Positions 1 through 64,000 of a stretch of 64,000 nucleotides of DNA are shown here, in pieces. A program made the translations under genes and the position numbers. Below the pieces are notes generated by a model that was not told the origin of the DNA, did no database searches, and worked only from the letters and a program-made list of their open reading frames with translations. Source of the stretch: an uncultured Gemmatimonadales bacterium. GTDB lineage: Bacteria; Gemmatimonadota; Gemmatimonadetes; Gemmatimonadales; Gemmatimonadaceae. The DNA lies in the NCBI GenBank assembly GCA_963850905.1, contig CAWKMU010000003.1, positions 1,024,001-1,088,000 of the forward strand, in the 5' to 3' direction. Every line of letters begins with the position of its first letter. Positions within the stretch are counted from its first letter, which is position 1.

Positions 1-462
1 CCGCGAACCCCACTTTGCGAGGATCTGACGGCCGTCGACCGTGTCCTTGCTGTTGAGCTCTGCGGCCACGCCGAAACGACTTGGCCCTTCGACGTGGTGC
101 TTGGTCTTTACGGCGATCTGCTTTCTGCGGCCAGGTGTCCCCCCGACCTCGTCGTGGACACCGCCATCCAGTCGGGCGCTGCGGGGCTCTTGCTGGACAC
201 GGCGCGCAAAGACGGCCGCTCGCTGTTCGACGTCATGGCGCCCAGCCGGGTTGCGGCTTGGGTGACGGCGGCACACGCAGCCGGTCTTTTCGTGACGCTC
301 GCCGGCTCGCTTGGCGTTGATGACGTGTCAGCAGCTCGCGACTGCGGGGCCGACATCATGGGTGTCCGGGGTGCCGCGTGCTCTGGCGGCCGATGCGGCA
401 GCATCGCGGTGGAGCGGGTCCGGGCTCTTGTGCGCGCCGTCAGGGGCGACTCGCCCCCGTAG
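1..462 (+). CDS. mfnB: (5-formylfuran-3-yl)methyl phosphate synthase MfnB/Orf22-like (DUF556), 5'-truncated
   Basis: Frame is open from base 1. Motifs LLLDTARKDGRSLFD, LAGSL and DIMGVRGAAC match the MfnB TIM barrel. Lies in a methanofuran/H4MPT cluster. Confidence 0.8.
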   Translation, partial: PRTPLCEDLTAVDRVLAVELCGHAETTWPFDVVLGLYGDLLSAARCPPDLVVDTAIQSGAAGLLLDTARKDGRSLFDVMAPSRVAAWVTAAHAAGLFVTLAGSLGVDDVSAARDCGADIMGVRGAACSGGRCGSIAVERVRALVRAVRGDSPP

Positions 463-3184
463 ACGGTCCCGAATCAGGATTCGCGCTGGCTCCGAGCAGC
501 GCGCGCTGGAAGGCAGGGTTGGTCCGCAGCCCGTCCCATTCCGGATCGGCACGAAAGTACGCCGCCGACTTGCCAGTCGGCAGCTGCAGCATCCGGATGA
601 CTTGTGCAACTGCGTTCTTGACGTCCCCCAGGTGGTTGTATGCGTCCGCAAGCGCTTCGGCCTCGTCTGCAGTCTGGGGGGCCGGATTGTCGGGCATCGT
701 GGCGTCCTGTTGGATCGCAGCGATACCTTGCTCGGCTACATTGCGCCGGCCCGCGGCAGCGCCCACCACAGCCATGACGCGGTGCCCGACCTCTTCGAGC
801 GGGCCGGTAAACGCGTGGCGATGCACGAAGCGCAGCGCGCTATCGGCGTAGGCTTTCTCCAACGAGGCGCGACGCTCGCGCTCGTAGAGATCCATCTTGC
901 CGAGATAGAAATTCGCGGTGTCGAAAAACTGCTGGGGCCGCAGGTCCGCCAGCTGCAATGATTCGAGCCGTGGCCAATCGCTGGCGCCCTGAGTTCCGAC
1001 CTCGTTCACGAACATCTGCACGTTCGTCTGCGGAATTGCGGCCCGCTCGCGATCGAGGGCCTTTCGAGCCGCGACCGTGTCGCCGTAGCCTTCGAAGGCG
1101 ATGCGCATCAAAGTCGTGTAGCCAGACCAGTCATGCGGCGCCACGGCAATCAGACGCTCGGCGTAATTCTTCGCTTCGTCGTACCGTCGGTACTGATACG
1201 TCCGATTTGCCACGGCTGCCAGCGCGTCGGCGGACTTCGGGTCCAGTTGCACCGCGCGCTCCAGATTGGCGATGCCCTCGTCCACTCGGCCGACCTGAAT
1301 TTGGGCGTCACCCAAGTGCTGCAGAAGCTCTGCGTCGTTTGGACGCTCGGCCTGCGCACGGACGAATTCGTCATACGCCTCGCGCTGGTTGTGCTCGAAC
1401 GCGAGCAGATACTGCGCCCGCTCCAGATGTCCATCCGCGAGGTTGGGATCGAGGCGCAGCGCGGAATCGAGCGCCCGTTTCGCCGCCACCTGCCGTGTCG
1501 TGTCGGACAGGTCGAGAAGAGCCCACACCACTTCGTCGCCGCCGAGCAGTGCCAGCGCCTGCGCGAACTTCGGGTCGAGCTTGGCAGCCTCTTGGTACTC
1601 CTGGATGGATCGCTGCAACAGCTCTGGTGAGAGAGTGTGCGCTGAGTCCTGTTCGGTGTCGTAGTGGCGGCCACGAAGATAGGCATCGTACGCGGCGGGC
1701 ACGTGTGTCATTCTCCTCGTTAGTGCCATCTCGTCGTGTTGCTCGAGCACGAGTCCCAACGCATCCGCGACCTTTGTCGCCACATCGGTTTGCACTTGAA
1801 AGACGTCGGAGGGCTGCACCACGTACGGCCCAGGCGCCAGCTTGGTCGTCTCATCGGCCGCGTCGACGAGCGTCGGGCTGATCTGGACTTCCGGGGCGCC
1901 GGATGAGTTCGACGCCCACCGCACGGTGCCTTCGAGGAGGTATTGTACCCCCAGATCGCGTCCGATTTGCCGTGGTGTCGCCTTCGTATCCTTGTATTGA
2001 TTCGCGCTGCGCGGATCGATCACACCGAGATGGTGAAGGCTCGCCAGGCGGTTTGTGATTGCCTCCGTCAGTCCGTCGGCGAAATACGCGTCCGAGGGAG
2101 GGCCCTCGTTCTGGAACGGGAGGACGACGATCTTGGGCTCGGAGTGCTTCTCGTGTGCAGCTCCGCGACTGCGAACGATCGCGAGCGTCGCGCCCACGAT
2201 CGAGACCGCGCCGACGACCGCAAGTGCCGCGATCAGTGCGCGCGGCAGCCGCGTGGCTCGCGCAGCATTGGCTCGCGCAGCCGGTACCGCCGCGCCGCCG
2301 TATGCCGGGTACGCGGAGGAAGTGACTGGCGTGACCGGCATGGTGTCGAGCGTCTGAACGATCTCTGACGCCGACTGAGGGCGATCGGCGGGCCGCTTCT
2401 CGAGGCAGCGCATCACCAGAGCCGCGAACGCCGCGGGAACCGCTGGCCGTCTGCGCTCGACTGGTTCAGGAGCTTCCACGGCATGCGCTGCCATCAGCGC
2501 CTGCGTCGGCCTGCCGGCAAAGGGAGGCTGGCCAGTCAACATCTCGTACGCCATCGCCCCAAACGAATAAATGTCCGCCCGCGCATCGGTGGTCGGATCA
2601 GCGGCGGCTTGCTCGGGCGCCATGTACGCTGGTGTCCCGAGCGCGATGCCGAGTCCGGTCAGTTGTCCGGTGGGGTTGGGCGTGACCGCGGCACTGAGTG
2701 CCTTGGCCACGCCGAAATCCGTGACCATGGCGGCGCCGCCGGAAATCAGGATATTGTCCGGCTTGATGTCTCGATGCACGACGCCGTTGGTGTGTGCGTA
2801 CGCCAACGCGGACGCCACTTCACGCAGGTATCGGATCGCGGTCTGGATCGGCAACTCACCGGAGCGATCGACAGCGACGCGGAGCGACTCGCCCTCGACG
2901 AACGGCATGGTGAAGTAGGGCAGGCCGTCCGTCTCGCCCGCTGTCAGCAGCGGGACGATGTGTGGATGCTGCAGGCGCGCCGCGAGCACGATCTCGCGCC
3001 GGAAGCGGTCGATGTTGACGCCCGCCGCCAGCTCGGGTGGCAACACCTTGATCACGACGGTACGATCGAGCGCTGTCTCGCGTGCGAGGAAGACGCGGCT
3101 CATCCCCCCGCCGCCGAGCTCGCGATCGAGCACGTAGGCGCTGCCCAGCGTTCGTTGCAGTGTGTCTTTCAGCCCGTCGGTCAT
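440..3184 (-). CDS. Hanks-type Ser/Thr protein kinase with TM segment, TolB-like/adenylate-cyclase-associated domain and TPR repeats
   Basis: GGGGMSRV, VVIKVL, HRDIKPDN, DFG and GTPAYMAPE kinase motifs, then a hydrophobic segment, IVVLPFQN...YFADGLTE and a TPR-like C-terminus. Confidence 0.93.
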   Translation of the reverse strand: MTDGLKDTLQRTLGSAYVLDRELGGGGMSRVFLARETALDRTVVIKVLPPELAAGVNIDRFRREIVLAARLQHPHIVPLLTAGETDGLPYFTMPFVEGESLRVAVDRSGELPIQTAIRYLREVASALAYAHTNGVVHRDIKPDNILISGGAAMVTDFGVAKALSAAVTPNPTGQLTGLGIALGTPAYMAPEQAAADPTTDARADIYSFGAMAYEMLTGQPPFAGRPTQALMAAHAVEAPEPVERRRPAVPAAFAALVMRCLEKRPADRPQSASEIVQTLDTMPVTPVTSSAYPAYGGAAVPAARANAARATRLPRALIAALAVVGAVSIVGATLAIVRSRGAAHEKHSEPKIVVLPFQNEGPPSDAYFADGLTEAITNRLASLHHLGVIDPRSANQYKDTKATPRQIGRDLGVQYLLEGTVRWASNSSGAPEVQISPTLVDAADETTKLAPGPYVVQPSDVFQVQTDVATKVADALGLVLEQHDEMALTRRMTHVPAAYDAYLRGRHYDTEQDSAHTLSPELLQRSIQEYQEAAKLDPKFAQALALLGGDEVVWALLDLSDTTRQVAAKRALDSALRLDPNLADGHLERAQYLLAFEHNQREAYDEFVRAQAERPNDAELLQHLGDAQIQVGRVDEGIANLERAVQLDPKSADALAAVANRTYQYRRYDEAKNYAERLIAVAPHDWSGYTTLMRIAFEGYGDTVAARKALDRERAAIPQTNVQMFVNEVGTQGASDWPRLESLQLADLRPQQFFDTANFYLGKMDLYERERRASLEKAYADSALRFVHRHAFTGPLEEVGHRVMAVVGAAAGRRNVAEQGIAAIQQDATMPDNPAPQTADEAEALADAYNHLGDVKNAVAQVIRMLQLPTGKSAAYFRADPEWDGLRTNPAFQRALLGASANPDSGPSTGASRP

Positions 3185-3322
3185 AGTCGTCGATCGCTCG
3201 TCTTCACTTCTTCACTACGGTTTGCCGCACGATCAGGTTCTTGCGTCCGAGCGGGCCTGGTCGCAGCACGTCCAAGTAGTACCGGGACCAAGCGAGAAGG
3301 TGCCGGCTGGCGCCACGTTCGG

Positions 3323-3940
3323 TCAAGTTCCTCCGGTCTTCTCGGCCGTTTCCCATGCTCGAGCGACGAGCGCCCGGGGTCCAGTCACCGTTACGCGCAC
3401 GTTGCGTCCGGCCTTCGCGCCAGCTTCGAGGACCGTGTGGAAGTACGTATCTGTGACGGCGTCCGCAGGACCGGTCGTCGCTTTCACCAGCAGCAGCTCT
3501 GCCGCGCCAAGCTCGATCGCGATCCACGCCGCAATGCTGTCGCTCGTGACGGACCACGAATGCGGCAGGGGATCGCGCGCCCGCAGCCAGCGGTACGGGG
3601 CCAGCACGGGTAGGCGGTGGGCCTCATGGACCAATCGGGCCTCATCGGCGGACTCGACGAGGGCAGCGACAGGCGTTCGAGCTACCAGCAAGTGCGCATG
3701 CTGATCCATACCCAGGATCGCCATCCAATGCGCGGCATCATCTCCCGCGGCCAGCTGCCAATCGACCTCTCGGACCGTGTCCGCGAACGGGCCTCCGCCG
3801 GGCACGACCAGCAGCGGAGGGCCGTCGCGGTGCCGTGCGGCGAGTGACTCGAGGGCGTGTACCAGGCAGGCAAAGGATGCGGGATCCTCGATCAGGGCGC
3901 CGCCGACCTTGATGACTGTTTCGACACACGAATCCCTCAT
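3323..3940 (-). CDS. mfnE: Amino-acid-kinase family protein, MfnE/Orf21-like
   Basis: VIKVGG, VVPGGGPFAD, AHWMAILGMDQ, HSWSVTSDSIAAW. The ATG at 3940 overlaps the upstream TGA (ATGA coupling). Confidence 0.8.
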   Translation of the reverse strand: MRDSCVETVIKVGGALIEDPASFACLVHALESLAARHRDGPPLLVVPGGGPFADTVREVDWQLAAGDDAAHWMAILGMDQHAHLLVARTPVAALVESADEARLVHEAHRLPVLAPYRWLRARDPLPHSWSVTSDSIAAWIAIELGAAELLLVKATTGPADAVTDTYFHTVLEAGAKAGRNVRVTVTGPRALVARAWETAEKTGGT

Positions 3941-5001
3941 ACCGTGTCCGCTCGAGCGCGGAGCAAGGCAACTGCCACCGCGGGGGCAACGTGGGCGGCA
4001 TCCACGCCCCACTCGTTGGCAAGGTGTCTCACCCGGAGTCCCGCGCCGGCTGCCGCATCGGCGGCGATGAAATCACCGACTCCCATCACGATAGCGGTCT
4101 CGATTGCGGGATGACGTGAGGCGACACGCGCGATCGCGGTCGCCGTGCGCTCGCGTTGATGTCTGGCGATCGCGGCGGCAATGTGGTCGATTGCCGCGTC
4201 ATCCAGCAGCTCGCGGTCTCCGCAGACGACACGAGCGAGCCGCTCACCCGCGGCGGCCCGCGACGCGGGGCGGCCGTCGGGCGTCGGTACGGAGTAGGCA
4301 GACTCCGGAAGCAGGCGGCGCCACAGATAGACGTCGCCCGCGAGCGCAAACGCCTCCGCACTGACGCCAGCTTCCGAATCTGTGAGCGGCACGACGTGCG
4401 TGATCGCTTCGACGGGTGTGCGGACCGCGCCCAGGTACAGGAGCTCGCCCGTGCGAAGTCGGTCGGGATCCGTCCACCCCTCGGCCCTCACCGTGCCATC
4501 GACGATCGGAATGATGTCGGTCGTTGTCGTCCCAATGTCGACGAGTATCGCGTTCTCGACTACGGAGGCGACGGCGCGCGCGGTCGCCGACCAATTTGCC
4601 GCGGCGACGGCCATGGGTCTTGCCCTGGCGTCGCCGGGAGACACAAAGGCGCCGCCCGTCGTGTAGACGCTCACCTCGGAACGCGGAAAGGAGCGCACCA
4701 CGGCGTCGAGGATGAAATCGACGCCATCGCGTTTGCGCCGGAACATCTGGGACAGCTCGGCCGTCATTGTGACGGCGTGCACGTCCGAATCGCCAGCGCC
4801 GATAGCGCCAGCGAGCGACGTCAGCAGCGATGACAGGGCGGCGGGGTCCCGTTGGATCTCAAAGGGACGGATCGCGGTGGCAAAATCCGGGGAGTTGGCG
4901 GGTCCAGCTCGCAACAGGTCTCGCTCCCCGACGGATAGGCGTGCGACCTTCGTATTCACACCCCCGATGTCCCACCCGACGACCGCGCGCTCTGTGTTCA
5001 T
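3937..5001 (-). CDS. mfnF: Hydantoinase/oxoprolinase-family H4MPT-linked C1 protein, MfnF/Orf9-like
   Basis: GWDIGGVNTK, AVTMTAELS, AAANW, DIGTTTTDIIP, YLGAVRTP, RLARVVCGD. Start placed at MNTERAVVG. Confidence 0.82.
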   Translation of the reverse strand: MNTERAVVGWDIGGVNTKVARLSVGERDLLRAGPANSPDFATAIRPFEIQRDPAALSSLLTSLAGAIGAGDSDVHAVTMTAELSQMFRRKRDGVDFILDAVVRSFPRSEVSVYTTGGAFVSPGDARARPMAVAAANWSATARAVASVVENAILVDIGTTTTDIIPIVDGTVRAEGWTDPDRLRTGELLYLGAVRTPVEAITHVVPLTDSEAGVSAEAFALAGDVYLWRRLLPESAYSVPTPDGRPASRAAAGERLARVVCGDRELLDDAAIDHIAAAIARHQRERTATAIARVASRHPAIETAIVMGVGDFIAADAAAGAGLRVRHLANEWGVDAAHVAPAVAVALLRARADTV

Positions 5002-5010
5002 ATTCCCGTC

Positions 5011-5736
5011 GTGCGCGTTATTGGCGTGATCGATCTCAAGGGCGGCAAGGCAGTCCACGCTCGAGGCGGCTCGCGGGAGCTGTACGAGCCCGTGCACAGC
5101 GCGCTGCTATCCGATGATCAGAGCGGAGACGCGACCGCGTTGACCCGCGCGTACCGAGATCTGCTCGGACTGCGGGAAATATACGTGGCCGATCTGGACC
5201 GCATCACGAATGGCGGTCAGCTGTCCGAAACGGTGCGCGTCATCGCCGCCGTGGGTATCCCCCTGATGGTCGACGCCGGCGTATCGTCGATCGGCTCGGC
5301 CACCGCGGTCCTGGCAACGGGCGCACAGCGCGTGGTTGTCGGACTGGAGACGCTGACATCGCTCGAGGAGCTCGGGCGCATCGTCGATGCCGTCGGTCCG
5401 TCGGGCGTCGTTTTCAGTCTGGACGTGCGCAGCGAGCAGGTCCTTACCCGGCCGGATGGTGCGCTTGTCGGAGTCGAGCCGATCACCATCGCGCGGGAGG
5501 CGCAGGCCTGCGGGATCAAATCGGTGCTTGTGCTGGATCTCGCCCGCGTGGGAGGGGGCGGGGGACCGGCGGTGTCGCTCATAGAGAAGGTTCGCGGGGC
5601 CTGTCCAACCGTCGAGCTGATCGCGGGAGGGGGAGTCCGTGACGGGCGCGACATCGACCGTTTGGCAGCCGTTGGATGCGACGCCGCCCTGGTTGGTACC
5701 GCGCTGCACCGGCCCCCAGGCCTCGGCTCGGTGTGA
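5011..5736 (+). CDS. HisA/HisF-related TIM-barrel protein (Orf17-like, H4MPT cluster)
   Basis: VIGVIDLKGGKAVHARGG, YVADLDRI, VVGLETL, LDLARVG, AGGGVR, LVGTALH. Confidence 0.82.
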   Translation: MRVIGVIDLKGGKAVHARGGSRELYEPVHSALLSDDQSGDATALTRAYRDLLGLREIYVADLDRITNGGQLSETVRVIAAVGIPLMVDAGVSSIGSATAVLATGAQRVVVGLETLTSLEELGRIVDAVGPSGVVFSLDVRSEQVLTRPDGALVGVEPITIAREAQACGIKSVLVLDLARVGGGGGPAVSLIEKVRGACPTVELIAGGGVRDGRDIDRLAAVGCDAALVGTALHRPPGLGSV

Positions 5737-5909
5737 TCGGCAACACAGTGTGCCCGTGCAAGTTGCGTTTTGCGAGCTCATGCGTTCGAAAGAATGTGGC
5801 CTCGATGAATCGGCATGACGGTGATCTGCCGCGAGGCACTGGGCACGGAAGGTGAAAACAGGGAGTCGTCAGGCCTGGAATGAGCGGCGCGGCCGCAGGG
5901 CGGGCGAAA

Positions 5910-6506
5910 ATGGGGCGCACAGGGAGTTGGCTGGCGAAAGCAGTGGTAGGAGTGGCTGTCGCGGCAACCGCGTCGGCGCTCGGCGCACAGACCGTGCGAT
6001 TGGGTGTGGTGATGGATGGTCCCAGGCAGGTGCTGGAAACCGCCTGGACTGAAGCGCCTCGACAGGTCGAGCGGGCCTACTGCGTAAGGGACTGGTCGTA
6101 CGGGGTGCACCACATCTCCAAGTCAGCGCCCATCCAGGACGACACGGTGTTTCGTGTGTTCGGGATCGAGCCCGCCGATGCCAGCAACGCAGGACCGATG
6201 TCAATCGACTTCAACTGCCCCGCGGGGATGCCCGAACTGCACGTCCATACGCCGACCACCTGTATGGGTGACGACGTGTCGACGTGCATGTCCGGTGGCC
6301 TCAACGCCTACAGCTGCCAGCCCAGCCGTGGCGATCTCGAAAAGCTGATTCGCCGGGGCGACCAATTCGCCGTGTTGCAGTGCGATCAGCGCGCCTTTCG
6401 ATTCTACTATCCATCCGAGTACGTCACACCGCCGACGCTCGCGACCCAGCTCGAGCAGGGACAGCGCGCTGGCGCTCTGAACCCTGCCATGAAGCCTAGC
6501 CAGTGA
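5910..6506 (+). CDS. Exported hypothetical protein with JAB/MPN-like metal motif
   Basis: Signal-peptide-like N-terminus (AVVGVAVAATASALGA|Q), then E (VERAYC), HxH (HVHTP) and SxxD (PSRGD). Alternative start at 5880. Confidence 0.6.
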   Translation: MGRTGSWLAKAVVGVAVAATASALGAQTVRLGVVMDGPRQVLETAWTEAPRQVERAYCVRDWSYGVHHISKSAPIQDDTVFRVFGIEPADASNAGPMSIDFNCPAGMPELHVHTPTTCMGDDVSTCMSGGLNAYSCQPSRGDLEKLIRRGDQFAVLQCDQRAFRFYYPSEYVTPPTLATQLEQGQRAGALNPAMKPSQ

Positions 6507-6510
6507 GAAA

Positions 6511-6741
6511 GGCCGGGTAACGGGTAAAACTACAACAATCGCGACGACAACCTGGGCGGCCTGAAGGCCGCCCCTACATGTCGGTATGGACAGTGACTCT
6601 CCGGAGCGGTGCGGCGACGATTGCCGGCGTCGGTCGACGAATCCGGATTTGACGCTGCCCGCAGCAACATGTAGGGGCGGGCTTTAGCCCGCCCGGTTTT
6701 TTCAGTGGACGTTGCAGGTACCCGTCACCCGTCACCCGGCC
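6511..6741. repeat. Heptamer-arm hairpin element (GGGTAAC/TCACCCG arms) enclosing an inverted REP doublet (6554-6696)
   Basis: ggccgggtaacgggtaa ... tcacccgtcacccggcc. Inside: gggcggcctgaaggccgcccctacatg ... catgtaggggcgggctttagcccgccc. Confidence 0.85.
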
Positions 6742-6777
6742 GTTCCCACCCCCCCCTGACCCGGCCGTCCCTGCCTT

Positions 6778-6783
6778 TATACT
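6778..6783 (+). promoter_or_regulatory. Putative -10 hexamer TATACT for a leaderless transcript
   Basis: TATACT lies 7 nt before the ATG at 6791 and there is no Shine-Dalgarno. Confidence 0.5.
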
Positions 6784-6790
6784 ATCCGGC

Positions 6791-7066
6791 ATGCGCAACA
6801 AGCGAGCGCTGGCCGGAGTCGTGATCGTCCTGGCGTTCTTCGGATATCTCCTGTGGTCCACGCTCGCGTCGCAACGCAGCGAATGCCGAGTGTGCGTGGC
6901 GTACAAAGGCGGCCGCAATTGCGCGACCGCGTCCGCCGCGTCGCGCAGTGAAGCCACCCGCAACGCCCAGACAACGGCCTGCGGCGTGCTGGCCTCGGGG
7001 ATGAATGACGCGATTGCGTGTGGGAACGCGGTCCCGGAGGGCGTCGAATGCAAGGGAGGGAAGTAG
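6791..7066 (+). CDS. Small membrane-anchored Cys-rich hypothetical protein
   Basis: 91 aa, N-terminal hydrophobic helix, six Cys, 2-nt gap to the downstream PTPS gene. Confidence 0.7.
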   Translation: MRNKRALAGVVIVLAFFGYLLWSTLASQRSECRVCVAYKGGRNCATASAASRSEATRNAQTTACGVLASGMNDAIACGNAVPEGVECKGGK

Positions 7067-7068
7067 GC

Positions 7069-7590
7069 ATGCCCCAACACACCTCATACCGGGTCCACGT
7101 CAGCAAAGACTACCTGGTCTTTTCGTCGGCCCACTTCATTACGTTCGCGGGTCACCGGTGTGAGTCCTTGCATGGTCACAACTATCGGGTCGCGATCACG
7201 CTGGACGGGGATCTGGATCCCGACGGCTGGTACGTCGTCGATTTCTCGGTGCTCAAGACTGTCACGCGCCGGTTGTGTGACGAGATCGATCACCGGGTGC
7301 TGTTGCCACTCACCAATCCGAAACTGACTGTGGCGGAGCACGGCAATGCGATCTCGGTCGCGTACATGGGCGCTCCGCGCTACGTCTTCCCGCGCCACGA
7401 TTGTGCGTTGCTGCCGGTCCCCAACACGACCGTGGAAATGCTCGCCCAGTATCTCGCGGGCCGACTGCGCACAGAATTGCCCGACGTCGCTCGGGTCGTC
7501 GCGATCGAGGTCGAGGTGGAGGAGAGCTTCGGCCAATCCGCCGTGTATCGCGACCGCCTGAACCCACCAGATCCGACCGAGACCAGATAG
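7069..7590 (+). CDS. queD: 6-pyruvoyl-tetrahydropterin synthase family (QueD / PTPS-I/III type)
   Basis: FSSAHF, CESLHGHNY, DHRVLLP, NTTVEMLA, EVEESFGQ. Confidence 0.85.
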   Translation: MPQHTSYRVHVSKDYLVFSSAHFITFAGHRCESLHGHNYRVAITLDGDLDPDGWYVVDFSVLKTVTRRLCDEIDHRVLLPLTNPKLTVAEHGNAISVAYMGAPRYVFPRHDCALLPVPNTTVEMLAQYLAGRLRTELPDVARVVAIEVEVEESFGQSAVYRDRLNPPDPTETR

Positions 7591-7619
7591 CGCGAGTTTG
7601 GCCGGTGAGCCCGCTCGCG

Positions 7620-8471
7620 CTAGCGCCGGTGCCCTTCCATCAGCACGACGAACAGGGCCGCCGCCGTGAGGTCCGCGGTGGTGCCCGGATTCAGCGCGTT
7701 GTGCGGATCGCGCAGCGCGAGGTCGAGCGCTTCGATCTCGCGTCTGCCGGCCGCCGTGCGCACGCCGCCGGCCACGACGACGCGGGCGGCCTGCTCGCTT
7801 ACATCGCGAGCCACTTCGACCCCCTCCTTGCGCGCAATCAGCGTGTCGGGATGTCGCGCGAGTAGCGTGAGATACAGCTCAACCGTGGCGTCCTCCCACG
7901 TCAGGTTACTCTCGCGAGCTGACCGCAGCGTCGGGGCCGCCAGGTCGAAGGTCGTCGCGAACCCCGTCGCGTACTCTCGTGCGATCGCGTCCCGCCCGGC
8001 GGCGAGGGACATCACCTCGCGCAGCGTCGCCGTCGGCTCCTCGCTGACATCCTGCGCATCGGCGCGCCCCAGGCCGCCCGCGCGCGCGAGTCGGATGGCG
8101 GCGTACACGGTGCGTGCGTCGGCGATCGTCGTCGCCGCGACGGCGACTTCGACGGCATCGCGCAGCGTGCCGGCCTCGCCCACGATCGCCGCTCGCGCGA
8201 GCGGGGCGAAGAGCAGGATGATGCCGAGGTTCGTGTTCGACGGCGTCCACCGGGCGGTTTCCTCGACTGCGGCGAGCACCGTCGGCCCGATGGGCCGCTC
8301 GCCAGCGCGCATCAGCGCCGGGCCGATCGCGGCGGCACTGGCGAGAAAGTGCTCGTACCGCGTGTCGCGAAATTGTCGAGCGGGTGAGACGTTGCCCGGT
8401 TTCGACGCGCTGACCTCGAGCAAGCACGCGAGTTGGCCCGCAGTGGCGACGGCGTCGGCGGCGAGCGCCAT
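7620..8471 (-). CDS. citG: CitG-like triphosphoribosyl-dephospho-CoA synthase family (Orf7 of H4MPT clusters)
   Basis: LEVSASKPGNV, NTNLGIILL, PDTLIARKEG, NPGTTADLTAA. Confidence 0.85.
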   Translation of the reverse strand: MALAADAVATAGQLACLLEVSASKPGNVSPARQFRDTRYEHFLASAAAIGPALMRAGERPIGPTVLAAVEETARWTPSNTNLGIILLFAPLARAAIVGEAGTLRDAVEVAVAATTIADARTVYAAIRLARAGGLGRADAQDVSEEPTATLREVMSLAAGRDAIAREYATGFATTFDLAAPTLRSARESNLTWEDATVELYLTLLARHPDTLIARKEGVEVARDVSEQAARVVVAGGVRTAAGRREIEALDLALRDPHNALNPGTTADLTAAALFVVLMEGHRR

Positions 8472-9362
8472 CTATAAGCCTGCCTCGAGGCGCCGGAGCA
8501 GATGCCCCACGATCGCGCCGGCCACATCGATCCCCGTCGCCGTCTGCATCCCCTGCCACCCCGGAATCCCATTCACCTCGAGGACGGTCACGGTCCCGTC
8601 GCGGTCAGGGAGCAGATCCACACCGGCGTAGTCCGCGCCCACCACGTTGGCGGCGCACACCGCGAGGTCGGCCCATCGCTCGGCAAGCGTAAAAGGGCTG
8701 GCGCGCCCGCCGCGGGAGAAGTTCGTTCGCCAGACGGGCCCGCGATCTGATGCGTGGCGCTCAATGGCGCCGATGACACGGCCGCCGACGACAAAGGCGC
8801 GCACGTCGCGGCCGCCGTGATCGATCGTGCGTTGCAGATAGTACACGCCGCGGATCGCGTCGAGCGCGCGGAAGACGCGCCACGCGGTCTCTTCGTCAGC
8901 CAGTCGCACCATGCCCAGGCCCATCGACCCGAACAGCGGCTTCACGATCACGTCCCTCATCGACCGAAACGCGACGATCGCGTCCTCGCTGCGCTCGCAG
9001 ACGACTGTCTCCGGCGTGGGGATGCCAGCCTGTTCGAGCAGCGCCAATGTGTAGAACTTGTCGACTGACCGCTCGATGGCGCGCGGAGAGTTCATCACGA
9101 GGGTGCCGCGATCCTCGAGCCAGTGGAGCGCGTCCACTCGGAAAATGATCTGCTCCAACGATCCGTTGGGGATGATACGTGCGAGCACCGCATCGGCCTG
9201 GATGCCGAGCGGTGGACCTGCAGACTCGCGAGGCCGGTGCCCGATGTGCGCCACGAGGCTGTCGTAGGCGCGTACGGCGGAGTCGACGCCACGATCGTTG
9301 AGCGCGCGACGCAACTCGTTGGTGTGCCACCCTTCGCGGGCGCTGAGAATCGTGACGTGCAC
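8472..9362 (-). CDS. RimK-family ATP-grasp glutamate ligase (Orf5/MptN-like)
   Basis: GSLEQIIFRVDAL, DKFYT, KPLFGSMGLG, DVRAFVVG, WRTN, LEVNGIPGW. Confidence 0.88.
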   Translation of the reverse strand: MHVTILSAREGWHTNELRRALNDRGVDSAVRAYDSLVAHIGHRPRESAGPPLGIQADAVLARIIPNGSLEQIIFRVDALHWLEDRGTLVMNSPRAIERSVDKFYTLALLEQAGIPTPETVVCERSEDAIVAFRSMRDVIVKPLFGSMGLGMVRLADEETAWRVFRALDAIRGVYYLQRTIDHGGRDVRAFVVGGRVIGAIERHASDRGPVWRTNFSRGGRASPFTLAERWADLAVCAANVVGADYAGVDLLPDRDGTVTVLEVNGIPGWQGMQTATGIDVAGAIVGHLLRRLEAGL

Positions 9363-9371
9363 GCGTGGCGG

Positions 9372-10355
9372 CTACGCGAATAGCGATCGCTTCAGCACGT
9401 CCAGATTGAGCCGGCCAGCATGAAATGTGCGACCGCTCCCGCAACTGGTCAGCCAGACTTCGGCCGGGCTGAAGAGCAACGGATCGATTTTGTAGAAGTC
9501 ATTGTTGTAACGAGCGAAGATCTCATGGAACGGCGTGCCATAGTCGCGCGACGCCGCCGCAGGCAGCCGTTCTGCCAGCGACGCGAGCTCCGCGTCGCTC
9601 GCGTCGACGGCGTACCGCGCCTGAGCGCCATAGAGGATGCAGTCGTTCGTCCGCCCGATCGCCACGATATCGTCGGCAGGAACGGGTGGGACGGGCGCCG
9701 TGCCGACGCCACCGACGACGCGAGTCACGTCGAAGCCGAGTGAGTCCATCTTGTGCAGGCCAGTCTCCAGGGATCGTGCAGCAATCTGCACGCATCCGGC
9801 GATGCTTGCGGTTGGCGCGACGACCAGGGTCACCTGCGACGGGTCGAGACCCGATCGCTGCGCGATCCACGCAGCCACCTGCTCCGTCGGCATGCGGCGA
9901 GTCTCGAGTACCAGGACTCCCCGACTGGCGGCCTCCGTGTACCCGAGCTTGGTGAACAACTGGTGCTCGACCCGGGCCTGCGCGCGGAGGGGCCCAGATC
10001 CCATGCCAAAGAAGTCACCCACCTTTACGGCCCACCCAGCGTACTGTGAAGCCATGCAGCTGATCGCAGGATGGTCTGTCCACACCTGCACACCCGGGAA
10101 GATTTCCTCGCCAATGGTCACGGGTTGATAGGACACGTGGCCCAGACCCCCCATGCAAATGCGGGCGACGGCGAGGCCCGCACCGAGGCCACCGCGCGCC
10201 TCGATGCCTGCGTCGATGACACGGGCGTCGTTCTCGAGTCGGATCGTCTCTATCCCGAGCTCGGTGGAGCGGGCACACATGTCGTCTGCGGCCCGCCACG
10301 CGCGATCGTTCATCGCAAAGTCGTCGGTCGTCGGAGCGTGGCTGATCGTCGTCAT
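9372..10355 (-). CDS. mch: Methenyl-tetrahydromethanopterin cyclohydrolase
   Basis: CMASQYAGW, MGSGPLRA, QIAARSLETGLHK, GRTNDCILYG, FYKIDPLLFSPA. Confidence 0.95.
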   Translation of the reverse strand: MTTISHAPTTDDFAMNDRAWRAADDMCARSTELGIETIRLENDARVIDAGIEARGGLGAGLAVARICMGGLGHVSYQPVTIGEEIFPGVQVWTDHPAISCMASQYAGWAVKVGDFFGMGSGPLRAQARVEHQLFTKLGYTEAASRGVLVLETRRMPTEQVAAWIAQRSGLDPSQVTLVVAPTASIAGCVQIAARSLETGLHKMDSLGFDVTRVVGGVGTAPVPPVPADDIVAIGRTNDCILYGAQARYAVDASDAELASLAERLPAAASRDYGTPFHEIFARYNNDFYKIDPLLFSPAEVWLTSCGSGRTFHAGRLNLDVLKRSLFA

Positions 10356-10404
10356 GCTGGAATTGCTCCTACGTGTCAGGCGCGTGCCACACCTGGCTGC
10401 AGGG

Positions 10405-11259
10405 TCAGTGGCTGGTGTTGCCGGCCCAGATCAGTAGCTCGCCCTTGCCCAGCTGCGAGATATCGCCGCAATACCGTGCGTAGCGCCCTGTGGCGATCCG
10501 GGCGTCGATCGGTACGGCGCGCGACCGAAGATACTGAAATAGCACCCGAAGGTAGGGCGGGCGATATGTGCACGCGTAACGATATGTAAGCGGCACGGTT
10601 GCCCCGCCAATGGTGATGATCGATCCCCGTTTGTTCCATTGGCCGATGGTGCCCGTAATCGCACCTCCGACAACCAATGTGCCTGCGATCATCGCCCGAC
10701 CGGCGTCAACCGTGTCGCCACCGACAACGACCAGGCCGCGCCGCACCGCGCCGGCCGCTTCGCGCCCCGCGCTACCGTGGACGAATATCTCGCCGCCTGT
10801 CATTCCGCGCGAGGCGCCGGGCAGAGGCCCTCCGAGCCGGTCGCCTGCACTGCCGCCAATCGTCAGCGTGCCTCCCGCCATGGCGAGACCGGCATCGGAA
10901 CCGGCTGAGCCCGACAGGTTGATCGCGCCGCCCCGCATCATGTAGCCGACGCCCACGCCTGCGTCCCCTTCGATCGTGAGGATGCCGCCGCCCATGTCTG
11001 CCCCCAAGCGATCGACTGTGCGGAGATCACCGGATACCTGCACGGTCGAGGCGCGCTCCCCACGGATGTCGAACAGCTCACCGAGTGGCGCCGCATGACG
11101 CGGCATCTCCTTCCCGTCGCCCGTCGCGCGCGACAGCCAGACCGGGAGCGCTCCGATCTCCCGATTGGACAGTGTACCGAACCGGTCGGGCGCCACGACG
11201 TCGGCCATCACCCGCGCGTCCGGCGCCGCCTTGAGCCTGAGGGTGATCCGGTCAGACAT
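10405..11259 (-). CDS. fhcC: Formyltransferase/hydrolase complex subunit C (FwdC-like)
   Basis: Gly-rich GXGXXM beta-helix repeats (GMTGGEIFVHGSAG), C-terminal RYCGD...GKGELL. Start at MSDRITL overlaps the fhcD end. Confidence 0.92.
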   Translation of the reverse strand: MSDRITLRLKAAPDARVMADVVAPDRFGTLSNREIGALPVWLSRATGDGKEMPRHAAPLGELFDIRGERASTVQVSGDLRTVDRLGADMGGGILTIEGDAGVGVGYMMRGGAINLSGSAGSDAGLAMAGGTLTIGGSAGDRLGGPLPGASRGMTGGEIFVHGSAGREAAGAVRRGLVVVGGDTVDAGRAMIAGTLVVGGAITGTIGQWNKRGSIITIGGATVPLTYRYACTYRPPYLRVLFQYLRSRAVPIDARIATGRYARYCGDISQLGKGELLIWAGNTSH

Positions 11260-12214
11260 GTGCGGCCATGATGCGGCGCAAGAAGAAGTGGTGGGGACCC
11301 AACTTGCCGCCGTAGTTGCCGGCTGTGATGGTGTGGACTCCGGGACGACACGCCGCGTCGATGCCAAGGCGCATGGCTGCGGCAATCGAGCCGAAGTCGA
11401 GCCCATCGAGCACGATCTCGAATACGGCATTCACCCCGTCCGGCAGATCGCTCGTGGTCAGCGGGCGCAGCGTGGGCGCAAACGCATCGTTGGTCGTCGC
11501 CACGAGTTTCTTGTAGCGCTTCGAGCCCACTTTGCTGCCGCTCCGGACGATGCCCCCGGGAAAGGGGAGAATCACGCCTCGCATCCCCTTCATGGCCTCG
11601 ACGGACGCCTCCGCCGCCGCGAGCGCCGTCTCCTCGGTCTCCCCGAGGACGAGGAAGTTGCCGCCGCCGATGCCGCTCGCACGGCCAAAGGTTTCCTCGA
11701 TTACGAACTCACCCTCCATCACGGGGATCCGCCAGTAGCGGCGACCGCCGATCACCTTGCTCGCCTGATAGCCGTCGCCGAAGACACGCAGGGCACGGCC
11801 GATGCTCAGGCGCTCCGCCGTACCGGGCAAGCCATCGAAGCACGCCGTCGTGGGACATGTGAGCACAGTCTGGCCGACCCTCTCGATGAGACGCGCCTGG
11901 AGCCCCGCGGTGTCCGTGGCGAACAACAAGACACTCACGCCGGGGCGGCCGTCGGGCGTCTCTTCGTTCGCCAACTCGGATTCGATGCCCGCCTCGCACT
12001 TGCACCCGATGACGGATGTTGCGAACCCTGTCATCGTTGTTGCGGCCTGGCGCGCCCAGCGCATCGTCGCGGCAGTAATGACGATCCGCGCCCCGCGCAT
12101 CGGGAACGCTTCGGCGAAGGTGTCGTCAATGTGGACTCCACGAATCGATGCGGGGGCGGGATCGCCCCCCGACGGCGTCGGGTCGGTGGAGTCGCTCGTG
12201 CGAGTCGCGCTCAT
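11252..12214 (-). CDS. fhcD: Formylmethanofuran:H4MPT N-formyltransferase
   Basis: IDDTFAEAF, TSVIGCKCEAGIE, TPDGRPG, LTCPTTACF, GGIVRSGSK, AGNYGGKLG. Confidence 0.96.
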   Translation of the reverse strand: MSATRTSDSTDPTPSGGDPAPASIRGVHIDDTFAEAFPMRGARIVITAATMRWARQAATTMTGFATSVIGCKCEAGIESELANEETPDGRPGVSVLLFATDTAGLQARLIERVGQTVLTCPTTACFDGLPGTAERLSIGRALRVFGDGYQASKVIGGRRYWRIPVMEGEFVIEETFGRASGIGGGNFLVLGETEETALAAAEASVEAMKGMRGVILPFPGGIVRSGSKVGSKRYKKLVATTNDAFAPTLRPLTTSDLPDGVNAVFEIVLDGLDFGSIAAAMRLGIDAACRPGVHTITAGNYGGKLGPHHFFLRRIMAAHV

Positions 12215-13830
12215 GCGCCGTAGTTCTCGAAAGACACTGTCAGGTACCGTTCCATGAATTCACGGATAGGCCGCTCGATGCTGGGGTCAAACGCCGGCCG
12301 CACCGTGTGTCGTTGCCCCCGGGGCGCTCGGCGCAGTTGTCCGTCGTCGACGACCAGTACACCTGCCTTCAGCACGTAACGGGGGGTCGAGAACATCCGT
12401 GTGCGATCGGCGTCTGGCGCGTAAATGGTGATGTCCGCGTCGGCGCCGGGGCCGAGATGTCCTTTGGTGGAGAGGCCGAGCAGCCGCGCGGGACCAGCGC
12501 GAGTAATGATTGCGATCTCGTTGAGCGAATACTCGCGCGCGAGCCCGTCGGCGATGGCACTGCCAGCGAGCATCTTGGGATTGGCAGCCTTGAGCCGTTC
12601 GTCACGATAGGTCCGATCCATCAGGAGATGGATCAGCTCCGGATAGCTCGTGAACGACCCGCCATTGGGATGATCGGTCGACAGCACGAGCCGCCACGGG
12701 TCGCTCGACAGCAGGAACAGCTCGAGACCAATGGCCCACTGCAGCGCGCTCACGGCGGCTCGATCGCGGTAGGTGTACGGGACGATGCCGCATCCCGTCT
12801 CCACCTCAATGTCGACGTTGGTCCATTTGCGCCCGCTGCTCGCGTGGAGCAGGTACTCCACCGGGCCGTCGGCCGTCACCGTGCATGCGGGGCCAAACAT
12901 CACCTGCCCCACGTCGCCGCTGAGCTCCGGGTGCGTCGCGAGATAGTCGGTGAGTTGTCGAGCCCCCGACGCCCATTGGCCGCGTGCCCCGCCGTAGCTG
13001 TGAAACTGCAAGTGGGTGAAATGCGCGCGACGACCGTCGATGGCGCGCATGCTGTCCAGCGTCATCGCGACGTTGCCGGCCACACCCAACTTGTTGCAGT
13101 GCACGTGCACCGGGTGCGGCAGCTCGAGGTCGGCGGCAGCGTCCGCGAGCGTTTCGAGAATCGCCCGCGGTGTCACGGCGGCATCTCCGACCGGGACGTC
13201 CAGGGATTCGACGTGGCGGACGTTGCGCTTCCACAGCTCGACGCCGCCCGGGTTGACAATCTTGATCGCGTAGCCCTTGGCGGCGGAGAGGAGCCACGCG
13301 GCATACGCGCGCGCTTGCTCATGCTCCCTCGCCGCGATCAGCCGATGCAGGAACGCGTCGTTGCCCATCAGGATGAAACAGCCTGTGTCGACAATCGGCG
13401 TGTCATCCAATTGCGCATGGGTCTCGCGCGCGCTGATGGCCGCCACCGCAGCATCGAACACCGTGGTGTACCCAAGCCCTGCATAGCGATAGCCCGTCGT
13501 GAACGTCGTCGGCACTACGCCAGCAGTGCCGGAGCGGGGAATCACGATCTCGCCATTGCCATCAGACGCGAGTGTGGGCGCGTTGGCCGGATGGTGGGCG
13601 TGGTCCTCGGGCATGAGGCGGCGGGCCTGGTTGACGCTGGCCGACGCGATATGGGCGTGCATGTCCACGCCACCGGCCATGACGACGAGTCCGCGCGCGT
13701 CGAGACGCGGCGCCTCGGCGCTCACCGCCGGGACGATGCGTCCATCGTGCACGCAGATATCACGGACCGCGCCGTCGACCCCGTTGGCTGGATCGTGCAC
13801 GGTTCCCCCGACGATGCGCAGCGCGGACAT
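12211..13830 (-). CDS. fhcA: Formyltransferase/hydrolase complex subunit A (amidohydrolase, FwdA-like)
   Basis: DMHAH, YAGLGYTT, IKIVNPGG, HVHCN, THLQFHSYG, STDHPNGG, ITRAGPA. Confidence 0.96.
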   Translation of the reverse strand: MSALRIVGGTVHDPANGVDGAVRDICVHDGRIVPAVSAEAPRLDARGLVVMAGGVDMHAHIASASVNQARRLMPEDHAHHPANAPTLASDGNGEIVIPRSGTAGVVPTTFTTGYRYAGLGYTTVFDAAVAAISARETHAQLDDTPIVDTGCFILMGNDAFLHRLIAAREHEQARAYAAWLLSAAKGYAIKIVNPGGVELWKRNVRHVESLDVPVGDAAVTPRAILETLADAAADLELPHPVHVHCNKLGVAGNVAMTLDSMRAIDGRRAHFTHLQFHSYGGARGQWASGARQLTDYLATHPELSGDVGQVMFGPACTVTADGPVEYLLHASSGRKWTNVDIEVETGCGIVPYTYRDRAAVSALQWAIGLELFLLSSDPWRLVLSTDHPNGGSFTSYPELIHLLMDRTYRDERLKAANPKMLAGSAIADGLAREYSLNEIAIITRAGPARLLGLSTKGHLGPGADADITIYAPDADRTRMFSTPRYVLKAGVLVVDDGQLRRAPRGQRHTVRPAFDPSIERPIREFMERYLTVSFENYGA

Positions 13831-15221
13831 CAGGACCGCGCCGCCGTGCCTATCCCGTATTCGGGGCGCGCGATCGCTGCAAGCAAGGCGCGGAGGGCGA
13901 GGTAGCCGTCCTGAGGCCGGCCGCTCCGCGCGAGCGCGTCACCCATCGCCACATCAGATCCCGCTGCCGCACGCTCGTAGACCGCCGACACGAGATCCGA
14001 TTCCAGTGCGGGACGAAGCGGAAGCGAGACGTCATCCATCCGCAAGGCACTGCCCCGTTCGTGGATACCGGCAATGCCCGTGTCGATCGCAACCGCGACC
14101 GGATAGGAGCTGTCGGAGGCGCGTGGTCCGATCGCGACGCACGACACGCCGTTGGCGAGTCCGCGTGCGACGGCGGGAGGCACGGCCCGCGCCGCCCCTA
14201 CGACGACCGCGACGTCGACCTCGCCGCTCTCGAGCAGCGCCGCGGCGGCGCGATCGGGCCGATAGCTCGGAGCCCCTCTGGAGAAATCAACCGCCATCGG
14301 GAAGCCGGTCTGCCACGTCATGACAGCGTCCGCCCCCGACCGATTCCCGCCGCCCCGTAGCGTGCTGAGCGCGCAGCGCATCGACCGGTTGAGTGCCTCA
14401 ACCAAGAGGATGAGTGACTCGCTGCGTTGCGGGTCCCGAGCTGCCGCCGGTTCGCTGTCGGCGACGATCGTAGCGTAGCGGCCGGTGCGCACGAGACCGG
14501 CGAGGCGAGCCGCGCGCGCTTCGAGCGAGTCGTCTCCGCCATCGGCCTCGAGCGCCCCGGTGACCGCCGCGCGTGCGAGCGTGAGCCCCGCTACCTCCTC
14601 ATCTGTCGCGAAGCTCACGCGTGCGTCGGCGTCGGAAGGCCCGTGGTCCCCTCCGATATCGACTGCGATCACCTGCCGGCCTGCGCGTCCCAGCGGGACA
14701 TAGAGGCCGATCGGTTGCGGCGTGTAGCGCGATGTAAATCGAGGATATCGCGTGGCCGGGTCCACTCCCCAGAACACGACGGTGTCCGCCCGGTTTCGGA
14801 TCTCACCGAGTGTCGCGGTGACGCGGCCGCGCCGTTGAGCCGCCAGGATGCCGTCCCCCGCCGTCGCCGTTGTGATGCTGTCGAGTGCGGCACCGAGGAC
14901 ATCGGCGATCGCGATCGCCACACGCTGCGATTCGCACGACAGCTCCGTGGCGATGTACACGAGTGGTCGACGAGCGCCGCGGAGGAGTTGCGCCGCCTCG
15001 CTGATCGCATCCGCGATCGTCTCGCGGCCGGACCGTGACACGATGCGTGCCGGTATGACTCCGGTCCCGAACCACTCGAGTCCCAGCGCGCATGCGTTGC
15101 GCGCTTCTGCGATGCGCCCCGAGCGGGCGACAACGGTAATGTCGTCGCAAGCGCAGCCGCATCCGAGGCAGGTGGCATGCTCGACCGTTCGGTCGGGCGT
15201 CAGGCGCGAGTCGTCAGCCAC
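13830..15221 (-). CDS. fhcB: Formyltransferase/hydrolase complex subunit B (FwdB-like)
   Basis: TCLGCGCACDDI, TLGEIRNRAD, WQTGFPMAVDF, GIHERGSALRMD. Confidence 0.92.
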   Translation of the reverse strand: MADDSRLTPDRTVEHATCLGCGCACDDITVVARSGRIAEARNACALGLEWFGTGVIPARIVSRSGRETIADAISEAAQLLRGARRPLVYIATELSCESQRVAIAIADVLGAALDSITTATAGDGILAAQRRGRVTATLGEIRNRADTVVFWGVDPATRYPRFTSRYTPQPIGLYVPLGRAGRQVIAVDIGGDHGPSDADARVSFATDEEVAGLTLARAAVTGALEADGGDDSLEARAARLAGLVRTGRYATIVADSEPAAARDPQRSESLILLVEALNRSMRCALSTLRGGGNRSGADAVMTWQTGFPMAVDFSRGAPSYRPDRAAAALLESGEVDVAVVVGAARAVPPAVARGLANGVSCVAIGPRASDSSYPVAVAIDTGIAGIHERGSALRMDDVSLPLRPALESDLVSAVYERAAAGSDVAMGDALARSGRPQDGYLALRALLAAIARPEYGIGTAARS

Positions 15222-15256
15222 TGGGAGCGTCCGAAGGTGGGCGCTGGGAATATACG

Positions 15257-16402
15257 TTACCGACGCTCAGTCTCGTCGTGGATCCTGGCGGCACGCGCCG
15301 CGAGCGCCTCGTAGCACTCGCTCATCGTCGGCGCGATCGCGAACACGGTGCAGATCGGGGCGCCTCTCCGAACGGAGAGGCCGGCTGGTGGCACATCTCG
15401 CACGTCGGTGTCGGCGAGCCAGTGGTCGGCCGATGGTGTCACGACGTCGCGCCGTGCGAACACGATTGCCTTGCCGGCTGCTGCACTGACGGATGCGGGT
15501 TTGATGAGCGCTGACAGCGTGCCGGTACAGCCCGCGACGTGTGTGCGGAAGATCGAGAGGCCGTCGCGGCGCTCGAAAAGCTCCATGGCAGCGGTGTGTC
15601 GCGGATTGATCTCGATGGGAATCACCCGGGCCCGATGCACGATAACATCCACGCCGTTGACTCCGACGAGCCCGAATGCGCGTGTCAGCACCGCGGCGAG
15701 TTGCGCGCCACGCTCGGCAAGCGGCGAGCTCGCTCCCCACTCTGTATCCTCTGGCGGCGCGAGGAGCGAACCGCAGTAGCGAAACCCGTGTGATCCAAAG
15801 CGGCGCTCGCCGACGAGTTGGCGGGTGACCCCGAGGACGATCGCGCGCTCGCCATCGGCTGCGAAGAGGACGGAGGCCGCGCGGCCGGCTATGCGCTCCT
15901 GCAGGACGCAGGACCGCGGCACCGCGAGGCCGGGGGACCAGGGGACGATGCCGTGCCCGCCCCCTGACGCACGCGGCTTGAGCAACCATCGTGAGATCGA
16001 CGAGCCGGCGACGGGGCGCGGCGGACGCTTGCGGACGAGCGCAGCCGGCAACCCAGCCGCGCGGACCACCTCGGCAAGGGCCGCAGGATCGCGCGCGCGC
16101 GCGAGCACCTGCGGCGGATTGCCCCATAGCGTGCGGCCGCGCTGCAAGCGGCGAAGCGCAGCCGGATGATTCTCGAAGTTCGATACGTAACACACCGCGC
16201 CCGCATCGAGGTCACGTGATGCGTCCGCCGCCGCGGCCGCGCTATACGGAACCACTCGGCGCACGTCGGTCGCGACGGCTTGGAGATCGAGATCGCTGAA
16301 CGCATCGACTGCGGTGACCCTGTATCCGGCTCGCACCGCTGATTCCGTCAAGCCACGCACGCTCACGCCGGCGATCAGAACGTCCTTACTCAGCCTGGTC
16401 AA
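15257..16402 (-). CDS. ATP-grasp domain protein (COG2232-like, H4MPT/methanofuran cluster)
   Basis: GVSVRGLTESA, DAFSDLD, FENHP, LLKPRASGGG, GVNGVD, IEINPR. The TTG start is approximate. Confidence 0.85.
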   Translation of the reverse strand: MTRLSKDVLIAGVSVRGLTESAVRAGYRVTAVDAFSDLDLQAVATDVRRVVPYSAAAAADASRDLDAGAVCYVSNFENHPAALRRLQRGRTLWGNPPQVLARARDPAALAEVVRAAGLPAALVRKRPPRPVAGSSISRWLLKPRASGGGHGIVPWSPGLAVPRSCVLQERIAGRAASVLFAADGERAIVLGVTRQLVGERRFGSHGFRYCGSLLAPPEDTEWGASSPLAERGAQLAAVLTRAFGLVGVNGVDVIVHRARVIPIEINPRHTAAMELFERRDGLSIFRTHVAGCTGTLSALIKPASVSAAAGKAIVFARRDVVTPSADHWLADTDVRDVPPAGLSVRRGAPICTVFAIAPTMSECYEALAARAARIHDETERR

Positions 16403-16427
16403 GTGGCGTCGGGTCTCCTCTCTCCTG

Positions 16428-17540
16428 TCACCTTTCGTCCGTCTCCTCGGCCGCCGCCCCGGGGTGTCCGAGCCCGAGCCTGGCCCGGGCGCGCTCCGGC
16501 GTCACGACGTATAGCCAATCGAGGACGGAGCCCGAGGCGCCGCGCAGCTGGAGGAGATCGACCAGCCGTGCGTGACGGCCGCCGGCCAAGCCATCAGCAA
16601 CCAGAGCTGCGCCTTGCGCGGCCTGTTTGGCGACGTGCGCAAAGCCGTTGAGTGGCACCACTGGCGCGACATCCCCAAGACGCTCCGACAGAGCTCGGGA
16701 GACGACACTAGACCGTGCCAGTCTGCCCGACAGCAGGATCTCCGCGGGGCGCGGCAACGTCACTCGCAGCGCCGCCACCGCCTTACAGGCTCCCTCCACG
16801 AAGGCGTCCCAGGCGAGCTGGCCTCGTGCCGTGGTGGCGTGCGCAACCGCATCGATGTCCGACTCGGGCTCGCCAACCACATCGGCGACTCCGCCGCTGA
16901 ATACCATCTTCTTGGTCACCTGTCCGGCCAGCACCGCGACTTCCGCGTCGAGGGCGCCGGACGCCTTCGCGCCGATTGGGCCGGAAGAGCCGCCGATCCC
17001 GTCGATGATACGACCGCCAGCGACGGCAATCGCGGCTGTAAACGCACCACCCAGCTCCAGGAGAATGAAGGACGTGTCAGTCAGCGACAGGCGCTGGCGC
17101 TGCGACTGATCGTCGATCGCCAGCGCGGCGGCGCACACCTTGTCTGCAGTTCCGAGGTCCACGCGATTGAGCTTCCGGTGTGCGGGCACCGTGGGCAAAT
17201 GCATGACTCCAGGCGTGAACATGATCGGGAGCGAGGAGCTGGCGAGCGCACGCAGGAGGCGCCCGAGCCCGCCGATGCCCCCCGCCTCGCCCGTCGGCGA
17301 CAGCAACGCGAGGCGGATCCCCTCCTCCGAGAGCTCTGCCCCCGCCGTGAGCGGCAGCCCATACCCCGAAGGACCGACGATGCAGTGGAAGTGCCCAAGT
17401 CTGGCGATGCGCGCGATGAAGCCGTCGGGATCGGCCAACGCCGAGCGAGTCGGCACGCTCTCATCAACGACCAGCTGTCCATCATCGATCCCACAGAGAT
17501 CAATGGAGAGCGTGCCGGGATCGAGGCCTAAACAGCGCAA
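16428..17540 (-). CDS. DUF1464 family (ASKHA/butyrate-kinase-like) protein
   Basis: GLDPGT, GPSGYG, DLGTADKV, ELGGAFTA, IIDGIGGS, KQAAQGAALVADGLAGG. Confidence 0.85.
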   Translation of the reverse strand: MRCLGLDPGTLSIDLCGIDDGQLVVDESVPTRSALADPDGFIARIARLGHFHCIVGPSGYGLPLTAGAELSEEGIRLALLSPTGEAGGIGGLGRLLRALASSSLPIMFTPGVMHLPTVPAHRKLNRVDLGTADKVCAAALAIDDQSQRQRLSLTDTSFILLELGGAFTAAIAVAGGRIIDGIGGSSGPIGAKASGALDAEVAVLAGQVTKKMVFSGGVADVVGEPESDIDAVAHATTARGQLAWDAFVEGACKAVAALRVTLPRPAEILLSGRLARSSVVSRALSERLGDVAPVVPLNGFAHVAKQAAQGAALVADGLAGGRHARLVDLLQLRGASGSVLDWLYVVTPERARARLGLGHPGAAAEETDER

Positions 17541-17544
17541 CGGC

Positions 17545-17664
17545 GGGACCAGGGGTCAGGGACCAGGGGTCAGGGAACCACGACAGACGTTCAAGGAAGG
17601 TCGCAGGACGCGAACAGCTTCACGGTTAGTTCCCTGACCCCTGATCCCTGGTCCCCGACCCCTG
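17545..17664. repeat. Heptamer-arm hairpin element (GGGGTCA/TGACCCC arms)
   Basis: gggaccaggggtcagggaccaggggtcagggaac ... gttccctgacccctgatccctggtccccgacccctg. The right arm encodes the Mtd C-terminus. Confidence 0.85.
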
Positions 17665-18510
17665 TAGTTCAAATATCTCCTCCGCGTCCAACATCGCGTC
17701 GCTCACTTCGAAGAGGCGCGCGATGCAGGCCTTGTGGATCTTCATCTTGAGTTTGCCGACAGCGAGGGCGCCGATGCATCGCACGCCATCGTGCGTGGCG
17801 CCGTCGTCGGTTGGCTGGATGCCTTCGATGCCGGCGGGTGGGACGGCGTTGAGATCGACAGCAACCTCGAGACCCCGCCGATTCGCCCACGCGCTGCGGG
17901 GCACCAGCTGCACGCCGACGGGTCCACAATTCAGGAGGACGCGAGCACCGTCCAGGCAAGCGGCGGCGCCGTCGGCGTCGGTCAGACAGTCTGCATGCAC
18001 ATTCCCGCCGAAGCGCTGGAGGATCGTTTGACGTGCCCGGTCGGCGTCTTCCCGGCGCCGCGACGTGATGTGCACCTCGGCGCCGCGCTTGGCGAGCAGC
18101 CCGGCCGCTCGTCTGCCGACGGGTCCCGTGCCCGCGGTGACCACAATCCGTTGGCCAGCGACCGCGCCTCCAACGGCTTCCATGATCTTCACAACCGCTG
18201 CAACCGCGGTGGTGTTGGAGCCGTTCGAATCGAGCATCGCGGAGACACGCATCGGGCCGAAGAACGTCTTTCGAACCGCGTCGAGCATTGCGTCTCCGAC
18301 TGCCATATCCGTTCCGCCGATGAAGATCGCGGTGTTCTTCAGGTCCTTGGGGCCCCGCGTGAAGATGCAGCCATAGACCAGGTCGCGGACATCTGCCGGT
18401 GTAACGCCCGATGTGCTCATGATCTCGTCGGCGCCGGCGTCGTACGCGACGACCTGGTCGAAGACACTCGCGTGCCGGGACGAGTCGAGTTGGAGGAGGA
18501 GCTTCTTCAT
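17626..18510 (-). CDS. mtdA: Methylene-H4MPT/H4F dehydrogenase (MtdA/MtdC family)
   Basis: KKLLLQLD...SVFDQVVAYDAG, IFTRGPKDLKNTAIFIGG, LDSNGSNTTA, GTGPVG, DLNAVPP. The subtype (MtdA or MtdC) needs a phylogeny. Confidence 0.9.
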   Translation of the reverse strand: MKKLLLQLDSSRHASVFDQVVAYDAGADEIMSTSGVTPADVRDLVYGCIFTRGPKDLKNTAIFIGGTDMAVGDAMLDAVRKTFFGPMRVSAMLDSNGSNTTAVAAVVKIMEAVGGAVAGQRIVVTAGTGPVGRRAAGLLAKRGAEVHITSRRREDADRARQTILQRFGGNVHADCLTDADGAAACLDGARVLLNCGPVGVQLVPRSAWANRRGLEVAVDLNAVPPAGIEGIQPTDDGATHDGVRCIGALAVGKLKMKIHKACIARLFEVSDAMLDAEEIFELQGSGTRDQGSGN

Positions 18511-18557
18511 GTTCGGCGAGCCCGAGCTGAGCCCGTGGGAGGTCGTTGAGACTGAAG

Positions 18558-18677
18558 GGCGGGTTTAGGGATCAGGGGTCAGGGGTCAGGGAACAAACTG
18601 CAAGGCCGGTGACGCTGCGGTGCATCTCGCCTCGAGATTTGTTCCCTGACTCCTGACCCCTGATCCCTGACCCCGCC
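18558..18677. repeat. Heptamer-arm hairpin element between fae and mtd
   Basis: ggcgggtttagggatcaggggtcaggggtcagggaacaaa ... tttgttccctgactcctgacccctgatccctgaccccgcc. Confidence 0.88.
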
Positions 18678-18729
18678 ATTTTGGTCTGACTCCTACAATC
18701 GCGAGCCGCTCGAATCCGCCGACGCCAAG

Positions 18730-19242
18730 CTACTTGTCCGCACCGCCCGCGAACGGATGGTGCGCGGTCTTGGCGCCCTGGATGACGGTGTCGACGGTCG
18801 GCAGACGCTTGAGGGCGCGCTCGATCGACTCCTTCGTCGCCCGGTAGTTGTAGTCGAAGATCTTCTTGTCATCCTTGGCGTCCCAATGAATGAACACGCC
18901 GACGCAGATGCAGTAATCCTCGACTTTGTCTCGCGGGATGACGCCACTGGATACCGAGTCCACGACCGCGCGCGCGACCGCGGCTTGAGCCGGTCCGAAC
19001 ATCTGAACGGCTTGTTTGGCGCCCTTGATGGTCACTTTGTTGTACAGGATCGTGTCGGGCTTGGCTGGCAGGTTGGGCGTCACGACGGCGAGGAGCGTGG
19101 TGAAGCCGTCCTTGTTATTCGTCAACGCATTCGCGAACGCTGCGCCCGCATGCCCGCTCTTGGCACCGATGATGAGGTCGATGTGGGCAACTTCATTGCC
19201 GTCGCCGACCAGCGACTCGCCGAGAAAGAAATCCGCTGCCAT
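18730..19242 (-). CDS. fae: Formaldehyde-activating enzyme
   Basis: [50 protein letters not shown] before ATG 19242. Confidence 0.97.
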
Positions 19243-19398
19243 GGATCCTGCCTCCGTCCATTTTGGGTGGGGGGACAATCGCAGAGACCGGCGCGGGCGC
19301 GGCACCGGCCCAGCCAAATGAGCAGCCCTCGTGGGGCGCGGACGCACACCCCGCGAGGGCGATCCCGCGACGATCGCGGGTAGCTCGTCGAGTTTGGG

Positions 19399-19426
19399 AG
19401 AATGCCCCCACCTGGTAGGGTGTCAA
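19399..19426 (-). promoter_or_regulatory. Putative sigma70-type promoter of the fae-mtd-fhc operon
   Basis: Minus strand TTGACA (19426-19421), 16 nt spacer, CATTCT (19404-19399). Confidence 0.45.
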
Positions 19427-19565
19427 GGGGCGCCGGCGCCCGGGTGAGCCAATTGGGGTCGAGCGTCCACGCGACCAGCGTGCCAGAGGGTCGCGGCACA
19501 CGCACCCCAGTTACTTTATGGGCGCAGATGCTGCGGTACGGGTCCAGTCCATGGTTAGCTGTCGG

Positions 19566-19600
19566 TCCCTAACCCCTGACCCCTAACCCCTAATCCCCGC
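19566..19600. repeat. Solo heptamer arm (CCCTAAC/CCCTGAC)
   Basis: tccctaacccctgacccctaacccctaatcccc immediately before the M16 peptidase start. Confidence 0.65.
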
Positions 19601-19604
19601 CCTT

Positions 19605-20918
19605 TTGCATCTCCCCGTCGAGACGTTTCGGCTCGCCAACGGCCTCTTCGTCACGGTCTCGGAAGACCACACAGCGCCGATCGTCGCGGTCAACCTTTGG
19701 TATCATGTCGGATCGGCGAATGAACGGGCTGGCCGGACTGGCTTCGCGCATTTGTTCGAGCACATGCTGTTTCAGGGATCAGCCCACGTCCAGGCCAACG
19801 AGCACTTCGAGCTGATCGCGCGAGCGGGTGGGACGCTCAACGGGTCCACGTGGCTCGACCGCACCAACTACTTCGAGACGGTCCCGTCCAACCAGCTTGC
19901 GCTCGCGTTGTGGCTCGAGGCAGATCGAATGGGGCAACTCCTGCCTGCCATGACGCAGCAGAAGCTCGATACCCAGCGCGACGTGGTGAAGAACGAGCGA
20001 CGCTGGTCCGTCGACAATCAGCCGTACGGCACCTGGTGGGAAAAGCTGCCCGAGCTGGCCTTCCCGCCGGACCATCCCTTCCACCACTCGCTGATCGGGT
20101 CGATGGAGGACCTCACAGCCGCGAGTTTGGACGACGTGGTCGCCTTCTTCTCGACCTACTACGCCCCGGACAACGCGGTGCTCTCCCTGGCCGGCGATGT
20201 CGAGGTGGCAGAGGCGCGCCGGTTGGTCGAGTACTATTTCGGTGCGATTCCGCGCGGTGGTGCGCGCCCACCCCTGCCACCCATGGAGGTGCCGCCGCGA
20301 TTTGGCACGTCCCGCCGAGAAGTCGTCGCCGATGACGTCCGGTTGCCGCGGCTGTACCTCGCCTTCCGCATCCCGCCATTCGGCACCGACCTTGGCTACA
20401 CCGCGGGAGTGTGTGCGGCGGTGTTGGGGATGAGACGAGGCAGTCGGCTGCATCGCGCGCTGGTGCGAGAGCGTCAGGTGGCCGCCGAGGCGACGGCGTT
20501 CACGTTCGATCTCGCGAAAGGCAGTGACCTGCTGATCGTCGACGTGACGGCGAGGCCGGGCGTCAGTGCTGAGCGCATCGAGTCCGAAGTTGGGTCCGAG
20601 ATCGATCGGCTGCAGCGCGACGGCGCGACTGCCGCAGAAGTCGAGCGTGCGCTCGCGCTGATCGAGACGGATTTTACCGTCTCACTGCAGTCCGCGTCGG
20701 AGCGAGCTGACAAGTTGTCGCAATTCGCCACATACTTCGGTGATCCCGGTTTGGTCAATACACACGTCGATCGGTACCGTGCCGTGACGCACGAGCGCGT
20801 CTCGGCTTTCGCACGGGAGTGGTTGGGCGCGGACAATCGCGTCAGTCTCGTGTATGTGCCACGAGATCCCGTGCCGGAGGCGGCCGAGCTGGCGGCGACC
20901 GTGGGTGCAGATGCGTGA
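19605..20918 (+). CDS. M16 zinc peptidase, catalytic subunit
   Basis: WYHVGS, GFAHLFEHMLF (HxxEH), LEADRM, VVKNERR. Confidence 0.93.
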   Translation: MHLPVETFRLANGLFVTVSEDHTAPIVAVNLWYHVGSANERAGRTGFAHLFEHMLFQGSAHVQANEHFELIARAGGTLNGSTWLDRTNYFETVPSNQLALALWLEADRMGQLLPAMTQQKLDTQRDVVKNERRWSVDNQPYGTWWEKLPELAFPPDHPFHHSLIGSMEDLTAASLDDVVAFFSTYYAPDNAVLSLAGDVEVAEARRLVEYYFGAIPRGGARPPLPPMEVPPRFGTSRREVVADDVRLPRLYLAFRIPPFGTDLGYTAGVCAAVLGMRRGSRLHRALVRERQVAAEATAFTFDLAKGSDLLIVDVTARPGVSAERIESEVGSEIDRLQRDGATAAEVERALALIETDFTVSLQSASERADKLSQFATYFGDPGLVNTHVDRYRAVTHERVSAFAREWLGADNRVSLVYVPRDPVPEAAELAATVGADA

Positions 20919-22341
20919 GGCGCGGGTCTCGGTGAACGGGTCCAACGTGGCCGGGTCGACCGCGCGTGCCGGGACACTCGAGCGACCCCGCCCCACGCCG
21001 GGAGATCCGCGGCCGTACGCGTTCCCGAGGTTCGAGCGACGGTCGTTGTCCAATGGGTTGCGCCTGGTCGTTGCCCCAGTCGAGAAGCTGCCCGTCGTCA
21101 CACTGCTCGCGACGATCAATGCGGGCGCGGTCGCCGACCCGCCTGGTGAGGAGGGATTGGCGCTACTCACCGCTCGCGCCCTGAGTGAGGGCGCGGGCAA
21201 GCGCGATGGCGCGGCGCTCGCCGACTACGCGGAGCGACTGGGCACCGGCATCGAGTCTCGCGCGGACTGGGATGCCGCGACCGTTCGCCTGACTGTCATG
21301 ACATCGCGCCTGGCCGATGCGGTGTCGCTCTTGGGCGATGTGTTGATGGCACCGCTCCTGCCGACCGACGAGATCGCACGTCTCAAGGGCGAGCGCCTCG
21401 CAGAGCTCCTGCAGATCCGTGCGGAGCCGCGTGGGCTGGCCGACGAGGCGCTGGACCGGGTGGTCTATGCGTCCGACGCGCGGTACGCGCTTCCTGAGGG
21501 TGGCACGGAGAAGTCGGTTGGCAGTCTGTCCCGCGATGCGGTCGCCGCGTTTTACGGGGCGCGCTACCACCCGGCTGCTGTGACCGTTCTGGTCGTGGGG
21601 GATGTCCGCGCCGCCGAGGTCGAACGCCTGGTGGACGCGACGTTCGGGAAGTGGCGAGGCCTGGGTCAGCAGGGAGCCCTCGTGCCCGACCGAAGCCCCC
21701 CGTCGGGCCGCGCGGTGCACATCGTCACCAAGACGGGCTCGCCCCAGTCGGAGCTTCGGCTCGGGCACGTCGGACTCGCACGGACGTCGCCCGATTTCTT
21801 CTCGGTGACGGTGATGAACGCGTTGCTGGGCGGCCTGTTCTCCTCGCGCATCAATCTCAATCTGCGCGAGGCGCACGGATACACGTATGGCGCGCACTCG
21901 GGATACGAGTGGCGCCGCTGGGCCGGGCCGTTCTCCGTGGACGCGGCCGTCGGGCGCGAGGTGACCGCCGCTGCGGTACGCGAGGTGCTGGCTGAGATCG
22001 ATCGAATGCGGGCGGAGACCGTAACGCCAAGCGAGCTGTCGTTGGCGACGAGCTACCTGGATGGGATCTTCCCCATCCGCTACGAGACCACGACAGCGAT
22101 CGCCGCTGCGCTTGCCAATCTCATTGTCTACGATCTGAGCCCGGACTACTACGATAGCTATCGCGCAAACGTGCGTGCGGTGACGGCGGCCGAGGTTCTC
22201 ACGGCGGCGCGTGAGCACATCCATCCCGAGCGACTGCAGCTTGTCGTTGTGGGCGATCCGGCGGCCGTCCGCGGTCCGCTGGAGGAGATCGGATTCGGGC
22301 CGGTGACGGTCTACGATGACCACGGAGATCGAATCACGTGA
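20911..22341 (+). CDS. M16 peptidase, non-catalytic partner subunit
   Basis: LSNGLRL, LGGLFSSRINLNLREAHGYTYG. Lacks HxxEH. Start approximate. Confidence 0.9.
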   Translation: MREARVSVNGSNVAGSTARAGTLERPRPTPGDPRPYAFPRFERRSLSNGLRLVVAPVEKLPVVTLLATINAGAVADPPGEEGLALLTARALSEGAGKRDGAALADYAERLGTGIESRADWDAATVRLTVMTSRLADAVSLLGDVLMAPLLPTDEIARLKGERLAELLQIRAEPRGLADEALDRVVYASDARYALPEGGTEKSVGSLSRDAVAAFYGARYHPAAVTVLVVGDVRAAEVERLVDATFGKWRGLGQQGALVPDRSPPSGRAVHIVTKTGSPQSELRLGHVGLARTSPDFFSVTVMNALLGGLFSSRINLNLREAHGYTYGAHSGYEWRRWAGPFSVDAAVGREVTAAAVREVLAEIDRMRAETVTPSELSLATSYLDGIFPIRYETTTAIAAALANLIVYDLSPDYYDSYRANVRAVTAAEVLTAAREHIHPERLQLVVVGDPAAVRGPLEEIGFGPVTVYDDHGDRIT

Positions 22342-22886
22342 GCAATGCTCGGGTCGGATCACAGCGGATTTATACGGGCCGCATCTTCAACCTCGATCTC
22401 GACCAGGTCCGATTCCCCGACGGCTCCGTCGGCGAGCTCGAGATGATCCGGCACCCCGGAGCGAGTGCCGTCCTGCCCTTTCTGACCGATCCGCGCGGCG
22501 ACGATCCGCAGCTCCTGCTCATCAAGCAGTATCGATATGCGGCAGATGGCTACCTCTACGAGGTACCGGCGGGACGGCTCGAGCCGGGAGAGCTGCCCAT
22601 TGCCTGCGCCCGGCGCGAGTTGCGAGAGGAGACCGGATGCGAGGCCGAGGTTCTGGCGCCGCTCACGACGCTGTACACGACCCCGGGATTCACCGATGAG
22701 CTCATTCATCTCTTCATCGCTACCGGCGTGACGCGTGGTCAGGCGGCGACCGAGGCGGACGAATTCCTGACGGTCGAACCGACGTCCCTCGCGCGCGCCC
22801 TGGAGCTGGTGCGGCAGGGAGAGATCCGCGACGCCAAGACCGTCGTGTCTCTGCTGTACGCAGCGGGTTTCGTGGCCGGGCGCTGA
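22338..22886 (+). CDS. NUDIX hydrolase (ADP-ribose pyrophosphatase-like)
   Basis: Nudix box PAGRLEPGE...ARRELREETG, plus QYRY and DAKT. Confidence 0.92.
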   Translation: MSNARVGSQRIYTGRIFNLDLDQVRFPDGSVGELEMIRHPGASAVLPFLTDPRGDDPQLLLIKQYRYAADGYLYEVPAGRLEPGELPIACARRELREETGCEAEVLAPLTTLYTTPGFTDELIHLFIATGVTRGQAATEADEFLTVEPTSLARALELVRQGEIRDAKTVVSLLYAAGFVAGR

Positions 22887-22896
22887 CACGACACGC

Positions 22897-23889
22897 TTGC
22901 GCGTCCTGGTTCTCGGCAGTCACCGGACCGAGCGTATCGAGCGAGGCGTCGAGCGCGCATTCCGACGAGCCGGCCACCGCACACTGCTGATCGACGACCG
23001 TCGACTCCGTCGCAACATTGGCGTCACGCTCACGCAGAAGTGGGTGCTCGCCGCGACGCGACGATTCCGTCCCGATTTCATCTTCTTCAGCAAGGCGCTC
23101 GGGCTGACGATGGAGACGGTGGCGGCGCTCGTACGGGACCGACCGAGCGCCCTCTGGTATCAGGACCCGCAATGGTATCGCGACGAGCATTTGGCGGACA
23201 TCTCGCACACCATCAGCGTGGGCCGGCAGGTCGGAACATTCTTCGTCACCGGGTTTGAGCGCCAATGGCGTGCGATGGGGCTGAATGCAAAGCTCCTCCC
23301 GTCAGCGGCGGACCGCGACATCCGATCGGTGCGACCAGAATCACGTTTCGGTGCAGACATCGCGTTCATCGGGACTGGACCAGGCATTCGGCACGGAGGC
23401 GCCGGATTTGCCCCGGAGCGCGCCGAGTTTCTCGTCACGCTCGCCGATGCCCTCGGGTCGTCGGTGCGCGTTCGTGTCTGGGGTGGTGGGTGGCAGGGCT
23501 ACCGAGGCCGCCTTGACTGGGGCGGCCGGCCAGTCTTCGGTCGCGACCTCTCACGGGTGTGCTCTTCGAGCGGCGTCGTGCTCGGGATCAATCCTGCGCG
23601 CGCGGAGGGCGCGACGTACTACACGTCGGATCGGATCTGGATGATGATGTTGGGCGGCGGGTTTTACCTGGGTCGCCGCTCGCCGGGTTTGGATCAACTG
23701 TTGGAGGACGGACGACACTGCGCCTGGTATGAGAATGCAGAGGAGTGCGCCGCGAGAGCCCGGTTTTACCTCGCGCATGACGCGGAGCGCGAACGCGTCC
23801 GTGCATCCGGCGAAGTCCGCGTGCGCGAGTATCACACGTTTGATCAGCGGGTCGGGTATCTGTTGTCGGGCGAAGAGTGGAGCCCGTGA
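22897..23889 (+). CDS. Glycosyltransferase (CgeB-like, GT-B)
   Basis: DIAFIG, VWGGGW, SDRIW...GGFYL, HTFDQRV. Confidence 0.8.
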   Translation: MRVLVLGSHRTERIERGVERAFRRAGHRTLLIDDRRLRRNIGVTLTQKWVLAATRRFRPDFIFFSKALGLTMETVAALVRDRPSALWYQDPQWYRDEHLADISHTISVGRQVGTFFVTGFERQWRAMGLNAKLLPSAADRDIRSVRPESRFGADIAFIGTGPGIRHGGAGFAPERAEFLVTLADALGSSVRVRVWGGGWQGYRGRLDWGGRPVFGRDLSRVCSSSGVVLGINPARAEGATYYTSDRIWMMMLGGGFYLGRRSPGLDQLLEDGRHCAWYENAEECAARARFYLAHDAERERVRASGEVRVREYHTFDQRVGYLLSGEEWSP

Positions 23890-23919
23890 TTGGTCAAAAG
23901 ACGACGACCTGCGACAATC

Positions 23920-24118
23920 GGGCGGACTGAAGCCCGCCCCTACATGTCAGTATGGACGGTGACTCTCCGGAGCGCCGCGGCGACGATTGCAGTGCCGGTC
24001 GGCGAATCCGGATTTGACGCTGCCCGCAGCAACATGTAGGGGCGGCCTTCAGGCCGCCCGGTGGTTGTTCGTCGCCGTGGTTGGTCCGTCACCCATCACC
24101 CGTCACCCGTCACCCGGC
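23920..24118. repeat. Inverted REP doublet (23920-24061) followed by a TCACCCG heptamer arm
   Basis: Closely similar to 6554-6741, including the internal spacer (gtgactctccggagcg...gaatccggatttgacgctgcccgcagcaacatg). Confidence 0.88.
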
Positions 24119-25202
24119 CCTTCAGCACTCTCTCGTACACTTCCGCCGTCCGCTCCGCCGTGCGTGCGATGCTGAACGTTTCCGCCCTGGCGCGGGCCGC
24201 CATAGCGTAGTCGGCTCGGCGCGTCGGGTCGGTGCGCACCTCGTTCAGAAGTGAGCCGATCGCATCGCCAAGGGCGCGGCTGTCACCAACGGGTGTGAGG
24301 CGCCCACAGTCCGCTGTGACGATCTCCGGGATGCCGCCGGCCGTGGTAGCTGCGATCGGCTTGCCAAGCGAGAGAGCGTCCAGCAGGACCGTCCCAAGCC
24401 CCTCCTCGCGCGAGCTCAGTGCGACGATGTCGGCGGCGGCGAGGAGCGCATCTGCGTCGGTCCGGTACCCTGTCAGGTGCAACGAGCCGGCGAGCCCAAG
24501 CCGGTCAATCGCGGCGTGTGCTGCGTCGCGCAGCGGGCCGTCCCCGACGAGGAGCGCCTGGATGTCGGGTACGCGCGCACGCGCCGCTGCGATCGCGTCG
24601 ACGAACGTGAGTGGGTCCTTGTGGGGCACCAATTGCGCGACTTGCACGACCAGCGGCGCCCCCCTCGGCACGCCAATCGCGGCCAGGACATCATCCGACG
24701 CGCGGTCGACCCGGCGGGCGAGATCGACGCCGCTCGGGATCACCGTGATGCGCGGTCGCGCGATGCCACTGGCAACCATCACCTCCGCGACCGCGCGCGA
24801 GATCGCGATCAGTGCGTCCGCGCGATCGTATTTCCATCGGCTTGCGGCGGTGTAGCCAAGTGGAAAATCCACTCGGCGCGTCACGACGACGCGGACAGCG
24901 GTGCCAATGGTCGCGAGTACCGCGATGGCGACTGCGTGGGCGGTATGGGCGTGTACGACTGCGACTCCATTGCGTCGCACCGCGGATCGAAGCCGCCACG
25001 CGGCGAGCAGGTCGAATTCCCCCGCGGGTCGAAGGGGTATGACCGGGATGCCGCACGCATCAGCGCGTGTCGCCAACGCCTCGCCCGGACGCGCGCCGAT
25101 CACCGATCGATGGCGCGACGGGTCCAGCGCTTGTGCCAACCACAGGACCTGACGTTCCCCGCCTCGCCACCCGCGCTCCGTGTCCACGTGGAGCACGGTC
25201 AT
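24096..25202 (-). CDS. Glycosyltransferase family 4
   Basis: LHVDTERGWRGGERQ, VHAHT, HKDP, SSREEGLGTVLLDA, GGIPE. Start at MTVLHVD. Confidence 0.92.
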   Translation of the reverse strand: MTVLHVDTERGWRGGERQVLWLAQALDPSRHRSVIGARPGEALATRADACGIPVIPLRPAGEFDLLAAWRLRSAVRRNGVAVVHAHTAHAVAIAVLATIGTAVRVVVTRRVDFPLGYTAASRWKYDRADALIAISRAVAEVMVASGIARPRITVIPSGVDLARRVDRASDDVLAAIGVPRGAPLVVQVAQLVPHKDPLTFVDAIAAARARVPDIQALLVGDGPLRDAAHAAIDRLGLAGSLHLTGYRTDADALLAAADIVALSSREEGLGTVLLDALSLGKPIAATTAGGIPEIVTADCGRLTPVGDSRALGDAIGSLLNEVRTDPTRRADYAMAARARAETFSIARTAERTAEVYERVLKGRVTGDG

Positions 25203-25228
25203 CGGGTCTCCGGCTCGCGCTGATTGGC

Positions 25229-26218
25229 TCACAGGTGATGTTGCAGTCGGTCGAAGAAGCGTTGTGCCGCAGCCTCGATCGTCAACGAAGCGAAGTGCGC
25301 CACGGGCGGTGGACCACTGGAGAGCGCGTGCTCGAGCGCCGTCGCGAGGCTGTCGTCGTCGTCGAGCGTGAAGAAATGCGCGGCCGGGCCGAGAAACTCG
25401 CGGTGCGCCGGAATGTCGGAGGCGACGACGGGGACGCCACACATCGCGGCCTCGATACCCGTCAGGCCCAGCCCCTCGAAGCGGCTGGGGCAGACAACGA
25501 CGGAAGCGCGACGGTAGGTGGCGATGAGGTCGGCCGTGGCCAAGCCGCTTCGTATCTGGCATGCAACTCCGAGGCGCTGAGCAAGTGCCTCCAGCTGAGG
25601 TTGCACCGGGCCGCGCCCGATGAGCTCGACGCAAGCCCGCAGCCGGGCGGCCGCACGCAGCACCGCCTCATGGTTCTTGGGCGCGGTCAACCGAGACACC
25701 GACAAGAGGACCGTCGGATGATCCGGCCGCCTCAGAGCGTCTCGCTCCACTCGAAGCGATGGCGTGAACAGGTCGGAGTTGAAGCAGTACGGCACTGGCA
25801 CGGCCGCCACGCCGAATCGCCGCGCGACGTCGGCGGCCGATGCGGAGCTCGGGGTCCAAACGGCTTCGGCGTGTCGCGCGGCATACCGGAGGCGACTATA
25901 GTAGCCGCGGCGAGTTGTGTAGCGGCCCCTGAGGCGCGGGAGACGCAGGAGGTGACCCCGCACCGACAGTACGTAATCGGCCCTCCCTTCGCCAAGCCGA
26001 AACGGGGGTAGGTCCCACACATACGTCAGTAGCGGCACCCGGGTCCGCCGCGCATACCGCCAGGCAGCGCCGGCCAGGTCGTGATTCATGGAGAGGGCGA
26101 CCGCGGCGGGCTCGATGCCAGTCGTCGCGATGTCCAGCCCCATCCGCCGGAGGTGAGGGAGGACGAGTTGCTCGTAGTCGTTTTGTGCGAACCAACGAAC
26201 GCCGTGCGCGCTTGGCAC
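25229..26218 (-). CDS. Glycosyltransferase family 4
   Basis: SVSRLTAPKN, PSRFEGLGLTGIEA, VASDIPAHRE. Start uncertain (GTG 26218 chosen; the ORF extends to 26398). Confidence 0.85.
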   Translation of the reverse strand: MPSAHGVRWFAQNDYEQLVLPHLRRMGLDIATTGIEPAAVALSMNHDLAGAAWRYARRTRVPLLTYVWDLPPFRLGEGRADYVLSVRGHLLRLPRLRGRYTTRRGYYSRLRYAARHAEAVWTPSSASAADVARRFGVAAVPVPYCFNSDLFTPSLRVERDALRRPDHPTVLLSVSRLTAPKNHEAVLRAAARLRACVELIGRGPVQPQLEALAQRLGVACQIRSGLATADLIATYRRASVVVCPSRFEGLGLTGIEAAMCGVPVVASDIPAHREFLGPAAHFFTLDDDDSLATALEHALSSGPPPVAHFASLTIEAAAQRFFDRLQHHL

Positions 26219-26731
26219 GCGACAAACTACCAAAACGACAAGGGCGCAGCGGCCTTGGATGTGTGAAAACACTTGGATCGGCGTCTCAATCCCAGGGAGG
26301 CGCCGCCTCCTGGTGTCAACAAACTCCCTGCCCGTTCGCTCCTTTCTGGGGGCGCAGGGCGGCCACGGGCGCCTGTCAGGGGGCTCGTCCGAGGTCAACC
26401 ATTATCGGAGCACCCCGTGTCATACCTAGTGGGAGCTAGCGGTTGTCGCGTCACGAATGCTTCGTGATTCGACGGGGTCTTTTGCGGCCGGTTCGATGCC
26501 TTGCGACGGCCAGGTGTCTCAGGATGGATAAGCTGAGTGTAGCCGGAAGTAGACATCTCGATGAAGGTTCGGTATATTGTCGGCGTCGGTCAAGCGGCGT
26601 AAGTAGCAGCCGCACAACCACATGTACGCCGCAACGTCACCGCGTTTCCCAAGGCATGCGGCGTGCGAGGTCGTGTGCTCGGACAACGGGTCCGTACGGC
26701 CTGATTACTCGAAGAGGGATACGAGGCGAAC

Positions 26732-27430
26732 ATGGCTGACGTCGCGCTGAAGCGAGCGACTTCCCAGGTACCGCCCACAGAACGCTTTCGTGAGGAGGCT
26801 GCGCCTCGGACTACTACGTCCGGCGGCGGGGCTCATCGGCTACGGGAGTCACTGCGGACGCAAGACGATGCCGGGGTGGTCGAAGCGTTTCTGGGGGGCG
26901 AGGAGCGGGCGTTCGAAGAGTTGGTTGAGCGGTATCAGGTCCGGTTGCTCAACTTCGTGTATCGGACGATCGGCGATCGCGAACGGGCCGAAGATCTGGT
27001 GCAGGAGGTGTTCATCCGGGTGTACCGCCACCTCCATCGGTTCGACCGGTCGAAGAAGTTCTCGACCTGGGTCTATACCATCGCGTCGAACCTGGCCAAG
27101 AACGAGTTGCGGAATCGGTCGCGGAATCCTTTGGTGTTGTTCCAGGCCATCAAGAAGACGTGGGACGACGACGAGCGGCCGGTCCAGTTCGAGGACCACG
27201 GTTCGCGCCCCGACGACTTGTATCGGAAGCGGCACCTGCGCGAGTTGGTCGAGGCCTCGGTCGCGCGCCTGCCGGCGCATCACCGCCAAGTCTTCGTGCT
27301 CCGCGAGCTCGAGGGCAAGTCGTACGAGGAAATCGCCGAGATCACCGCCTGTAACCTCGGCACCGTGAAATCGCGGCTCAATCGGGCACGGACGTCGTTT
27401 GCGGAGATTATTGGGCCGGGGCTGAAGTAA
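26732..27430 (+). CDS. ECF RNA polymerase sigma factor
   Basis: AEDLVQEVF, FSTWVYTIASN, SYEEIAEI...GTVKSRLNRAR. Confidence 0.95.
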   Translation: MADVALKRATSQVPPTERFREEAAPRTTTSGGGAHRLRESLRTQDDAGVVEAFLGGEERAFEELVERYQVRLLNFVYRTIGDRERAEDLVQEVFIRVYRHLHRFDRSKKFSTWVYTIASNLAKNELRNRSRNPLVLFQAIKKTWDDDERPVQFEDHGSRPDDLYRKRHLRELVEASVARLPAHHRQVFVLRELEGKSYEEIAEITACNLGTVKSRLNRARTSFAEIIGPGLK

Positions 27431-27435
27431 GGCCG

Positions 27436-27557
27436 AACTGCGGGTCTGGGGTTTGGGGTTTGGGAAGACAAACTGCGGGGGCTGGTTGCGGCGCGTCGCA
27501 ACCGGCCCTTCGTGTTTGTTCCCCAGACCCCAAACCCTAAACCCCAGACCCGCCGTT
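27436..27557. repeat. Heptamer-arm hairpin element (GGGGTTT/AAACCCC arms)
   Basis: gcgggtctggggtttggggtttgggaagacaaac ... gtttgttccccagaccccaaaccctaaaccccagacccgc. Confidence 0.85.
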
Positions 27558-27652
27558 CAGGCTTCAAGCCAAAGCCCCGCCCGCCCCCTGGAACTAGCCC
27601 TAGCATCCCGTGTATTCTCCCGCGTCACTACCTCAGGTGCTCTGGGCACGCT

Positions 27653-28312
27653 ATGGACTGCAGGACCTTTCGGGAGAACCACGCGCAATTCGTAGACGGG
27701 CTCGTTGCTGACGAGGAGCTCGTAACGATGCAGCGACATGTTGCGGAGTGCATCGCGTGCGCGACCCATGATGCGACGATTCGACGCGCGCTGTTGTTGT
27801 TCCGCAATATGCCGGGCATCGAGCCGTCGGCCGAATTCGCAGGTCGTCTCCAAGTGCGTTTGCGCGCAGAGCGAAGGGAGCAGCGTGCCCGCGCACAGAC
27901 GGCGGGATACGGCGGCCGTGGCGCTCGCACCTTTGCGGTCGCGGGGGCAGGCTTGCTCGCCGCTGGCCTTGCCGTCTTCGCGGTGTTGGGGGTAGGCGGC
28001 CACATGTCGGCGTCGGTGTCGACTCTGTCCGCTGCGCCTATGTTGACGTTCTCGCCAGTGGTGGTTGCCGCGGCCGCGCCCCGTTCGCGGCCCGAGCGCG
28101 TCAGGACGATTGTCGGCGCGGGCGCGGCGACCCTCCTGCGCGATGCTGGCGTGCCTCGTCTCGACCCCAGGGATCCGTGGAGTTCCCTCACCGATCCTGC
28201 GTTCGCCGCCTCCGTCTCAGCTGGCATGCCCGTGTGGCCCGCCGCGGCCCTGGCAGCGCACGCGCCAACCGCGTTGGGGTCTCCGATGAAGCTGACGAAT
28301 TTGGAGAGATAG
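27653..28312 (+). CDS. Zinc-finger (zf-HC2) anti-sigma factor, membrane anchored
   Basis: MDC...HVAECIAC (HxxxCxxC) followed by a TM segment, downstream of the ECF sigma. Confidence 0.85.
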   Translation: MDCRTFRENHAQFVDGLVADEELVTMQRHVAECIACATHDATIRRALLLFRNMPGIEPSAEFAGRLQVRLRAERREQRARAQTAGYGGRGARTFAVAGAGLLAAGLAVFAVLGVGGHMSASVSTLSAAPMLTFSPVVVAAAAPRSRPERVRTIVGAGAATLLRDAGVPRLDPRDPWSSLTDPAFAASVSAGMPVWPAAALAAHAPTALGSPMKLTNLER

Positions 28313-28316
28313 AAAA

Positions 28317-28448
28317 GGACGGACGTTAGACGCTGGACGTTAGACGCTGGACGTTAGACGCTAGCACAAACCTCGAGGGCCAGTCGCGGTGCAAGCGGCT
28401 GGCCCTCGATTTGTTTTCAAGCGTCCAGCGTCTAACGTCCAGCGTCTA
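28317..28448. repeat. Heptamer-arm hairpin element (GACGCTG/GACGTTA arms, conserved core)
   Basis: (gacgtta gacgctg)n ... acaaacctcgagggccagtcgcggtgcaagcggctggccctcgatttgtt ... (cagcgtc taacgtc)n. Confidence 0.9.
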
Positions 28449-28455
28449 CTCCCCT

Positions 28456-28701
28456 ATGTCCCCCTCCAACGACTGGGTTTCCCCGAGCGACATCGCCGCC
28501 TACACCTACTGCGCGCGCGCGTACTGGCTCGAGCGGGTGCGGCACTTCGACCGCACGGGCGCGGGCACTGAGCGGCTCGAGATCGGCCAATCGCAGCACC
28601 AATTGCATGGCCGCCGGGTGGCAGCCCAACGTTGGCTGGTCCGACTGGCAATCGTGCTGTTGGTCGGGGCAGCGGGCCTGATGTGGGTGGCGAGTCGGTA
28701 G
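28456..28701 (+). CDS. Small protein: Cas4-like N-terminal segment plus C-terminal TM helix
   Basis: VSPSDIAAYTYCARAYW...G...H matches the Cas4/AddB N-terminal motif. Ends in the hydrophobic run WLVRLAIVLLVGAAGLMWV. Confidence 0.75.
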   Translation: MSPSNDWVSPSDIAAYTYCARAYWLERVRHFDRTGAGTERLEIGQSQHQLHGRRVAAQRWLVRLAIVLLVGAAGLMWVASR

Positions 28702-28718
28702 CGGCGAGACACCGAGTC

Positions 28719-29243
28719 GTGATCCTGCTCGCGATTGGTCTGGTGGTGGTGGCGCTCGCGCTCCTCGTCGGGGCGCGTCGCATTGGCACGGCGACTGGCG
28801 TTCGCACGGGCGCGCCCATCGTGGCGTCGGATGTTGGCGTAGAGCCGTCGGTTCTGCTCGAGGCTCCCATATCCCGGCTTCGAGGGCGCCCAGATTACCT
28901 GCTCCGCGAGCGCGCCCGCGGACGGATCTACCCGGTCGAGGTCAAGCCGACCCGTGAGTCTGCGACGCTGTTCGAGGCGGATCTGCTGCAGATCGGGGCG
29001 TACATGCTCCTGACTGAATCGACGTATGGGCGCGAGTTTGCCGGCTATGGCCTTGTCCGCTATCGATCCGCGGAGTTCCGCGTCGCGCTCACTCGAGACC
29101 TCAGGTGGCGATGTCTCGCAGCTGCGGAAGGTGTCCGTGCGGCGCGGCGAGCGGCCGAGGTGCATCGCAGCCACCGGATTCCCGCGCGGTGCGCCGGCTG
29201 TGCAGTGCGTGGACGCTGTGCGGAGGAACTCCGGGCCTTGTAG
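28719..29243 (+). CDS. Cas4/Dna2-like PD-(D/E)XK nuclease core with N-terminal TM helix
   Basis: ILLAIGLVVVALALLVG, then GRPDY, PVEVK, QIGAY and C-terminal CAGC-x5-C. Confidence 0.85.
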   Translation: MILLAIGLVVVALALLVGARRIGTATGVRTGAPIVASDVGVEPSVLLEAPISRLRGRPDYLLRERARGRIYPVEVKPTRESATLFEADLLQIGAYMLLTESTYGREFAGYGLVRYRSAEFRVALTRDLRWRCLAAAEGVRAARRAAEVHRSHRIPARCAGCAVRGRCAEELRAL

Positions 29244-29252
29244 TTTCCTTTC

Positions 29253-30365
29253 ATGCCCACTGCCAGCGAGCACGTCTTCCGGAAGGCCGTGACGGCTCGG
29301 TCGTTTGCGGCGGTGTACTATCTCCATGGGGACGATGATTTCCGGAAGGAAGACGCCATGTCGGCAGCGCTCGCAGCGGCGGTAGAGCCAGGCTGTCGCG
29401 CGTTTGACCTCGACGTGCGCCGTGCTCAGGATCTCGACGCAGAGTCGATCGTCGCGCTACTCGAGACGCCACCACTCGCCGGATCGCGGCGAGCCGTGGC
29501 CATCCGGGATGTGCACGCGTTGAAAAAGGATGCTCGCAAGGAGCTCGAGCGGTATCTGGACCGTCCGGCAATGGATTTGCTGCTCCTGCTCGTCGGAGTC
29601 GGGGGCGAGAAAGTCGACCGGACGTTGAGCGAGCGCACCGTGGCCGTGGAATTCCCAGTCCTCACCGGCGATCGCCTACCCAGATGGATCGCGCACCGCG
29701 CTAACGAGCTCGGCGTGCCAATCACGCCAGAGGCCGCCACACTGCTGCACGAAGCGGTCGGGACTGATCTGGGCGCACTCGCCTCCGAACTGGACAAGCT
29801 CGCCAGCTACGCGCGCGGCACTGCCGCCGCCACCCGCGAGCCAGGTCAGGGGGGACCAGTCCAGATCGATGACGCAGCAGTGACCGCGGTCGTGGGTGTC
29901 CGCCGCGGCGAGACGTCGGGTGACTTGCTCGACCGCGTGGCCGAGCGCGATGCCAAGGGCGCGCTTGCGCTGGTAGAGCCGGTGCTGGCGCAACCGAAAT
30001 CGAGCGCCGTCGGCACGGTCATGGCCTTGGCCACGCAGACGCTCGCGCTTGCGTGGGGCCGCGCGAAGCGCGAACAAGGTGTGTCACGCAACCGTCTGGC
30101 ACCAGAGTTTTTTGCGCTGCTCAAGGAAACCGGCGCGAGCCCGATGCGCCCCTGGGGTGAAGCGGTCGCAACCTGGGTGCGTGCTGTCGATCTCTGGACG
30201 CCGCAAGCGCTGGACCACGCGCTGGACGCGTTGACACTCGCCGATACCGCGTTGAAGGAGACGCGTATGACAAGCGACGAACAGGCGATCGCCGCCCTCG
30301 TGCTTGCGATGTGCGTCGATGTCGAGCACTCCGCCGCGGTGCGTCACGAGGGAGCGGCCGCGTGA
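29253..30365 (+). CDS. holA: DNA polymerase III subunit delta
   Basis: YYLHGDDDFRK, ETPPL, LPRWI, ELDKLASY, D..LK. Confidence 0.9.
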   Translation: MPTASEHVFRKAVTARSFAAVYYLHGDDDFRKEDAMSAALAAAVEPGCRAFDLDVRRAQDLDAESIVALLETPPLAGSRRAVAIRDVHALKKDARKELERYLDRPAMDLLLLLVGVGGEKVDRTLSERTVAVEFPVLTGDRLPRWIAHRANELGVPITPEAATLLHEAVGTDLGALASELDKLASYARGTAAATREPGQGGPVQIDDAAVTAVVGVRRGETSGDLLDRVAERDAKGALALVEPVLAQPKSSAVGTVMALATQTLALAWGRAKREQGVSRNRLAPEFFALLKETGASPMRPWGEAVATWVRAVDLWTPQALDHALDALTLADTALKETRMTSDEQAIAALVLAMCVDVEHSAAVRHEGAAA

Positions 30366-31573
30366 GTCGCATGCAGGCACCGACCGCACGACGGCGCCCA
30401 CGCCCACGGCAACACTGGTGCCGCGCAGTGCGGATCCGACTGTGTGCGGGTCTGGTCGCCACGGCGGTTGCCGGAGCGATCGCGTCTTCCCTGTACGCGC
30501 AGGGGACCGACAGCGCTCGTGCGACACGAGGCGATAGCGCACAGCCCACAACGCCTCGCGACACCACCCACGGCATCGCCGCGCCCCCCGCCGCGGATGC
30601 CGGGGGCGGGGCGGCACCTGGCCAGGCACGCGATACTGGCGGCGCGAGCAGTCCGCCAGCCGATACTGCCGTGCAGCGCGTGCGCTTGCTCGTGGCACAG
30701 GGGCAGACGACCGCCGCCCGGACACTCGTCGATTCGTTGTTGACGTCGACGCCGCCGACGTCACCGACATACGCGTCGATCCTGTACACGCGCGCCACGC
30801 TTGCGACAAATGCCGACAGCGCGGAGACCGACTACCGCCGCGTCATCGTGGAATACGCGGGATCCCCGCAGGCTGCCGATGCGCTCCTTCGCCTCGCGCA
30901 GCTCGAGTTGGCGCGCGGTGATCGCCAACAGGCGGCGGCGCACCTCGCGCGTCTCACGCGCGAACAGCTGCCGAATCAGACAGGGACCGCATTTGCGCGC
31001 ACCCAGCTGCAAGTGGGGCTGGCCTACTTCGACTTGCAGGATACGGCACGAGCGTGTGTCGCACTCACTGCCGCAAGCACGGCGGCGCCCTCGACTGATG
31101 TCGAGCTCCGCAACCGGATCGATTACAACACGAAACGGTGCGCATCCGCGGGCGGCGGTGCCGCGTCGAGTGCTGCGGCCGACAGCGCGCGTAAAACCGC
31201 CGCCACGCCGTCCCACCGCACGGACTCGGCGGTGAAGGCCGCAGCCGCGCGGGGCGCTGCACCGCCCACCAAGGCAGCGAGCCACGCCGGTGTGCCTGCC
31301 GCATCGACGGCTGGCGCCACCGCCACGACGCGACGAGTGCGGACGCCAGGCTTCACCGTGCAAGTGGCTGCCTATCAGACCGAAAGCGCGGCACAGGCAT
31401 TGGTCGAACACCTGCGAGCGCGTGGCTTCGTCGCGCGGATCTATGGCAGCAGCGCGCCGTTCCGCGTCCGTGTCGGTCGATTCGCGACCGAGACTCAGGC
31501 CGATTCGGCTGCGGGGTCACTCAAGAGTAAAGGCATCACGGGGTTCGTGACGCCGGCCGAGATGACGGAGTAG
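30362..31573 (+). CDS. Exported TPR + SPOR domain protein
   Basis: Signal-like segment, TPR-like YRRVIVEY...ALLRLAQLE, C-terminal SPOR FTVQVAAY...FRVRVGRF. Confidence 0.85.
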   Translation: MSRMQAPTARRRPRPRQHWCRAVRIRLCAGLVATAVAGAIASSLYAQGTDSARATRGDSAQPTTPRDTTHGIAAPPAADAGGGAAPGQARDTGGASSPPADTAVQRVRLLVAQGQTTAARTLVDSLLTSTPPTSPTYASILYTRATLATNADSAETDYRRVIVEYAGSPQAADALLRLAQLELARGDRQQAAAHLARLTREQLPNQTGTAFARTQLQVGLAYFDLQDTARACVALTAASTAAPSTDVELRNRIDYNTKRCASAGGGAASSAAADSARKTAATPSHRTDSAVKAAAARGAAPPTKAASHAGVPAASTAGATATTRRVRTPGFTVQVAAYQTESAAQALVEHLRARGFVARIYGSSAPFRVRVGRFATETQADSAAGSLKSKGITGFVTPAEMTE

Positions 31574-32849
31574 CATCGGGATTTCGGACTGCCGCCCAGG
31601 TCCAGATGGCGGCGGAAACCAAGACGCCCACTGGGATGATGAGGACGGCGCGCGCCAGCGTCGCTCGATCTGACACCCACCCGATGATGGTCGGCGAGAT
31701 GCCGTCACCCAGTGCATGAATCGTCAGAATCGATGCGGCCATCGCGGCCGCTCGCGCCGCCGGGGCGACGTCCGCGACGATCACCGCGTTGATCGGGCTC
31801 GTCGAGAGGAAGAGCAGGAAATCGGCCATGGCCAGGGCCGTCCAAAACACCGCCGGTGACGATGCCGTGAGCGCCACGTACACGAGCGGCGTCGCAACGA
31901 GCATCGAAAGCGCGCTGAGCCAGAGATAGCCATGTCGGATGCGTCGCTCGAGTGCGTCCCCGATCACGCCGCCAAGAAAAGTCCCCACGAATCCGGTAAT
32001 GACGACGATCAGTCCCAGCCACTTGTTGGCGGTGACCGCGTCGAGGCCGCGTACCCGGATCAAGAATGTCACCATCCAGATGCTGATGCCGCCGAACGCG
32101 AACGTGTACGCGGCATACCCGAGCACCGTGAGGATGTATTCGCGGTTGTGGGTGAGCGAACGATACGCCCCCAAACCCTGCACACTGGCGGGTGCCGCGG
32201 AGTACATCCCGACATTTGCCTCGCGGGTGTCGTGCGCGCCTGGCGCGGGGTTGCGCAGCATTAGCGTCAGGGCGGCGACCACGAGGCCGGGTAACCCGAC
32301 GACGAAGAATGCGGCGCGCCAGCCGGCGCGGTGATCGACATACCCCCCGATCAGGAACCCGAGCGCCGCACCGACCGGGATGGCGGCGTAGAACACCCCA
32401 AAGACGCGCCCGCGCAGTCGTTCGGGGAAATAGTCCGCCAGGACCGCGGGGGCGATCGCCGAGTACGCTGCCTCGCCGATTCCGACGGTCGCGCGGGCGC
32501 CAAGCAACGATTCGTAGTTCTGCGCCAGCCCAGCGGCAGCCGTCGCGAGGCTCCACAACGCAATGCCCACGGCAACCAAACGGAGCCGCCAGGGACGGCT
32601 CCCATAGAAGCCAAAGACGGGGGCGGTGAGCATGTAGACCCAGAGGAACGCGGTCGCCAGGAATCCGATCTGGAGGTCGGATGGCTGCAACGCGGAGTGC
32701 TTGATGCTTTCCTGCACCGCTGGGACGACGAACCGATCGATGTAGTTGAACAGGTTGATGAGCGTGAGGACGGCCAGCGCCATCCACGCCGCGCGGGGCG
32801 GCGCGTCGCGCTCGTGATTTTGCATGGGCGCCGGGGCGATGGTCGCCAT
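31536..32849 (-). CDS. MFS transporter (spinster-like)
   Basis: NLFNYIDR, GIGEAAY...LADYFP, about 12 TM segments, HALGD. Confidence 0.92.
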   Translation of the reverse strand: MATIAPAPMQNHERDAPPRAAWMALAVLTLINLFNYIDRFVVPAVQESIKHSALQPSDLQIGFLATAFLWVYMLTAPVFGFYGSRPWRLRLVAVGIALWSLATAAAGLAQNYESLLGARATVGIGEAAYSAIAPAVLADYFPERLRGRVFGVFYAAIPVGAALGFLIGGYVDHRAGWRAAFFVVGLPGLVVAALTLMLRNPAPGAHDTREANVGMYSAAPASVQGLGAYRSLTHNREYILTVLGYAAYTFAFGGISIWMVTFLIRVRGLDAVTANKWLGLIVVITGFVGTFLGGVIGDALERRIRHGYLWLSALSMLVATPLVYVALTASSPAVFWTALAMADFLLFLSTSPINAVIVADVAPAARAAAMAASILTIHALGDGISPTIIGWVSDRATLARAVLIIPVGVLVSAAIWTWAAVRNPDATPSSRPASRTP

Positions 32850-32930
32850 CGTGGGGCCAAAGGTCGGTATCCGCCCTTTGAATGGCAACGGCCAAGGGTG
32901 GTTCGTGCACGGGACCGCCGCGAACGTAAC

Positions 32931-32972
32931 GTTGTTGTCGTCCCCTGACCCCTGACTCCTGGTCCCCGATCC
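32931..32972. repeat. Solo heptamer arm (CCCTGAC type)
   Basis: gttgttgtcgtcccctgacccctgactcctggtccccgatcc directly before the amidohydrolase start. Confidence 0.65.
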
Positions 32973-32973
32973 C

Positions 32974-33969
32974 TTGCTTCTCGACTGCCACGTTCACACG
33001 GCTGCATTGCTCCCGGGCCATGGTCGCGTCTCCGAGCGCGCGCGCGCGAGTCTCGCGTTCCGCATCCTCCGCCGACAGCTCGGACTCTCCGCCGATGCTG
33101 ACGACGCAGCCACCGAGCAGGCGCTGGAGCACACGCTGCTCGACACACTGGCTGGTGCGCCGGAGGTGGATGCAGCCGTCGTCCTCGCGTTCGATCGCGT
33201 CTATGCCCGCGACGGACGGGCTGATGAGGCGGCCACGCATTTCTACGTGGCGAACGACTACGTGGCGGCCCTCGCGGCTAAACACTCCAAGATCCGCTTT
33301 GGGGCGTCCGTTCATCCCTACCGGCGCGACGCCGCCCAAGAGATTGAGCGCTGTGTGAAGGCAGGTGCCGTGCTGTGCAAGTGGTTGCCGATCACCCATC
33401 GATTCGATCCCGCCGATCCGTTGTGCGTGCCGGCCTACGAGGCGCTGGCACATTTCCGTCTGCCGTTGCTCAGCCATACGGGGTGGGAGCACGTGCTGCC
33501 TAAGCTCGACCGCACCGTCGCCGCTCCCGCGCGTCTCGTCCCGGCCCTGGAGCGAGGCGTAACGGTCATCGCCGCACACTGCGGGACCGGCAGAGTACCC
33601 GGCGAGGGCACGTACCTCGACCAGTTCATGCGGCTCGCACACGAACACGAGCGACTGTACGGCGACACGGCAGCGTTGAGCCTGCCCAATCGTTGGGGGG
33701 CCTACAATGCACTCCTCCGCGACGAGGTTGTGAGAGCCAAACTCGTGCATGGCAGTGATTGGCCAGTCCCCGCGTACCCGCGCCCGTGGCGACATGGTTG
33801 GCGAGCAGCCCGCGCGCTCATGGCCGAGCGGAACCAGTTGCGGCGCGACCTGCGGATCAAGCAGGCTCTGGGCTTCGACGACGCGTATTGGGGACGTGCA
33901 GCCAAGGTTCTGCGGATAGACGCCCGCACGCACACATCAACGACGGATCACGCCCCTGGCACGCCGTGA
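32974..33969 (+). CDS. Amidohydrolase family protein
   Basis: DCHVH, SVHPY, LSHTG, IAAHCG, HGSDWP. Confidence 0.88.
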   Translation: MLLDCHVHTAALLPGHGRVSERARASLAFRILRRQLGLSADADDAATEQALEHTLLDTLAGAPEVDAAVVLAFDRVYARDGRADEAATHFYVANDYVAALAAKHSKIRFGASVHPYRRDAAQEIERCVKAGAVLCKWLPITHRFDPADPLCVPAYEALAHFRLPLLSHTGWEHVLPKLDRTVAAPARLVPALERGVTVIAAHCGTGRVPGEGTYLDQFMRLAHEHERLYGDTAALSLPNRWGAYNALLRDEVVRAKLVHGSDWPVPAYPRPWRHGWRAARALMAERNQLRRDLRIKQALGFDDAYWGRAAKVLRIDARTHTSTTDHAPGTP

Positions 33970-34162
33970 CTGGCGGCGCGCCGTGACTGGGTTTGCGGGT
34001 GCTCCTGTGCCCCGGGCACCGCATGCGTCACCCCTACCCGGCGGCGGCCAAACTCGCGGGCTCTCCGGACGCCCTTGTGCGACCGTAGATTTGCTGGCTC
34101 ACCGCCCATGTTCCGTCGGACCTGACCCCCGCACCTCAACCCCTAGTTTTCTGCCCCCTGCC

Positions 34163-36778
34163 GTGTTGCCCGCCACACCCCTCATGCAGCAGTACCGGGA
34201 GATCAAGGCTCGGCACCAGGACGCCATCCTGTTGTTTCGCATGGGCGACTTCTACGAGATGTTCTTCGAGGACGCGGAGGTGGGAGCGCGGGCCCTGGGT
34301 CTCACGCTGACGGCGCGGAACAACGGCGGCGCAGCCGCCGTCCCCCTTGCCGGGGTACCGGTCAAAGCGGTGAGTGAGTACGTCCGCCGCCTGATCCAAC
34401 AAGGGTTTCGGGTCGCGGTCTGCGACCAGGTGGAAGATCCCAAGCTCGCCAAAGGCGTCGTGCGACGGGAAGTCGTAGAGACGGTCACCCCGGGCGCAGC
34501 GTTCGCCGACGAGCTGCTGGAGCCGATGCGCAACAACTTTCTCTGCGCGGTCGCCGTGGCTCCCCCGCACCCGCGAGAGAAGGCGCGCACCGCGGCGCCC
34601 GATCGGCCGCCAATGGTGGGCATCGCGGGATGCGATCTCTCGACGGGCGAGCTCCGACTCACCACGGTCGCTGTCGCAGACGCGACGGCCGTGTTTGCGC
34701 GGCTCGCCCCGCGTGAATTACTGCTTGCCCGCGGCAGCACACTCCCGGCGGAAGTCCTAACCGATCGGCTGCTTCTGACCGAGCGTGAAGGCTGGGAGTT
34801 CGACCCCGCGTTGGCAGCCGACGCGCTCACACGTCAGTTCAGCGTGGCGTCGCTGGAGGGGCTCGGCGTGGGCGAGACCGACGCGGTCGCGATCGGCGCG
34901 GCCGGCGCCTTGCTGCGGTACCTGCGCGAGCTACAGCCGGCCGGCCTCCCGCATCTCGCGCCGCCGATCATCGAGCGACCCGAGGGCATCGTCCCGCTGG
35001 ACGACATGACCCGTCGGAACCTGGAGCTCGTCGAATCGCTTCGCGGCGGTGACCAGGACGGCACACTGCTGGATGTGCTCGACGATACGTTGACACCAAT
35101 GGGAGCTCGGCTCCTGCGACAGTGGCTCCTGGCACCGCTGACTGACCGCGCGGCGATCGACCAGCGGCTGACACGCGTTGCGGCGCTCGTTGGCGATCCC
35201 CTCGCTCGCGCAGCGCTCCGCGCTGCACTGGATGGCGTTCGCGATCTGGAGCGCCTGGCCGGCAAGGCAGCCGCTCAACGCGCGACCCCTCGCGAGTTGC
35301 GGGCACTCGGTGATTCGATTGCACGCCTGAGCCAGGTGGCAGAGGCCGTCAGCCGCGTTGGTCGCGGCCCGGGTGAAATCGGTGAAATGGCCTTCGCCAA
35401 TTACCTCACCGCTTGGGATGATTGCGCTGATCTCGGGGATCCCATTCGCCATGCTTTGGTGGAGCGTCCGCCCGTGACGATCGGCGACGAGCCCGCGATC
35501 GCCGTCGGGGTGGACACCATGCTGGACGAGCTTCGGGCGTTGCGCGATGGTGGTCGAGACCAGATTGCGGCCATGCAGGCTGCCGAGCGCCAGCGGACGG
35601 GGATTTCATCGCTCAAGATTGGCTACAATCGCGTCTTCGGCTATTACATCGAGATCACCAATGCGCACCGGGCGGCGATCCCGGCCGACTACCAGCGACG
35701 ACAGACGCTCACGGGCGCCGAGCGCTATGTGACCCCCGCGCTGAAAGAGTACGAGGAGCGGGTGCTGACGGCCGCCGAGCGCATCGAGGCACGCGAGCGC
35801 GAGCTGTTCGAAGGACTTCGGGACGCCGCGGGACGCGGGGCGGCCCGACTGCAACGCGTGGCGCGACTCGTAGCGGAGCTCGACGTCCTCGCGTCGTTCG
35901 CCCAGGTCGCGCAGCGCGAGCGCTACACTCGACCGACGATCACAGAAGAGTATGCGCTCGAGATTCGCGGCGGCCGCCACCCCGTCGTCGAACGCATGAT
36001 GCCGCGCGAGCAGTTCATCCCCAACGACGCATCGTTGACCCAGTCCGCGCGCGTGATCGTGCTGACAGGTCCCAACATGGCGGGGAAGTCGACCCTGCTG
36101 CGACAGATCGGGCTCATCGTCCTCATGGCGCAGATTGGGAGCTTTGTTCCGGCGACCGTCGCAACGATCGGGATCGTCGATCGGCTCTTCACCCGCGTCG
36201 GGGCGAGCGATAACCTCGTGCGTGGACAGTCGACGTTCATGGTGGAAATGGCGGAGACGAGCGCGATCCTGCGCACGGCGACAGCGCGCAGTCTGGTGCT
36301 TCTGGATGAGATCGGCCGCGGGACCTCGACGTACGACGGCGTGTCCATCGCGTGGGCGGTCACCGAGCACATCCACAACGTGCTGGGCTCGAAGACGATC
36401 TTCGCGACGCACTATCATGAGCTCACGCAGCTGGCCGATGACCTCAGCGCAGTCCGCAACTTCAATGTCGCGGTCCGCGAGGTCGGCGAGCGTGTCCTGT
36501 TCCTGCACCGCATGGAGCCCGGCGGCGCCGATCGCTCCTACGGCATCGAGGTCGGACGGCTGGCCGGGCTGCCCGACACGGTGCTCGCTCGCGCCCGGAG
36601 CGTCCTCGCACTGCTCGAAGCCGAGCAATTGGCGGCGTCCCGCGTCACTGCAGGACCGGGGCACTCGCGCGGGCTGCGTCGCCAAGTTCCGCGTGAGCAA
36701 TTGGGCTTGTTCGCGAACCCCCCAAGACTGCGACACGAGGGAAGCGGGGCACCGGAACCTCCGGCCCCCGAGGCCTAG
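34163..36778 (+). CDS. mutS: DNA mismatch repair protein MutS
   Basis: TPLMQQY, FRMGDFYEMF, TGPNMAGKST, STFMVEM, DEIGRGTST, FATHYHEL, SYGIEV. Confidence 0.97.
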   Translation: MLPATPLMQQYREIKARHQDAILLFRMGDFYEMFFEDAEVGARALGLTLTARNNGGAAAVPLAGVPVKAVSEYVRRLIQQGFRVAVCDQVEDPKLAKGVVRREVVETVTPGAAFADELLEPMRNNFLCAVAVAPPHPREKARTAAPDRPPMVGIAGCDLSTGELRLTTVAVADATAVFARLAPRELLLARGSTLPAEVLTDRLLLTEREGWEFDPALAADALTRQFSVASLEGLGVGETDAVAIGAAGALLRYLRELQPAGLPHLAPPIIERPEGIVPLDDMTRRNLELVESLRGGDQDGTLLDVLDDTLTPMGARLLRQWLLAPLTDRAAIDQRLTRVAALVGDPLARAALRAALDGVRDLERLAGKAAAQRATPRELRALGDSIARLSQVAEAVSRVGRGPGEIGEMAFANYLTAWDDCADLGDPIRHALVERPPVTIGDEPAIAVGVDTMLDELRALRDGGRDQIAAMQAAERQRTGISSLKIGYNRVFGYYIEITNAHRAAIPADYQRRQTLTGAERYVTPALKEYEERVLTAAERIEARERELFEGLRDAAGRGAARLQRVARLVAELDVLASFAQVAQRERYTRPTITEEYALEIRGGRHPVVERMMPREQFIPNDASLTQSARVIVLTGPNMAGKSTLLRQIGLIVLMAQIGSFVPATVATIGIVDRLFTRVGASDNLVRGQSTFMVEMAETSAILRTATARSLVLLDEIGRGTSTYDGVSIAWAVTEHIHNVLGSKTIFATHYHELTQLADDLSAVRNFNVAVREVGERVLFLHRMEPGGADRSYGIEVGRLAGLPDTVLARARSVLALLEAEQLAASRVTAGPGHSRGLRRQVPREQLGLFANPPRLRHEGSGAPEPPAPEA

Positions 36779-36902
36779 GGACGAGGACGGTTGTTGGTGT
36801 CTACTTTCTACTTTCTGTCGGTCAACTCTCTCGGGCGCGCAGCGCCCGCGGCATATTTCGATGTTTGTCTCTGACCCCGGAACCCGAACCCCGGCAGCCT
36901 CC

Positions 36903-38063
36903 ATGTCCGACACCTTCACGGCCAGCACTTCCGCGCCCGCCCACGCGGCGCCTGAATCGCTTCGCCGCACCCCGCTGACGGACGTTCACATCGCACTCGG
37001 CGCCAAGATGGTGCCGTTTGCCGGCTATCTCATGCCCGTCCAGTATCCGACGGGCATTACGGCCGAGCACATGGCGGTTCGGACGCGGGTCGGGCTGTTC
37101 GACGTGAGCCACATGGGCGAATTCGAGGTTCGTGGGCCTCAGGCGCTCGCGTTTGTGGATTACGTGACCACGAACAACGTCGGTGCGCTCGCCATCGGCC
37201 AGGTTCACTACTCCACGATTCTCAACTCGCGTGGTACAATCGAGGATGACTGTCTCGTGTACCGCTACGCGGACCACGTCATGCTGGTGGTCAACGCGTC
37301 CAACCGCGAGAAGGATTGGCGGCTGTTGGACGCGGCCCGGGCCGAACGCGGGTTCGCGTGCCAGATGACCGATGTCAGCGATCAGGTGGCGCTGCTGGCC
37401 TTACAGGGGCCGGAGGCAGTACGCGTCCTCGGTTCACTCACCGCGACCAACCTCGATGCGATCGGGTACTATCATTTCGCGCTCGGAACCGTTGCCGGTG
37501 TATCGGCGACGATCTCGCGCACGGGATACACAGGCGAGGATGGATTCGAGTTGTACGTGCCCGCGGCCGACGCCGTTCGTCTCTGGCAGGCGCTCACGCG
37601 TTCGGAAGCAGGCATGCCGGCGGTCACGCCGGCCGGGCTTGGCGCCCGAGACTCCCTCCGGCTCGAGATGGGGATGGCGCTCTACGGCAACGACATCGAC
37701 GACACGGTGACGCCGCTCGAGGCCAACCTCGGCTGGCTCGTCAAGGTGAACAAAGGCGAGTTCGTCGGACGCGACGCGCTCATGGCGCAACGCGCCGCAG
37801 GCGTGCCACGCAAGCTCGTTGGATTCACGACGGAGGGTCGCACATTTCCACGGCCCGGATACCCGGTGTCGCACGACGGACGAGCGTCGGGCACGGTGCG
37901 GAGCGGCACCGTGAGTCCCGTGTTGGGCATCGGGATCGGCACTTGCTACCTGCCGACAGCAGACTCGGCACCTGGCACCACGATCGAAATCGACGTACGC
38001 GCAAAACCGGCGACGGCAACCGTCGCCCGAACGCCGTTTTACACCAAGGGCAGTCACAAGTGA
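36903..38063 (+). CDS. gcvT: Glycine cleavage system aminomethyltransferase
   Basis: [42 protein letters not shown]. Confidence 0.97.
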
Positions 38064-38097
38064 GCGGTCACAGCGCTCTTCGAAGAGGCTATCGCAC

Positions 38098-41076
38098 ATG
38101 ACCGAACTTTCCCCGGAGCCAGGTCGTGCTCCGTTGACAGACCATCACAGCTTTGTCTCGCGCCATATCGGGCCGACCGCTGTCGACGCGACCGCGATGG
38201 CGCGCGTAATGGGTTACGACTCCGTGGACGCGGTAATCGACGCGACGATACCGGAGAGCATCCGGCTCCGCCGGCCGCTCGCGCTCGGGACAGGCCAGAG
38301 TGAGCTCGAGGCATTAGCTGACTTCCGGCGCGTCGCGGGTCGCAACGAAGTGTTCCGCTCCTTCATCGGGCTGGGGTACAACGACTGCCTTACGCCGCCC
38401 GTGATCCAGCGCAACATCCTGGAAAACCCCGGTTGGTACACGGCGTACACGCCGTATCAAGCGGAGGTGGCCCAGGGGCGCCTCGAGGCCCTGTTGAATT
38501 ACCAGACCATGGTGTGTGATCTCACCGGTCTCGCGGTGAGCAATGCATCGTTGTTGGACGAGGCGACCGCGGCGGCGGAAGCGATGGGCGTCGCGTGGGC
38601 GGCACGCGGCTCGGCCGATCGCTCGCTGTTCTTTGTCTCGCACGACTGTCATCCGCAGACCATCGAGGTCGTGCGGACCCGCGCCAAAGCCCGAGGGATC
38701 GGCGTCGTCGTCGGAGACCACCGCTCCTTCGCGTTTGGTCCGACCGTGTTCGGCGCGCTCGTGCAGTATCCTGCGAGTGATGGAGCGATCTACGACTACG
38801 CATCCCTTCGCTCGACCCTCGGCGAATCGGCGCTGTTGATCGCCGCCGCTGACCTCTTGAGCCTTACCCTGCTCGCACCTCCTGGCGCGTGGGGTGCCGA
38901 CATCGCTGTGGGGAGCAGTCAGCGCTTTGGCGTCCCGTTGGGCTTTGGCGGACCACACGCGGCGTTCTTCGCGTGCCGGGAAGAGTTCACGCGCCAGGTC
39001 CCGGGCCGTGTGATCGGCGTGTCACGGGACGTCGACGGGCGACCGGCGCTCAGAATGGCACTGCAAACGCGAGAACAGCACATCCGACGTGAGAAGGCGA
39101 CCAGCAACATCTGCACGGCGGAAGTCCTGCTCGCGGTCATGGCGGGGATGTATGCCGTGTGGCATGGCCCCGAGGGCCTTCGTCGCATCGCGGCTCGCAT
39201 TCATCGGCTGGCCAGCACGTTTGCGGAAGGGGTTCGCCGACTTGGCTATGGCGTCGCTCACGACACGTTCTTCGATACCGTGCGAGTGGAGCTGCGACGG
39301 CGGAAGCTGAGCGAGCTCCTGCGGGAGGCGCGGGCGCAACACATCAACGTGCGCGTCTTCGCGGACGAGGATGGGCCTCCCTCGGTCGGTGTCTCGATCC
39401 AGGAAACGACCACACTCGACGACCTCGCGGATCTCTTCACCGTCTTCAACGGCGGCGAGCCTGCGCCATTCACACCTGAGGAGCTAGCGCGAACGGTCAC
39501 CGACAGGTTTGCGGAGCCGGTGGCGCGGCATACGCCCTATCTCACGCATCCCGTCTTCAACAGCTACCACTCTGAAACGGAGATGCTCCGCTTTATCCGC
39601 CGATTGGAGGCCCGTGATCTCTCGCTCACGACGTCGATGATCCCACTCGGCTCGTGCACGATGAAGCTCAACGCGACGGCGGAGATGTTCCCGGTCACGT
39701 GGCGTGAGATCTCGCAAATCCATCCCTTCGCGCCAGCTGAGCAGACGAACGGATATTCGGTTCTCTTCGAGAGGTTGGAGTCGGCTCTGGGCGAAATCAC
39801 CGGCCTCCCTGGCATTTCGCTGCAGCCGAACGCGGGCTCACAAGGCGAGTATGCTGGACTGCTCGTGATTCGTCGCTACCACGAAGCCCGGGGTGAGGGT
39901 CGGACGCGCGCCGTGTGTCTGATCCCGCAGTCCGCGCACGGCACCAATCCCGCGAGCGCCGTCATGGCGGGGCTGCGAGTCGTCGTGGTGAAAACCGACG
40001 CGCGGGGCAACGTGGATCTCACCGACCTCCGCGTCAAGGCCGAGCAGCACCGACAGGAGCTGGCCGCCCTGATGATCACCTATCCGTCGACCCACGGTGT
40101 CTTCGAGGAGAGCATTCGCGACGTCTGCTCGATCGTGCACGCTGCGGGAGGCCAGGTCTATCTCGATGGGGCAAACATGAACGCCATGGTCGGACTGTGT
40201 CGACCGGGCGACATGGGCGCGGATGTCTGTCACATCAATCTGCACAAAACCTTCTGCATCCCGCATGGCGGCGGCGGACCGGGCATGGGCCCGATCGCGG
40301 TGGCGCCGCACCTCGCGCCCTTCCTCCCGGCGCATCCGCTGACCGACGTCGGCGGCGGCGTGGAAGCGATCGGCCCCGTGTCGGCCGCCCCGTGGGGGAG
40401 CGCCAGTATCCTGCCGATCTCCTACATGTACATGCAGATGATGGGGCGTGACGGGCTGACCGAGGCGAGCAAGATCGCGATCCTCAACGCCAACTACATC
40501 GCGCATCGACTCGATGCGCACTTTCCCGTCCTGTACAAAGGCACGCACGGCCTCGTCGCGCACGAGTGCATTCTCGACTGTCGGCCCTACAAGGCTTCGG
40601 CGGGCGTGGAGGTCGAGGATATTGCCAAGCGACTCATGGACTACGGCTTCCACGCGCCGACGGTCTCGTTCCCGGTTGCCGGAACCCTCATGGTGGAACC
40701 AACCGAGAGCGAGTCACGAGGCGAGCTCGATCGGTTCTGCGAGGCGATGATCGCGATCCGCGGCGAGATTCGGGAGATCGAGGAAGGTCGTGCGAGCCGC
40801 GCGGACAATGTGCTCAAGCGCGCCCCGCACACGCTCGCACAGGTCGCCGCAAACGAGTGGAATCGTCCGTATGGTCGGGAGACCGCCGCGTTTCCGGCAG
40901 CCTGGACCCGCACGCACAAGTTCTGGCCCTCCGTTGGTCGTATCGACGCGGCCTTCGGTGATCGTACGCTGGTGTGTGCCTGTCCGCCGATCGAAGCCTA
41001 CACGGCGGCTGCATCCGCCCCGGTGAGCGGAGCTCCGGCGATCGACGGTCGAGAAACGGTCCACGGCTCATCGTGA
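38098..41076 (+). CDS. gcvP: Glycine dehydrogenase (decarboxylating), single chain
   Basis: [53 protein letters not shown]. Confidence 0.98.
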
Positions 41077-41114
41077 TCGTGCCGGCGCGTCGAGCAGCAG
41101 CTTTGGGGCGAGCG

Positions 41115-41675
41115 ATGGGAACCGGACACCGAGGGCGGGCCAGCGGCGTACTGCAATGCGTCACGCGTATCGCGGGGCTGGGCGTTGTCGTCGTGGGGGT
41201 CGCAGCGTGCGTCACCAAAGAGGACGCAAAGAAACTGGTGGAGGCTCTGCAGTCCGCCCAGCCGGCGCGACCCGACGTGCTCCCCGTCATGCTCAGTCAC
41301 GATGTGCCGGTGCATTACCCGCCCGCACTCTACGGCAAGAAAGCGCAAGGCAACGTCACGCTGCGGATTTTCATTGATTCGACTGGCCGCGTGCGTCCGG
41401 AATCGACCGTTGTTGCGGAGTCGTCCGGTGAGGCTGCATTCGACTCCGCAGCGGTCGCGGGAGTCAAAGATTTGCGCTTCAGTCCAGCACGGCGGCAGGG
41501 AGCACCGATGGCCGTATCCATTCTCTTTCCCATTTACTTCCGGCATCCCCAAGGGGCGCCAGTGCCCGGAGACAGCGTGCTGCACCGCGGCGTCGACAGC
41601 GTTGCGGCACGCGCGAACGCCAGCGTGCAGGTGCCGCTCGGGCGTAGCCAGCAACGCGACAGCGCAAGGAGGTAG
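41115..41675 (+). CDS. TonB C-terminal domain (lipo)protein
   Basis: VAAC lipobox-like segment, YPPALY...QGNV, ESSG...FDSAA, FSPAR. Confidence 0.8.
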   Translation: MGTGHRGRASGVLQCVTRIAGLGVVVVGVAACVTKEDAKKLVEALQSAQPARPDVLPVMLSHDVPVHYPPALYGKKAQGNVTLRIFIDSTGRVRPESTVVAESSGEAAFDSAAVAGVKDLRFSPARRQGAPMAVSILFPIYFRHPQGAPVPGDSVLHRGVDSVAARANASVQVPLGRSQQRDSARR

Positions 41676-41676
41676 T

Positions 41677-43200
41677 GTGGCGCGGAACGGAACCGGGAGT
41701 CGGTCGACGCGCGGCGGCTCGCGGTCGAATCAGCGAACGCCGCAACGATCGAAGCGCGCTCGCGCGAAGGCGCCGGCTGTGGATCACCTCGCTCTCCCGT
41801 CGCAGTCGCGGCATACGCGTCCCTACGACAGCGTCCTCGAAACGATCGGCTGGACACCGCTGATTCGTCTGCACCGCGTGACGCGTGGTATTCGTACGCC
41901 AGTGTACGGCAAGGCCGAATTCTTCAATCCCGGCGGCTCGGTCAAGGACCGGATCGGCGTCCCGATCATCGAGCGCGCGGAGCGCGAGGGTCGTCTACGG
42001 CGCGGTGGCACGATTGTCGAGGGCACGAGCGGCAACACTGGTGTCGGTCTCGCGATCGCCGCCGCGCTGAAAGGCTACAAGTGCATCTTCACAATGCCGG
42101 ACAAGATGTCTCAGGAAAAAGTCCGGCTTCTCAAAGCGTTTGGGGCGCAGGTGATCGTCACACCGACGGCGGTCCCGCCTGACCACCCGGACAACTACGT
42201 GGTGATGGCGCGGCGCATCGCGTCGGAGACACCCAACGCCATCCTGGCGGACCAGTTCTACAACGCTGCCAATCCGGACGCGCACTATGAGACGACCGGT
42301 CCCGAGCTCTGGGAGCAGACTGAGGGGCGGATCACCCACTTCGTGGCAGCGGCCGGCACGGGCGGCACGGCCACCGGAGTTGGTCGCTACCTCAAGGAGC
42401 AGAACCCTGCGATTCGTGTGATCCTGGGCGACCCCCAGGGGTCGATCCTCGCCGAGAAATGGCGCACGCACGGGAAGGGCGCGGTCGAGGGCACGCCGTA
42501 CAAGGTCGAAGGCGTCGGGCAAGACAAGGTTCCCGGAACGCTCGATCTGGCGATCGTCGACGAATTCCACACGGTCAGCGATCGAGACAGCTTCTCGATG
42601 GCGCGGCGGTTGACCCGCGAAGAGGGGCTCTTCGTCGGAGGCTCTTCGGGCCTCATCGCCCACGTCGCGCTCGAACTCGCGCGCCGCATCAATGATCCGT
42701 CCGCATGCATCGTGACGTTCCTCTGCGACACGGGGGAGCGGTATCTGTCGAAGCTGTACAACGACGAGTGGATGCGTGAGAACCAGATGCTGGAGGCCGA
42801 TCGCGTGACGCTGTCCGAGGTCCTGCGAGGCAAGGACTCGAGCGAGCCCGCGGTAGTCGGGGCGGCCCCGGGATCGACTGTGCGACAGGCGCTGCGCCTC
42901 ATGAGCTTGCACGATGTGTCGCAGTTGCCTGTGATGGACCGCGAACGGTGCGTGGGCTCGATTTCCGACTGGGCACTGTCGGCGAAGAGCCTGGCGGATC
43001 CCAAGGTGCTCGATGCGACCGTGAGTGATGTGATGGAAGCGCCGTTCCCGATCGTGGATGCGAACCGATCGGCCGACTCGGTCGTCAAATTGCTGTCCAA
43101 GATGAGCCCCGCGGTGCTGGTCACCGATCCTGGGGGGACGACCGTTCGTGGCATCGTGACTCGGTCGGACCTGCTGCACTTCCTCATGGCGCGATCTTGA
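41677..43200 (+). CDS. Cystathionine beta-synthase with C-terminal CBS domains
   Basis: NPGGSVKDRI, TSGNTG, AGTGGT, CBS pair (VSQLPV, GIVTRSDLL). AGGAGG RBS before GTG 41677. Confidence 0.92.
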   Translation: MARNGTGSRSTRGGSRSNQRTPQRSKRARAKAPAVDHLALPSQSRHTRPYDSVLETIGWTPLIRLHRVTRGIRTPVYGKAEFFNPGGSVKDRIGVPIIERAEREGRLRRGGTIVEGTSGNTGVGLAIAAALKGYKCIFTMPDKMSQEKVRLLKAFGAQVIVTPTAVPPDHPDNYVVMARRIASETPNAILADQFYNAANPDAHYETTGPELWEQTEGRITHFVAAAGTGGTATGVGRYLKEQNPAIRVILGDPQGSILAEKWRTHGKGAVEGTPYKVEGVGQDKVPGTLDLAIVDEFHTVSDRDSFSMARRLTREEGLFVGGSSGLIAHVALELARRINDPSACIVTFLCDTGERYLSKLYNDEWMRENQMLEADRVTLSEVLRGKDSSEPAVVGAAPGSTVRQALRLMSLHDVSQLPVMDRERCVGSISDWALSAKSLADPKVLDATVSDVMEAPFPIVDANRSADSVVKLLSKMSPAVLVTDPGGTTVRGIVTRSDLLHFLMARS

Positions 43201-44210
43201 AGATCACAGTCCTGTTGGGCGGTGCCTCCGCTGAGCGGGATGTGTCGCTCGCGAGTGGCTTCCGGGTCATCGACTCGCTGCGCTCATCGGGGCACGTCGT
43301 GAAGGCGGTCGATCCCGTGACGGGATTATTGGGGGCGTCGGCCGAGTTGGCGTTGCGGGCCGCTGGTGTGCGCCGGGCGCCGCCGTCATTGGAAGAGCTC
43401 GCGGGCCTAAGTGGCTCGCAGCGACGCGAACTGTCCCCCGATCTCGTGCTCTTGCCAGCGATTCGTGAGGCCGATGTCGTATTCCTGGCGCTGCACGGTG
43501 GGCGCGGCGAAGACGGCACCATCCAGGCCATGCTGGACCTCGTCGGAGTGCCCTACACGGGCAGTGGCCCGTTGGCCAGTGCGTTGGCGATGGACAAGGA
43601 CCTCTCGAAGACACTGTTTCGGGCCGCCGGCGTGACGACCGCCGATTGGACCATGGCTCCGGTCCGGGATGAAGTCGTCGAGCAAACGCTCGGCTGGCCG
43701 GCGGTCGTCAAACCATCGAAGCAAGGATCGACCGTTGGACTCGCAGTCGTCCACGAGCGTGCTACGCTCCAGACCGCCGTTACGCAGGCGTTCCAGTACG
43801 ACGATGAGGTCATGATCGAGCGCTACGTGCCTGGTCGGGAGCTGACCGTCGGCGTGCTGGGCGACGAGGCACTGCCGGTCGGCGAGATCTTCCCGGCGCA
43901 CGACGTTTACGACTACGAGTGCAAGTACACTGTCGGCATGGCACGCGAGGAGTTCCCCGCAAAGTTGACTGCCGGAGAGTCGGCGCTCGTTCAGGATCAG
44001 GCGTTGCGAGCATTCGCGGCCCTCAAGCTTCGTGGCTACGCGCGCATCGATTTCCGCCTGTCACCCGATGGGATCCCCTTTTGCCTCGAGGCGAATACCC
44101 TTCCGGGACTCACGGGTACGAGTCTCATTCCACAGGCGGCCGCAGCCCGGGGGATGGGGTTTGGCGAGTTGTGTGAGCGGATTGTCAACGAAGCACTACG
44201 CGCATCGTAA
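43197..44210 (+). CDS. ddl: D-alanine--D-alanine ligase
   Basis: GGASAERDVS, LHGGRGEDG, GSTVG, YDYECKY, EANTLPG. Confidence 0.95.
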   Translation: MKITVLLGGASAERDVSLASGFRVIDSLRSSGHVVKAVDPVTGLLGASAELALRAAGVRRAPPSLEELAGLSGSQRRELSPDLVLLPAIREADVVFLALHGGRGEDGTIQAMLDLVGVPYTGSGPLASALAMDKDLSKTLFRAAGVTTADWTMAPVRDEVVEQTLGWPAVVKPSKQGSTVGLAVVHERATLQTAVTQAFQYDDEVMIERYVPGRELTVGVLGDEALPVGEIFPAHDVYDYECKYTVGMAREEFPAKLTAGESALVQDQALRAFAALKLRGYARIDFRLSPDGIPFCLEANTLPGLTGTSLIPQAAAARGMGFGELCERIVNEALRAS

Positions 44211-44212
44211 AA

Positions 44213-44385
44213 AGGAGAGAGGGAGAGGAGAGGGTGACAACAACGGCCGCGTGAGCGGCCGTCGTTACGTGCGTACCGCTCGGCTCGTCGCCGGACGGGT
44301 ATCAGCACCCGATCACGAGGCCTGCAGATTTGAGGGGAGACATTGGCTCAGGATCTGCAGCGTAAACGAGCGTTCTCCCCTCTCC
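44213..44385. repeat. Degenerate heptamer-arm element (GGGAGAG type)
   Basis: ggagagagggagaggagagggtgacaacaacggccgc ... gttctcccctctcc, with internal palindromes. Confidence 0.5.
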
Positions 44386-44482
44386 AGTTTCGGGCGCAAA
44401 GCGCCCGTATGTTACACTTACGGATGGCGGTCGCCGGCTGACGCGCCGCGACTGAGCGCTCTGAACCACCTGCTGCGAGCCC

Positions 44483-45400
44483 ATGTCCTTCTCATCCGCC
44501 GAGACGCACGAGGACCGACCGCGACTGACACCGGCGGTGCAGTGGTTGATCGGGCTCAACGTCCTGATCTACTTCCTGCAGGTTACGCTCGTCGGTCAGG
44601 CCGACATGGAGCGCTGGCTCGGGTTCAAGTTTCACGATCTCGCGGCTGGCAGTATTTGGACGGTCTTCACCTACATGTTTGTGCATGCCGGCTTCTGGCA
44701 CATCGCCGGCAACATGCTGTTCCTGTGGGTGTTCGGACCGCGTGTCGAGCGGGCGTGGGGTTCAGGCGCCTTTGTACGCTACTATCTGATTTGTGGTCTC
44801 GGCGGGTGTCTGGCGCAGTCGCTGTTGAATCGCGACAGCATCCTCGTCGGTGCGTCCGCCGCGATCTATGGTGTGATGCTCGCGTACGCCGTGCGGTGGC
44901 CGGACGATGAATTCCTCCTCTGGTTTGTCGTCCCGGTCAAGGCGAAGTGGCTCGTTGCGGGCTGTATCCTCATCGATCTCGTATTGGGTGTGTCGACGTA
45001 CGGCGGGGGCGCGCCGGGCGTCGCCCACTTCGCACACCTCGGTGGGCTCATCACGGGTTGGCTCTACCTGCACACGCCCCCATCGAACGCGCTCGAGCGC
45101 TTCAGGCAGCGGGTAGCCGGCGCGCCCGATGTTCCCGAGGAGCCCCCCCGTCCGATTCCGCGTGGGCTCCCACGCGGGCGCGAACCGAGGCGCGAGGTCG
45201 ACGAAATTGTAGCGAAGAGCAAGGCCGCTGTTGCGAAACGTCCCGCGGCGGTCCAGGCGCCGCGCAACCAGCCCCGTACACGGCGGGGCGAGGAGATCAA
45301 CGCGCTCCTCGACAAGATCTCGCAATTCGGACTCGACAGCCTGACGAAGGACGAGCGCCGAATCTTGGAAGACGCGTCGAAGAGGTTGCGGGAGGATTGA
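44483..45400 (+). CDS. Rhomboid family intramembrane serine protease with soluble C-terminal tail
   Basis: HIAGNM, GASAA, AHFAHLGG, C-terminal LLDKIS..G.DSL. Confidence 0.93.
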   Translation: MSFSSAETHEDRPRLTPAVQWLIGLNVLIYFLQVTLVGQADMERWLGFKFHDLAAGSIWTVFTYMFVHAGFWHIAGNMLFLWVFGPRVERAWGSGAFVRYYLICGLGGCLAQSLLNRDSILVGASAAIYGVMLAYAVRWPDDEFLLWFVVPVKAKWLVAGCILIDLVLGVSTYGGGAPGVAHFAHLGGLITGWLYLHTPPSNALERFRQRVAGAPDVPEEPPRPIPRGLPRGREPRREVDEIVAKSKAAVAKRPAAVQAPRNQPRTRRGEEINALLDKISQFGLDSLTKDERRILEDASKRLRED

Positions 45401-45401
45401 T

Positions 45402-45648
45402 AACGGCAGGGGTCAGGGGTCAGGGTCTGGAAACGACAACGGCCCGCATGACCGGGTCCCGTGGGCGGGCGGCCTGAAGGCCGCCCCTACATGTTGCTGC
45501 GGACGGTGCGGGTTCTGAATGTGTCGACACGGTCATGAGTCATGGGGGACGCTCGGAAACGCTACCTCCACGCCGACATGTAGGGGCGGGCTTCAGCCCG
45601 CCCGGTTGTTACAGGCCGTCGTAATCCCTGACCCCTGACCCTTGTCGT
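45402..45648. repeat. Heptamer-arm element enclosing an inverted REP doublet (45467-45605)
   Basis: ggggtcaggggtcagggtctgg ... gggcggcctgaaggccgcccctacatg ... catgtaggggcgggcttcagcccgccc ... ccctgacccctgaccc. Confidence 0.88.
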
Positions 45649-46041
45649 TCAGCGCTTCCCCATCGCCGCCCGCACCAGCGACTTTATCCCCCCGCGTACG
45701 TTGAAGTCCCCGACCACCTCGATCCATCGCGGCGCCAGCTTGCCGTGCAAGTCATCGAGGATGCGGTTGACGACACGCTCGTAGAAGATCCCGTCGTTGC
45801 GATAGCTCCACAGATACAGCTTGAGACTCTTGAGCTCGACGCACAGACGGTCGGGGATATAGGTGATCGCGATCGTACCGAAGTCGGGCGCCCCGCCCTT
45901 GAGAAGTGCGAGCTCGGCCGCGTCGCTTTCGACGCCACCCAGGGGACACAACGACGTGAACTCCTCACACGTCATGTGGACCTCGTATTCCCGTCCCGGA
46001 TACGGATTTGGAAAGGTCTCAAGGAGCTCGGGCTGAGGCAT
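45649..46041 (-). CDS. queF: 7-cyano-7-deazaguanine (preQ0) reductase
   Basis: EFTSLCP, PDFG, VELKSLKLYL, FNVRGGI. Confidence 0.93.
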   Translation of the reverse strand: MPQPELLETFPNPYPGREYEVHMTCEEFTSLCPLGGVESDAAELALLKGGAPDFGTIAITYIPDRLCVELKSLKLYLWSYRNDGIFYERVVNRILDDLHGKLAPRWIEVVGDFNVRGGIKSLVRAAMGKR

Positions 46042-46055
46042 AGTGGCAAACTAGG

Positions 46056-46165
46056 GACGGTAGACGCTGGACGCTGGAGACAAAGCTAGAGGGCAGCAAG
46101 CGGACCGTCTCTGGCCTTGAGGTTCGTGCTCCAGCGTCTAGCGTCGAGCGTCTAGCGTCTCGTCC
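46056..46165. repeat. Heptamer-arm hairpin element (GACGCTG type)
   Basis: tagacgctggacgctggagacaaa ... tccagcgtctagcgtcgagcgtctagcgtct. Confidence 0.8.
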
Positions 46166-46343
46166 GCTGCCTACCGCTCCAGACCAGCCCCCCATACGTT
46201 TCTCGCGCGGCGCAGCTTAGCCGCGGCGGGCCGATACCGGCGCAAGCGCCTCGTCCCAAGCTCATGCATCGGCGCACGGTCGTACCGGATCCGCTCTACC
46301 TCTGGTGATCGGTTCACTTTTAACGGCGTGGAGGTGTTTGCTC

Positions 46344-46808
46344 ATGAGCGTGCGATCAGCTATCGCAGTTGCGGCTGTGCTCGGGGGGCTGGCGGTCGGC
46401 GGGGCGTGGACAGCGTCGAAGCCGGCGAGTGCGAGGGCCGCACAGGGGATGAAGTGGACAGCCACGTTGAGTGCGCAAAATGGTGGTACGATCAAGGGGA
46501 CCGCGTCACTGGCGCCCGGGACAGGTGGGGCGAGCTCAGTCGCCATGATTTCGATCACGGGCGGCAAGGCTGGCACCGCGTATCCGTGGCACGTGCACAC
46601 CGGAAAATGCGGCGCGGCCGGCGGCGGCGTGTTTGGATCTGGCTCCGCGTACAAGCCAGTCACCGCAGGTGCCGACGGCTCTGGCACGTCGACGGCCAAC
46701 CTCAGCGCCGCGGCGCCGACCACCGGTGATTACCACGTCAATGTGCACGCGTCGGCGAACGACATGAAGACGATCGTCTCGTGCGGCGACCTGAGTATGG
46801 GGATGTGA
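46344..46808 (+). CDS. Exported CHRD / Cu-SOD-like small protein
   Basis: Signal peptide, PWHVHTGKC, YHVNVHAS, VSCGDL. GGAGG RBS. Confidence 0.7.
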   Translation: MSVRSAIAVAAVLGGLAVGGAWTASKPASARAAQGMKWTATLSAQNGGTIKGTASLAPGTGGASSVAMISITGGKAGTAYPWHVHTGKCGAAGGGVFGSGSAYKPVTAGADGSGTSTANLSAAAPTTGDYHVNVHASANDMKTIVSCGDLSMGM

Positions 46809-46812
46809 GGGG

Positions 46813-46921
46813 CTAGACGCTGGACGCTAGACGTTGGACGTTGGAAAAAAACTCGAGGCCAGCCGCGGTGCATGCAGCTGGCCTCGAGGTTTGTCTCCAG
46901 CGTCTAGCGTCTAGCGTCCAG
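46813..46921. repeat. Heptamer-arm hairpin element (GACGCTG type, conserved core)
   Basis: tagacgctggacgctagacgttggacgttgg ... ctcgaggccagccgcggtgcatgcagctggcctcgag ... ccagcgtctagcgtctagcgtcca. Confidence 0.88.
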
Positions 46922-47872
46922 TAGTTCCACAAACACCCCAGGATCTACGTTCCCGCCACTCACGACGCAGCACACCCTTTTGCCCCGAAAGCGGCTCGGG
47001 TCCGCGAGCAGGCCAGCCACCGGAACCGCCCCAGTCGGCTCAGCTTTGACGTTAGCCAGCTGAAAGCACAGCCGGACCGCCTCGGCAATGTGATCCTCAC
47101 TCACCTCGATCGCCCCGGCAACGCCTGAGCGAAGGACGGCCCAATTATGCGCGCCGACGCTTCGCGTCCGCACACCGTCAGCAATCGTCTGCGGCTCCTG
47201 CTCATGGGCGACGATGTGGCCGGCGGCGAGGGAGCGGACGAAATCGTTGGCGAGCGCCGGCTCGACGGCCCATACCCCGGTTGCGTCTCCGACTGCACGC
47301 AGGCCGGTGACGACACCCGCGCTCAGGCCACCGCCTCCGACCGGCGTCAGAATGGCGTCAAAACGACGCGACTGAGTCGGACGCCGGCCGGGCGACCCAT
47401 CGTCGTCCCGCCCCTCCGCCGCGCTATTGATCGCCGCCAGCTCACGTCCGAGACTGGCATTGCCTTCGATCACCAACGGGTCATCGTAGGCGCTGGCGAC
47501 GTACGCGCCCGGTTGCGCGGCCGCCAGTGAAGCCACCCGCGCCTCACGGCGAACGACGGTCGTGTCGATCAGATCCACCGTGGCGCCGTAGCTCCGGACC
47601 GCCTCGATCTTCACTCGCGCGGCATTCGCCGGCATCACCACCGTGCATTGCTTGCCCGCGAGCTGGCAGGCGTAGGCAATCGCCTGCCCGAAGTTGCCGG
47701 AGCTCGCCGTGATGATCGCCGGATTGGGCACCGAGCGAACGACGTTGGACGCCGCCCGGTATTTGAAGCTGCCAGTCCACTGGAACGCCTCACTTGCCAG
47801 CACGACATCCGCCCCGAGGCGTTCCGAGAGACGGGCGGATTCGATCAGCGTTGTGCGCCGCGGTTCTTTCAT
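46904..47872 (-). CDS. PLP-dependent threonine/serine dehydratase family
   Basis: TGSFKYR, ASSGNFGQ, PVGGGGL, TIADG, SGGN. Confidence 0.92.
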   Translation of the reverse strand: MKEPRRTTLIESARLSERLGADVVLASEAFQWTGSFKYRAASNVVRSVPNPAIITASSGNFGQAIAYACQLAGKQCTVVMPANAARVKIEAVRSYGATVDLIDTTVVRREARVASLAAAQPGAYVASAYDDPLVIEGNASLGRELAAINSAAEGRDDDGSPGRRPTQSRRFDAILTPVGGGGLSAGVVTGLRAVGDATGVWAVEPALANDFVRSLAAGHIVAHEQEPQTIADGVRTRSVGAHNWAVLRSGVAGAIEVSEDHIAEAVRLCFQLANVKAEPTGAVPVAGLLADPSRFRGKRVCCVVSGGNVDPGVFVELLDARR

Positions 47873-47889
47873 GCCATTAATTTTCTCTC

Positions 47890-48390
47890 GTGACCCGCAA
47901 AGCCGCCACCTTTTGGCCTGTCATGCTCGCCTTGCTGGTGGGGGATTGCACGACGAAGGAGTTGGCGGTCGGCCATCTCGTGCCGCCCTATCTTCCGCAC
48001 AACGTCCTCGGGGAAGTCGTGCGCTTCACGCTCGCCTACAACCCGGGGGCCGCATTCAGCATGAGCCTCGGTAGCGCCTCGCGCTGGGGCTTCACGCTCC
48101 TGGCGCTGATCGCGCTCGCGACCCTGGCCGTCGTCTACCAGTCCGCGGGCAACGAGGATCGCCTGCAGGCGGGCGCAATCGCGCTCATCGCCGGCGGCGC
48201 GCTCGGCAATCTGGTGGACCGAATCCGTTCGGCACGCGGTGTCGTCGACTTCATCGACATCGGGCTCGGCGACCGTCGGTTCTGGACGTTCAATGTCGCC
48301 GACATGGGCGTCACCTGCGGTGCTCTGCTGCTGGCGTGGGTGCTGTGGAAGCGGTCGGCTGACGCGCACGGCGAAGATGCTGGACGTTAG
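47890..48390 (+). CDS. lspA: Lipoprotein signal peptidase II
   Basis: NPGAAFS, GGALGNLVDR, VVDFI, FNVAD. Confidence 0.96.
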   Translation: MTRKAATFWPVMLALLVGDCTTKELAVGHLVPPYLPHNVLGEVVRFTLAYNPGAAFSMSLGSASRWGFTLLALIALATLAVVYQSAGNEDRLQAGAIALIAGGALGNLVDRIRSARGVVDFIDIGLGDRRFWTFNVADMGVTCGALLLAWVLWKRSADAHGEDAGR

Positions 48391-48494
48391 ACGCTGGACG
48401 CTAGCAGACTAACCGCGAGGGTCAGTTACGGTACATGTAGCTGGCCCTCGAGGGTTGTTCTCCAGCGTCCAGCGTCAAGCGTCTTAGCGTCTAG
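48378..48494. repeat. Heptamer-arm hairpin element (GACGCTG type) between convergent lspA and hsp20
   Basis: ggacgttagacgctggacgctag ... cgagggtcagttacggtacatgtagctggccctcg ... ccagcgtccagcgtcaagcgtc. Confidence 0.85.
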
Positions 48495-49225
48495 CCCTTC
48501 ACCTCTATCTTGCGCGCCTTGGCCTGCGCCCGTTTCGGAATCGGGATCGTGACCTCGAGCACGCCGTCCTGGAAACGGGCTTGCGCGTGGTCTGCATCGG
48601 CTTCCTCGGGGAGCGGGATCGCGCGGTAGAAGGAGCCGAAGCTGCGCTCCGAGCGATACGTGTCGCCCCGGCCTTCCTCGCTGTGCTGCTCGCGTTGGCC
48701 GGAGAGCGTCAACCTCCCTTCGCTGAATTCGACGTCAATGTCATCGCGCTTGATGCCCGGCAGCTCCGCATGAACGACGAGGTCGTCGCCGCGCTGGAAC
48801 ACGTCGACCGTCGGCACCCACCGTGGCGTCTCGACGCCCGACAGGAAGGTGCTCAGTCCTCCGGCCGCACCCCGGGATGGAAACAAGCCGAGTCCACTGT
48901 AGTCGCCGAATATCCGATCCATGTCCTCCGAGAGGCGTCGCATCAGCGCGAACGGACTCAGCGAACCTCTGATGCCGCCTCCTGCTGCCTGGTCTTGCTT
49001 CGACACCGCGGCGGCCTGTGAGCTCCGGCCGCCGGTTTCTTGTGCGGTGCTCCGCTCCCGGCTTGTTGCGATCCCGATATCACGATCGCTTTGAGCGCTG
49101 CCCGATCCCGCGCTTGCACGGGTCGGCGCGGATTGCGCGCTACCCGTTCCGGGGTTGCTCGCGGCGCCGGGTGCAGTGCCGCCTGGCGTCGATGGACGAT
49201 TGCTCGATGGATCGGGGGTAGACAT
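48491..49225 (-). CDS. Small heat-shock protein (Hsp20)
   Basis: WVPTVDV, AELPG, ERSFGSFYRAIPLP, DGVLEV. Confidence 0.93.
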   Translation of the reverse strand: MSTPDPSSNRPSTPGGTAPGAASNPGTGSAQSAPTRASAGSGSAQSDRDIGIATSRERSTAQETGGRSSQAAAVSKQDQAAGGGIRGSLSPFALMRRLSEDMDRIFGDYSGLGLFPSRGAAGGLSTFLSGVETPRWVPTVDVFQRGDDLVVHAELPGIKRDDIDVEFSEGRLTLSGQREQHSEEGRGDTYRSERSFGSFYRAIPLPEEADADHAQARFQDGVLEVTIPIPKRAQAKARKIEVKG

Positions 49226-49295
49226 GGCGTCTCCGTGTCTGTGGTGACGGATTGATTGTGCGCGTGAGAGGGCGGCCGCAAAGTGGATACCAAGA

Positions 49296-49435
49296 GCAGG
49301 GGCCAGGGCTCAGGGATCGGGGGTCAGGGAACAACACATGAGGCCAATCGCGGTGCTGGCGACTGGCCTCGGCGTCTTGCTTCGGTGTCTTGCTACAGTT
49401 CTCCCTAACCCCTGACCCTGGTCCCTGACCCCTGC
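49296..49435. repeat. Heptamer-arm hairpin element (GGGGTCA arms with the GAGGCCA..CGCGGTGC..TGGCCTC core)
   Basis: ggggccagggctcagggatcgggggtcagggaacaa ... gaggccaatcgcggtgctggcgactggcctc ... ccctaacccctgaccctggtccctgacccctg. Confidence 0.85.
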
Positions 49436-49437
49436 CG

Positions 49438-50422
49438 TTACAGCAATCCTCCGTGCCCGAGCCCGCTCAACGTATGCGAATCAATCGATTCGCCGCTGAG
49501 GATGCGTGGGACGATCACGTCAAAGCTCGTGACCTGCGAGAACAGACCGCAGGTCGGCAAACCAAGGATCGTGCGCCTGCCCCAATGCGCGAGCCAGAAC
49601 ATACTCCCGGGATGCACGGGGACGCCGTAGCGGTCGAGGCTGGCGCCGAGACGGTCGAGAGCGCGAAACGCGGGATCGAGCGGGTCGAGCGATTTCGCCC
49701 CAGCGATAACGATGATGGTCGCGCCCGCTTGCGCGACCGCCGTAATCGCGTGTTCGATGGCCGCCGTGGTCGGGGCCACGAAGATTGGCGATAGCACCTG
49801 CGAGCCGAACCAGCTCAACTTGTCCCGAAGCGCATCCATCGGCCGTGACGAGGCGTCTGCCGCCAATCGTTCCTGCACCACGACGCCAATCGTCGCCGGG
49901 ACGAAGGCAGCGACCCGCACGAGGCCGCCGCAGCTCCGTGCAACGCGCTCCGCCGCGGCCACTGCGTCCGCACGCAGCACCAGCGGCGTCACCTTGGCTC
50001 GCGCCACAACGGCTCCGGTATCCACCACCTGCGCGTCGAGTCGCGTGTACACGCACGCTCCAGCGACGTCGTTGACCGTCGCCAGCGGATTGACTGCCAC
50101 GCGGAGTAGCCCGCGGCGGGTCGCGACGAGCGGCCAATGGCCGCCACCGAGCGGGCCAACATCGACGCCCGATCCCGCCGCCGCGTGCGCGATGCGCAGG
50201 CCCGCCTCGGCTTCGTGTACTTCTCCAGCTTCGGGTTCGATGAAGTGCAACTCCTGCCACGCGAGAGAGTCGAGAATGGGCGACATCGCTGGCCGAGAGG
50301 ACACGTCCCTTCACCCATCGCGATTCCGTGCCTGAATGGACATCGTGCGCAAGGATCCAGCCCGCACGTGGGGTGATATTCGTATCGCCGTTCGACTCGC
50401 GGGTGACGCAGTGGAGGCGCAT
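49438..50422 (-). pseudogene. MoeA-like molybdopterin-binding protein with an apparent one-base frameshift near 50278-50280
   Basis: The N-terminus (GWILAHDV...KGRVLSASDV) is in one frame from ATG 50422. The rest (ILDSLAWQELH...VHEAEA...GVPVHPGSM...LGHGGLL) is in another. Removing one C from gcccatt joins them. Confidence 0.7.
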
Positions 50423-50437
50423 GATCGATCGGCTGCG

Positions 50438-51511
50438 CTATGGGACGCCCTTGCGGACGGCGACGATTTGCGCGGCGATCGCCAGCGCGATTTCTGGCCC
50501 GGTTTGAGCGCCGATATCGAGTCCAATCGGAATGTGTATGCGGTCAAAGGTGGCCGGATCGATGCCGTCGGCGGCGAGAAACTCCCGGAGCGCGCGGGCC
50601 CGGCCGCGTCCAGCGAGGAGGCCAACGTACGCAGGCTCCTTCGTGAGCACCGTCCGCAAGATCGGAAGCTCGAACTTGTAATCGTGGGCCACGATCACGA
50701 CAAACGTCGAGGCATCGTATCGCTGCCGCTCCGCGAGGGTCGCAACGTTGCCCACGAGCAGCTCCTCCGCATCGGGAAAGCGCTCTCGCGTCGCGAAGCG
50801 CTCGCGGGCGTCGATCACCGTCGCGCGCCACCCGAGAACAGTCCCGTACGATACGAGCGGCATAGCCACGTGCGTCGCACCAAACACCAGAAGGCGCGGC
50901 GGCGGTGCGTACAGCCCGAAGAAGAGCTCCGCGTCCGATCCCTCCGCCGCGATACGCACCGTGGACGACACGCCACGAACGAGAACAGCCAGGGCCTCAG
51001 CGCGAGCAGCGGCGTCGAGAGCCCCACTGCCCAGGGTGCCAGTGCTGCTGCCGTCCTCGTGCACGACGAGGCGTCCGGAGGTGCCCGGGAGCTGGGCGAC
51101 CAACACGACACGTTGGCCAGCGGCGATGGCGCGGCGGACCGCCTGATAGCCAGCCGTGATGGCATTGGCATCGGCGTCCAGCCGGACCGGCTCCACCAGC
51201 ACGCGCAGCGTGCCACCGCAGGTGAGGCCGAGATCCCACCCTTCTTCGTCGCGCAGGGTCATCGACAGGAGCGCGGGGCGATCCGTTCTGAGCACCTCGT
51301 CAGACGACGCCACCACCTGGGCGTCGACGCACCCCCCGATGGTGACTGAGCCGAGGATCCGACCGCCCTCCCCCACCCACATTGTTGCGCCAGACTTCTG
51401 TGGAGTCGTCCCCTCAGTGGACACAAGGGTCGCCATCGCGGCTCGGCGCTCCGTCCGGGCCATGCGGTCCAACTCACCCAACGCGTCGTGGAGGTCGGGA
51501 ACGCGAGGCAT
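50438..51511 (-). CDS. XdhC/CoxI family Moco chaperone
   Basis: GSVTIGGCVD, LGLTCGG, LLVFGATHVA, PIGLDIGAQTGPEIA. Confidence 0.93.
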   Translation of the reverse strand: MPRVPDLHDALGELDRMARTERRAAMATLVSTEGTTPQKSGATMWVGEGGRILGSVTIGGCVDAQVVASSDEVLRTDRPALLSMTLRDEEGWDLGLTCGGTLRVLVEPVRLDADANAITAGYQAVRRAIAAGQRVVLVAQLPGTSGRLVVHEDGSSTGTLGSGALDAAARAEALAVLVRGVSSTVRIAAEGSDAELFFGLYAPPPRLLVFGATHVAMPLVSYGTVLGWRATVIDARERFATRERFPDAEELLVGNVATLAERQRYDASTFVVIVAHDYKFELPILRTVLTKEPAYVGLLAGRGRARALREFLAADGIDPATFDRIHIPIGLDIGAQTGPEIALAIAAQIVAVRKGVP

Positions 51512-51590
51512 TGCAGTTAAGATAAAGCGGAGATGCGGGGCGATCCCGGCTTTTGTTCGCCCCTAATACCTCGTCCTTGCTTGTGTTACC

Positions 51591-52505
51591 ATGGATATCG
51601 TGACTCAACCGATAGCGGTGCCGGCCGACGATCGTCGGCTACGTCCCCACGAGGTGCTGACGGCGACGTACCTCGTGGTGACCGGACTCTTGGGAGCCGT
51701 GTTCGGCTCGTTGTCCGACTGGTGGCCAGTGATCGCGACCCACGCGGTTGCGGTGGCGGTGATTGTGTTTGTGATCCCGCGGTTGCCGCCACGCCGATGG
51801 ATCGATGCCCTACGCGACTGGTTGCCGGTGCTGGCGCTGCCGCTCCTGTACGCGGAAGTCGGTCGTCTCGACCGGCTGATCAGCACGGGCTACCACGACG
51901 GGACAATCTCCGCAGTTGACCAGGCGCTCTTCGGCCGACCGGGAATCGCGTTGCGCGAATATCTGCCCTGGGGGCCGTTCGTCGAGTACCTGCATTTCAG
52001 CTACGTCGCGTACTACGTGTTGCTTCCCCTGCTCGGAGGCGCGCTCTATCTGCGAGGGCGTCGTCGGGAGTTTCGATATGTGCTCGCCGTGGTTCTTGGC
52101 ACGTTCTATGTCTGTTACGTCTGCTTCATCCTGTTCCCCGTAGCCGGCCCGTGGTACCGCCGCCCCCACCCCTCGTATGCGCACATGAATCTGTTCTTCC
52201 CTGGGGTCGTGCAGCAGGTGCTCGAGCATTGGGCATCGAAAGGTGCGGCCTTCCCCAGCTCCCACGTCGCCGTGGCGGTTGTGATCTGGCTCCTGGCCTG
52301 GCGCCTGGCGCGTCGCGTGTTCTGGTTGCTCGCGCTGATCGTCCCCGCTCTGGCCCTGGGCACAGTCTACGGTGGCTTTCACTACACCATCGATGCAGGC
52401 GCCGGGTTGCTCGTCGGGATTGCGGGCTATTTGGTCGGTCCGCGCATTGTTCGGTGGCTAGGAGGGCATGCGCCGGGTGATCCGGAGCTGGGGGTGGGGG
52501 ACTAA
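51591..52505 (+). CDS. PAP2-family membrane phosphatase/phosphotransferase
   Basis: FPVAGP, AFPSSHVA, GFHYTID, multiple TM segments. Confidence 0.88.
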   Translation: MDIVTQPIAVPADDRRLRPHEVLTATYLVVTGLLGAVFGSLSDWWPVIATHAVAVAVIVFVIPRLPPRRWIDALRDWLPVLALPLLYAEVGRLDRLISTGYHDGTISAVDQALFGRPGIALREYLPWGPFVEYLHFSYVAYYVLLPLLGGALYLRGRRREFRYVLAVVLGTFYVCYVCFILFPVAGPWYRRPHPSYAHMNLFFPGVVQQVLEHWASKGAAFPSSHVAVAVVIWLLAWRLARRVFWLLALIVPALALGTVYGGFHYTIDAGAGLLVGIAGYLVGPRIVRWLGGHAPGDPELGVGD

Positions 52506-52509
52506 GAAG

Positions 52510-52755
52510 GCGGGTGACGGGTTTCGGGTCTGGGGAACAGCGATCGCGGCGGACAACGACCGGCGGGCTGAAGCTCGCCCCTACATGTCGGCCTGGGCGA
52601 CAAATGCCGCAGCGCACTACTGACCTTTCCGTTGCGCGTCGGCGAATTCGATTCTGACACTGTCCGCAGCAACATGTAGGGGCGGCCTTCAGGCCGCCCT
52701 TTGTGTCGTTGCGGTTGTCGTCTCTCATCCCGCGGCCCCTGATCCCTAACGCCGC
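52510..52755. repeat. Heptamer-arm element enclosing an inverted REP doublet (52562-52699)
   Basis: cgggtgacgggtttcgggtctgggg ... ggcgggctgaagctcgcccctacatg ... catgtaggggcggccttcaggccgccc ... cccctgatccctaac. Confidence 0.85.
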
Positions 52756-52842
52756 CGTTCAGAAGACACCCGTTCCCTCGCGTGCCCGCTACCCGTCCTT
52801 CTAAACGGGTAGTGCCGCGCCCGTACAGTTCAGCCGCAGCTT

Positions 52843-55131
52843 ATGTCCCTCCCTCCCTTCGAGATGATCACCGGCGACGCCGCGACCACCGAGTGGCTTC
52901 GGCGGTCCGACCGCGCGCGTGTCTGGGCGTTGGCCACCTTCCTCGGCCTGACGTTGCTGATCTCGGCCGGACGCGAGCGCGCGGAAGCTGCCACGTTCAT
53001 TTCGCTGGGATTGTGGCTGGGGACCGCCGTCGTCGCCGAGCGCGTGTTGCGTCATCGTCGAAACGGCGACCGCCCGCGGGCTGTGCTGTTGGCAGCGGAC
53101 ATCGCCTGGATCACCGTGATCCTGCACTTGACGGGCGTCGCCCAACGCAGCGGGGTCGCCGCGTACATGTTCATCGTTGCGATCGCCGCGGGAGCACTGT
53201 CGCCGAGCGTGGCGATATGGGTTACCGGGTGGGCCGTGGCCGCCTACGGCGCGCTTCTCGCCACCACGGCGAGCCCGTACCTGCAACCCGATCCATTTGG
53301 GGAAGGGCCGGGCGTCGTCCTGCCACCCTCGGCCCGCATCGCCGCGTGGATCTTGGGATCGGCGGCGTTGATCGCCTTCGCCTACCTGATGCGGACGCTC
53401 GTCTCACTCCTCGCGCGAGGCGATGCCCGCCACCGTCTGTTGTTCTGGGCGAGCCCTCGTCCCATGTACGTCTACGAAACGGAATCGCTTCGGTTCCTCG
53501 CAGTCAACGACGCGACGGTGCGAGAGTACGGGTACACCCGCGATGAGTTGCTCGCGGTGACCGTCGCGGATATCAGCGTTCCGGAGGACGGCGATCCGGC
53601 ACACGCTGCCGTCGCGGCTCCTGGCCCGCACAAACACGCTGGCACCTGGCGTCATCGACGGCACGATGGATCGCTCCTCGACGTCGAAATCACGTCACAT
53701 CCGATCTCGGTCGATGGACGCGATGCCCGGCTGGTGATCGTCACCGATGTGACCGAGCGAACCCGGCTCGAAGCGCGCCTCCGGCACACGCAGCGCCTCG
53801 AGGCACTGGGACGTCTCGCCGGCGGCGTCGCGCACGAGTTCAACAATCTGCTGGCGGCGGTGCTGGGCCACGCCGAGCTGCTCGCGGGCACATTGCCGCC
53901 AAGCGCGGAAGGGCGAGAGAACGCGGACGAGATCATGCGCGCTGCACGACGCGGGGGTGATCTGACTCGACATATGCTGGCGTTCGGCCGCCGCCAACTG
54001 CTGCGGCCGGAGGTGGTCAACGTCAGCAGTGTCGTGCGAGACATGGAGCGACTCCTCCGCCCGCTGCTTGCGGCGGATATGCGCGTGGCGCTCGCACTGC
54101 CCGAGCCCTGTTGGGCGCGTGTCGATCGCAGCCAACTCGAGCTCGTGATCATGAACCTCGCCGTCAACGCGCGCGATGCGATGCCTCGGGGTGGCGCTCT
54201 CGCAATGGAAACCACGCTGGTCGCGTTGGGAGCGGCAGATGGGAAGCGCCATCCGAACGTCGCACTGTCTCCGGGGCGCTATGTCCGGCTCTCCATCAGT
54301 GACACCGGCATGGGCATCGCCCCCGAAGTCCGCGAGCGGATCTTCGAGCCATTCTTCACGACGAAGCCCGTTGGCAAGGGAACCGGGCTCGGTCTCTCCA
54401 CGGTCTACGGGATCATCAAACAGTCCGAGGGATACATCTGGGTGTACAGTGAGATGGGGCACGGGACGACAATGCACGTCTATCTCCCCGCGGCGCCGCC
54501 TCCGGAAGAGAACTCCGGGATCGACATCAAGGCCGTCGACGAGTCAGAAGCCGCCTCGGTGGGCAGCGCCGACGGCAGCGGTCGCTCGGACTCGGACCGC
54601 CGGGCTGTGAGGCCCGCCCGCGATGGTGCGCACCACGTTGAAAGACGACCGGTGCCTTCAGCGAGTTCCTCGTTACCGGCGATGGTGCTGGTGGTTGAAG
54701 ACGAGGACGCGTTGCGGACGATGGCCGTCCGCGTCCTCCACGACGCAGGCTACCGCGTGATCGCCGCAGAGTCGGAGGAGCGGGCGCTCGCGCTTGCGAG
54801 TGAGGACGAGATCGACGTCCTGCTCACGGATGTCATCATGCCAGGTATCGGCGGGATTGTGCTGGCCGACCGCATTCGGGACATGCACGCGGGCGTGCGG
54901 GTCGTGTACATGTCGGGGTACCCGCGCGCGCACCTCATCTCGAACGGCCAGCTCGACGAGGCGTACGCCTTTGTCGCGAAGCCATTCATGGCGAGCGAGC
55001 TGCGCGAAGCGGTCGACAACGCGGCCGCTGGACCAGCTACCGATCGTATCTCACGAGGGACGTCTCGCCGTCGTGAGCCAGGATCCGGAGGATCGCGTGC
55101 GAGCGCACCTCGATCCAAAAGCGCTCCGTAA
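52843..55131 (+). CDS. Membrane-bound hybrid histidine kinase (TM-PAS-HisKA-HATPase-REC)
   Basis: PAS (FLAVNDA...YGY), [33 protein letters not shown]...TDVIMP...KPF. Confidence 0.94.
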
Positions 55132-55951
55132 TCCCACCAGGGAAATCGGCCCCAACCAGCCAACAGTCGGTTGAGCGTCCGGCGCGTGTCGTGATGCGTT
55201 CCTGCCCCAGGACGCGCACCGGCAGCGGACCCCCGTAATCATCTGCCGGGAAGTAGATCGGCAATGATGCGTGGAACCCGGGTGCTAGGGGGAGCGCGCG
55301 CAACAGTAGATCGATCGCGCCCGAGCTGTACATCGTGTCGGCCAGCGGCGCCGCGAAGTAGTGCGGTGGCCGGCCCGGTGCCGAGTCGACCCCGAGGAGG
55401 TGCGCCCCGGTGTACAGCAGGATCACGACCTGACCCGCATCCAGCTCGGCCCGCTGGCGGAGCGGCAACAGGGAGGTTGCATCGACTTGGGTTGTAGTGC
55501 GCGCGACGATCCCCACCGTGTCGCGCTCTTCAAAAGACACTTCCAATACCGTCCGTCCACCGGCAAGCGTCCGGCGACGCATCGTCTCGATGGTCATGCC
55601 GACGACAGGTCCATCGCCGGATTCGAGGCTCGATACCGGATGGACCTCGCCGGCGCGTGACATGAGCATGGTGTCCGTGCCGGGTTGCAGCCAACTCGCG
55701 TCGAGGAGCCGGTTGCGCGTGGTGGCGACCGCGGGGCCAGCTTCGGCGGCGACATCGGAGCCACTACTACCCGGCTGACCAGGTGCGACAGTTTGGCAGG
55801 CGCCGACGAGTCCGGCGGTGGCTACGAGAATGACCGGCACGGCAGAGTCGGCGCATTGGCGGGCCCGGGGAAGCGGCTCTGGGGCGCGCGGTACCATGTG
55901 CGCCGGTGTCGAGAGATAGACGACGAGCCGGTTTGGGCGGTAATTATTCAT
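55037..55951 (-). CDS. Hypothetical lipoprotein (DUF3108-like beta protein)
   Basis: Lipobox-like LVGAC, LLRALPLAPG, VLGQERITTRAG..DCWLV. Start uncertain. Confidence 0.6.
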   Translation of the reverse strand: MNNYRPNRLVVYLSTPAHMVPRAPEPLPRARQCADSAVPVILVATAGLVGACQTVAPGQPGSSGSDVAAEAGPAVATTRNRLLDASWLQPGTDTMLMSRAGEVHPVSSLESGDGPVVGMTIETMRRRTLAGGRTVLEVSFEERDTVGIVARTTTQVDATSLLPLRQRAELDAGQVVILLYTGAHLLGVDSAPGRPPHYFAAPLADTMYSSGAIDLLLRALPLAPGFHASLPIYFPADDYGGPLPVRVLGQERITTRAGRSTDCWLVGADFPGGITERFWIEVRSHAILRILAHDGETSLVRYDR

Positions 55952-56012
55952 CTGCTGTTTTCCCCGTCCCGGTCGTTCGCCTACCTTCGCCCCACTACCG
56001 ACCCTTCCGTTC

Positions 56013-56657
56013 ATGCCATCCGATCTCCTCGCGCGGTGCCGCGCGATAGCCACCAGCACGTGGAGTGACGCCCTCGACCAACTCGGCATCCCCGGCGTCG
56101 CCGCGGCCCTCGCGATCCGCAGCGGCAGCGGCTCCATCGCGGGCACTGCCGTCACGGTTCGAGAGGTGCCGGGCGAGCTGGGCGCCTATCCGCCGACCGC
56201 GTTCAAGCCAAGCGCGTTTCTCGAGGCCGCGGGTACGCACTCCGTGATCGTCATCGACATCGGCGGCGCGGCGATCTCGAGCTGTGGCGGACTCGTCGCA
56301 CAGGCCGCCACACAGCAAGGCGTCGCCGCCATCGTGATCGACGGCGGCTGCCGAGATCTGGCGGATGTGCGGGCCACCGGCCTCTGGGTCGCGAGCCGGC
56401 ACGTCACGCCAACGTCGGGACGCGGACGCGTGCGCATCGACGCCATCAACGTGCCCGTCATGCTCGACGGCATCCCCGTCATGCCGGGCGACTACGTCGT
56501 GGGGGACGAGACCGGCGTGGTGTGCATCCCGTCCGCACGCGTTGCAGACGCGCTCGCGATCGCGGAAGAGTTGACTGTCAAGGATACGCGGTTTGCGGAT
56601 GCGCTCCGCGAGGGCCATACGTTCGCCGCGGCGTCTGCGCACCTCAGGCACGTGTGA
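56013..56657 (+). CDS. RraA/HMG-aldolase family protein
   Basis: SDALD, AGTAVTV, GGLVA, VIDGGCRD, PGDYVVGDETGVV. Confidence 0.9.
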   Translation: MPSDLLARCRAIATSTWSDALDQLGIPGVAAALAIRSGSGSIAGTAVTVREVPGELGAYPPTAFKPSAFLEAAGTHSVIVIDIGGAAISSCGGLVAQAATQQGVAAIVIDGGCRDLADVRATGLWVASRHVTPTSGRGRVRIDAINVPVMLDGIPVMPGDYVVGDETGVVCIPSARVADALAIAEELTVKDTRFADALREGHTFAAASAHLRHV

Positions 56658-58366
56658 TGGGCTCGCGGGATGAGGGGCAGGTAATGACCGGTGCTGGCGC
56701 CGAGGTCGTGGCGGCGCACGCGCACGCGCGCAGTACGTCCCGCCCTGTGCACCGAGCCCTCGGCGCGACCTGGGCGGACGCCGTCGTCGACGCGCTGGTG
56801 GCCATCGGCGTGCGCCGGCTGTTCGGTATGCCCGGCGGCGGCAGTAACTCCGATCTGATCCAGGCCGCAACACGGGCACGCCTGCCATTTTCTCTCGCCC
56901 ACACAGAGTCGGCGTCGGCCTTCATGGCCACGGCGCAAGCCGAGCTGAGCGGCGCCCCCGGAGCATGCCTTGCGACCTTGGGTCCTGGTGCTGCCTCGAT
57001 GGTCAATGGCGTCGCGAACGCGCACCTCGATCGTGTGCCGCTCATGGTGATCACGGATTGCCGCACCGAGGAGATGGCCGCGGTCATGGAACATCAGACG
57101 CTTTCCCACGGCGCCATTTTCTCATCGATGGTGAAATGGAGCGGCCGTCCGACGCCGGCGACTGGCGTTCGAGCGCTGCAGGCGGCGTTGGACTCTGTCA
57201 CGACCCCACCCTCGGGTCCCGTGCATCTCGATCTCGCCGTCGAGTTCACCTCCGCCGCGGTCAGCGACAGCGATCGCGAAATCCGACCGGCCCCTCGTCC
57301 CACCCGGACACTCGACCCGCTCCCCGCTGATATCGCGCACCTGCTCCGGAGCGCGCGCCGGCCTGTCCTGCTGATTGGCCTGGGCGCGCGCTCTCCCACG
57401 CTGGCTTCGCACCTCCGTGAACTCGCATCGCGTGTCGGAATACCTGCGCTAGTGACCTACAAGGCGAAGGGTGTCGTGCCCGATCGGCACCCGTGGTTTG
57501 CCGGCGTCTTGACGAACGGCGCACTGGAGCGCGAGGTCCTCGAGCGCGCCGATGTATTCCTGGCCGTCGGGCTCGACCCGGTGGAACTCCTACCGCGACC
57601 CTGGCGGTGTGCGCAGCCCATCGTGGCGATCAATGAGTGGGCGCTGCATCAGCAGCAGCTGCCGCTTCGTCACGAGATCGTCGGTGAGCTCGGCCGTGGT
57701 CTCGCCATGGTCGATGCGCAGTTGAGCACGCCCAGTGACTGGGATTCGACCGAGGTCGGCCAGCTGGCCGAGAGTCAGAGGGCGTGTATGCGGCAGGGCG
57801 ACGCACCGGGCCTTCTGCCGCACCGCGTTGTGGATCTCGTCGCGGATGCCTATCCCACGGCGCGTATCACGGTCGACGCGGGCGCCCACATGTTCCCGGT
57901 GATGTCGTTGTGGCCGGCGAGTGAGCCAATGGGCGTGCTCATCTCCAACGGACTTGCCACGATGGGCTTCGCTGTGCCGGCCGCAATCGGCGCCGCTCTC
58001 CTCGATCGCGGTCGTCCGACCATCGCGCTGACCGGCGACGGCGGGCTCCTCATGTGCGTGGCCGAGCTCCTGACGGCGGCTCGCGAACGCTTGCCCATCC
58101 GCGTCATCGTCTTCGACGATGCGGCGCTCAGCCTGATCAAGGTCAAGCAGGAACAGCGGGGATACGAACCCAACGGTGTCATGATGGGGCGCACCGACTG
58201 GCGAGCCGTCGGAGCCGGCTTCGGTGTGACGGTGCGTGAGGCGGACAACGAGACGACTCTGGTCGAGGCGCTCGCGCAGACGAAGGCCGACCCCGGCCCG
58301 GTCTTGATCGCGGCACGAGTCGCGGCGGAGACGTACGGAGCGACGATGCGGGCGCTGCGCGGGTGA
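56657..58366 (+). CDS. Thiamine-pyrophosphate-dependent enzyme (acetolactate-synthase-like)
   Basis: FGMPGGG, HTESASAFMA, TLGPGA, TMGFAVPAAIG, GDGG. Alternative start at 56684. Confidence 0.9.
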   Translation: MGSRDEGQVMTGAGAEVVAAHAHARSTSRPVHRALGATWADAVVDALVAIGVRRLFGMPGGGSNSDLIQAATRARLPFSLAHTESASAFMATAQAELSGAPGACLATLGPGAASMVNGVANAHLDRVPLMVITDCRTEEMAAVMEHQTLSHGAIFSSMVKWSGRPTPATGVRALQAALDSVTTPPSGPVHLDLAVEFTSAAVSDSDREIRPAPRPTRTLDPLPADIAHLLRSARRPVLLIGLGARSPTLASHLRELASRVGIPALVTYKAKGVVPDRHPWFAGVLTNGALEREVLERADVFLAVGLDPVELLPRPWRCAQPIVAINEWALHQQQLPLRHEIVGELGRGLAMVDAQLSTPSDWDSTEVGQLAESQRACMRQGDAPGLLPHRVVDLVADAYPTARITVDAGAHMFPVMSLWPASEPMGVLISNGLATMGFAVPAAIGAALLDRGRPTIALTGDGGLLMCVAELLTAARERLPIRVIVFDDAALSLIKVKQEQRGYEPNGVMMGRTDWRAVGAGFGVTVREADNETTLVEALAQTKADPGPVLIAARVAAETYGATMRALRG

Positions 58367-59814
58367 GCGCCGTCGGTGACGCACTCGGACGGGGGGTGTC
58401 GATGAAGGCGACGCACCCCGATTTGGTCACGCAACGGCTGGCCGACATGCTGGCAGCGGCGACGATCGCGGACCTGCCCGCGGCGGTACAGGAGCACGTG
58501 CATCGTGCCACCGTGGACTGGATCGGTTGCGCGATCGCCGGCGCCGTCGAGCCGCCGGCTCGCATGTGTCAGCGTCTCGTGGCGGGCCTTGGCGAGTCGA
58601 GCGAGGCGACGGTGATCGCTGCCGGGCGTGCGTCTGCTGCCGGGGCGGCACTCGCCAACGGCGTCGCGGCGCACATGCTCGAGCTGGACGACATTCACAA
58701 AGGCTCGACCGTGCATGCGGCGGCGCCAGTGATCTCCGCGGCGCTGGCCGTGTCCGAACGCGAGCACGTCGAGGGGTCTCGGTTTACGCTCGCGGTGGCG
58801 CTTGGGTATGAAGCCGCCTTGCGCATCGGTGAAGCGGTCAATCCGAGCCACTACCGCTATTGGCATCCGACGGGAACGGTGGGGACGTTCGGCGCGGCCG
58901 CGGCCGCGGGCGCAATCCTGGGTCTCACGGCGGTCCAGATGCGCGACGCTCTCGGCGCTGCCGGCACGCAGGCGGCGGGTCTCTGGGAGTTCAACGCCGA
59001 CGGCGCCATGAGCAAGCATCTGCATCCCGGCAAGGCCGCGCTGAACGGCGTCGTTGGTGCCGACCTCGCCCGGATGGGGTTCACCGGCGCGACCCGCATC
59101 CTCGAAGGCCCACGCGGCTTCTTCGCGGCGACGACCGAAGCCTACGACGCGAGCCGGATCACCGACGGTCTCGGTGAGCGATGGAAGATCACCGAGAACG
59201 GCTACAAAATGCATTCCTGCTGCGCGCACACGCACACGGCCATCGACGCAGCGATGAGCCTGCGTGCGGATCCGCGCTTTCCAGGGGATGCCCCGATCGG
59301 CATCGCCGCCATCGAGATCGAGACGTACGGTCCGGGGTTCGCTATCGTGCAGGAGCCGCACCCCCGCACCCCCTATCAAGCGAAGTTCAGCCTGGCCTAC
59401 GTCGTCGCAACCGCGCTGCTCGAGGGGCGTGTGATGCTCGATCAGTTCGCGGAGAGCCGCTTCACGCCGGACGGGGTCCGGGACGTGGCGACTCGATCGC
59501 TCCTCGCGCGCACGCGGATCACCGTGCGCGAGGATCTCACGGCGCGCTACCCCGGGGCCTGGTCCGCCCGCCTCGCGGTCACGCTGGACAGCGGCGTCGT
59601 TCTTCGGGTGGCCTGCGACCATCCCCGAGGGCATCCGGAAAATGCGGTCACGACGGCCGCGCTCGAAAGCAAGATGCACGACCTGGTGGCCTCGCGATTC
59701 GGGACCAGCGTCGCACGCCATGTCGCCGACGCCGTCGCGCAGATTCCCACGTCGACCGACATGGCCACGACGCTGCGCGACATCGTCCCGGTGACGAAGC
59801 CGAGTCGTGCATGA
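58363..59814 (+). CDS. MmgE/PrpD family protein
   Basis: AHMLELDD, HPTGT, KHLHPG, YKMHSCC, AKFS, PRGHPEN. Confidence 0.93.
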   Translation: MSAVGDALGRGVSMKATHPDLVTQRLADMLAAATIADLPAAVQEHVHRATVDWIGCAIAGAVEPPARMCQRLVAGLGESSEATVIAAGRASAAGAALANGVAAHMLELDDIHKGSTVHAAAPVISAALAVSEREHVEGSRFTLAVALGYEAALRIGEAVNPSHYRYWHPTGTVGTFGAAAAAGAILGLTAVQMRDALGAAGTQAAGLWEFNADGAMSKHLHPGKAALNGVVGADLARMGFTGATRILEGPRGFFAATTEAYDASRITDGLGERWKITENGYKMHSCCAHTHTAIDAAMSLRADPRFPGDAPIGIAAIEIETYGPGFAIVQEPHPRTPYQAKFSLAYVVATALLEGRVMLDQFAESRFTPDGVRDVATRSLLARTRITVREDLTARYPGAWSARLAVTLDSGVVLRVACDHPRGHPENAVTTAALESKMHDLVASRFGTSVARHVADAVAQIPTSTDMATTLRDIVPVTKPSRA

Positions 59815-60992
59815 CCGAGCTGACGGCCGACATCAATCCGCGCGCGCAGCGCTTCGCAGAGTACCGCGAGGCGATCCGGGAGCTCTGCGGTCGGTTCGAC
59901 CGCGCGTACTGGATTCGCGTCGAACAGGAGGGCGCATACCCCGATGCCTTCGTGCGGGCGCTTACCGACGCCGGCTGGCTCGCGGCACTGATCCCGACCG
60001 AGTACGGGGGAGGCGGACTCGGTGTGACGGAGGCGTCCGTGATCCTCGAAGAGATCAACCGCTCGGGCGCGAATTCCGGAGCCTGCCACGCGCAGATGTA
60101 CATCATGGGCACGTTGCTGCGCCACGGGTCCGATCAACAGAAGCAACACTATTTGCCGCGGATCGCCTCCGGCGAGTGGCGGTTGCAGTCATTTGCGGTG
60201 ACAGAGCCGACGACCGGGACGGACACGACGCAGATCAAGACCGTCGCGACGCGACAGGGTGATCACTACATCGTGCGCGGTCAGAAGGTGTGGATCTCGC
60301 GCGTCCAGCACTCGGATCTCATGCTGTTGCTGGCCCGGACCACGCCTTTAGCGGAGGTCAAGAAGCGGACCGACGGGCTGTCCGTGTTTCTCGTCGATCT
60401 GCATGATGCGGCGAGCCGTGGCCTGGTGGTGCGCCCGATCGCGAACATGGTCAACCATGAGACCAACGAGGTCTTCTTCGAGGATTTCGCCGTCCCTGCC
60501 GCGAACCTGATCGGCGTCGAGGGGGCCGGTTTTCGCTACATCCTCGATGGCATGAATGCCGAGCGCATCCTCATTGCCGCAGAGTGCATCGGAGACGGCT
60601 ACTGGTTCGTGGAGAAGGCGCGCCGCTACGCGTCGGAGCGTGTTGTATTCGGCCGGCCGATCGGTCAGAACCAAGGCGTCCAGTTTCCCATCGCGCGTGC
60701 ATACGCCAACGTGCGCGCCGCCGACCTGATGCGGTACGAGGCGGCCGCGCTGTTCGACGCGGGGGAGCGCTGCGGAGCCGAGGCGAACATGGCGAAGCTG
60801 CTGGCCGCGGACGCATCCTGGGAGGCGGCAAACGTGTGCCTACAGACGCACGGTGGATTCGGGTTTGCGGCCGAATACGAAGTCGAGCGAAAGTTTCGCG
60901 AGACGCGCCTGTATCAAGTCGCGCCGGTCTCGACCAACCTGATCCTGTCGTATCTCGCCGAGCACGTGCTCGGCTTGCCGAGATCGTTCTGA
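59811..60992 (+). CDS. Acyl-CoA dehydrogenase
   Basis: FAVTEPTTGTD, GQKVWIS, ERILIA, FGRPIGQNQ, THGGFGFA.EY.VER. Confidence 0.95.
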   Translation: MTELTADINPRAQRFAEYREAIRELCGRFDRAYWIRVEQEGAYPDAFVRALTDAGWLAALIPTEYGGGGLGVTEASVILEEINRSGANSGACHAQMYIMGTLLRHGSDQQKQHYLPRIASGEWRLQSFAVTEPTTGTDTTQIKTVATRQGDHYIVRGQKVWISRVQHSDLMLLLARTTPLAEVKKRTDGLSVFLVDLHDAASRGLVVRPIANMVNHETNEVFFEDFAVPAANLIGVEGAGFRYILDGMNAERILIAAECIGDGYWFVEKARRYASERVVFGRPIGQNQGVQFPIARAYANVRAADLMRYEAAALFDAGERCGAEANMAKLLAADASWEAANVCLQTHGGFGFAAEYEVERKFRETRLYQVAPVSTNLILSYLAEHVLGLPRSF

Positions 60993-62227
60993 TGGCCCGT
61001 GCGCCTCGGAAGCGATCGGCGGCGCGCACGCGGGCCGCGACAGGTCACGGTGCCAGTCGACGGGGGCCGTCGGCGCACGAGACGGAGGGAGTCGATTTAC
61101 CACTGAGCGGCGTGCGTGTCGTCGCACTGGAGCAGGCGGTCGCGGCGCCGTTCTGCACACGGCAGCTCGCGGACCTCGGTGCGGACGTGGTGAAGGTCGA
61201 GCGGCCCGACGGCGGCGACCTCGCGCGCGCATACGACAGCGCCATTCGCGGTCAATCGGCGTACTTCGTCTGGCTGAACCGGGGCAAGCGCAGCGTGGTG
61301 CTCGACCTCAAGCGCAAGGACGCGCGCGCAATCTGCGATCGACTCATCGACCGCGCGGATGTGCTGGTCCACAACCTCACTCCCGGAGCGATCGATCGCC
61401 TGGGGTTCGGCTACGATGCGGTGTCGGCTCGGAATCCCGGCCTCATCTGGTGCGGCATCTCCGGGTACGGCCTCGATGGCCCGTTTCGCGAGAAGAAGGC
61501 CTATGACATGCTCGTCCAGGCCGAGTCGGGCGTTGTGGCGCTCACGGGCGTAGCGGACGCGCCGGTGAAGGTGGGGGTGTCAGTGGCGGACATCGCCGCA
61601 GGCCTCTACGCCTATTCGTCGATCCTCGCTGCACTCATTCAGCGACATCGAACCCGTCGTGGAGAGCGCATCGATATTTCGATGCTCGAGTGCTTGACCG
61701 AGTGGGTGAGCCCGCCCCTGTACGTGTGGCAGGGAACGGGGGCGGTTCCGATGCGCGCCGGACTGCGGCACAACATGATCGTGCCGTACGGTGCGTACCG
61801 GTGCGCTGATGGCGCCGTCATGCTGGCGGTGCAGACCGATCGTGAGTGGCGGCGATTCTGTGACCAGGTGCTTGCCGCCCCCGCGCTTGCGGAGGACCCG
61901 CGATTCGCCACCAACGCCCAGCGTCTCGCGCACCGTGCCACGCTCGAGCGGATCATCGATGACCATTTCGGCACCTCGACACGCGCCGCCATGGCGCTCG
62001 CGCTCGAACGTGCCGACATCCCCACCGGCGTCGTAAATGACGTGCCCGAGGTCGCGGCACATCCGCAGCTGGCGGCTCGCGGGCGATGGGCCACCGTGGC
62101 CACGCCAGGCGGGCCGATTCCCGCGCTTCGTCCGCCCCACAACCTCGGCGGTGCGCCTGCGCGCATGGGCAGCGTGCCTGCCCTCGGCGAGCACACGGAT
62201 GAGATTCTGAAAGAATTGGCTGGATGA
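60992..62227 (+). CDS. Family III CoA-transferase (CaiB/BaiF)
   Basis: EQAVAAPFCTRQLADLGADVVKVE, LNRGKRS, KAYD, PALGEHT. Confidence 0.94.
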   Translation: MARAPRKRSAARTRAATGHGASRRGPSAHETEGVDLPLSGVRVVALEQAVAAPFCTRQLADLGADVVKVERPDGGDLARAYDSAIRGQSAYFVWLNRGKRSVVLDLKRKDARAICDRLIDRADVLVHNLTPGAIDRLGFGYDAVSARNPGLIWCGISGYGLDGPFREKKAYDMLVQAESGVVALTGVADAPVKVGVSVADIAAGLYAYSSILAALIQRHRTRRGERIDISMLECLTEWVSPPLYVWQGTGAVPMRAGLRHNMIVPYGAYRCADGAVMLAVQTDREWRRFCDQVLAAPALAEDPRFATNAQRLAHRATLERIIDDHFGTSTRAAMALALERADIPTGVVNDVPEVAAHPQLAARGRWATVATPGGPIPALRPPHNLGGAPARMGSVPALGEHTDEILKELAG

Positions 62228-62258
62228 CGCCCTCACCTCCAACCCTATCACTATTCCC

Positions 62259-62744
62259 ATGACCGGCCGTTGCTTCGAGGACTTCACCGTCGGCGTGGTG
62301 CTGCGTCATCCCTTGGGACGCACCGTGACGACCACCGACAACGCGTGGTTCACACTCCTCACGGTCAACACGAATCCGATCCACTTTGACGCGCACTACG
62401 CTGCGCAGACCGAGTTCAAACGGCCGCTGGTAGACTCGACGCTGACGCTGGCCATCGTGACGGGCTTGTCGGTGGCCGATGTCTCTCAGTACGGCGTTAA
62501 TCTGGGGTGGTCGGATGTTCGGTTGCCCGCGCCCCTGTTCGAGGGCGACACGCTGTATGCGCAGTCGGAGGTCGTCCAGACGCGCGAATCCAAATCACGC
62601 CCCAACATGGGGATCGTGGAGATCAAGACGACAGGGTTCACCCAGGACGGCTCCGTCGTAATCGAGTTCCGGCGCACGATCCTGGTGTATCGGCGTGGGC
62701 ATGTGCCGGTTATCCCGCTGCCGGAGCCGAAGAAAGTAGGCTGA
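62259..62744 (+). CDS. MaoC-family (R)-specific enoyl-CoA hydratase
   Basis: GRCFEDFTVG, RTVTTTDN, NTNPIHFD, PLFEGDTL. Confidence 0.92.
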   Translation: MTGRCFEDFTVGVVLRHPLGRTVTTTDNAWFTLLTVNTNPIHFDAHYAAQTEFKRPLVDSTLTLAIVTGLSVADVSQYGVNLGWSDVRLPAPLFEGDTLYAQSEVVQTRESKSRPNMGIVEIKTTGFTQDGSVVIEFRRTILVYRRGHVPVIPLPEPKKVG

Positions 62745-62827
62745 CCAGAACGGCGGATCAGTGTCGGATCCGGGCGTCCTCGGGCTCCCTCCTCGACATC
62801 CCCCTCGGTCCGCGCTATCCTCGCCGG

Positions 62828-64000
62828 ATGCCTCCGATAGGTGCGGGGATCGTGGCGTGCGTGGCGATCGGCATCCTGGGCGCGATCGGCTGTGGCCCAG
62901 ACGGGCGAGGCGCGCCGGCTGTGCCCACCGTAGATGGCACCAGGATCGGTACATCGGTCGACGGTGCGCCGGGCGAGTGGCCGATGCCGGCGAAGGACTA
63001 CGCCGGGAGTCGCTTCAGCGCACTCACCGATATCACGCCAGCGACCGTTGCGCGGCTCACGCTGACCTGGACGTTCTCGACTGGCGTTCTCCGTGGCCAC
63101 GAAGGAGCGCCCCTTGTGATCGGGTCCTCGATGTACGTGGTGACGCCGTATCCGAACGTGGCCTACGCATTCGATCTCACGAAGCCTGGTGCGCCACTGC
63201 GGTGGAAGTTCCGGCCGGACAACTCGGAGGCGGCGAAGGCCGAAGCGTGCTGCGACGTGGTGAACCGAGGCGCCGCGTACGCGGACGGTACCCTGTATTA
63301 CAACTTGCTGGACGGCCACACGGTGGCGGTCGACGCGGTCACTGGGGTGGAGCGCTGGCGCGCCCATGTCGCCGATGTGAATCGAGGCGAGACCATGACG
63401 ATGGCCCCGCTGGTGGTGCATGGCAACGTGATTGTGGGGCCCAGCGGGGGCGAGATGGGCGTGCGCGGCTGGATCGCTGCACTCGACGCCAAGACCGGTC
63501 GCGAGCGGTGGCGCGCGTACAACCTCGGCCCGGACAGCGAGGTGAAGATCGGTCCCCGATTTCAGCCCTTCTACCAATCGGACCGTGGCCGCGACCTGGC
63601 GGCGACCAGTTGGCCGACGGGGGGCTGGGTACACGGTGGCGGTGCAGTGTGGGGATGGCTGACGTACGACCCCGCGCTCAATCTGCTGTACTACGGGACC
63701 AGCAATCCGGGACCGTGGATCGGCGAGATGCGCCCAGGCGACAACAAGTACACGAGCTCCATTCTTGCGCGAGACCCCGACACCGGAGAGCTGAGGTGGG
63801 CGTTCCAGGTCACGCCGCATGACCTGTGGGATTACGACGCGGTCAATGAGAACATCCTCGCGGATCTTCCGATCCACGGCGCTACGCGTCGGGTCCTCGT
63901 GCACTTCGATCGGAATGGGTTCGCCTACACGATCGACCGCCAAACGGGCGAGGTGTTGGTGGCGGCGTCGTATGTCCCGGTGAACTGGGCGAGCGGGATC
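62828..64000 (+). CDS. xoxF: PQQ-dependent methanol/ethanol dehydrogenase, XoxF-type (lanthanide motif), 3'-truncated
   Basis: Read by hand in a frame missing from the ORF track because it has no stop in the window: WTFSTGVLRGHEGAP, TPYPN, ACCDVVNRG, SGGEMGVRG, GTSNPGPW, RPGDNK, PHDLWDYDAVNE. N-terminal GAIGC is lipobox-like. Confidence 0.88.
   Translation, partial: MPPIGAGIVACVAIGILGAIGCGPDGRGAPAVPTVDGTRIGTSVDGAPGEWPMPAKDYAGSRFSALTDITPATVARLTLTWTFSTGVLRGHEGAPLVIGSSMYVVTPYPNVAYAFDLTKPGAPLRWKFRPDNSEAAKAEACCDVVNRGAAYADGTLYYNLLDGHTVAVDAVTGVERWRAHVADVNRGETMTMAPLVVHGNVIVGPSGGEMGVRGWIAALDAKTGRERWRAYNLGPDSEVKIGPRFQPFYQSDRGRDLAATSWPTGGWVHGGGAVWGWLTYDPALNLLYYGTSNPGPWIGEMRPGDNKYTSSILARDPDTGELRWAFQVTPHDLWDYDAVNENILADLPIHGATRRVLVHFDRNGFAYTIDRQTGEVLVAASYVPVNWASGI

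Follow-up and report, generated by a model that had tools for sequence, protein, structure and literature searches.

A conserved two-gene, membrane-anchored Cas4-like protein pair predicted to share one iron-sulfur nuclease site

The window, a 64,000-nucleotide stretch from an uncultured Gemmatimonadales bacterium, contains two short neighbouring genes that together resemble Cas4. Gene A (28456..28701, + strand, 81 aa; open reading frame and profile match) encodes an N-terminal Cas4-like part followed by a C-terminal membrane helix. Gene B (28719..29243, + strand, 174 aa, GTG start) encodes an N-terminal membrane helix, a nuclease core and three cysteines. A and B are separated by 17 nt with a change of frame, and holA (29253..30365, + strand), which encodes DNA polymerase III delta (TIGR01128, E 7e-43), starts 9 nt past the end of B. 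Re-reading of the sequence returned the coordinates, frames, motifs and both gaps given in the original prediction. An intergenic palindromic repeat (28321..28448, unstranded, consensus match only) surrounds a terminator-like hairpin (28373-28409) that probably sets A-B-holA apart from the sigma/anti-sigma pair before it. A search of 28200-31700 gave no sigma-70-like promoter. The hairpin is flanked by three 14-nt direct repeats and their inverted copies, and a 20-mer from the element is present 14 times in the genome, resembling a REP-type intergenic element.

The Cas4 profile TIGR00372 is divided between the genes. A matches positions 2-42 (E 0.007, 16.3 bits) and B matches positions 52-178 (E 2e-12, 47.1 bits), both below the curated cut-off of 65 bits. 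PF12705 is split likewise (A positions 2-44, B positions 114-246), and PF01930, with a cut-off of 22.7 bits, gives 11.6 bits for A and has no listed match for B. Since A and B match complementary ends of the profiles, they appear to be halves of one Cas4-type protein. The single cysteine of A, Cys19 (28510..28512, + strand), is the putative first Fe-S ligand and His48 (28597..28599, + strand) is the RecB motif-I histidine, both placed by profile alignment. The GRPD (56-59), EVK (74-76) and QIGAY (91-95) motifs of B carry the predicted catalytic residues D59 (PD), E74-x-K76 and Q91-x3-Y95 (28893..29003, + strand, by alignment). The remaining three Fe-S ligands would be those of C158-x2-C161-x5-C167 (29190..29219, + strand), conserved in 140/140 sequences. 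C19, G44 and H48 are invariant in the A alignment (A4, 57 sequences), as are G56, P58, D59, K76, H152, C158, C161 and C167 in the B alignment (A5, 140 sequences), with E74 (139), Q91 (136) and Y95 (138) nearly so. RecB motifs II, III and QxxxY are present in B. The four cysteines expected in one Cas4 chain are divided between A and B, and the complete set is found in A and B jointly or in fused relatives. By sequence comparison, A and B together hold every conserved Cas4 residue, each exactly once.

Profile alignments of A with 4r5q and 8d3l (E 0.43 and 0.063) are weak alone. On Pcal_0546 (4R5Q, with a 3-residue numbering offset) Cys19 corresponds to Cys64, His48 to His94, D59 to Asp123 and E74 to Glu136. 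According to the available text of PMC4176176, Cys64 is a cluster ligand, His94 is a proposed fourth metal ligand with SSO0001 His62 as its equivalent, and Cas4 proteins bear either a [4Fe-4S] or a [2Fe-2S] cluster. The correspondence of Cys19 with Cys64 and of His48 with His94 suggests that A contributes to the cluster and, probably, to the active site.

The membrane helices were called by hydropathy (Kyte-Doolittle, 19-residue window), not by a trained TM predictor. Residues 61-79 of A (28636..28692, + strand) score 2.27 and follow an Arg-rich stretch. Residues 1-19 of B (28719..28775, + strand) score 2.99 and are followed by RR, and a basic n-region is absent. A helix with a Kyte-Doolittle value of at least 1.8 occurs in 56/57 A and 139/140 B family members, the B set having been gathered with a profile that includes the helix. 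Hydropathy therefore supports the original claim of one membrane helix in each protein, both here and across the family. Lysine and arginine are in excess before the A helix in 55/57 sequences and after the B helix in 137/140, a count biased by the short outer tails. By the positive-inside rule, basic residues mark the cytoplasmic side of membrane helices. Since they lie on the soluble-domain side in both proteins, both domains are predicted to be cytoplasmic, with A oriented N-in/C-out and B N-out/C-in.

The two frames could instead be a single gene, either interrupted through decay or an error in sequencing, or read as one chain by readthrough or frameshifting. In this genome the B frame stays open ahead of its start codon and reaches back into the end of A, and natural A-B fusions exist; in the closest relative (L002), however, the B frame opens only past the A stop. 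Logan contigs of 4 of 12 public runs were compared, with bridging judged by a 31-letter flank rule, and independent contigs match the assembly sequence at the junction. One contig (X1 record 6, 28453-28812) bridges it with 1 substitution and 0 gaps, X1 being possibly the source sample. X3 record 14 and X5 record 16 span 28690-28720 without difference and have a right flank of less than 31 letters, and run X7 has no piece across the junction. The read-level check of 28690-28720 suggested with the original prediction thus gave a junction bridged without an indel by one contig, and the split is not an artefact. Ratios of dN/dS against four congeners are 0.13-0.29 for A and 0.14-0.34 for B (0.13-0.34 over both), next to 0.10-0.17 for holA, and indicate that A and B are both under purifying selection at a strength similar to holA. 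The agreeing contigs and low dN/dS together suggest that A and B are real, selected genes. In the congener G007 (L011/L014, G007:C30 ~56748-57243) B is frameshifted; this assembly is 74% complete and the frameshift is due to error or decay.

The genomes of relatives bear on the same question. B is present in 12/61 relatives, a count that includes this genome and all 9 congeners. A separate A lies directly upstream at the 14 fetched loci (13 distinct places), one A being partial at a contig end. In a sample of 301 genomes from the window's phylum, where the searches scored 11-18 candidates per genome, the same 5 genomes hold a strong B (E <= 8e-47) and a strong A (E <= 3e-23), and the weaker B matches are mostly CRISPR-type Cas4 or Cas4-Cas1 at the loci inspected. 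An even sample of 201 Chloroflexota genomes has a strong B (E < 1e-55) in 44 and a strong A (E < 1e-20) in 43, all within the 44, although kin genomes are not independent in this count. The one genome of the 44 with a strong B and no A is a fragmented one. Of the 43 pairs, 37 are within ~210 nt, 3 are at 650-800 nt, 2 are on different contigs and 1 is at 619 kb.

A scan of species genomes gave 587 confirmed B stretches, of which the best 80 comprise 79 from Chloroflexota and 1 from Acidobacteriota. No fusion occurs among these best 80, and in 60 of them a separate A lies upstream. The upstream A is within 150 nt in 42/60, with the three frame offsets represented 8, 14 and 20 times, and at 250-1331 nt in 18/60, where another gene, e.g. 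an L,D-transpeptidase, often lies between A and B. Four of the 20 loci without a nearby A have less than 1 kb of upstream sequence, and 9 of the 10 of these genomes that were searched hold one A elsewhere. In five chromosome-level assemblies of Caldilineaceae, A and B are ~0.4-5.4 Mb apart in linear coordinates. In G334 the distance is 619 kb on opposite strands of the same contig, as confirmed; the other Caldilineaceae pairs, judged by sizes, presumably share a contig as well. These counts indicate that the two-gene split is the normal state of the family and that A and B are separate, selected and co-inherited genes, A being beside B or elsewhere in the genome across lineages, so the conserved split of the original prediction is borne out. 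One broken gene would not leave a split that is seen in every frame offset, with other genes in between, or with megabases separating A from B. That unlinked halves are kept rules out frameshifting and readthrough and indicates function in trans, and the single-gene explanation is left with a negligible probability. Because the genes are co-retained even when far apart, two chains probably come together to form the enzyme.

Searched against 1.84 billion representatives, the B profile gives 215 matches at E <= 1e-30. The best 150 of these 215 include 13 single chains with the order A-helix-loop-helix-B, and 1 more fusion occurs among the 81 matches of a separate search. Named fusions are those of the cultured methanogens Methanofollis formosanus (WP_220682637.1) and Methermicoccus shengliensis (the WP_052353351.1 cluster), and the cluster MDQ3605838.1; the named fusion clusters include a Gemmatimonadota bacterium. 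In an AF2 model of the fusion P0091 (pLDDT 90.9, 13-sequence alignment), the motif-I helix continues straight into the first membrane helix. Residues 1-269 of this model align to Cas4 7mi4_A with Z 18.8, rmsd 3.2 and 187 aligned residues. The Cas4 fold is thus recognised, here and by Foldseek, on P0091 as a fused relative and not on the separate A or B. The fusions show that A and B correspond in sequence to the halves of natural single-chain proteins with a two-helix hairpin after the motif-I helix.

A quick tree of 93 nuclease cores sets 14 CRISPR-type Cas4 apart from the A/B family on a branch with 99% SH-aLRT. Fused forms interleave with split forms and need 4 changes, at least 3 of which are forced by strong branches, suggesting that fusion or fission occurred more than once. 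Since the tree is unrooted and poorly resolved (42/89 inner branches open), no root and no direction of fusion versus fission are claimed.

A modelled complex of A, B and [4Fe-4S] scores 0.87, compared with 0.13 for the best of 3 controls. Its runs agree in at least 97% of contacts and the partner pLDDT is at least 75. The score mark is reached by 116/157 solved and 2/215 mismatched pairs, in a calibration with no ligand and no user alignments. The modelled interface consists of helix-helix contacts and of A residues 5-28 against the Cys region of B, while the strand and helices of A pack on the B core with sub-angstrom expected error. His48 is not among the confident interface residues. The co-modelling proposed earlier thus returned a high-scoring complex in which the N-terminal region of A is predicted to meet the three-Cys region of B. 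The score may be due to likeness to solved single-chain Cas4, and halves of a split gene tend to pass complex scoring by likeness to solved structures. The model supports a heterodimer without showing it.

A and B are therefore read, with good but incomplete confidence, as probable subunits of one Cas4/RecB-like iron-staple nuclease on the cytoplasmic face of the inner membrane. Each chain would insert on its own in the predicted N-in/C-out (A) and N-out/C-in (B) orientation, and the two membrane helices would pair. The N-terminal arm of A would pack on the nuclease core of B, Cys19 would join the Fe-S cluster completed by the three cysteines of B, and His48 would probably go to the metal site. 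An Fe-S site built from two chains, the central claim of the original prediction, is supported by the 1+3 distribution of cysteines and by the model. If A supplies Cys19 and probably His48, full activity would need both chains; the earlier suggestion of activity only on assembly is thus probably supported, and it is strengthened by the invariant His48 at the predicted metal-ligand position.

Other Cas4 proteins tolerate cluster loss, and B might for that reason cut alone. Cleavage was not abolished in cluster-free Pcal_0546 and SSO1391 (available text of PMC4176176) and the Methanosarcina mazei solo-Cas4 still cleaves without its cluster (available text of PMC12501428). B would then be a working membrane-anchored nuclease by itself and A a stabiliser or regulator, not an obligate half, which would suit the uncertain His48 contact in the model and the unlinked A and B, which allow separate control. 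This is quite unlikely, as A gives the strand and helices packed on the B core and the invariant motif-I histidine, and a strong B is without A only in the fragmented genome among the 44 and in 1/10 of the searched genomes whose B locus has no A nearby.

The divergent clades raise another question about catalysis. The split and both helices recur at all 16 loci fetched from these clades, with E-values for A of up to 0.01, and in 6/16 the catalytic Asp or ExK is changed with the cysteines and helices retained. Such loss could mean that the complex mainly serves at the membrane as an Fe-S sensor or as a tether that binds DNA without catalysis. For the window's clade, however, this is improbable, because D59 and K76 are kept in every B sequence and E74, Q91 and Y95 in nearly every one. 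L177, L178 and L181-L184 are divergent pairs with a longer A, an altered Asp or ExK, four cysteines and both helices. A gene with an HD domain immediately precedes A in L182, and a similar gene is found in several other divergent loci.

The heterodimeric nuclease remains the preferred reading, and a broader proposition built on it is offered with less than even confidence. A and B may represent a widespread and so far undescribed class of membrane nucleases whose cluster and metal site are spread across two separately encoded and regulated proteins. Assembly would be the on-switch for cutting DNA at the membrane, fusion and fission would have been repeated, and one lineage would have become a tether or sensor after catalysis was lost.

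A role in DNA uptake was among those originally suggested. In one form of it, A/B would process DNA that enters through the ComEC channel during natural competence. ComEC is found in 44/44 B-positive Chloroflexota, yet also in 141/157 others (185/201 in total), and kin are not independent here either. The 4 other A+B genomes tested in the window's family have ComEC, and it is present in 5/5 other family genomes tested. In the window's genus, however, ComEC was not found in 10/10 genomes, 4 of which are at least 92% complete, and a tblastn search with the ComEC of 3 relatives gave nothing in this genome. The flanks of the relatives' comEC are ~400 bp apart on one contig here (G000:C3 ~2890886-2891285), so that comEC appears to be cleanly lost at the syntenic site. 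A and B are under purifying selection although comEC is missing. Natural uptake is therefore an unlikely reason for keeping the pair here; the competence role is rejected for this genus and is very doubtful overall.

The original prediction also considered replication-linked repair on the basis of the coupling to holA. holA adjoins A-B in 10/10 genus genomes, and the order sigma/anti-sigma-A-B-holA occurs in this genus only, with 5 loci from 4 other genera having other neighbours or no holA flank. The coupling does not extend to other lineages, and holA is a downstream neighbour, not part of the A/B system. In a survey of selected gene families, Anaerolineae-type loci have the order ssb...DUF3467-A-B-NAD kinase...recN, other genera of the window's family have lipid A acyltransferase-A-B-oppC, and rarA or a dnaE-type polymerase is near A-B at single loci. 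At 10 loci (L064, L072, L086, L094, L097, L099, L107, L119, L158, L162) a YkuD L,D-transpeptidase gene is found either in the interval between A and B or immediately upstream of them. At other loci, e.g. L110, an unannotated gene of ~210 codons lies between A and B.

The most likely role, although a tentative one, is a housekeeping one at the membrane, where ends or single strands of the cell's own DNA would be processed in repair or replication clean-up. The pair is a single chromosomal copy in the main clades, and its neighbours in different lineages include holA, ssb, recN, rarA and the dnaE-type polymerase. However, these DNA-metabolism genes are mixed with genes for NAD kinase, L,D-transpeptidase, lipid A acyltransferase, OppC and an HD protein. 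A/B is also patchy, being present in 5/301 genomes of the window's phylum, a pattern in keeping with accessory or defence genes. The main alternative role, possible but of lower probability, is that the pair trims foreign DNA on its way in.

As a defence system, the same heterodimer would degrade phage or plasmid DNA crossing the membrane, a possible but rather unlikely function. The spread is patchy over several phyla and both domains. One subclade lies near genes for a DpnII-like endonuclease, a type III restriction-like helicase and a Schlafen/AlbA protein, and near a transposase-associated DUF4158 gene. In S. elongatus, another Cas4-like nuclease restricts the transfer or maintenance of plasmids (available text of PMC10653904). 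The main clades, however, have a single copy at fixed housekeeping sites, and no defence genes flank the window locus. PADLOC 2.0 returned only generic Cas4 and weak DruK profile matches for the 5 proteins scanned. Housekeeping is slightly favoured over defence. One genome (G394) has two copies of the subclade pair (L190, L191), with L192 in G520, suggesting mobility.

Three further explanations were considered and rejected. SOS control was rejected because a LexA-like box is found upstream of A in 1/60 cases with 0.5 expected, which is chance level and no enrichment. A viral origin was rejected because 14 pattern matches in viral contigs, from one pattern and one scan, yielded 1 weak partial relative. 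Replacement of AddAB/RecBCD is not supported, as 25/44 B-positive Chloroflexota have a strong PF12705 match, as do 118/157 others; at least 11 of the 25 positive genomes have ~1000-aa helicase-nuclease-sized frames, so there is no exclusion with AddAB-like proteins. The PF12705 search of this genome gave 0 matches but missed even B itself and is therefore uninformative. This genome (G000, 82% complete) and G004 (93%) have two UvrD-type genes each, an AddA-sized frame not being found, whereas three congeners have frames of 987-1306 aa.

The pair was also compared with known systems. CRISPR-associated Cas4 (TIGR00372/PF01930; 7MI4, 8D3L, SSO0001 4IC1, Pcal_0546 4R5Q) shares its fold with the fused relative, and shares the 1+3 Cys iron staple, RecB motifs I, II and III and QxxxY with A/B. 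Unlike it, A/B is encoded by two genes, has a pair of membrane helices placed after motif I and before the core, and gives profile scores under the curated cut-off. A simple repeat scan found no array in the window and one 3-copy match elsewhere in the genome. cas1 and a second Cas4-like match were not found in this genome (82% complete), and no cas genes occur among the neighbour families scanned, the window neighbours being anti-sigma and holA. The absence of a CRISPR array or other cas gene from the window, as first noted, is therefore upheld. A/B lies outside CRISPR-cas and mobile-element contexts, as solo-Cas4 does.

A monophyletic group of solo-Cas4 is reported in many Chloroflexi (Hudaiberdiev 2017, PMC5704561, in the part available), with one each in Anaerolinea, Caldilinea, Roseiflexus and Herpetosiphon in its table. 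These Chloroflexi solo-Cas4 are probably B genes. All solo-Cas4 members in that source have four cysteines in one module, whereas A/B splits them, and the words 'split' and 'transmembrane' have 0 occurrences in its main text. The M. mazei solo-Cas4 is a purified single-gene oligomer with 0 occurrences of 'membrane' in the available text of PMC12501428, in contrast to the two-gene, membrane-anchored A/B. AddB, AdnA, Dna2, Exo5 and ACE1 share the nuclease fold and a first cysteine far from the other three (Z 9-13); they are soluble and consist of one chain, which in many cases is fused to a helicase or Argonaute or has one as its partner. A and B have no helicase domain and the conserved neighbours scanned include neither a helicase nor an Argonaute partner, which separates the pair from AddAB, AdnAB and RecBCD.

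No description of a split or membrane-anchored Cas4 was found in the literature searched, with subscription journals mostly outside its scope. PMC10541130 was rejected as an earlier description, the matching words in its available text being in unrelated passages. A/B is thus apparently a conserved, unpublished architecture of a known enzyme type; judged by its residues, it would work like a Cas4/RecB iron-staple nuclease and be a solo, non-CRISPR member in the broad sense. New from this locus are the finding that unlinked halves are retained together, the placement of the motif-I His on A, the loss of comEC and the clade in which catalysis has decayed.

The characterised iron-staple nucleases in the cited papers and structure matches are soluble, with four cluster ligands per chain. 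If true, a membrane-held version with its cluster shared between subunits would offer a new means of confining or switching a nuclease, and A/B provides a possible anatomy for the 'solo-Cas4 of Chloroflexi'. The annotation is also corrected: B is labelled 'CRISPR-associated Cas4' despite lacking a quarter of the fold, and A proteins, which have no Pfam match, are annotated 'hypothetical' or unnamed. The fused membrane Cas4 (the WP_220682637.1, WP_052353351.1 and MDQ3605838.1 clusters) combine the residues of A and B and both helices in a single chain, and databases label them simply 'Cas4'. Fused forms have 2 or up to 8 helices, the latter in P0206, a member of 559 aa in which eight membrane helices are predicted to separate the two Cas4 halves.
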